A DNA stretch of 30,363 nucleotides from Thermoplasmatota archaeon (GTDB lineage: Archaea > Thermoplasmatota > E2 > DHVEG-1), in NCBI GenBank assembly GCA_035527635.1, contig DATLAF010000187.1, positions 1-30,363 of the forward strand, read 5' to 3'. Made by a program: the position numbers and the translations under genes. Positions 1-30,363 of the stretch are shown here, piece by piece (position 1 is the stretch's first letter; each line of letters begins with the position of its first letter). Below the pieces are notes generated by a model. It was given only the letters and a program-made list of their open reading frames with translations. It ran no database searches and had not been told where the DNA came from.

Positions 1-44
1 CGTTCAAACTTTGGTTAGAAAACACAAAAAACGACTATTTTTTT

Positions 45-695
45 TCATATGGGCTGATAATGAATCAAGACGCCGGATCCTACTTTTTTCACCTCAACAA
101 TTTTCAAAGGGATTTCCTCTCCAACTGTTATGCCTTCACCATCAGCAACCGTCGGTGTTTCCTTTCCTCCGATAACACAAGGGCCGATAAAAATATAGAG
201 GTCATCAACGACTTTCTGTTTCAGGAAATTCCAAATAATAGTACCACCACCTTCTACCAGGAGTTTCCGAACACCGAGTTGATAAAGAAGTTCTAAAGCA
301 CAATGCACATCGATTAATCCTGCCTTATTAGTACTACACTCAATGACCTGGATATGGGGCCCATCATATGTCTTCTTTTTTCCTTTCCCTGTGATGATTA
401 CTGTTTTTGACACCGTGTTTAACGCAAGAGCATTTGCAGGTGTTCTTCCTGTACTATCCAGGATTACCCGTAACGGCTGTTTCGGCTGTTGTATGTGTGT
501 TTCTTTGACGGTGAGTTTCGGGTCATCCGTCAGAATCGTACCAACCCCAACAAGCACTGCATCGGACTCATTGCGGAGTCGATACATCCGCTCTATATCT
601 TCATTACAAGAAATCCGCATTTGTTTTCGTGTCGGTGATGCTATTTTCCCGTCCGCTGACATCGCACAATTAATGATAACATGAGGTCGTTTCAT
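45..695 (-). CDS. arfC: 2,5-diamino-6-(ribosylamino)-4(3H)-pyrimidinone 5'-phosphate reductase (archaeal RibD C-terminal/RIB7-like, DHFR fold)
   Basis: Motifs AMSADGKIA, DAVLVGVGTILTDDPKL, LLVEGGGTI, IGGKETPT; no deaminase domain. Confidence 0.88.
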   Translation of the reverse strand: MKRPHVIINCAMSADGKIASPTRKQMRISCNEDIERMYRLRNESDAVLVGVGTILTDDPKLTVKETHIQQPKQPLRVILDSTGRTPANALALNTVSKTVIITGKGKKKTYDGPHIQVIECSTNKAGLIDVHCALELLYQLGVRKLLVEGGGTIIWNFLKQKVVDDLYIFIGPCVIGGKETPTVADGEGITVGEEIPLKIVEVKKVGSGVLIHYQPI

Positions 696-701
696 AGCAT
701 T

Positions 702-1364
702 TCACTGTGGATATAAAGGACAATTTTTTTTCTTCTCAGGGCAGATTCGTTTCGTTTTACACGATGGTCCTGTATTTTTAAAAATCGAAGGAGCAACCTT
801 TTTTACTTCTTGAAGCATTTTATTTGCAAGCAGTCGGATTTCCCATTGTGCATGCAGACAACAACGAAGCTCAAAAAAATTCAGAAGCGAACGTGCATTC
901 ATCGTCACCATGATATTCGTACATGTCGCATTTGGGAGTACGTATCGAGCATCCTCTGCTGGTATTTTCATTTCCAGTAATTTATTGTAATGATCCCAGA
1001 TGACCATCATCGTCTCCTCGTAGGCTTTCTTCATCTTCTTGTTCTTACTGATTGATGGTGGTATCACATAGTTCGGCTCATTTAGATTCACATACCGCTG
1101 ACTTTGCTGAGAGTAACTTGCCATTCGATGCCGTACAAGTTGATGAGTTAATGACCTGCTCACATCACTGATCGTAAACGTAAACGAGGCATGCTCGATG
1201 ACACTGGTATGCCCTAGTTTTAAGACCTGCTCTAGAACTGCGGACTGTTCCTTCTCTGATATTGTATCAAGATTCTCAGGTTTTATTTTACTATGGGTGA
1301 GCGTGGCAGCCATTGCAGGTAGTTTTTCTGGATTTGACGTATATCCTATGAGCCTCACATTCAT
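702..1364 (-). CDS. thyX: Flavin-dependent thymidylate synthase
   Basis: ThyX signature HQLVRHRMASYSQQSQRY, plus EDARYVLPNA, MNARSL and AQWEIR. Confidence 0.96.
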   Translation of the reverse strand: MNVRLIGYTSNPEKLPAMAATLTHSKIKPENLDTISEKEQSAVLEQVLKLGHTSVIEHASFTFTISDVSRSLTHQLVRHRMASYSQQSQRYVNLNEPNYVIPPSISKNKKMKKAYEETMMVIWDHYNKLLEMKIPAEDARYVLPNATCTNIMVTMNARSLLNFFELRCCLHAQWEIRLLANKMLQEVKKVAPSIFKNTGPSCKTKRICPEKKKNCPLYPQ

Positions 1365-1514
1365 GGATGTTCCCCATACCCCTTATGTCGTGAACAGTTT
1401 AAGTGTTTTGATGCATTGGTTATTTTTTAGTCACGAAAGGAAATTAAAGATATAAACTATCTTTTTTATGAATATTTTCATCTGTCTTTCACAGTTCTTT
1501 TTTCTTTGCATAAA

Positions 1515-1530
1515 CCGAAAGTTTTTAACA
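1515..1530 (+). promoter_or_regulatory. Putative BRE/TATA promoter of the mbh-like operon
   Basis: CCGAAA-G-TTTTTAACA lies about 50 nt upstream of the first mbh gene, in a divergent intergenic region. Confidence 0.5.
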
Positions 1531-1580
1531 ACCATCCCAATTACCGTATAAGCTAAATATAAGCGATGTGGGGTTTTCCT

Positions 1581-2105
1581 ATGAAGGCATTTATCGTCAC
1601 AACGATTGTCTCATTCATTATCTACCTACTCTTAACCACAGGTAGCGGAACAGATTTCCTAGGGTTATGGAGTTTTATCGAACTCATCTTTGGGATTTTA
1701 CTCGCCCTCATTGTCGGATTTATCGCACGAACTCTTTTTGTCAAAGACAGCTACCGGATGCTTAATCCTGTTCGCTGGTTCTTGTTTCTTGGCTATCTCA
1801 TCGGACCATTTTTCCTAGCACTTGCCAAGGCAAACCTTGATGTCGCCTACAGGGTCATTACAGGGAAAATCAATCCAGGTATCGTGAGAATCTCTCCTGG
1901 GCTCAAAACAGATCTTGGTATTACCATGCTTGCAAACTCAATCACGCTGACCCCTGGAACCCTCAGCGTCGATATCGATGAAGACACCAATGACTTATAC
2001 ATCCACTGGATAAACGTCGATAACAAAGCATTAGAGCACAGCCCCGTCGAATGTAAATACATCTGTGGAAATTTCCCGAAATGGGTTCGGAGGATTGCAG
2101 AATGA
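1581..2105 (+). CDS. mbhA: Mrp/MBH membrane subunit MbhA (MnhE family)
   Basis: ANLDVAYRV, PGIVRI, LANSITLTPGTLSVD, LYIHWI. Start chosen at ATG 1581; ATG 1566 is an alternative. Confidence 0.9.
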   Translation: MKAFIVTTIVSFIIYLLLTTGSGTDFLGLWSFIELIFGILLALIVGFIARTLFVKDSYRMLNPVRWFLFLGYLIGPFFLALAKANLDVAYRVITGKINPGIVRISPGLKTDLGITMLANSITLTPGTLSVDIDEDTNDLYIHWINVDNKALEHSPVECKYICGNFPKWVRRIAE

Positions 2106-2371
2106 TCGATCTCTATACAACATATTTAATCGTTGTCAGTGCGCTTGCCCTCTGTGTTATTCTTGCCCTCATCCGGGTGTTACGAGGACCGACCGCACCT
2201 GACCGTGTTGTTGGTGTTGACACGATTAACACCATTGTGATCGTCGGTATGGTTGCTTTTGGTGCTGCTTTCAGAGAAGTCATCTATATTGATGTTGCCA
2301 TCGTGTACGCCCTGTTATCATTCGTTTCAACCCTTTTTATCGCCAAATATCTCGAAGGAGGGGACTTTTAG
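2102..2371 (+). CDS. mbhB: MbhB (MnhF family)
   Basis: GPTAPDRVVGVD, YIDVAIVYALLSFVSTL; ATGA overlap with the upstream gene. Confidence 0.9.
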   Translation: MIDLYTTYLIVVSALALCVILALIRVLRGPTAPDRVVGVDTINTIVIVGMVAFGAAFREVIYIDVAIVYALLSFVSTLFIAKYLEGGDF

Positions 2372-2776
2372 ATGATCTTCGATTTTATCATCTATGCACT
2401 CATCGGCATTGGCATCTTCTTCAACGTACTTGCTGGTGTCGGACTTCTACGGTTCCCTGACGTGTATACGAGACTTCATGCGGGAACGAAATGTACGACC
2501 TTCGGGTCCATTTTCCTCATCGGTTCTGTGATACTCATTGGTCTGAAAATGTGGTGGGAGAAGGATACCAATGGGTCTGTCTTAGCTATTCATTCCGCAC
2601 TTGCATTGATCGCTATTCTTCTGACAAATCCGGTTGGAGCCCATGCGATAGCACGTGCTGCACACCGCAGTGGTGTTCAACCAGCACGTGCGGTCATAGA
2701 TGAACTCGCTCAAAAACCAACGGAAAAAACACAGGCAATAGATAAAAAAATCAACCAACAAAAAGGAGGCGACTGA
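2372..2776 (+). CDS. mbhC: MbhC (MnhG family)
   Basis: GLLRFPDVYTRLHAGTK, TNPVGAHAIARAAH. Confidence 0.9.
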   Translation: MIFDFIIYALIGIGIFFNVLAGVGLLRFPDVYTRLHAGTKCTTFGSIFLIGSVILIGLKMWWEKDTNGSVLAIHSALALIAILLTNPVGAHAIARAAHRSGVQPARAVIDELAQKPTEKTQAIDKKINQQKGGD

Positions 2777-2777
2777 G

Positions 2778-3032
2778 GTGGCGTTAGAATTTCTCATCGC
2801 AAACACCCTTGTCTTGATCCTGACTGTCGTTGCATCGCTCATCGCGATTCTCCTACGGGATCTGTTAGCTGCTGCGGTTGCATTGGCAGCGATGAGCCTG
2901 CTGCTTTCTTTGGAATTTTATATCCTCCAAGCCCCTGATGTCGCTATCGCACAAGCAGGAGTAGGAGCATGTCTGTCGACTGCTATTATTATTATTGCTA
3001 TCAAAGGGACAAAACGAATGGAGGATGAATAG
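2778..3032 (+). CDS. mbhD: MbhD (DUF4040, MrpA C-terminal-like)
   Basis: RDLLAAAV, LQAPDVAIAQAGVGA; GTG start after a GGAGG RBS. Confidence 0.87.
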   Translation: MALEFLIANTLVLILTVVASLIAILLRDLLAAAVALAAMSLLLSLEFYILQAPDVAIAQAGVGACLSTAIIIIAIKGTKRMEDE

Positions 3033-3033
3033 C

Positions 3034-3306
3034 ATGGAAAAACGAACGATTGCCGCGGTTCTCGCCTTTAGCATTGTTGCTGTTTTTTTCTTCTTTAGCA
3101 TCTTCTTGATTCATCCCTTTGGTGATCTGGGTCAAGTTCAGATGGATAATCATATCATTGCAAACACCCAAAACGAAACAGGAACAAATAATGGTGTAAC
3201 CGCTGTTGTTTTTGATTACCGAGGATTTGATACCCTGGGTGAAGCAACGATCTTATTTTCCGCTGTTGCTGGAGTAATAATGATCTTTCGGAGGGTGAAA
3301 GAATGA
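3034..3306 (+). CDS. mbhE: MbhE (MnhB-related small subunit)
   Basis: NGVTAVVFDYRGFDTLGEATILF; ATG 3034 lies 9 nt after GGAGG. Confidence 0.87.
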   Translation: MEKRTIAAVLAFSIVAVFFFFSIFLIHPFGDLGQVQMDNHIIANTQNETGTNNGVTAVVFDYRGFDTLGEATILFSAVAGVIMIFRRVKE

Positions 3307-3779
3307 CGGAAATGACAAAGATCGTAAAAACCATAGCAAACATCCTCTTTCCGTTCACCGTCCTCTTTGGGTTATATATCATTGCTCATGGGCATCTCAC
3401 CCCCGGTGGTGGATTTCAGGGTGGTGCGGTTGTTGCGTCAGGATGTGCGCTTCTGCTTGTCGCCTATAGCTCACGATGGGTGTTTAAACGAATCAAAGAA
3501 AAACGACTCGCGACGTTCGAAAGCATCGGTGCGATTGGGTTTATCACCGTTGCTCTTCTAGGACTTGTATTTAGCATGGTGTTTTTCGGTAATTTCCTTG
3601 CAGGCTCTAACCTTCTCTTTGGTACAACGCCAGCGACCGGTTCAACCCTTGCGGATTTTAACACGGGTGGGGTACTACCGTTGATGAATTTTGCTGTGGG
3701 TGTAAAAGTCATTGCCGGGTTGTTTGTTATCGTTCTTGTCATGGCATATGCCAGTAGTGTTAAGGAGTGGGGCCAATGA
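3303..3779 (+). CDS. mbhF: MbhF (MnhB family)
   Basis: AHGHLTPGGGFQGG. Confidence 0.9.
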   Translation: MTEMTKIVKTIANILFPFTVLFGLYIIAHGHLTPGGGFQGGAVVASGCALLLVAYSSRWVFKRIKEKRLATFESIGAIGFITVALLGLVFSMVFFGNFLAGSNLLFGTTPATGSTLADFNTGGVLPLMNFAVGVKVIAGLFVIVLVMAYASSVKEWGQ

Positions 3780-4135
3780 TCGAGTTCATCCCTTTTATTG
3801 CGGTTGTCGTCATGGTTTTCATTGGCTTGTACGCAGTTATGTTCCGTAGGAATCTCATTAAAATCGTCATAGGAATTACCATCATTGAAAGCGGGATAAA
3901 TCTGTTTTTGATCACCTTAGGATATCGTGAGGGTGGCGTCGCACCTATCTATACGGGCTTGCCGCCGGGAACAGCCTATCCTGAGCAAATGGTTCTTCCA
4001 GTGCCTCAGGCGTTGACACTTACAAGCATTGTGATTGGTGTCGCGGTTTTAGCACTGATGCTGTCATTGGTTATGCATATTTATAGGAAATACGGCACGT
4101 TAGATGTTCGAAAAATCAGGAGGTTAAAGGAATGA
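3776..4135 (+). CDS. mbhG: MbhG (MnhC/NuoK family)
   Basis: RRNLIKIVIG, PVPQALTLTSIVIG, YGTLD; ATGA overlap with the upstream gene. Confidence 0.9.
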   Translation: MIEFIPFIAVVVMVFIGLYAVMFRRNLIKIVIGITIIESGINLFLITLGYREGGVAPIYTGLPPGTAYPEQMVLPVPQALTLTSIVIGVAVLALMLSLVMHIYRKYGTLDVRKIRRLKE

Positions 4136-5697
4136 CATTAGAAGAGACCCTCCTTCAGCATTCTCCTGCCTTGATTATTGCAATCCCGTTGCTTAGTGCC
4201 TTTCTCATGCCCCTGGTCAGTCGCATCCATGCAAAACTCCGGAATGTTTTTGCTTTGGTTATGCTTGGTCTGACCGGATGTTTCATTTGGCTGCTTGCCA
4301 CCGATGTTCTTGCTTCAGGTCCACGGGTTTATATTTTTGGTGCAAAGAATCTGACCCTCCCACTGGTCCGTATCCTCTTTGAAGTTGACAGCATAGGCAT
4401 ATTCATGGCGATTATCACCATCATGCTTGCTATCATCGCAGTGATATACTCCTGGTCATTCATGAATGAACAGGATGGGTTAGACAAGTACTATACGCTT
4501 CTCTTGCTTGTGGTGACCAGTGCTCTTGGCATGGAATTTACAGGGGATATCTTCAATTTCTTCGTGTTCCTCGAAATCTCCTGTATCGCGTCTTGTGCTC
4601 TCATTGCATTCTGGGTTGAAGAAGGAGAGGCATTGGAAGCTGCGTTTAAATATATTGTTGTCAGCGCGATTGGTGCTCTCTTTGTTCTTTTTGCTATTGG
4701 GCTGCTCTACGCCCAATATGATGCATTGAATATCGCAACCCTTGCACAAGCCTTGCAGTATACATTTTTAGATAAAATAGTCCTTATCTTGTTGCTTGTT
4801 GTTCTGGGGATGAAAGCAGGACTTGCGCCTATGCATATGTGGTTACCTGATGCGTACGGACGAGCGCCTCCCTCGGTCACCCTGATTATCATAAGTGCGA
4901 CCCTTGCCAGTTTCTACGGTGTTCTTCGCGTTATTTTCACTCTTTACGGAAACGTACTTACAACATCCATGCGGTTTGACTTTCCCTTGCATGTTATCAT
5001 CGGATGGGTCCTTATCGTACTTGCCATCGTCTCGATTCTCATCGGTGTTATCATGGCACTGATACAATCTGATCTCATGCGATTGATCGGGTACACTGCG
5101 GTTGCTGAAGTAGGATATATGTTTCTTGCCATTGGGACAACCGTTGCTGCGCTCGGAGCACCCTATGCAACTGTTGCATTGCAGGGTGGTATTTTACATC
5201 TGCTCAATGACGCAATAGATATCGGGTTACTGTTCCTTGTTGCAGGCGCTATCTATTATGTCACAAAAAAACGATCGCTGGATGATATAAGCGGTCTTGC
5301 TCGGACGATGAAATACACCACTGTCTTTTTTATCGTTGCTTTGCTCGCGGTCGCAGGTATGCCACCGCTCAATGGTTTTACCTCGAAATTCCTCATCTAC
5401 GAATCGGTGTACCAACTCAATCCGATCCTTTCCATCGTAGCCATTTTATGTAGTATATTAATGCTGGCAATTTTCATTAAAGTGCTTTATGCAGCGTTTC
5501 TCGGACCAGAACTACCTGCCTTAAAAGACGTTAAGGAAGCCCCTAAAAGCATGTTGCTTGCGATGGGACTTTTGGCTAGCCTTGCGATACTCATCGGGTT
5601 ATTCCCTAACCTGTTCATTGATACATTAGTCAAACCAGCGGCAGACGCCTTGTTGAATCATGCGCAATATATCACGATGGTTATTGGAGGGGTCTAA
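4132..5697 (+). CDS. mbhH: MbhH (MnhD/NuoN antiporter-like subunit)
   Basis: TGDIFNFFVFLEI, EAAFKY, MKAGLAPMHMWLPDAY, GMPPLNGFTSK. Confidence 0.9.
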   Translation: MTLEETLLQHSPALIIAIPLLSAFLMPLVSRIHAKLRNVFALVMLGLTGCFIWLLATDVLASGPRVYIFGAKNLTLPLVRILFEVDSIGIFMAIITIMLAIIAVIYSWSFMNEQDGLDKYYTLLLLVVTSALGMEFTGDIFNFFVFLEISCIASCALIAFWVEEGEALEAAFKYIVVSAIGALFVLFAIGLLYAQYDALNIATLAQALQYTFLDKIVLILLLVVLGMKAGLAPMHMWLPDAYGRAPPSVTLIIISATLASFYGVLRVIFTLYGNVLTTSMRFDFPLHVIIGWVLIVLAIVSILIGVIMALIQSDLMRLIGYTAVAEVGYMFLAIGTTVAALGAPYATVALQGGILHLLNDAIDIGLLFLVAGAIYYVTKKRSLDDISGLARTMKYTTVFFIVALLAVAGMPPLNGFTSKFLIYESVYQLNPILSIVAILCSILMLAIFIKVLYAAFLGPELPALKDVKEAPKSMLLAMGLLASLAILIGLFPNLFIDTLVKPAADALLNHAQYITMVIGGV

Positions 5698-5699
5698 TC

Positions 5700-6035
5700 A
5701 TGTTCACCCTTGAAAGCGGCAGTGGTTTTTGGAACCCACTGATCTGGGTCCTTATCGTCTTTATCGCCTTCCTTTTCTTCTACGGGATTCGAGGATTTGG
5801 CAAGAGCATCTACAAAAAAGGCACTGAACAAACAAAAGCGTTCCTCTCTGGAAACAAAGAATCAGCTCCTGAGGATATGCATGTCAAAGCAAGTAACTTA
5901 TACTGGGGGTTTACCACCAGCATGAAAACCTTGTATGCTGGGTTACGAAAGATGCATACAGGAAACGCGAGCGATTATGTCCTCTGGTTTGTCATTGTTC
6001 TGGCGGTTCTTTTCCTCATTTTTGGGGTGATGTAA
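5700..6035 (+). CDS. mbhI: MbhI-like subunit (lateral-helix equivalent)
   Basis: GFWNPL...TKAFLSG...YWGF...HTGNASDYV resembles my recollection of Thermococcales MbhI; the position after MbhH agrees. Confidence 0.78.
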   Translation: MFTLESGSGFWNPLIWVLIVFIAFLFFYGIRGFGKSIYKKGTEQTKAFLSGNKESAPEDMHVKASNLYWGFTTSMKTLYAGLRKMHTGNASDYVLWFVIVLAVLFLIFGVM

Positions 6036-6036
6036 A

Positions 6037-7068
6037 ATGGATTTCCAAGCTCTTTCGGAACTTTCCGTACGAATCATTTTTGGTACACTTGGTATCGCCG
6101 CATTCGGGATATTCTTCGGTCTTTTATATAAAGGGATAGATCGAAAGATTTCTGCGCACATGCAAGGCCGTATCGGTCCACCATTCAGGCAACCCTTCAG
6201 AGATGTCGCGAAATTATTTGTAAAAGAAAACATTGTCCCAGATAGTGCGATCCCCTGGATATTCAATCTCATCCCTCTCATCGGACTCATCGTTACCACC
6301 TCTATCCTGTTATATCTGCCTCTTGGTGGGTTCCCCCCGTTGTTTTCAACAAGCGGAGACCTCATTGTGGTTCTCTATCTCTTGATCATTCCCTCACTTT
6401 CCTTAGTCATTGGAGGTTTTTCCTCAGGCTCACCCTACGCAATCGTTGGTGCTCAACGAGAAATGGCGACCATGATCGCCTATGAGTTCCCCTTAGCTAT
6501 CCTTATCATCACGATCGCATGGAATCTCCTTCAAAAAGGAGTAACCCCGGTCTTTTCGTTTTCCACGATTGCCTCTATGCCTGTCTGGAACCAGGTTTCT
6601 GGACCGCTTGGGTTCATCGGTTTTGCTATTCTCCTGGTTGTCCTACTCCTAGTGACGCCAGCGGAGCTATCCAAGATACCCTTTGACTCCCCGGAAGCAG
6701 AAACAGAACTGGCTGGGGGGCTGCTCGTCGAGTATTCAGGCAGAAACCTTGCGATGTACTATCTCATTGATGGGGTGAAAACCGTCGTTATGGCGTCTAT
6801 CGTTGTCGCGTTATTCTTCCCGTACAACCTCTCCTCTTTCTTTAGCCTTGGCAGCTATGAAGCAATCGTCATTGATGTCGCGTTCTATCTGTTCAAAATA
6901 TTCCTCGTTATTCTCTTCTCCGTGACCTTGATTCGTGTTGCAATCGCCAGACTGAAAATCGATCAAATCGTGTACACCTACTGGATACCGCTTACGCTTG
7001 CAAGTCTGCTTGGGTTGATTCTGGTGATGTGGGATAGCGTCATCATGAACTTCTTCACCCCTGCATAA
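6037..7068 (+). CDS. mbhM: MbhM (NuoH/ND1 family)
   Basis: RKISAHMQGRIGPP-QPFRD-KLFVKE, KIPFDSPEAETELAGG-VEYSG. Confidence 0.92.
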   Translation: MDFQALSELSVRIIFGTLGIAAFGIFFGLLYKGIDRKISAHMQGRIGPPFRQPFRDVAKLFVKENIVPDSAIPWIFNLIPLIGLIVTTSILLYLPLGGFPPLFSTSGDLIVVLYLLIIPSLSLVIGGFSSGSPYAIVGAQREMATMIAYEFPLAILIITIAWNLLQKGVTPVFSFSTIASMPVWNQVSGPLGFIGFAILLVVLLLVTPAELSKIPFDSPEAETELAGGLLVEYSGRNLAMYYLIDGVKTVVMASIVVALFFPYNLSSFFSLGSYEAIVIDVAFYLFKIFLVILFSVTLIRVAIARLKIDQIVYTYWIPLTLASLLGLILVMWDSVIMNFFTPA

Positions 7069-7108
7069 CTCTCTTAAATACAGCGTTGAATACGGGAAAT
7101 GGTCCTGC

Positions 7109-8050
7109 ATGGGTGTATCATCTGGAAAAAATAACAACATCGTCGTTCTTTCTTTTTTTGTAATACCGGCTGTTATGTTGATTGTTGGCTATCTTTTATT
7201 CCCGTACCCACCGTCAACACTTGCAAGGCAGATTTCGTTTGTGCCAATGTTTCTCGGTTTATTGTTCCTCGGCGTCGGATTTTTTTATCGGAAAAAAAAC
7301 ACAGCAAGTATGTTAAAAATTATTGGGTGGAGCCTGTTTTCATCCTTCTGGGCTACCATGCCGGGTTTCCTGTATTTTTCAGAGGGTGGTGATGTCTTTA
7401 ACGCAGCTGTCTGCGTCATCGGTGTGTATGTGCTCATCTATATGGCGTACCATGAATGGCTTTCGATAAAAACAAACGAGCATGTCTCGTGTTTGAATTG
7501 GATTGCTGGCGGAACGTTTCTTGCAGGTATGATCTATTTTACGATTGAGAACGGCATTATCCCTGGATTGCAAGATTGGTTAATTGAATTTGTTGCAGCA
7601 CAAACCACGGATGTTTTGCATCTCTTAGGAATCAATGCTAGTAGAACCCAGTCCCTTATCGTCTACAACAACACACCCGTAACGATTATCTTTGCGTGTA
7701 CTGCGATCCAATCCATCGTCCTGTTTGTTGGCATGATTGGTGCATTACCGCGTGTAACTCTGAAACGAAAAGCACTGGGGTTGGCGATAACAGTTGTCCC
7801 TATTTATTTTTTGAATCTCCTTCGAAACGCTAGTGTGGTATTTATGGTGGGGAGCGGTATGTTCTCCTTTGAGATTGCCCATAATGTAATTGGTAAAGCA
7901 GGATCGTTGATCGCCCTGATCGTTTTGTTGTTTATCACCTTTAAAATCTTACCCGAGCTCTATGACGAGATCATCGGTATCATCGATTTACCGAAACGAA
8001 AAGGACCCGTAGAGCTTTTCTTTGGGGGTCTTCTGAGGAAAAAAACATGA
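7109..8050 (+). CDS. artA: Archaeosortase A
   Basis: Multi-TM protein with catalytic-type motifs FACTAIQS (Cys), NLLRN (Arg) and AHNVIGKAGSL. Confidence 0.88.
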   Translation: MGVSSGKNNNIVVLSFFVIPAVMLIVGYLLFPYPPSTLARQISFVPMFLGLLFLGVGFFYRKKNTASMLKIIGWSLFSSFWATMPGFLYFSEGGDVFNAAVCVIGVYVLIYMAYHEWLSIKTNEHVSCLNWIAGGTFLAGMIYFTIENGIIPGLQDWLIEFVAAQTTDVLHLLGINASRTQSLIVYNNTPVTIIFACTAIQSIVLFVGMIGALPRVTLKRKALGLAITVVPIYFLNLLRNASVVFMVGSGMFSFEIAHNVIGKAGSLIALIVLLFITFKILPELYDEIIGIIDLPKRKGPVELFFGGLLRKKT

Positions 8051-8697
8051 TACGTATCGCTAAGGGTGGAAGGCCTTGGGTTCTTCCGTCGTTTGCCCTA
8101 ACCTTCCTCTTCGCTGGGGCTTGCTATTTCACCACTCGTCTGTTGTTTATTTTTTTCTGCGCTCTTTCAATATTCTTCTTTTTAGTTTCCTGTCTTCTGA
8201 TTGTTTTTTTCCGAGACCCAGAGCGAGTGAACGGCTCTGGGATTGTGGCTGTGGCCGATGGGAAGATACGAGCGGTTATGAATCTCCAGGATCCTGATGT
8301 TGGAGAATGTCTTATGGTTTCTACGTTTATGAACATCCATAATGTGCATGTGAACCGCATGCCGTTTGATGGAACGATTGAGAAGCTCTCCCATTATGAT
8401 GGTGGTCATCTGCCAGCGTTCAAAAAAGAATCTGATTCCAATGAACGGGTCGTTCTTCTCATCCATACTGACCTTGGGGTAATGAAAATTGTTCAGATCG
8501 CGGGAACCGTTGCACGTCGCATCGTCCCATATGTTACCGAAGGAGCCTTCCTAAAGAAAGGGGGAAAGATCGGACTGATCCGACTTGGGTCCCGTGTTGA
8601 TCTGTATTTACCGGTAACTACAATAAAAACACTCATGATTCAGGTTCATGATACCATAAAAGCAGGAGAAGATACCATTGCAGAAACCCATGATTAA
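8047..8697 (+). CDS. psd: Phosphatidylserine/archaetidylserine decarboxylase proenzyme
   Basis: FFRDPER, ADGKI, HVNRMP, NER, QIAG-VARRI and the self-cleavage motif LGSRVD. Confidence 0.95.
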   Translation: MIRIAKGGRPWVLPSFALTFLFAGACYFTTRLLFIFFCALSIFFFLVSCLLIVFFRDPERVNGSGIVAVADGKIRAVMNLQDPDVGECLMVSTFMNIHNVHVNRMPFDGTIEKLSHYDGGHLPAFKKESDSNERVVLLIHTDLGVMKIVQIAGTVARRIVPYVTEGAFLKKGGKIGLIRLGSRVDLYLPVTTIKTLMIQVHDTIKAGEDTIAETHD

Positions 8698-9388
8698 ACT
8701 CCTGTCTGTAGCAGACATAGTCACCCTGATGAACGCGGTAATGGGGTTCCTAGCCTTGCTGATGGTTTTTTCTAACCAGATTCAACTTGCTGCCTCATTG
8801 ATTCTTCTGGCTCTTATCATGGATGGTCTTGATGGGATCGTGGCCCGACGCATGGGAAACGGACAAATAGGGGAACATCTTGAAGCTATCGCAGATATGA
8901 TCTCTTTGTCGGTGGCACCTCTTGCTCTTTTCTATACAACCTATTACCACGCGGTGGTTTTACAACCCTTTATGCATCTTCTCCTTGGTTTCATAGTGGT
9001 GTTTTCTTTGATCTGCAGCGTCATTCGTCTCTCATCATTTTCTCTTTTAAAGCAGAACCATGTCTTTCTTGGCCTGCCAACTTCGGTAAGTGCGTTATTC
9101 CTTGTGTTAAACTCGTTTTTAAACCTAGAGATATGGGTTGTTCTCCCTGTTGTTCTTCTTCTTTCTCTTGCAATGATTTCTTCAATACATTTCCCAAAAC
9201 TGGGTTTGAAAATAGATCTGATTACCGCTTTATTTATCATTGCCACTATCTTGCTTAACAGCAGTTATTATAACATCGCACCGCTCCTCCTTCTCGCAGC
9301 GCTTACCTGTTATGTTATTTTGGGGCCGATCCTTCTTCGTTTTAAAAAAAAGAATCCTGTTACTGGAACGGGAGATACTCGTAGCTGA
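8690..9388 (+). CDS. pssA: CDP-alcohol phosphatidyltransferase, archaetidylserine synthase type
   Basis: DGLDGIVARR...G..L-AIAD-IS CDP-alcohol motif, IRLSSF, FLGLPT. ATG 8690 overlaps the psd stop region. Confidence 0.88.
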   Translation: MIKLLSVADIVTLMNAVMGFLALLMVFSNQIQLAASLILLALIMDGLDGIVARRMGNGQIGEHLEAIADMISLSVAPLALFYTTYYHAVVLQPFMHLLLGFIVVFSLICSVIRLSSFSLLKQNHVFLGLPTSVSALFLVLNSFLNLEIWVVLPVVLLLSLAMISSIHFPKLGLKIDLITALFIIATILLNSSYYNIAPLLLLAALTCYVILGPILLRFKKKNPVTGTGDTRS

Positions 9389-10991
9389 TAACAGTACTGT
9401 TTTTGATGGTGACGACACGTCCTCCATTCTCCTGTCCGCTCAAAGTAGCAGAATCTGTTTGAACGAACAACGGCCATGCAGAATAATTACTCGTCTCTTT
9501 TCCGTCAGCAGTGAACACATGATTTTCATGGGTATGCCCGGTTAGAACAAGAGAAACGTTCTTTGTAAGACAATAGGTGATGAATGCGCCTCGATTGTGC
9601 GCGATACATTCGTTATTACCACTGGGCAGGTCGTTTGGTATCGCACCGATACCGGTATCGTTCTCATTATTGACCGCGGGGTGATGCATTGAAATAATCT
9701 GGTTCATCTGATCATTGCCCCAGGCGTGTTCAAGAAGATACATCTGGGTTGACGTTAGACCGCTCCCTTCTGGTGTCGGGTTCCAGAGTTGTGGTTTAAT
9801 TTCCCATCTGCTGTATTCATAGCCTGAATCAAGGAAGACGAAGTTCATATTTCCATAGGTGACTGAGTAATCGCTTAAAGGATTGAGAAAACGATGATAT
9901 GGGGTAAGATTGGTAAATGGGAAATACAAGAAGAGGAGGCTGTTACCGTACCGCTCATGGTTCCCTGGTGTGGTATAGACCGGAGAGTCGCTAGATAGAA
10001 TTGCTTCTTGCAGATCAGCATAGACATTCCGTCTGGATTTCTGGTTGTACCAATCCACTGAATCGCCAGTAAGGATAACGAAATCAGGGCGGAGGTTGTC
10101 ATTAAGGTAGGTGAAGAGGCGGATCAGCTCTTTTTTCTTGTTGATGAAATTTGCGTATTTCCCGATATGGATATCGGTGAGTTGAACCACCGTATACTCG
10201 CTTGGCTTGGTGTTTTGTATTTTTACCGCATGTGGCCAACTGTAATTCCTTTTTGTTGTTGTCACCGAGATATTATAGAATCCATCAGGGATACTGTCAA
10301 TGGTATAGGATGCGATTAGTTCGTCTTCGAGGATGTCTGTCCCTGCTTTGATCCAGGTCTGCCACAGCGCAGAGTTGTTCTCGACATGATAGTACGAGCT
10401 ACTATCGATATCTTGTAATTCTACTTGGAGTATCTGGGCTAGTTCTTCAGAAGTGTTTCGTTCCTCTGAGATTGTTACAACCATCTGATTTGTATCGCTC
10501 TTAATTATAATCGAAGGACATCCTAGGGAAGGGGCGATGATTCCTTCAACATCAAAACTAACGCTGATATTCAGTTGTTTCTCAGGAAATGCACCTGCGA
10601 CGACATGGAACGTATGATTGCCAACAACCGATGGATACCATGCTATTTTCTTGGTGTACTGTGGTAATTTTCCCACAGTTATATTAATTTGTTTTTCCGT
10701 GACAATCCCAGAACACCATGTTATTTCACCTGTGGTGGCGACCAAGCCGTTGAACTCATCGGTCACTACCACTGTCTCGTTAAATCGTTGTCCTGCGTTT
10801 CCCTGAACAGTGACCAAGAGATATACCGGTTGACCTAACATTGGATAAGGATCAGAACAGGATAACGCAATAATTTCGCCAGGATACGTAGGTTCTGCTT
10901 TTCTAATAACCGCACCTGTACCCACGGTAGATAAACTCCAGACGGGGAATATAAGCAAGAGTATACTGAGGAGGGCTGCTATTTTCTTCAT
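9360..10991 (-). CDS. Secreted calcineurin-like metallophosphoesterase with N-terminal beta-rich domains
   Basis: Signal peptide MKKIAALLSILLLIF; metal motifs DIHIG, GDSVD, GNHE, HHP, GHTH. Confidence 0.85.
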   Translation of the reverse strand: MKKIAALLSILLLIFPVWSLSTVGTGAVIRKAEPTYPGEIIALSCSDPYPMLGQPVYLLVTVQGNAGQRFNETVVVTDEFNGLVATTGEITWCSGIVTEKQINITVGKLPQYTKKIAWYPSVVGNHTFHVVAGAFPEKQLNISVSFDVEGIIAPSLGCPSIIIKSDTNQMVVTISEERNTSEELAQILQVELQDIDSSSYYHVENNSALWQTWIKAGTDILEDELIASYTIDSIPDGFYNISVTTTKRNYSWPHAVKIQNTKPSEYTVVQLTDIHIGKYANFINKKKELIRLFTYLNDNLRPDFVILTGDSVDWYNQKSRRNVYADLQEAILSSDSPVYTTPGNHERYGNSLLFLYFPFTNLTPYHRFLNPLSDYSVTYGNMNFVFLDSGYEYSRWEIKPQLWNPTPEGSGLTSTQMYLLEHAWGNDQMNQIISMHHPAVNNENDTGIGAIPNDLPSGNNECIAHNRGAFITYCLTKNVSLVLTGHTHENHVFTADGKETSNYSAWPLFVQTDSATLSGQENGGRVVTIKNSTVISYEYLPFQ

Positions 10992-11158
10992 GTTCAAACG
11001 TCTTTACAACAGTATAATTATGGTTGGTGTATTATAAATAATTTGAGGTAGAAAAGCGAAATCTCCTCAAGAAATAAATATTTCTTACATTCAAGATTTT
11101 TTTCGCTCCAATTCAATCCAAACATTTCTAAACAAAAATTGCATTACATACTGGTAAT

Positions 11159-11719
11159 ATGGACGATATACCAAAGATAGGCATTACAGGCATGCCAAGC
11201 GTTGGAAAAACACAGACGCTGATTAAGATCATCGAGAAAATTGAAAAAAGTGGCTATAAGCTTCAAGGGATGATTACCACCCCGCTCATTGAAAAGAAAA
11301 AACGGGTGGGTTTTTATGTAGAGGATTGGCAGACCAAAGAAAAAGAAGTCTTTGCCCGTCTTGATTTGGACTCAAAGGATAAGGTGGGAAAATACGGTGT
11401 TGACCTCGCGGCACTAGAGAGAGTTGGTGTCCATGCGATAGAAAAAGCGATCAACGATGAAAACGTTGATATCATTGTCATTGATGAAATCGGAAAGATG
11501 GAGATGCTCTCTGAGAAGTTCTGTGAAATGGTCATCGAGGCACTTGATTCTGACAAACCAATCATGGTGACGCTACATAAGAAATCACGGACCCCGCTTC
11601 TACAGGATATCCGCCGACGTGATGATATCCGCATCCTTGAGGTGACTGCGGTGAATCGGAATCTGCTCCCGTATAAGATTGAAAAAATCATGGCTGAGAA
11701 ACTCCCGCCCTTGTTTTAA
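11159..11719 (+). CDS. Nucleoside-triphosphatase THEP1 family
   Basis: Walker A GMPSVGKT, Walker B IVIDEIGKME, VGKYGVD. Confidence 0.92.
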   Translation: MDDIPKIGITGMPSVGKTQTLIKIIEKIEKSGYKLQGMITTPLIEKKKRVGFYVEDWQTKEKEVFARLDLDSKDKVGKYGVDLAALERVGVHAIEKAINDENVDIIVIDEIGKMEMLSEKFCEMVIEALDSDKPIMVTLHKKSRTPLLQDIRRRDDIRILEVTAVNRNLLPYKIEKIMAEKLPPLF

Positions 11720-11721
11720 CC

Positions 11722-12825
11722 ATGAACGACAAGCCACTGGATATTGTCAAAGAAGGAACCACTGAGCTTTTTGTGTATAAAAAAAAGACGTCAGCAAAAG
11801 GACCAAGCGCACGAGACCAGATGCCATTCTATAACCCGTCCATGGAGTTAAACCGAGATGTATCCATCCTTGTCAATCAATGGCTGCTGAACGTAAGTAC
11901 AAAGCAGGTTCATATCTTGGACGGACTGGCAGCATCTGGGATCAGAGGTATAAGACTTGCCCATGAGCTCGAAGGAGATTTTGAGGTAACGATCAATGAT
12001 TGGAATGACCAATCGTTCTTACTGATCCAGCAGAACATCCAAAAAAGCTCATTGCAGAACATCTCCATGTTCCAACGAGATCTCAACAGCCTCCTCTCAG
12101 AGCGTCGATACAACTCTATCGATATCGACCCGTTCGGCTCACCAGTGTATTTTCTAGACGCTGCTGTAAGAAGTGTGTACAACAAAGGAGTCATTGCGTG
12201 CACCGCGACAGATACTGCTGCACTCTGTGGAGTGTTCCCCCAGGTGTGTTATCGACGGTACGGCGCCTGGCCGCTTCATAGCCCCTCAATGCATGAAATA
12301 GGATTACGAATACTCCTTGGTTTTATCTGTCGTGAGGCTGCGAAATACGACCGCGGCATCGAACCACTGCTCTGTTACACGACTGATCATTATATACGGA
12401 TATATGTACAAATCATTAACGGAAAAAACGCTGCCAATTCATCCATGGCACAGTTTTTAAGTATCCCTGCAAGAGACATCCCTCTCTCCAAGGGAAACAC
12501 CACCGTGGTTGGACCGTTATGGATGGGGAAGCTGCAGAAAAAACCGATACTCCAAGAGATACGAACCATTATGTCATCTAAAACATTGAGCACAAAAAAC
12601 ATACTCTGGAACCTCTTATATCTCCTGGAAGAAGAATCGGATGCGCCACCGTTTTTCTACACGACCAATGACTTGTCCTCCCTGCTAAAACAATCGCCAC
12701 CGACCATGGACCATATCTTTGAGCACTTGAGAAACAAAGGTTTTATCGCAACCAAGACCCATTGTACTCCAACAGGATTTAAGACAAACGCTCCTCTTGA
12801 TGTCATCACAGAAGTTTTTAAATAA
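11722..12825 (+). CDS. trm1: tRNA (guanine-26-N2)-dimethyltransferase
   Basis: FYNPSMELNRD, DGLAASGIRGIR, IDIDPFGSP, TATDTAALCG, GPLWMG. Confidence 0.95.
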   Translation: MNDKPLDIVKEGTTELFVYKKKTSAKGPSARDQMPFYNPSMELNRDVSILVNQWLLNVSTKQVHILDGLAASGIRGIRLAHELEGDFEVTINDWNDQSFLLIQQNIQKSSLQNISMFQRDLNSLLSERRYNSIDIDPFGSPVYFLDAAVRSVYNKGVIACTATDTAALCGVFPQVCYRRYGAWPLHSPSMHEIGLRILLGFICREAAKYDRGIEPLLCYTTDHYIRIYVQIINGKNAANSSMAQFLSIPARDIPLSKGNTTVVGPLWMGKLQKKPILQEIRTIMSSKTLSTKNILWNLLYLLEEESDAPPFFYTTNDLSSLLKQSPPTMDHIFEHLRNKGFIATKTHCTPTGFKTNAPLDVITEVFK

Positions 12826-12844
12826 CAAAGGATATCACTGACCC

Positions 12845-13525
12845 ATGAAAATGACGCCAAAGAAGCTTTCCGTTGGTGTGCTTGCCTCTGGTTCTGGGAC
12901 TGACCTTCAAAGCATCATCGATGCAGCAGAAAACAAAATGATTGATGCAGATGTTGTTGTGGTGATCAGCGATAGAAAAGATGCATTTGCATTGAGCCGG
13001 GCATACACACATCATATCCCAGGATTTTTTATTGATCCAAAAGGAAAAGACCGCATTGCTCATGAAAACGAAATCGATGCGGTTCTTCGCAGTCATCATG
13101 TAGAGCTTGTCGTTGGTGCTGGGTACATGCGATTGCTTTCACCGGTGTTTGTGAAAAAATGGCATCATAAACTCATTAATATTCATCCAACGCTTCTCCC
13201 GTCCTTCAAAGGAACCAATGGCCAACGTGATGCACTCCAATATGGGGTGAAACTCTCTGGGTGTACTACTCATTTCATCGACACTGAAATGGATCATGGT
13301 CCGATAATCCTACAAGCAGCGGTAAAAGTACTCCCTGATGATGATCGGGATGCTCTTGCTGCCCGCATTCTCGCTGTTGAACATCAGATACTCCCCCGTA
13401 CGATACAACTGTACGCACAGAGACGACTCCTCGTTAAAGATCGCGGCGTAGTCATCCTTCCTGGTGATTCATGGAAAAAGAAACATAAGGTACTCCCCGA
13501 TGTGCTCTATTCAGAAGGATACTAA
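12845..13525 (+). CDS. purN: Phosphoribosylglycinamide formyltransferase (folate-dependent)
   Basis: SGSGTDLQ, AGYMRLL, INIHPTLLPSF, SGCTTHF, DHGPII. Confidence 0.95.
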   Translation: MKMTPKKLSVGVLASGSGTDLQSIIDAAENKMIDADVVVVISDRKDAFALSRAYTHHIPGFFIDPKGKDRIAHENEIDAVLRSHHVELVVGAGYMRLLSPVFVKKWHHKLINIHPTLLPSFKGTNGQRDALQYGVKLSGCTTHFIDTEMDHGPIILQAAVKVLPDDDRDALAARILAVEHQILPRTIQLYAQRRLLVKDRGVVILPGDSWKKKHKVLPDVLYSEGY

Positions 13526-14831
13526 AACCATCTCTCATACGGATGCACTTGAATGGCTGTACAGCTTTGACAAGTACGGGTGGATTTTCGGTCTTGAGCG
13601 GATTACTTTTCTTCTTGAACAGCTTGGGAATCCTCACAGAGAGTTAAAAATCATTCATGTCGCAGGGACCAATGGGAAAGGATCAGTCTGCAAGTACATC
13701 AGCTCCATTCTTCAGAAAGCGGGCTACACCGTTGGACTGTATCTTTCGCCTCATATCGAGCGTTTTTCAGAACGGATTGTCATAAACGATGAGGAAATCC
13801 CTGAAGAAGACCTCGCGATGCTTGTTGCACAGGTCAGACCACTTGTCGAGGAAATGAAACAAAACGATAATACTCCAACCTTTTTTGAGATTGTTACCTC
13901 CCTTGCGTTCCTCTATTTCAAGGACCGTGCTGTTGACTACGCAGTCGTCGAGGTTGGGCTTGGAGGGAGATTTGATGCGACAAACGTGGTGACACCGCTG
14001 GTATCGGTGATTACGAACATTTCCCTAGAACATACCGATATCCTTGGAAAAGATATCGCATCAATCGCATTGGAAAAGTCAGGGATTATCAAAGACCAGA
14101 TACCAGTAATTACTGCAGCAACGCAGGATGCACGTGAAACCATCGAACATGTTGCAAAGCAGCGGAACGCACCGCTTACAGGTATTGACCCCGCCATGTG
14201 GAAGCGAATATCTTTTAAGGAGGGCTGCCAAGTTTTTGTTATTCATGGTTCATTTAAAGATTATACCGTGAAAACCTCTCTACTGGGCAAGCATCAGGGT
14301 GAAAATATAGCGGTGGCTATTTCTGCGATTGAACAGGTACAGATGAGCGGTGTGTACGTCAGTGATAATGATATTCTCGATGGTGTTGCTGATGTTACCT
14401 ATCCGGGGCGCATGGAGATCGTTTCAGAAAAACCATTCATTCTGCTTGATGGGGCGCATAACCCGGATGGGATGAACATGCTAACAAAAACAATAAAGGA
14501 GGATTTTTCCTCCCATCGACTCATCTTAATTCTTGGTGTGTTGAAAGAGAAAGATATCAAAACGATGGTGTCAGCAATAGCTCCTCTTTCCGATGTCATC
14601 ATCGTTATCAAATCAACAAACCCCCGAACATCTGACCCATTAGTATTAAAGCAGATTATTGAAAGCGTTGACCCAAACAAAAAGATCTATGTCGAAGCGT
14701 CAATCCCTGGAGCAATCGATCATGCGAAACGTCTTGCAGAACAAAAAGACATGATCTGTGTTTCTGGGTCGTTGTTTACGGTCGGAGAGGCCCGCAGTTA
14801 TCTTCTCTCTGGTCATGTTATATCTTCGTAG
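13500..14831 (+). CDS. folC: Folylpolyglutamate synthase/dihydrofolate synthase
   Basis: HVAGTNGKGS, SPHI, TFFE, EVGLGGRFDATNV, LDGAHNP, GSLFTVG. Start uncertain: ATG 13500 or ATC 13530. Confidence 0.93.
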   Translation: MCSIQKDTKTISHTDALEWLYSFDKYGWIFGLERITFLLEQLGNPHRELKIIHVAGTNGKGSVCKYISSILQKAGYTVGLYLSPHIERFSERIVINDEEIPEEDLAMLVAQVRPLVEEMKQNDNTPTFFEIVTSLAFLYFKDRAVDYAVVEVGLGGRFDATNVVTPLVSVITNISLEHTDILGKDIASIALEKSGIIKDQIPVITAATQDARETIEHVAKQRNAPLTGIDPAMWKRISFKEGCQVFVIHGSFKDYTVKTSLLGKHQGENIAVAISAIEQVQMSGVYVSDNDILDGVADVTYPGRMEIVSEKPFILLDGAHNPDGMNMLTKTIKEDFSSHRLILILGVLKEKDIKTMVSAIAPLSDVIIVIKSTNPRTSDPLVLKQIIESVDPNKKIYVEASIPGAIDHAKRLAEQKDMICVSGSLFTVGEARSYLLSGHVISS

Positions 14832-14839
14832 TCGTTGTC

Positions 14840-15565
14840 CTAGAGATTGATTTTTCTAAGAATCTCGGTAAGGTTTTTCATTGTCTGTGTTCGGGCGAGA
14901 TGATCAGCATTCCCTATTGCTTCTTCAAGTGATTCATCAAAATGAATTTTCCCAAGATACCGTAGCTTTAATTTTTTAACTTCCTGTTCTATAAACGAGG
15001 AGTCTGTCATTGTCATATTTTCTATAACACCAAGCACTGGTTTTTTTAGTTCTATTAAAATTTTTAATAGCTTACTGACCGCACCCATCGCTACCTTCGA
15101 CGGTGTCGTTACCACCAGAAACTCACTTTTTTTCATGTACCGGATCACATCAAGGGTTTCATCACCAATACCTGGCGGCATGTCGATAATCAGAAAGTCC
15201 AAAGACCCCCATTGAGTAATCGCAAGTAACTCCAGGATGATATTTGAAATATCGATCCCCCGGAATGGAGATGGTTTCTCTTCTGTGAAATAGACAATGG
15301 ACATGAAAGAAATCCCATGTACCAATGGTGGGATGATCCCTTTGTCCTCTGTTGGGAATTCTTTTTTGACGCCAAGGATGATATGAGAGGATGGTCCGTA
15401 TAAGTCAAGGTCAAGAAGCCCAACCTTACATCCTTTATGTGCGAGATGGAGTGCAAGACTTGAGGCGATTAGACTTTTTCCCACGCCGCCTTTCCCGCTT
15501 GCAACCGCGATGATTCTTTTGATGTTTTTCAAGCGTTTCTCAATGACACTGGTTCGTGGTTCCAT
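14840..15565 (-). CDS. hypB: ATPase-type HypB (Mrp/MinD family, Thermococcales-like)
   Basis: SGKGGVGKS, LLDLDLYG, IDMPPG, VIENM. N-terminus EPR...KRIIAV and motif EFPTEDKGIIPP recall T. kodakarensis HypB. Directly downstream of hypA. Confidence 0.8.
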   Translation of the reverse strand: MEPRTSVIEKRLKNIKRIIAVASGKGGVGKSLIASSLALHLAHKGCKVGLLDLDLYGPSSHIILGVKKEFPTEDKGIIPPLVHGISFMSIVYFTEEKPSPFRGIDISNIILELLAITQWGSLDFLIIDMPPGIGDETLDVIRYMKKSEFLVVTTPSKVAMGAVSKLLKILIELKKPVLGVIENMTMTDSSFIEQEVKKLKLRYLGKIHFDESLEEAIGNADHLARTQTMKNLTEILRKINL

Positions 15566-15567
15566 GG

Positions 15568-15981
15568 TTATCGCAATCCTTTGATGGATGAAAGCAAGAC
15601 CCCTCGTCCTTTCGTAATCTCAAAATCCGGGCTTCCACAGTTAGGGCATCGCGAATGAACAAACACGACCTCCGGGATGAAATGAATCGACTCAGATTCT
15701 GTTTCCTTGAATTTCTTTTTCATGTCACTGTATTTCCAGCTATGATCACAGGTTTTACAGGTCAGCGTGCTATTTTCTGTCCTCAGATGAAACGCGTTGT
15801 TTTTTATTGTCAGCTTCTGTTGTTTTGCTATCTCGTTGAGCGCGAAGAGGAAAATCTCTTTTTCTATCTGTTGTAATTCACCGATGTGAACCGTGATTTC
15901 TGTGATTGACTTTAGCTTTTCTTTCTGTGCGGCCTCTACGGCAGCCATGACGATTGATTCAGCAAGTGCCCATTCATGCAT
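15568..15981 (-). CDS. hypA: Hydrogenase nickel metallochaperone HypA
   Basis: N-terminal MHE motif (ATG 15981), GELQQI, CKTC...CPNC zinc site. Confidence 0.95.
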   Translation of the reverse strand: MHEWALAESIVMAAVEAAQKEKLKSITEITVHIGELQQIEKEIFLFALNEIAKQQKLTIKNNAFHLRTENSTLTCKTCDHSWKYSDMKKKFKETESESIHFIPEVVFVHSRCPNCGSPDFEITKGRGVLLSSIKGLR

Positions 15982-16097
15982 ACAGAAACCGGATACAGGA
16001 GGTGATGGTTTAAATGTTACGAAACACAAACCTCTTGTATCCGTAATCTTAGAGATTTATATAGAAGGAGATGTTTCTTGCCTGGGAGGTAGCGGCC

Positions 16098-16520
16098 ATG
16101 GAGAAAAAGGAAGTGAAAAAATCTGAGGATGAATGGAAGAAGGTTCTTACGTCCGAAGAGTTTTCAGTGCTCCGGAAGAAGGGGACAGAACCGCCGTTCA
16201 GTGGACGGTATGTTCATCAGACCGAGGAGGGACCCTACGGGTGCGCTGGATGTGGTAATCCGTTGTTCTCCTCAAAAACGAAGTTTGATTCAGGCAGCGG
16301 GTGGCCAAGTTTTTTTGACTCGGTCTCTCCAAACGCAGTGGAGCTCAAAGCTGATATAAGCCATGGGATGAGGCGAACCGAGGTGGTGTGCGCTCGGTGC
16401 GGGAGGCATCTTGGGCATGTGTTTGATGATGGCCCAGCCCCGACGGGTCAGCGGTATTGTATGAACTTGGTCTCACTGCAGTTTCAGAGAAAAAAGGATG
16501 AGACAAAAACAAAAGCTTAG
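16098..16520 (+). CDS. msrB: Peptide-methionine (R)-S-oxide reductase
   Basis: GTEPPFSG, CAGC/CARC zinc site, SGWPSF, HLGHVFDDGP, RYCMN; GGAGGT RBS before ATG 16098. Confidence 0.95.
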   Translation: MEKKEVKKSEDEWKKVLTSEEFSVLRKKGTEPPFSGRYVHQTEEGPYGCAGCGNPLFSSKTKFDSGSGWPSFFDSVSPNAVELKADISHGMRRTEVVCARCGRHLGHVFDDGPAPTGQRYCMNLVSLQFQRKKDETKTKA

Positions 16521-17110
16521 TGTACTTCTAATATCCGGTCTATGAAAGAAAATGCCAGGTCTAGGAGTTGATCGTAACCCGTCTCGGTCTTGACTACTCT
16601 GGGCACCTCGACCTGTAACCATGTGCCATGGATGCTGACCCGGGGTTTATCCTGTTTCATCTCCAATAGTTTACTTTGCAGGCTGAAATTAAGCAGATTT
16701 CGTGCGAATAGTTCATCCTGTGTTTTTATCTGATATTCCCGGTCGAAATCATCGATCCCTAGTTCAACGTCTGATGCACCGAGTTTTTTCCCTAGGCGTG
16801 TACCGACCGATTCTTTTTGGATGGTAAGGTCCTGTGGGACTGGTGTATGTAAGGTGACATTGGCCTGGGTTTTTGCATGACGGTATTTGCTTCCTGGTAC
16901 GGATGTTACCACGACAGGAACCTCCTTGTATGTAAGTTTTAGCCGGGGTAACAGGAATGCTCCTACGACGGTACCGTTTCTTTTTGTCGCCTGGTGTTCC
17001 ATGAGTCGTTTAATTGCCCGGTACCGCCACAGCGAAAGGATGATGACGAGTGGAAAAATTCCAAGTACGAAGCCGAGATACAGAATAAAAACCCAGTCGA
17101 CATCCATCAA
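16517..17110 (-). CDS. Hypothetical protein with one N-terminal TM helix
   Basis: 197-aa ORF with a hydrophobic N-terminus then a soluble domain; 4-nt stop overlap with msrB. Confidence 0.7.
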   Translation of the reverse strand: MMDVDWVFILYLGFVLGIFPLVIILSLWRYRAIKRLMEHQATKRNGTVVGAFLLPRLKLTYKEVPVVVTSVPGSKYRHAKTQANVTLHTPVPQDLTIQKESVGTRLGKKLGASDVELGIDDFDREYQIKTQDELFARNLLNFSLQSKLLEMKQDKPRVSIHGTWLQVEVPRVVKTETGYDQLLDLAFSFIDRILEVH

Positions 17111-17243
17111 AGCCGCCTCTGGTCTTACATCGTTCCTCTAATTAATAAGTGCTTTGTCTTATTGTTTCGTTTTTTGGTAGTTTTTATTTTCTTCGCAGAA
17201 AAAAAGAAAAACTCAGATGAATTACTGCTTGCTGATTATCGCG

Positions 17244-18278
17244 ATGAAATACGAAGTCAAAGACGAAAAAAAGGAAGTACTGTCAGAACCAATCAAACAC
17301 ATTGACATCAAGACGTTCAACCCTATCCCGCTGATTGAAGCCTTTGATCATATGGCCTTTCAGTCAAGGAACCTGGCCAACGCCTGTAAAATCTTCACGA
17401 CGATGCTTGAAGATACCGAATGCTCTATTATTCTTTGTCTCGCTGGATCACTGGTCAGCGCAGGATTAAAAAACGTCATTGTCGAAATGATACGAAATAA
17501 TATGGTGGATGCGATTGTCTCCACAGGTGCAATCGTCGTCGATCAGGATTTCTTCGAAGGACTTGGGTTTCAGCATTACCGAGGGGAAGTACAGGTTGAT
17601 GACTCAAAGCTTCAGAAGATGCACATTGATAGGATCTATGATACCTTCATTGATGAGGATGATCTCCGTATCTGTGATATGACGACGAAAAAAATCGCTG
17701 ACGGGCTTCCCCCGCGACCGTATTCATCTCGGGAGTTCATCTATGAAATGGGGCGGTACCTCCACACACAGGGGAAGAACCATGACTCGTTTGTCCATGA
17801 AGCGTACAAACATGAAATCCCGATTTTCTGCCCAGCGTTTTCCGATTCAAGTGCTGGGTTTGGCTTGGTGTTCCATCAACATGAACGCAAGAATAACTAT
17901 CTGACGATCGATTCGGTGAAGGATTTCAGGGAACTTACTGAGTTAAAAGTCAAATCAAAACAAACCGGATTGTTAATGATCGGTGGGGGCGTGCCGAAGA
18001 ACTTCGTGCAAGACACGGTCGTCGCTGCAGATATCCTAGGAATCGATGCGCCCATGCATAAGTACGCGATACAACTCACCGTTGCTGATGAGCGTGATGG
18101 AGCATTATCTGGTTCGACGTTAAAGGAGGCGAACTCCTGGGGGAAAGTCGACACCGGCTATGAACAAATGGTGTACAGCGAAGCAACCATAACGTTCCCT
18201 CTTGTGGTAAGTTATGCGTACCATAAAGGTTCTTGGCAGAAGCGGAAACCACAGAAACTGAATCAGTTGTTCAAATAA
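17244..18278 (+). CDS. Deoxyhypusine synthase-like protein (bacterial/SpeY-like clade suspected)
   Basis: AGSLVSAG, STGA, RIYD, IFCPAFSDS, GGGVPKNF, GALSGSTLKEANSWGK with the catalytic Lys. Confidence 0.88.
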   Translation: MKYEVKDEKKEVLSEPIKHIDIKTFNPIPLIEAFDHMAFQSRNLANACKIFTTMLEDTECSIILCLAGSLVSAGLKNVIVEMIRNNMVDAIVSTGAIVVDQDFFEGLGFQHYRGEVQVDDSKLQKMHIDRIYDTFIDEDDLRICDMTTKKIADGLPPRPYSSREFIYEMGRYLHTQGKNHDSFVHEAYKHEIPIFCPAFSDSSAGFGLVFHQHERKNNYLTIDSVKDFRELTELKVKSKQTGLLMIGGGVPKNFVQDTVVAADILGIDAPMHKYAIQLTVADERDGALSGSTLKEANSWGKVDTGYEQMVYSEATITFPLVVSYAYHKGSWQKRKPQKLNQLFK

Positions 18279-18326
18279 GAATTCTCAGATAATCATTATA
18301 TAGGTCAGACATTTCTTGATTCTCCT

Positions 18327-19136
18327 GTGAAAACAACTCCACTCGCTAAACTGACCTTGCTGCAACAGATGATACGAGATTTGAAGAATTGCGCGATAGC
18401 GTATTCTGGCGGGCTCGATAGCACTTTTTTGATAAAAGTCGCGTACGACACACTTGGCACAAACGCTCTCGCGGTCACCGCAACCTCCTCAACCTACCCA
18501 CAGCGAGAATTAAAGGATGCGAAACGCTTTGCACAGACGATAGGGATCCCCCATGTCATTATTCATTCTGAAGAACTTGATATTTCTCAGTTCTCCGGTA
18601 ATCCTCCTGACCGCTGTTACTATTGTAAAAAAGAATTATTCCGTAAAATACAGCAGATTGCACAGGACCATCATCTTGATGCAGTCCTTGACGGGTCGAA
18701 CGCTGATGACATAATTGATTATCGACCTGGGGCGAAAGCATGCAAAGAACTTGGAATCATAAGTCCGCTAAAAGAGGTTGGGTTCACCAAACAAGAGATT
18801 AGAGACCTTTCATCCGCGATGCATTTGGAGAGTTCTGAGAAACCAGCGTTTGCGTGTCTTGCCTCCCGGTTCCCCTACGGGGTACAAATCACCAAAGAAC
18901 GACTTAAGGTGGTTGAATCTGCTGAGGAGTTTCTTTTCTCTTTAGGAATCCGACAATGCCGGGTGCGGTATCATGGTCAGATCGCGCGCATCGAAGTGGT
19001 ATCAGATGATTTTCAAACCATTCTTACCCATGCTCAAAAGATTGTAAAACGTTTTAAAAAACTTGGATTTACCTACAGCACCCTTGACCTTGAAGGGTAT
19101 CGGACCGGAAGTTTGAACGAGGTGCTTAAGAAATGA
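18327..19136 (+). CDS. larE: ATP-dependent sulfur transferase LarE ([4Fe-4S]-type cysteine pattern)
   Basis: PP-loop AYSGGLDS, RCYYCK, DYRPG, FACLASRFPYG, RVRYHG, GYRTGSLN; GTG start. Confidence 0.92.
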   Translation: MKTTPLAKLTLLQQMIRDLKNCAIAYSGGLDSTFLIKVAYDTLGTNALAVTATSSTYPQRELKDAKRFAQTIGIPHVIIHSEELDISQFSGNPPDRCYYCKKELFRKIQQIAQDHHLDAVLDGSNADDIIDYRPGAKACKELGIISPLKEVGFTKQEIRDLSSAMHLESSEKPAFACLASRFPYGVQITKERLKVVESAEEFLFSLGIRQCRVRYHGQIARIEVVSDDFQTILTHAQKIVKRFKKLGFTYSTLDLEGYRTGSLNEVLKK

Positions 19137-19858
19137 AGAAATTGTTACAAGACTACAAGGCAGGGAAAGTCGGTCTGTCAACCGTCCTGCAGAAAATAAG
19201 ATCATTACCGTACGAGGATTTAGAGTTTGCAAAAATCGACACGCATCGGGAAGTTCGAAAAGGATTTCCTGAGACAATTTTCTGCCAAGGGAAGACCCTA
19301 TCTCAGATTGCTCAGATTCTTCAGAAACTCCCCGGAGAACAAAATATCCTTCTTACAAAAGCAAATAAAACCATCTATGCTTCCGTCAAGAAATCCTATC
19401 CTATCGCACAGTACAATGAATCAGCAAAAACCATTGTCATCCAACGATATAAACCCAAACAAAACAAAGGAACTATCTTGATTCTTACCGCGGGAACCTC
19501 TGATATCCCTGTCGCAGAAGAAGCAGTCGTCACCGCACAGCTTATGGGAAACAAAGTCGAGAAAGTCTATGACGTTGGGGTCGCCGGCGTCCATCGCCTG
19601 TTCGATATAAAAGATAAGATCTTTCACGCAAACGTCATCATTGTGATCGCAGGGATGGAAGGGGCCCTTGCCAGTATTGTTGGTGGTCTTGCCTCAAAAC
19701 CAGTCATCGCGGTTCCGACCAGTGTCGGGTATGGCGCAAGCTTCCATGGGATAGCACCGCTCCTGACCATGCTGAATTGCTGCGCGGAAGGTGTAGCAGT
19801 CGTCAACATTGACAACGGGTTTGGCGCCGGGTATTTCGCCAGCATCATTAACAGGTGA
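19133..19858 (+). CDS. larB: Nickel-pincer cofactor biosynthesis protein LarB
   Basis: DTHREVRKGFPE, AGTSDIPVAEEA, DVGVAGVHR, AGMEGAL, VNIDNGFGA. Confidence 0.95.
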   Translation: MKKLLQDYKAGKVGLSTVLQKIRSLPYEDLEFAKIDTHREVRKGFPETIFCQGKTLSQIAQILQKLPGEQNILLTKANKTIYASVKKSYPIAQYNESAKTIVIQRYKPKQNKGTILILTAGTSDIPVAEEAVVTAQLMGNKVEKVYDVGVAGVHRLFDIKDKIFHANVIIVIAGMEGALASIVGGLASKPVIAVPTSVGYGASFHGIAPLLTMLNCCAEGVAVVNIDNGFGAGYFASIINR

Positions 19859-19864
19859 GGAACC

Positions 19865-20599
19865 ATGACGATCGCGTACTTTGATTGTTTCTCTGGGATT
19901 GCTGGTGATATGATTCTTGGTGCCCTCATTGACCTGGGAGTTGACGTACCGTTTTTAAAAAAAGAACTGCAAAAACTTCATCTTACCGGGTACGACATCA
20001 TAGTAAAACAAGTTGAATGTAACCATATTGCTGCGACAGATGTTACAGTGACTGTTACGGATGATCAGCATCATCGAAGCCTTTCTGATATCATTGACCT
20101 TCTCAATCGTAGCAGCTTAGCCCCCGAGGTGAAAAAACAGAGTCAAAACATCTTTTATAACCTAGGTCGTGTAGAAGCAAAAATACACAGAATTGACATC
20201 GAAAAAGTACATTTTCATGAAGTCGGTGCGGTTGATTCCATCATTGACGTCGTCGGGTCGGTCATTGGTATAGCCAAGCTTGGCATCGATACGATTTATT
20301 GTTCACCCCTTCCCCTTGGCCATGGGTTTGTGTCCTGTGATCATGGTCTCCTTCCGCTGCCTGCCCCAGCGACCGTTGAACTGCTTAAGGGAATTCCAGT
20401 GTACTCTGTTGACCGAAAACAGGAGACAGTCACCCCGACTGGTGCAGCAATCATCATGACCCTTGCGCAAACGTTTGGTGAAATGCCACCGATGAACATC
20501 AGCAAGATAGGGTACGGAAACGGGAAAATAAAAAGCGAGTATCCAAACCTGCTCCGGGTGTTTCTGGGTACTCTTGCACTGAAACGAAAAAAAAAATAA
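19865..20599 (+). CDS. larC: Nickel insertion protein LarC, N-terminal (LarC1) domain only
   Basis: DCFSGIAGDM, HFHEVGAVDSIID, LPLPAPAT, TPTGAA, GYG...PNLLRV, then a stop at 244 aa. Confidence 0.88.
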   Translation: MTIAYFDCFSGIAGDMILGALIDLGVDVPFLKKELQKLHLTGYDIIVKQVECNHIAATDVTVTVTDDQHHRSLSDIIDLLNRSSLAPEVKKQSQNIFYNLGRVEAKIHRIDIEKVHFHEVGAVDSIIDVVGSVIGIAKLGIDTIYCSPLPLGHGFVSCDHGLLPLPAPATVELLKGIPVYSVDRKQETVTPTGAAIIMTLAQTFGEMPPMNISKIGYGNGKIKSEYPNLLRVFLGTLALKRKKK

Positions 20600-20682
20600 T
20601 GACGAAAAACATAAGATTTAAAGTACAATATAATAAAAAATAAAACAGAACAGGAAAGTTCAGCTAGCACTACTCTTACGGA

Positions 20683-20892
20683 TTATTTTTTCTGAACTGC
20701 CTGATTCAAATCTTTTACCAATGCTTTAATATCGATGCCATGGACTGTCGCGATGTCTTTTACTTTTTCAAATGATGCGGCAAGACAGCCGATACAGCCG
20801 ATATTGTATTTCATGAACACCATCGCGGTTTCAGGGTAGGTATCAATAACCTGTTTAATGGTCATCTCTTCAGAAATCTTGTCTTTATTCAT
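20683..20892 (-). CDS. DUF1858 / hybrid-cluster-associated redox disulfide domain protein
   Basis: 69 aa, YPET..VF...GCIGC...E......HGID; AGGTGA RBS before ATG 20892. Confidence 0.85.
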   Translation of the reverse strand: MNKDKISEEMTIKQVIDTYPETAMVFMKYNIGCIGCLAASFEKVKDIATVHGIDIKALVKDLNQAVQKK

Positions 20893-20960
20893 GATTTCAC
20901 CTATAAGTATTTCCCCGAAATAAAGACCACCCATATAAGTGTTCGTATTATCCAAAGGTG

Positions 20961-21058
20961 AGGAGAACCGGACGGTGGGATCCGGCAAAAAGAGCAATCT
21001 TCAACTTGGAAGGCTTCCCGTCCGGTAGATGCTTCCTACATGATGAACAGCCTTCTGA
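20961..21058 (+). ncRNA. Candidate structured small RNA (strand and class uncertain)
   Basis: Perfect 9-bp inverted repeat 20967-20975/21018-21026, outer helix AGGAG/TTCCT followed by ACA, ATGATGA at 21040, CTGA at 21055. Confidence 0.3.
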
Positions 21059-21123
21059 GTATTTAAATAAAAAGAACAGGTGATTGAAACTATTCTCAGC
21101 AATTGATCTACGTCTTATGTGTG

Positions 21124-21133
21124 TTTTTTTTTT
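21124..21133 (+). terminator. Putative oligo(T) terminator for a plus-strand transcript
   Basis: T10 run on the + strand although the flanking CDSs are on the - strand. Confidence 0.3.
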
Positions 21134-21764
21134 ATTTATTTGCTGGTGGGCCAGCTTTTTCAACTAATGCTTCCTCAGTAGTTATTTTTTTATGAAGGAG
21201 AGCAACAGAGGAAATCAATGCTATAATCGAAACGACGATCATCAGATACCAGGCGTACCCAGGGCCACCGGTGATTGCGACCCCCAGGACCGATTGGCTG
21301 AACCAAAAATCACTACTGCTTTCTGAGAACCCCGTCGTCATGACATACAACGCAGGCATCAACGCAAGCAAGAATGTGAGAAACCCAAAACCACCACCAA
21401 TATATTTCATGATTTTCAAAGTTCCCAGGCGAAATACGAACGCAGCCATCCCGATCAGGGAAATAAGAGCGGTCGCCATCGCAAACATTGTTAGATACAT
21501 CGCGTTTTCAATGGTCGAAAAACTCTGTGTGTTCACTCCAACGATTTGTGCGTTTTCCTCTGCTTCCACATACCCCATTGACCAGGAGATATCCTGACCA
21601 GTGATGGAACCTTTCGCTTCAATACTGCGTAGATAGAACCCCACGGTATATTCGCCCCCGAATGTACCGGTCCCGTTCATCGTATACCATGGTCCCATGA
21701 ATGCCACAATGAGAAGTATCAATACACCAAGCATACCGACAAAAGCAACGATTCCGTTCCGCAT
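21132..21764 (-). CDS. Hypothetical 4-TM membrane protein
   Basis: TM1, a long Gly/Thr/Ser-rich loop, TM2-3, a short loop, TM4. Start set at MRNGIV; the longer ORF start would overlap archease. Confidence 0.75.
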   Translation of the reverse strand: MRNGIVAFVGMLGVLILLIVAFMGPWYTMNGTGTFGGEYTVGFYLRSIEAKGSITGQDISWSMGYVEAEENAQIVGVNTQSFSTIENAMYLTMFAMATALISLIGMAAFVFRLGTLKIMKYIGGGFGFLTFLLALMPALYVMTTGFSESSSDFWFSQSVLGVAITGGPGYAWYLMIVVSIIALISSVALLHKKITTEEALVEKAGPPANK

Positions 21765-21810
21765 GAACAAAGAAAACAAATTTCCTCTATTTATACCCCA
21801 CTTTTCATAC

Positions 21811-22221
21811 TCAGATATCGAATAACACTTGTACAAAAACCGGGTCTTTCTCATGAACCTGGAGCATATGATACGTCACTGCTTTGATCTCCATACCCAT
21901 CCTATGCTTCTTCGTATCGTACTTCTCACCACAGACCTTGGCGGAGAGATGGTTTCCCGTAATAGTCACCACAAACTTCCCAAACACAAGGTCCTCGGCG
22001 TCATTCAAAAAAAGGAGTTTTGAGAGCCAATCAACCAACAGCTGCTCAAGGTCAGGAGCCTCTAACAGGATATCATATTCACCGATGGAATCGATTGTTG
22101 ATTCATCGGTAATAATATCAAACATCCCTTGCGCAGCATGCTCGAATGCCTCTGCAACAGTCTTCCCGTATGCTTTCACGCCGACGTCAGCGGTATGTTC
22201 GACTAATTCATACTGTTTCAT
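21811..22221 (-). CDS. Archease
   Basis: YELVEHTADVG, LLVDWLSKLL, EIKAVTYH, C-terminal FDI. Confidence 0.95.
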   Translation of the reverse strand: MKQYELVEHTADVGVKAYGKTVAEAFEHAAQGMFDIITDESTIDSIGEYDILLEAPDLEQLLVDWLSKLLFLNDAEDLVFGKFVVTITGNHLSAKVCGEKYDTKKHRMGMEIKAVTYHMLQVHEKDPVFVQVLFDI

Positions 22222-22982
22222 AATATTGCCTTGGAAACGTTACTAGGGCAATGACAGACTTGTTTCTTCTCAAGAGACTGAATTGTCAGCTGTACTATCT
22301 TTGAAATCATCGGCTCTCTCTTTTTATAGACGGTAGCAATCTCATGTGCAGTCAATCGGTTCTGCAGACCAGCGGCCATGTTACACACCAAGCAGAGAGA
22401 AGTAAAACACATGCCTTTTTCTCGAGCAAGGACCACTTCTGGAACCATAGTCATCCCTACGATATCGGCAACCATGGAATACAATTTGATTTCCGCGGCA
22501 GTCTCCAACCGAGGCCCCTCCGTGACAAGATACACCCCTTTGTCATGAACCGTGACTTCTTTGGTCTTCTTGCAGCTGTTCAGTAAAGCTTCTCGAAGGG
22601 AGGAGCAGAACGGCTCTGTCATATCGACATGCACCCTTCGATCATCAAAGAACGTCTGCGAACGAGACTTCGTCACATCAATGAAATCATGAGGAATCAC
22701 CAGGTCCCCTGGTTGTATTGTTTTTTTCATAGACCCGACGGTTCCAACGGAAAAGACACAGGAGACATGGCTTGCGGCAAAGGCCTGGATATTCCCCCGA
22801 TGATTGATCCGATGGGGTGGGAGATTGGATTGCTCCCCGTGACGTTGAATGAAGAACATCTCATGAGTACCAAGAGTTGAAGCATACATGATGATGTTAC
22901 CATAAGGTGTATCCACGTTGATTTTTTCCGGTTTTATGATCAAATCCGGCATCTGATGTCCGCAGAGTATCCCAATTTTCAT
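22218..22982 (-). CDS. MTAP-family purine nucleoside phosphorylase (probably 6-oxopurine/MTI-specific)
   Basis: RHG...PPH, FFD...HVDMTEPF, EGPRLET-AE, VGMTMVPE, VCNMAAG. Confidence 0.9.
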   Translation of the reverse strand: MKIGILCGHQMPDLIIKPEKINVDTPYGNIIMYASTLGTHEMFFIQRHGEQSNLPPHRINHRGNIQAFAASHVSCVFSVGTVGSMKKTIQPGDLVIPHDFIDVTKSRSQTFFDDRRVHVDMTEPFCSSLREALLNSCKKTKEVTVHDKGVYLVTEGPRLETAAEIKLYSMVADIVGMTMVPEVVLAREKGMCFTSLCLVCNMAAGLQNRLTAHEIATVYKKREPMISKIVQLTIQSLEKKQVCHCPSNVSKAIL

Positions 22983-23029
22983 AAACCCAACCAAGACCAA
23001 GAAATGTTTAATTGTTTAAAGAGATACCT

Positions 23030-23707
23030 ATGACGATGAGAGTCGCAGCGTTATTCTCCGGTGGAAAAGACTCGGTCTTCGCAGTGTACATCACACAACA
23101 GTATGGATGGGAGGTTTCCCACCTCGTCACCCTTCTCCCAGAAAAACCTGATTCCTGGATGTTCCATTCAATCAATATCCAATTAACCGACCAACTTGCG
23201 AAAGCACTCAATTTCCCGCTTGTGAAAAAATCAACGAACGGTGAAAAAGAAACAGAGCTGTTAGATTTAAAACATCTGCTGCAGGGCCTTGAGATTGATG
23301 GGGTGATAAGCGGAGCGATCGCCTCAGAGTATCAACGGACCCGTATTGAAAGAATATGTGACGAACTTGGAATCAAATCATTTACCCCCTTATGGCATAA
23401 AAATCAAGAGCTTCTGCTCAGAGACCAGGTCAAAGCAGGGTTTCACATCATCGTTGTAGGCGTGTTCGCACAGGGGTTTGACGAGACGTGGCTGGGCAAA
23501 ACCATTGACGAAGAAACCATTGATGCTCTGGTATACCTCAATAAAAAGAATGGGATTAACATCGCTGGTGAAGGAGGGGAATTCGAGACACTCGTGCTCT
23601 CCGGGCCTATGTTTTCCAAGAAGCTTGTCATCGATGAGTCCTTAAAAGAATGGAGTCGAGACTCCGGTGTTTTCCAGGTGAAAAAAGCCCATCTTGAACT
23701 ATGCTAA
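23030..23707 (+). CDS. dph6: Diphthine--ammonia ligase
   Basis: LFSGGKDS, SWMFH, SGAIASEYQ, PLW, GEGGEFET. Start is ATG 23030 or 23036. Confidence 0.93.
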   Translation: MTMRVAALFSGGKDSVFAVYITQQYGWEVSHLVTLLPEKPDSWMFHSINIQLTDQLAKALNFPLVKKSTNGEKETELLDLKHLLQGLEIDGVISGAIASEYQRTRIERICDELGIKSFTPLWHKNQELLLRDQVKAGFHIIVVGVFAQGFDETWLGKTIDEETIDALVYLNKKNGINIAGEGGEFETLVLSGPMFSKKLVIDESLKEWSRDSGVFQVKKAHLELC

Positions 23708-24057
23708 TATCGAATGTAATGAAGAGCGTAGAGTTGTTGCAGGAATAAAAAGAGCCGTTGATCAATGTTTTTTTCATCAGGGAATTCCTTGGTGACCACT
23801 GCAAGGATCTCTTTGACAGGCTTTGTTCCGTCGCACTGTTTCCAGATCGCTGATCCAAGCTTGTCAAGCTTTGCTTCAAAAACATTCTCTTTCTTCAGTA
23901 CTCTACAGAAGGATTTCCCAATCTTACTGGTGAATTTTGGAACTACTATCGTGACAAGGCCATCGTCGTTAGTGGACCAGTGAAAATCTAACCGTATCGG
24001 TTTGTATACGAGAAACTCATCAACCGTCGGCAGTCCTTTACTTTTCGTCTTTCGCGT
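23704..24057 (-). CDS. PqqD-like (RRE/winged-helix) small protein, absent from the ORF track
   Basis: Manual translation gives a 117-codon open frame ...LPTVDEFLVYKPIR...GLVTIVVPKF...KLDKLGSAIWKQCDGTKPVKEIL....KEFPDE...RLFLFLQQL...YIRY*. There is no ATG/GTG/TTG; ACG 24057 lies 6 nt after GAGGG. Confidence 0.78.
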   Translation of the reverse strand, partial: TRKTKSKGLPTVDEFLVYKPIRLDFHWSTNDDGLVTIVVPKFTSKIGKSFCRVLKKENVFEAKLDKLGSAIWKQCDGTKPVKEILAVVTKEFPDEKNIDQRLFLFLQQLYALHYIRY

Positions 24058-26089
24058 AAATTTCCCTCAACGGGATGTAGGCAAGGAGCGCTGCGATGAA
24101 GACCCAGACGAGCACTGATGGTAAGATCGGCGGGTATTCGAAGATCGTAAAGTTTAATCCTCCGATGATGAGGAACGCGACAATGACACCCATCAGGGCC
24201 TCTCCTGCGATTAACCCCGCGGTGAGAAGAAGTCCGGTTCTTATAATCTTTTCTTTTGGTGCAACATCGGTCTGTTTGATAGCAAGATCCCAGTCGCTGA
24301 TCTCTTCTTCTTCAGCAGACCCGTATTTCTTCATGATCGCCCTGTTGGTGATGGCACGGACGATACCACCAGCAAAAATAGGGGTACTTAAGGTGAATGG
24401 AAGATAAATTCCGATTGCTACCGGGAGAACAGGGAGGTTAACGAGGATGAGCGCAAAGGCAAGCACCGCCCCGGCGACCACGAACGGCCAAACCAGTTGG
24501 CCACCAAGGACACCTTGGACGATCCCTTGCATGAGAAACGCCTGCGGCGCAGGCAGATTTGTACTCCCAATGTGATACGCTTTATCCAACGCTTGAATAA
24601 CCAATGCAAGAATAGGTGCGGCCGCAGCAACACCGATGAGTTCAGCAATCTGTTGATTCCGTGGTGTCGCACCGATCATCTGACCGCAGGTTAACGACTG
24701 CAGCACATCCCCTGAGATTGCAGCAGCACAACATATAACCGCGGCGATGAGAATCGCGATACCTGCAGCACCAGTATTGCCGGAAAGACCAAACCCAAGG
24801 AGAATCAATGACGTGATCAATAATACCGAGACCGTAACCCCAGAGATCGGGTTGTTCGATGATCCCAGCAGCCCAGCCATGTACCCCGCAATCGCACTAG
24901 CAACGAATGCGAATAAAATGGCGAACACCGCCATGATTGCAGAGACTGCCCATAAACTTGAAATCCACACATACAACAGGAAGACAGGGATGGTTAGTGC
25001 CCCAATCATCAGGAAAACGAACTTGATGTTGAGATCTGTGTCTGTCCTTTTTTTTGTTACCTCTTTCCCGCCTTTAATACCTGCCACTGCTTCTTTGATA
25101 CCGCTGGCAAGGTTCGATCGGAGTTTGAAGATTGTGTATAGACCACCGACGACCATCGCGCCAACACCAATGTACCGAATGTAGTTCCCCCAAATAGCAA
25201 AGAAACCCCAGATCTGATATCCCATATCTGCGTTTCCGAATCCTAACGCAAGTGCATCGGTTACTTGTGAAGGAGAAACCGGTGTGGGAAGGCCTGTTGC
25301 TAAGGCAATAAGGGGAACAAGAATCACCCAGCCGATAAGACCTCCGACGAAGACGAACGCGGCTATTTTAGGTCCTATAATCCAGCCGACACCAAGTAAG
25401 GCGGGAGACGTGGCAACTCCACCATAGAAAACCCCTGATTTTTCTCCGCTTCCGATGTCGAATTTTCCGATATTTGCAATCCCATGGACTGCGCCAGCAA
25501 ATATTTTAAGACCAACCTGACTGAATTTGAATAAACCTGCAGTCAACACACCAACGATAAGCCAAACCGCACTGACACCGCTTCCCTGAGATTTCTTTCC
25601 TGTTTCAGCTTCACTTCCACCAACCGTTGTGGTTAGCACCGCGGCGACCGCAACTCCTTCAGGGAACGGAAGATCGGTTTTAATAATCAGTGCCCTTCGA
25701 AGAGGCACCATCCAAAAAACACCAAGCATACCACCAAATAACGCAACCAGTGTTGTTTCGATGTAATGAATCTCTGTCCAGGTTCCCATGATAACAAGGG
25801 CAGGGATGGTAAAAATAACTCCAGCGGCGAGTGCCTCACCGGCGGCAGCACCCATCATCCCGATGTTGACTTCTAAAATCGTCCCTTTAAAAGGTTTGAG
25901 AAATGCGAACGCCATAACCGCCCCTGGGATAACCGCAGACACTGTCATACCTGCGTATAAACCGAGATACGCGTTTGCCGCTCCAAGAATCACTGCGAGA
26001 ATGGCCCCGACCAACACCGCTTTCAAGGTTAGTTCCGGTATCTTTTTTTCAGCTGGAATAAATGACTTGAAATCGTCTCGAGATGACAT
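24038..26089 (-). CDS. OPT family oligopeptide transporter (YSL-like prokaryotic clade)
   Basis: ELTLKAV, NAYLGLYAG, LPFPEG-A, GSSNNPISG, GATPRNQQ, APQAFLM, GLIAGEALMG. Confidence 0.95.
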   Translation of the reverse strand: MSSRDDFKSFIPAEKKIPELTLKAVLVGAILAVILGAANAYLGLYAGMTVSAVIPGAVMAFAFLKPFKGTILEVNIGMMGAAAGEALAAGVIFTIPALVIMGTWTEIHYIETTLVALFGGMLGVFWMVPLRRALIIKTDLPFPEGVAVAAVLTTTVGGSEAETGKKSQGSGVSAVWLIVGVLTAGLFKFSQVGLKIFAGAVHGIANIGKFDIGSGEKSGVFYGGVATSPALLGVGWIIGPKIAAFVFVGGLIGWVILVPLIALATGLPTPVSPSQVTDALALGFGNADMGYQIWGFFAIWGNYIRYIGVGAMVVGGLYTIFKLRSNLASGIKEAVAGIKGGKEVTKKRTDTDLNIKFVFLMIGALTIPVFLLYVWISSLWAVSAIMAVFAILFAFVASAIAGYMAGLLGSSNNPISGVTVSVLLITSLILLGFGLSGNTGAAGIAILIAAVICCAAAISGDVLQSLTCGQMIGATPRNQQIAELIGVAAAAPILALVIQALDKAYHIGSTNLPAPQAFLMQGIVQGVLGGQLVWPFVVAGAVLAFALILVNLPVLPVAIGIYLPFTLSTPIFAGGIVRAITNRAIMKKYGSAEEEEISDWDLAIKQTDVAPKEKIIRTGLLLTAGLIAGEALMGVIVAFLIIGGLNFTIFEYPPILPSVLVWVFIAALLAYIPLREIYAKDEK

Positions 26090-26170
26090 AGATAATCAAT
26101 ATGATAAATATATTTCAGTGTTTATAAAACCATCGGTAAAAAGTTACTCCCTATGAATACACAAAAATGA

Positions 26171-27421
26171 TTATATCTCAAGAGGGTAGCGCAAGATTCC
26201 AGCAAGGCCACTAAACGCAGCATACAACGACTCGCCTTCCTCGCTATTCCTTGAAATAAGCTTCACCGTAGCACTTGTTTTTTCCGCAAGATCAGACAGT
26301 TCATCGACCAAATCCACTTTTTGTATTATCTCCATTGGGATTGAGGTTTGACACGTCGGGCAAGCAGGGGGCGTAAAACTCTCGAAATCCTCCTCGCTTA
26401 AGGTTTTTTCTTGCGTATAGCCACAGGATTGACATTTCATAGTGATCCGGTACTTCCGCAGATCCTCGGAAAGAAGCAAGGTATCAACCACACCCATCTC
26501 AAGTGCTTTTCTTACTTGATGTTCCCCGTATACCGCCATGCTTTTCTCTGACTTCGTCACCTGAGATAAGAACCGCTTCATGATATTTTTTTCCTGAGAC
26601 ACCTTGAGGTCCGTCATTTTATCGGACGCTGTAGCAATCAGCTCTCGCAGCCCAAATTCATCGGTATAACCGGTATCAAACGTATCGATGATTTTCTTCT
26701 GAATCTCATAATGAAGATACACTTCATCAACGAAATAATGTTTCGTTGGACCAGGGCCGCCTACCAAAATACCTTTCAATTTCGGTTCCCCAAGAAAGAT
26801 TTCACTTGCCCGCTCACCGCATTTCACGAACCATTCATGGGCAGCAATCTCTGTATTCCGTTCGAATCTTCGCTGGGACTGACCTCCTCTCCCGTGTTTC
26901 CCAGGAACCTGCGATGTCATGTAACGAATCATCTCAATGCGACTGCCACGCAGCATCCCAATCGTGCACTCTCTTCGATCAATAAGAAATAACCCATAGA
27001 TTTCCTTCTCAGTGAGTATCTCCTCCAATGGTTGTGTATAAAACTCTGAGTCACAACGGTACAGAAATGTGACCAAAGGCATGGGGGGCTCAAGGATGTA
27101 GGCGACCATGTCCGTTTTATCAGCACCAACGCTTTTATGACCGACAAACATGGCTAACCCATTCGGTGGTGGCTGCTTGAAAGTTTTCAGGCGGCTCATG
27201 ATCGATTCGATCGCAGATAACACATTCTTCATCGTCGTCTTTGACTTAATGTTCTGTGATTGCGAGTACTCATTTCGAAGATAGGATACGACGTCAAAGA
27301 TTTGTTTCGACGGCGGGACGTACAATGAGATAAGTTCGGTGTGTTTCCCTCTGCATTTCTTCAACTCTTCCAGTTGGCGTTTCAGATCGTAGATCTGCCG
27401 CTGGGTCATTTCATCTGCCAT
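26171..27421 (-). CDS. prf1: Peptide chain release factor aRF1
   Basis: NIKS, YRCDSEF, HGRGGQS; CQSC/CPTC zinc minidomain. Confidence 0.97.
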   Translation of the reverse strand: MADEMTQRQIYDLKRQLEELKKCRGKHTELISLYVPPSKQIFDVVSYLRNEYSQSQNIKSKTTMKNVLSAIESIMSRLKTFKQPPPNGLAMFVGHKSVGADKTDMVAYILEPPMPLVTFLYRCDSEFYTQPLEEILTEKEIYGLFLIDRRECTIGMLRGSRIEMIRYMTSQVPGKHGRGGQSQRRFERNTEIAAHEWFVKCGERASEIFLGEPKLKGILVGGPGPTKHYFVDEVYLHYEIQKKIIDTFDTGYTDEFGLRELIATASDKMTDLKVSQEKNIMKRFLSQVTKSEKSMAVYGEHQVRKALEMGVVDTLLLSEDLRKYRITMKCQSCGYTQEKTLSEEDFESFTPPACPTCQTSIPMEIIQKVDLVDELSDLAEKTSATVKLISRNSEEGESLYAAFSGLAGILRYPLEI

Positions 27422-27484
27422 TGGTCATATCACCTTTTTTCTTCTCGTATGTTAATCATGTTTCAAAATCATTGAACGAGGTTG

Positions 27485-28726
27485 TTATAATGAAAACCGT
27501 TCCCCTCTCATAGGGGTAAGCACTTCTGCGGTATCTTTTAATGATTCCACAAGTGGTGCGCGGTTAGCACTATGGAATAAGATGATTTTTTCTGGGTTGC
27601 ATTTCTTTGCGAAATCGACAAGATCACTATGACCAGCATGCGCAGAGAAATCATAGTATTGCACTTCGCAGTGCACTTTTTCGGTGACACCGTAGAAATT
27701 TAATTTCCCTTTCTCTATCAGGAGTCTACTGTTGGTCCCAGGGATCTGATATCCTGTGAGAAGAACCGCGCTTTTCTTATCGTTCTTCAATTTGTTCATG
27801 TAGGATAGGACAGGACCACCGTCCATCATACCACTGGAGGTGACAATGACCTCTCCGTTCATCGCCCGCTTTCGGGTCTGTTCTGAATGAACCATATTGA
27901 CTTTCTTCAGCGCCCTTTTGAGGTCTTCGACGGACCGGAGGTATTTCGGGTACTTCAAATAGAGCTTTGAAATCTTTCTACCCATGCCATCAAACCAGAT
28001 ATCGTGTCCTGCATTACTCAGGACGAGGAGGAGTTCTTGCGAGCGGGAGACCGCGAACGCGGGGACGATCGCAGTACCACCTCGATTGACGACTTCGTCG
28101 ATTTTTTCAAGAAATTTCCTTTCTAATTGCTTCCTGTTTTCATGTTCCCTGCCTGCGTATGTTCCTTCCATGAAAAGCATGTCACAAGGGATTGGTTTTG
28201 TGCCTTTGACTAGTCGTGTGTCGATGACATTGAGATCCCCGGTGAACAACAGGCGTTTATCGCCGACGAGTTCAAACATTAGTGCGCCAGGGATATGGCC
28301 AGCGGAATGGTAATGAACACTGTAGTTCTCGCCAAGGTCGCGTTTCTTCCCTGGTTCGACGGGGACATAGCTATGTTCAGCTTCTTTCACATCGGCATTG
28401 GTAAACGGAATTGAGTACCCATCCATCTGGGCGATTTTGACAGTATCTTTTTGTAATAAATTGCTTACAACCGCGGTTGGTTCTGTGGCAATGATACGAT
28501 GATCTGATTGAGAGCAGAGCCAGGGGATCATCCCGCAGTGATCAAGATGCGAATGCGTAAGGAATGTGAGGTCAACTGGTGGTGGCGGCAAGGGAAACGT
28601 TGGTGGTTTTCCTGGTGACATCCCGTAATCAAAGAGAAATCTCATATTCTCGATTTCAAGTACCATTGCAAGATTTCCGACTTCGTCACTGCCACCAAGA
28701 AATTGACATTTAATACCAGAATCCAT
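27485..28726 (-). CDS. beta-CASP metallo-beta-lactamase ribonuclease without KH domains (aCPSF2-like)
   Basis: THSHLDH, AGHIPG, FTGD, EGTY, PAFAVSRSQE, SSGMMDGG, FSAHAG. Confidence 0.9.
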   Translation of the reverse strand: MDSGIKCQFLGGSDEVGNLAMVLEIENMRFLFDYGMSPGKPPTFPLPPPPVDLTFLTHSHLDHCGMIPWLCSQSDHRIIATEPTAVVSNLLQKDTVKIAQMDGYSIPFTNADVKEAEHSYVPVEPGKKRDLGENYSVHYHSAGHIPGALMFELVGDKRLLFTGDLNVIDTRLVKGTKPIPCDMLFMEGTYAGREHENRKQLERKFLEKIDEVVNRGGTAIVPAFAVSRSQELLLVLSNAGHDIWFDGMGRKISKLYLKYPKYLRSVEDLKRALKKVNMVHSEQTRKRAMNGEVIVTSSGMMDGGPVLSYMNKLKNDKKSAVLLTGYQIPGTNSRLLIEKGKLNFYGVTEKVHCEVQYYDFSAHAGHSDLVDFAKKCNPEKIILFHSANRAPLVESLKDTAEVLTPMRGERFSL

Positions 28727-28788
28727 TTATATCAAACCTTTTCATAATCAGGGCCTCCTAAAGAAAAAAGAGGTTGATTAACTTTTGG

Positions 28789-30102
28789 TCATCTATCCAG
28801 AGGCTTTACAATCAACGTTGTTTCGTCTTTATCGACGATGACGACCTTCGTATTTGTTTCGATAACCGTATCTGATTTCGCCTGCCAATATTCTCCCTTG
28901 TATCGTACGAAACCAGTTTTCTCTGGGCTGATGCGTTCGATTGTTACTGCGTGTTCCCCAGCAAATTTACCTACTGGTGATTTTTTCTTTCGGATCTGAA
29001 GTATTTTGTACAATAGGAATGCGAAGAAGACTGCGAAGAGCACGATGATAAGCAGCATGATGGTTAGCGCATCGGTCATATATTCACCTGATATCAACCA
29101 TTTTCTCGTTGGATAGCTTGGGATGAGAAATATCGATCCAAGGATAAGGCAGATGATCCCGCCGATTCCGACAGCACCAAAGCCAGGGATGACGAATATT
29201 TCTACCGTAAGCAGTAGGCATCCGATAATTATAAAGATTATGCTTAACGTAGAGATGTTAAATCCAGACCCGATCAGTGAAAGCAGAATTGCGATGACAC
29301 CAAATACCTCAGCACCATAACCCGGTGTCGAGATACCGATAAGCAAGGCAAAAATCCCTAGCATCAACAACAACGAAGTCAGGATGGGATTTGAAATAAG
29401 TTTCATTATCTGAATATTTATTGAAGGTGAATACTGGATCTGTTCTGCGTTTTTCGTATGGAGCGTGATTGTGCCAGCAGCTGTTGTGACGTTTCGCCCA
29501 TCCATATCGTTTAAAAGCTGGTCAATATTTGATGCGACGATTTCGATGACGTTGCTGTTTTTTGCAACGGTCGCATTTACGTTCCTGTTCTGGGTAATGA
29601 ACAGTTTCGCTAGTGTTTCATTTCTGCCATACATCACTGCTCGTTCTTGAAGCCATTCGACGAGGGCGTTGATGATCTTTGAGTCATTGATGAAATGTGT
29701 TCCATCAAGACCTGTTTCAATAGGTTGACATGATCCTATAATGGTGTGATCTGCCATGGCTGCCAGTGGTGTGCTTAGCAAAATAAACGTCCCTGCAGAC
29801 CATGCGGTCGCTCCACTGGGGGCGACATACCCAATGATTGGGATGTCGCTTTGTCTGATTATCTGAGCGATCTCAAACGTCTGGTCAAGCCCGCCTCCTG
29901 GAGTATTCAACAGAAGGATCACAGCTTGAGCTTCGTTTGCCTCTGCTTGTTTTAAGCTATCTGTCATCACTTCGACTGTGGATTGATCAATGGTTTCGGT
30001 GATTTCAACAAGAAGAACACTGGATGTTTGCGCGGATACACTACTCGATAAAAAAAGAAGAAGAAAAAAGAAAAAAACCAGAGGAAGGTAGGTCTTTTTC
30101 AT
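28789..30102 (-). CDS. nfeD: NfeD long form (membrane-bound serine protease of ClpP class)
   Basis: Signal peptide, LNTPGG, AWSAG catalytic Ser, TM region with PGFG, C-terminal OB fold G-V...GEYWQA. Confidence 0.92.
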   Translation of the reverse strand: MKKTYLPLVFFFFLLLFLSSSVSAQTSSVLLVEITETIDQSTVEVMTDSLKQAEANEAQAVILLLNTPGGGLDQTFEIAQIIRQSDIPIIGYVAPSGATAWSAGTFILLSTPLAAMADHTIIGSCQPIETGLDGTHFINDSKIINALVEWLQERAVMYGRNETLAKLFITQNRNVNATVAKNSNVIEIVASNIDQLLNDMDGRNVTTAAGTITLHTKNAEQIQYSPSINIQIMKLISNPILTSLLLMLGIFALLIGISTPGYGAEVFGVIAILLSLIGSGFNISTLSIIFIIIGCLLLTVEIFVIPGFGAVGIGGIICLILGSIFLIPSYPTRKWLISGEYMTDALTIMLLIIVLFAVFFAFLLYKILQIRKKKSPVGKFAGEHAVTIERISPEKTGFVRYKGEYWQAKSDTVIETNTKVVIVDKDETTLIVKPLDR

Positions 30103-30363
30103 TATTCAACTTTTTTATTGACTGCTTTTGCTATTCCGGCCATCGTTCCAATTTCACCGCCGGGAACAATGATAAGGTTTTTCTCCCGTGCTATCTCCGT
30201 GAGGGTCTGTAATTCTCGAAGCCGTAAAGCGATCGGCGTTTTTTCATACAGTTTTGCCGCCTCCGTCATTTTCGCTGAGGCTAGAAGTTCTCCTTCTGCC
30301 ATAATGATCCTTGATCGTTTCTCTCGCTCGGCTTCTGCTTGTTTTGCGATTGCCCGGAGCATT
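30102..30363 (-). CDS. SPFH/stomatin-family protein, C-terminal part (runs off the window)
   Basis: [34 protein letters not shown]; TAATG overlap with nfeD. Confidence 0.92.

Follow-up and report, generated by a model that had tools for sequence, protein, structure and literature searches.

The window analyzed here (the whole stretch of 30,363 nucleotides from a Thermoplasmatota archaeon) carries on its minus strand a transporter gene of the OPT family followed by a small gene for a PqqD-family protein, which converges with dph6. The features of the locus are listed below.

23012–23707, plus strand: dph6 (diphthine–ammonia ligase), PF01902 at 252 bits; convergent with the small gene, the 3′ ends overlapping
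23704–24057, minus strand: coding sequence of the PqqD/RRE-fold protein, 117 codons plus TAG (translation, Pfam match, homologs, pN/pS, and AF2 model)
23713–23871, minus strand: Pfam PqqD region, profile positions 14–67, comprising β3 and three helices
23872–24036, minus strand: subfamily-specific N-terminal extension (LPTVDEFLxYKPxR..W) and an amphipathic basic helix between β2 and β3 (alignments and model)
24038–24057, minus strand: 20-nt overlap of the OPT and PqqD-like genes, with the OPT stop TAA at 24038–24040
24055–24057, minus strand: proposed initiation codon ACG, the fourth codon after an in-frame TGA and the site of TTG in distant relatives
24065–24068, minus strand: Shine–Dalgarno-like motif GAGG within OPT Leu–Arg codons, 7 nt upstream of the ACG
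24038–26089, minus strand: OPT-family oligopeptide transporter of 683 amino acids (PF03169, 265 bits; TIGR00733, 393.9 bits versus a cut-off of 182.5)

The first-pass annotation had described the apparent gap between dph6 and the OPT gene as holding an intact 117-codon frame on the minus strand. The frame and its overlaps were confirmed: the codons span positions 24057 to 23707 with the TAG stop at 23704–23706, the gene reads in the +1 frame relative to OPT, and its 3′ end shares 4 nt (23704–23707) with dph6. The description as intact held for the open length, as the strand is open for 120 codons downstream of an in-frame TGA at 24067–24069, but not for the start, since no ATG, GTG, or TTG occurs in the frame before a GTG at about codon 87, a point that the annotation did not mention. 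The stretch at 23704–24057 is a real and conserved gene for an RRE-fold (PqqD-family) protein of about 117 amino acids. Homology searches returned 271 homologs at E ≤ 0.001, the best at 1e-52, and variation is biased to the third codon position with pN/pS of 0.19 to 0.35, which places the gene far beyond chance. The same junction between the OPT and small genes, with no indel, was found in two independent metagenome assemblies, indicating that the missing start is not an assembly error. The contigs from two metatranscriptome runs, which were short, covered no small-gene transcript. Short contigs in these runs represented parts of the OPT genes of relatives at 88–96% identity.

Genome-neighborhood analysis bore out the earlier suggestion that the small gene and OPT belong together, as the adjacency is conserved well beyond local synteny, in Archaea and at least six bacterial phyla. 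In all 57 Thermoplasmatota species loci having upstream sequence, a count in which relatives are not independent observations, the gene immediately upstream, on the same strand, is OPT, and the two genes are linked in almost every pair among the matches listed by both searches of a 251-genome Thermoplasmatota sample. The pair recurs in Acidobacteriota, Gemmatimonadota, Bacteroidales, Actinomycetota, Thermoanaerobacter, Lachnospiraceae, Blautia, and Faecalibacterium, with OPT proteins only 34–42% identical. OPT was upstream in 10 bacterial loci located from the PqqD side and in 8 of 12 Thermoanaerobacteria loci; in two other loci of the latter group the small gene follows an Opp-type peptide-binding protein instead. 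The spacing within bacterial pairs ranges from 0 to 252 nt in any frame. The conserved neighbors in the 57 archaeal loci are OPT, aRF1, a β-CASP protein, dph6, MTAP, and archease, those in bacterial loci include def–fmt, peptidases, GH94, and NYN, and between phyla the flanking genes change while the OPT/PqqD-like pair alone persists. These comparisons showed that the small gene and the immediately upstream OPT gene form a two-gene module in Thermoplasmatota and many bacterial phyla. In contrast, dph6 is a mere neighbor and not a member of the module, since several related loci without dph6 retain both genes.

The association is not obligatory on the side of the transporter. Sampling from the OPT side showed the small gene at 31 of 75 OPT loci and none at the remaining 44, and the second OPT of the source genome has no such partner, so the partner is not essential to OPT function in general. 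No residue or loop signature was found to separate paired (n = 29) from unpaired (n = 11) OPTs. The search revealed no OPT–PqqD fusions or longer forms, which is weak evidence. Long frames over OPT in two loci (L125 and L126) and a 340-amino-acid frame in a third (L178) were considered as fusions and rejected, since they are either frames left open in GC-rich DNA or extensions that read through into unrelated sequence. Alignment-based co-folding of OPT with the small protein gave a score of 0.00, which speaks neither for nor against binding.

The PqqD pattern previously noticed in the C-terminal half of the protein was upheld by the Pfam profile PF05402, which matched residues 64–116 at 31.7 bits (cut-off 23.4; E 1.9e-7). 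This was the single match in the whole genome. Two bacterial partner genes (L085 and L156) exceed the gathering score of the same profile with 47.5 and 33.4 bits. Structure prediction agreed, with an AF2 model (pLDDT 89.3, pTM 0.76) that places strands at residues 27–30, 36–41, and 60–64, helices at 67–75, 82–92, and 99–112, and an extra helix at 46–54. The RRE fold, a winged helix in which a three-stranded antiparallel sheet is followed by three helices, is thus confidently predicted. The top structural matches of the model are leader-peptide-binding RREs, led by TbiB1 (PDB 5V1U; Z 10.8, TM 0.75, rmsd 2.4 over 81 residues) and followed by a lasso B1 protein (Z 9.8), ThcOx (8.8), and PqqD (8.5). 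Within the N-terminal extension, R22 and W27 are invariant across archaeal and bacterial alignments, and the inserted amphipathic helix has a hydrophobic moment of 0.6–0.9; two alignments were too divergent to be used for pattern scans.

Similarity to biosynthetic RREs does not extend to their known families or to their genomic setting. The small protein scores under the cut-offs of the NCBIfam models for PqqD, lasso, GeoRSP, and ScmD chaperones, including the equivalogs for PqqD of PQQ biosynthesis (TIGR03859, 30.3 versus 46 bits; NF002535, 25.6 versus 101 bits) and the lasso-peptide B1 chaperone (NF033536, 16.3 versus 80 bits). The first-pass statement that no radical SAM enzyme or precursor lies nearby proved correct, as neither a precursor nor any gene of the radical SAM, YcaO, lasso B2/C, or LanB-like type was found beside the pair in the 30-kb window or in the bacterial loci, and the small gene is neither beside nor fused to a maturase and precursor. 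The small protein is probably not a component of PQQ or RiPP biosynthesis. To our knowledge, every RRE characterized so far binds a RiPP leader peptide, and those structurally closest to the small protein are lasso and cyanobactin RREs. These facts would suit an orphan RRE that presents a precursor to a maturase encoded elsewhere, with OPT importing or exporting the product. The authors of RRE-Finder also allowed that unknown RiPP classes might account for discrete RREs that lack known machinery (PMC7470986). However, such a role is unlikely given the lack of adjoining RiPP genes, the standing of the small gene as sole PF05402 match in the genome, and the fact that OPT is the only neighbor constant across phyla.

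The RRE fold derives from the winged helix-turn-helix, and the small protein could in principle be a DNA-binding regulator of the OPT operon. It is basic in most members (pI 9–10), and lower-ranked structural matches (Z 5–6.5) are DNA-binding domains of the Fur/PerR and OmpR types. All of these DNA binders, however, rank under the RREs by Z, and the sequence gave a match to PqqD but to no family of regulators. Acidic members also exist among the bacterial proteins (pI 4.9–5.4), and helix 3 (IDQRLFLFLQQL) differs from a recognition helix in being hydrophobic and having only one Arg. A regulatory function is therefore improbable, to about the same degree as an orphan RRE.

The missing start codon can be followed through the relatives, and 14 of 21 related species likewise lack a canonical start. 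Codon 4 after the in-frame TGA is TTG in 34 loci, ATG in one, and ACG in 21, and the TTG is retained even where the overlapping OPT residue shifts among Phe, Ile, and Leu. In distant relatives a conserved GAGG within OPT precedes the TTG start by 7 nt. The Shine–Dalgarno motif of this genome was derived from the enrichment of upstream motifs, since the 90%-complete MAG contains no 16S rRNA, and the enrichment of GAGG peaks 7–10 nt before starts. The small gene thus has a conserved motif at a genome-typical distance inside the upstream gene, as is expected of a downstream cistron led by a Shine–Dalgarno sequence. The Arg codon that forms the GAGG is AGG in 48 of 49 paired OPTs versus 1 of 11 unpaired paralogs, and the sole locus with AGA in its place is the one with ATG at codon 4. 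The OPT Tyr codon that overlaps the ACG is TAC in 17 of 17 cases, the only frozen column among 13 conserved Tyr columns, while TAT accounts for 66% of Tyr codons in the long ORFs of this genome.

From these comparisons, the small gene in this lineage appears to start at the nonstandard codon ACG, and the overlap together with the conserved internal Shine–Dalgarno motif fits translational coupling to OPT. Initiation at the ACG would give the N-terminal peptide (M/T)RKTKSKGLPTVDEF. The apparent ACG start explains why gene finders miss or truncate the gene: the standard ORF listing of the window does not report the frame, and gene callers yield only truncated products of 79–89 amino acids in close relatives. 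Other start candidates in the 117-codon frame were rejected because they vary among relatives, namely the third codon AAG (AAA or ACA in relatives), a second ACG at the fourth codon (ACA or ACC), and, as a general start, the CTG at codon 9 that encodes the L of LPTV (CTT, CTA, TTA, or CCT). One database record reads this CTG-encoded L as M. Archaeal start codons have been given as AUG, GUG, and UUG, with ACG not among them, and Shine–Dalgarno motifs are reported to be important when ribosomes reinitiate in overlapping gene pairs of archaea (PMC7531240). In Haloferax, about 30% of putative alternative start sites are near-cognate codons (PMC7261190).

Two other explanations of the missing start are both very unlikely. 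One is a +1 ribosomal frameshift at the OPT TAA stop (AAG-T-AAA-GGA), which would produce an OPT–RRE fusion in this clade. Frameshifting by +1 classically takes place with a stop codon in the A site, and the small gene lies in the +1 frame of OPT without a canonical start. However, the last OPT sense codon, which is AAG, GAG, GAA, or AGG, is variable and does not allow re-pairing in +1, sister clades possess a separate TTG start for the small gene, neither the variable spacing and frame of bacterial pairs nor the absence of a fused protein in the search agrees with it, and the conserved GAGG is left unexplained. The other is that the gene is silent or decaying in this clade after loss of the TTG start, as the 86 codons without ATG, GTG, or TTG and the truncated products of gene callers could suggest. 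Against decay, the frame is open at full length in all 21 ACG-clade species, the Shine–Dalgarno motif remains conserved, and the N-terminal part has a pN/pS of 0.35, the rest of the gene one of 0.19. Variable sites in codons 10–42 of 11 start-less species number 15, 14, and 28 by codon position, and, by these substitution patterns, purifying selection acts in the 11 species on the N-terminal codons that precede any canonical start.

The nickel-chelate role that the first-pass annotation had raised, in which the protein would be a cytoplasmic receptor linked to hypA and larC, was rejected as the least probable of all: some OPT/YSL carriers transport metal chelates and hypA and larB/larC are present in the window, but hypA is 7.7 kb distant, the co-occurrence of larB/larC with the pair is confined to close relatives (12 of the 26 long loci in archaea, just local synteny), none of seven bacterial loci scanned downstream has hypA or lar genes, and the conserved Cys belongs to the ordinary CDG motif of PqqD-family proteins.

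The overall best explanation, which we hold to be somewhat better than an even bet, is an OPT accessory protein made by Shine–Dalgarno-assisted coupled initiation at a weak start codon. Whether terminating or newly bound, a ribosome would be positioned 7 nt ahead of codon 4 by the GAGG in the OPT Leu–Arg codons, and initiation at this codon (TTG in most lineages, near-cognate ACG in this clade) would give a low output. The sequence comparisons make it probable that the small gene is translated by such coupling to OPT and that the ACG keeps its product sub-stoichiometric. Because seven species of the ACG clade have gained an ATG or TTG farther downstream, the ACG might represent a defect that is tolerated instead of a state that has been tuned. 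At the protein level, binding of an extended peptide in the groove of β3 and α3 is predicted from the fold alone, the ligand being either the imported substrate or a segment of OPT. The bound protein would then hand the substrate on or gate uptake in the manner of GlnK–AmtB. That it is a peptide-binding accessory on the cytoplasmic side of the transporter is plausible, at a little under even chance. The full form of the proposal is more doubtful: a dedicated cytoplasmic RRE-fold subunit of OPT transporters in many prokaryotes, the first RRE outside natural-product biosynthesis, which would gate or pass on substrate by binding either imported peptides or part of the transporter, with an ACG start kept from ATG by selection in one archaeal clade.

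Prokaryotic OPT transporters are barely characterized, we know of no accessory protein for them, and a literature search found no paper linking PqqD/RRE proteins with OPT transporters. RRE domains serve as a class-independent marker of RiPP gene clusters. If a large RRE subfamily is tied to peptide import, this would represent a new biological role for the fold and a source of systematic false positives in RRE-based RiPP mining. Carriers of the module include sediment archaea that degrade peptides and human-gut Firmicutes of high abundance (Blautia, Faecalibacterium, and Lachnospiraceae), and the presence of the module in cultured Thermoanaerobacter makes it experimentally testable. We know of no demonstration that archaea initiate at ACG. 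The putative ACG start offers a clean comparative example of a conserved noncanonical archaeal start and illustrates how such genes evade annotation.

Compared to known systems, the module shows both shared and distinct features. First, as in archaeal termination–reinitiation coupling (Huber et al. 2019, as summarized in PMC7531240), the start and Shine–Dalgarno motif lie inside the upstream gene; the overlap of 17–20 nt differs from the usual 1–4 nt, and the start of this clade is apparently ACG and not AUG, GUG, or UUG. Second, like discrete RREs such as PqqD and the lasso B1 protein TbiB1, the small protein matches PF05402, has the same winged-helix fold, and stands alone at about 100 amino acids. 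Unlike them, it has no maturase or precursor nearby, its constant neighbor is a transporter, and it bears the PxR...W N-terminal extension and the extra amphipathic β2–β3 helix. Third, near-cognate starts set low expression in bacterial infC (AUU) and in eukaryotes (ACG or CUG). The weak start here is likewise conserved, although a one-base change synonymous in OPT would give ATG; unlike those starts, the ACG case is based on comparative evidence only. Finally, GlnK is a small cytoplasmic regulator of AmtB encoded downstream of its transporter. Its fold is unrelated to that of the RRE protein, for which transporter binding and ligand sensing are drawn by analogy, but the layout, in which the transporter gene precedes that for a small soluble protein translated along with it, is the same and provides a model for the possible mode of action.

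The apparent gap between dph6 and the oligopeptide-transporter (OPT) gene holds an intact PqqD-like frame of 117 codons on the minus strand, which overlaps both the OPT 3′ end and dph6; translation and coordinates bear out this claim of the first-pass annotation. An in-frame TGA (24067–24069, minus strand) is followed by 120 open codons up to TAG 23704–23706. The frame shares 20 nt with the OPT CDS (24038–26089, stop TAA 24038–24040), and the convergent dph6 overlaps its 3′ end at 23704–23707. The small gene is missing from the ORF listing because its first ATG, GTG, or TTG is a GTG near codon 87. Two features of the locus are as follows.

23704–24057, minus strand: PqqD-like CDS, 117 codons from 24057 to TAG 23704–23706 (translation, Pfam match)
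7 nt upstream of codon 4 (the fourth codon after the TGA), within the OPT Leu-Arg codons, minus strand: GAGG Shine-Dalgarno motif (genome start-motif enrichment)

Both sequence and fold place the small protein in the PqqD family, and the profile search (PF05402) and the structure prediction that the first-pass annotation had proposed gave positive results. Residues 64–116 match the Pfam PqqD profile at 31.7 bits (cut-off 23.4), the sole such match in the genome (1.96 Mb, 90% complete). The AlphaFold2 model (pLDDT 89.3, pTM 0.76) contains strands 27–30, 36–41, and 60–64 and helices 67–75, 82–92, and 99–112, with an extra helix at 46–54. The protein has a subfamily-specific N-terminal extension, in which R22 and W27 are invariant, and an inserted amphipathic basic helix. 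It does not reach the equivalog cut-offs of any named PqqD-type chaperone, and its genomic context is not that of a RiPP recognition element (RRE).

Homologues (n = 271, 95–129 aa) are found in Thermoplasmatota metagenome bins, the best being 75–78% identical, and part of them are labeled "PqqD family protein" by NCBI. Their conservation spans "LPTVDEF" through the C-terminus. Over codons 10–42 in 11 species without a canonical start, the variable sites number 15/14/28 at codon positions 1/2/3, and pN/pS is 0.35 there and 0.19 in the remainder of the gene. Two independent metagenome assemblies (X2 and X3) carry an identical, indel-free OPT/small-gene junction, the sole nearby change being 24010 G>A, synonymous in the small gene. 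At another locus (L048:5109–5160), long A runs occupy the junction and the OPT frame runs 25 nt beyond the end of homology to a TGA, which may represent homopolymer error or slippage-prone sequence.

The anticipated adjacency to OPT is conserved across archaea: OPT is the immediate upstream neighbor, in the same orientation, at each of the 57 loci with upstream sequence. A block of beta-CASP, aRF1, OPT, PqqD-like gene, convergent dph6, MTAP, and archease recurs in 58 species-level Thermoplasmatota genomes, with dph6 and MTAP absent from some loci. In a sample of 251 Thermoplasmatota genomes, the small gene was found in 158 and OPT in 184; families without one mostly lack both, the two adjoin in almost every pair with positions listed for both searches, and two-copy genomes carry two adjacent pairs. 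The exceptions are G017 and one genus of weaker matches (G238, G155, G202, G048). Another Thermoplasmatota OPT paralogue group (L133:4479–5081, L145:4525–5082), 37–38% identical to the window OPT, has PqqD-like partners with an acidic N-terminal extension of ~80 aa. OPT (24038–26089) is conserved across relatives at least as well as the neighboring aRF1 (26171–27421), as at L020 (80% and 68% identical, respectively), which is unusual for a transporter.

The pairing is more than archaeal synteny. A profile search yielded 871 related clusters, with members directly after OPT in Caldithrix-like bins, Acidobacteriota, Phycisphaerales, and the cultured Thermoanaerobacter thermocopriae; these OPTs are 34–40% identical to the window OPT, and their junctions vary between a TGATG overlap and a 252-nt spacer. 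Within the class of Thermoanaerobacter, 19/40 genomes have the gene, which lies behind OPT in 8/12 loci and behind an Opp-type SBP_bac_5 peptide-binding protein in 2. Sampling from the OPT side showed a PqqD-like ORF directly downstream in 31 of the 75 loci with enough sequence, in taxa including Gemmatimonadota, Vicinamibacterales, Thermoanaerobaculia, Aminicenantes, Bacteroidales, and Actinomycetota as well as Lachnospiraceae, Blautia, Faecalibacterium, and Faecalimonas. Flanking genes differ (def-fmt, S9 prolyl oligopeptidase, M29 peptidase, GH94, NYN), with no RiPP enzymes among the genes beyond the pair in the scanned loci. Remoter PqqD proteins are located in ABC-transporter clusters instead.

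Among individual bacterial loci, peptide deformylase and Met-tRNA formyltransferase genes come after the pair in two unrelated phyla (L142:5049–6496, Aminicenantes bin; L181:5016–6476, Eubacteriales bin), and two tandem PqqD-like ORFs follow OPT in a gammaproteobacterial bin (L120:4461–5263). Four Thermoanaerobacteria loci (L102, L105, L107, L110) have the gene away from OPT, preceded by SBP_bac_5 in two and a 420-aa protein of no assigned family in two; all four carry a conserved uncharacterised 192-aa protein and an AIR-synthase-related (PurM-like) protein downstream.

How the gene starts is suggested by its junction with OPT. A TGA made by the OPT Leu-Arg codons (cTG AGG) precedes the open frame at every archaeal locus. 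Codon 4 is TTG in 34 loci, irrespective of whether OPT has F, I, or L there, ATG in 1 (L024), and ACG in 21, the window's clade among them. No ATG, GTG, or TTG occurs before or outside the LPTVDEF motif in 14 ACG-clade species; 7 have acquired one at varying positions. The OPT Tyr codon over the ACG is TAC in 17/17, the sole frozen column of 13 conserved Tyr columns; the preferred TAT (66% of Tyr codons in long ORFs) would make ATG here. GAGG is enriched 7–10 nt ahead of long-ORF starts in the genome. The Arg codon forming it is AGG in 48/49 paired OPTs, with other conserved Arg columns mixed and AGG only 9.6% of Arg codons in long ORFs. As a control, the second OPT of the window's genome (G000 contig C27:7630–9615, outside the window; 57% identical and not followed by a PqqD-like gene) and unpaired paralogues of ten relatives (L091–L100), all keeping the YIPLRE motif, have AGG in 1/11. 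The single archaeal locus with an ATG, L024 (4845–4870), is likewise alone in having AGA (GAGA, not GAGG), which suggests that expression is kept low; in this single case, start-codon and Shine-Dalgarno strength may compensate each other.

A +1 frameshift joining OPT and the small gene into a fusion protein is unlikely, since the shift site is unconserved, the genes are separate in sister clades and in bacteria, and no OPT-PqqD fused protein was found. We conclude from these sequence patterns that the ribosome would initiate the small gene at codon 4 (ACG in the window's clade) with the help of the GAGG motif and with probable coupling to the end of OPT translation 17 nt downstream. Accepted archaeal start codons are AUG, GUG, and UUG only, and Shine-Dalgarno motifs are important in reinitiation at overlapping gene pairs (PMC7531240); in Haloferax, ~30% of putative alternative start sites are near-cognate codons (PMC7261190).

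A nickel-chelate role for the pair, raised by the first-pass annotation, found no support in the hypA/lar neighborhood scans. Elsewhere in the window, a larB-like AIR carboxylase gene precedes a short or split LarC of 244 aa that matches only positions 1–235 of 375 of the Ni_insertion profile (19133–20599 for the two genes together). A predicted membrane protein of 240 aa (21132–21854, minus strand), for which Pfam gave no match, shares 44 nt with the start of the archease gene and is present in just 5 close relatives. The stretch 7109–9388 encodes an exosortase/archaeosortase-like membrane protein (weak PF09721 match) and, after it, phosphatidylserine decarboxylase and CDP-alcohol phosphatidyltransferase.

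From the RRE fold, the pairing with a peptide importer, and the N-terminal extension and basic helix, we infer that the protein may bind peptides in the cytoplasm as an accessory to OPT or as its regulator; the missing RiPP enzymes and the peptidase or Opp genes in some neighborhoods also lead to this role. In line with the first-pass annotation, which had noted the lack of a radical SAM enzyme or precursor peptide nearby, no RiPP enzyme was found near the pair; the receptor role that it proposed stays putative. Weak start codons suggest sub-stoichiometric amounts, more in keeping with a regulator or chaperone than with a fixed subunit. Sequence comparison showed no signature distinguishing paired from unpaired OPTs. 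Our literature search found no report tying PqqD or RRE proteins to OPT; the RRE-Finder paper mentions discrete RREs without known RiPP machinery (PMC7470986). Compared to RiPP RREs, the small gene sits in a context without RiPP enzymes. The best structural matches of its product are RREs crystallised with leader peptides, namely TbiB1 (Z 10.8), lasso B1 (9.8), ThcOx (8.8), and PqqD (8.5).
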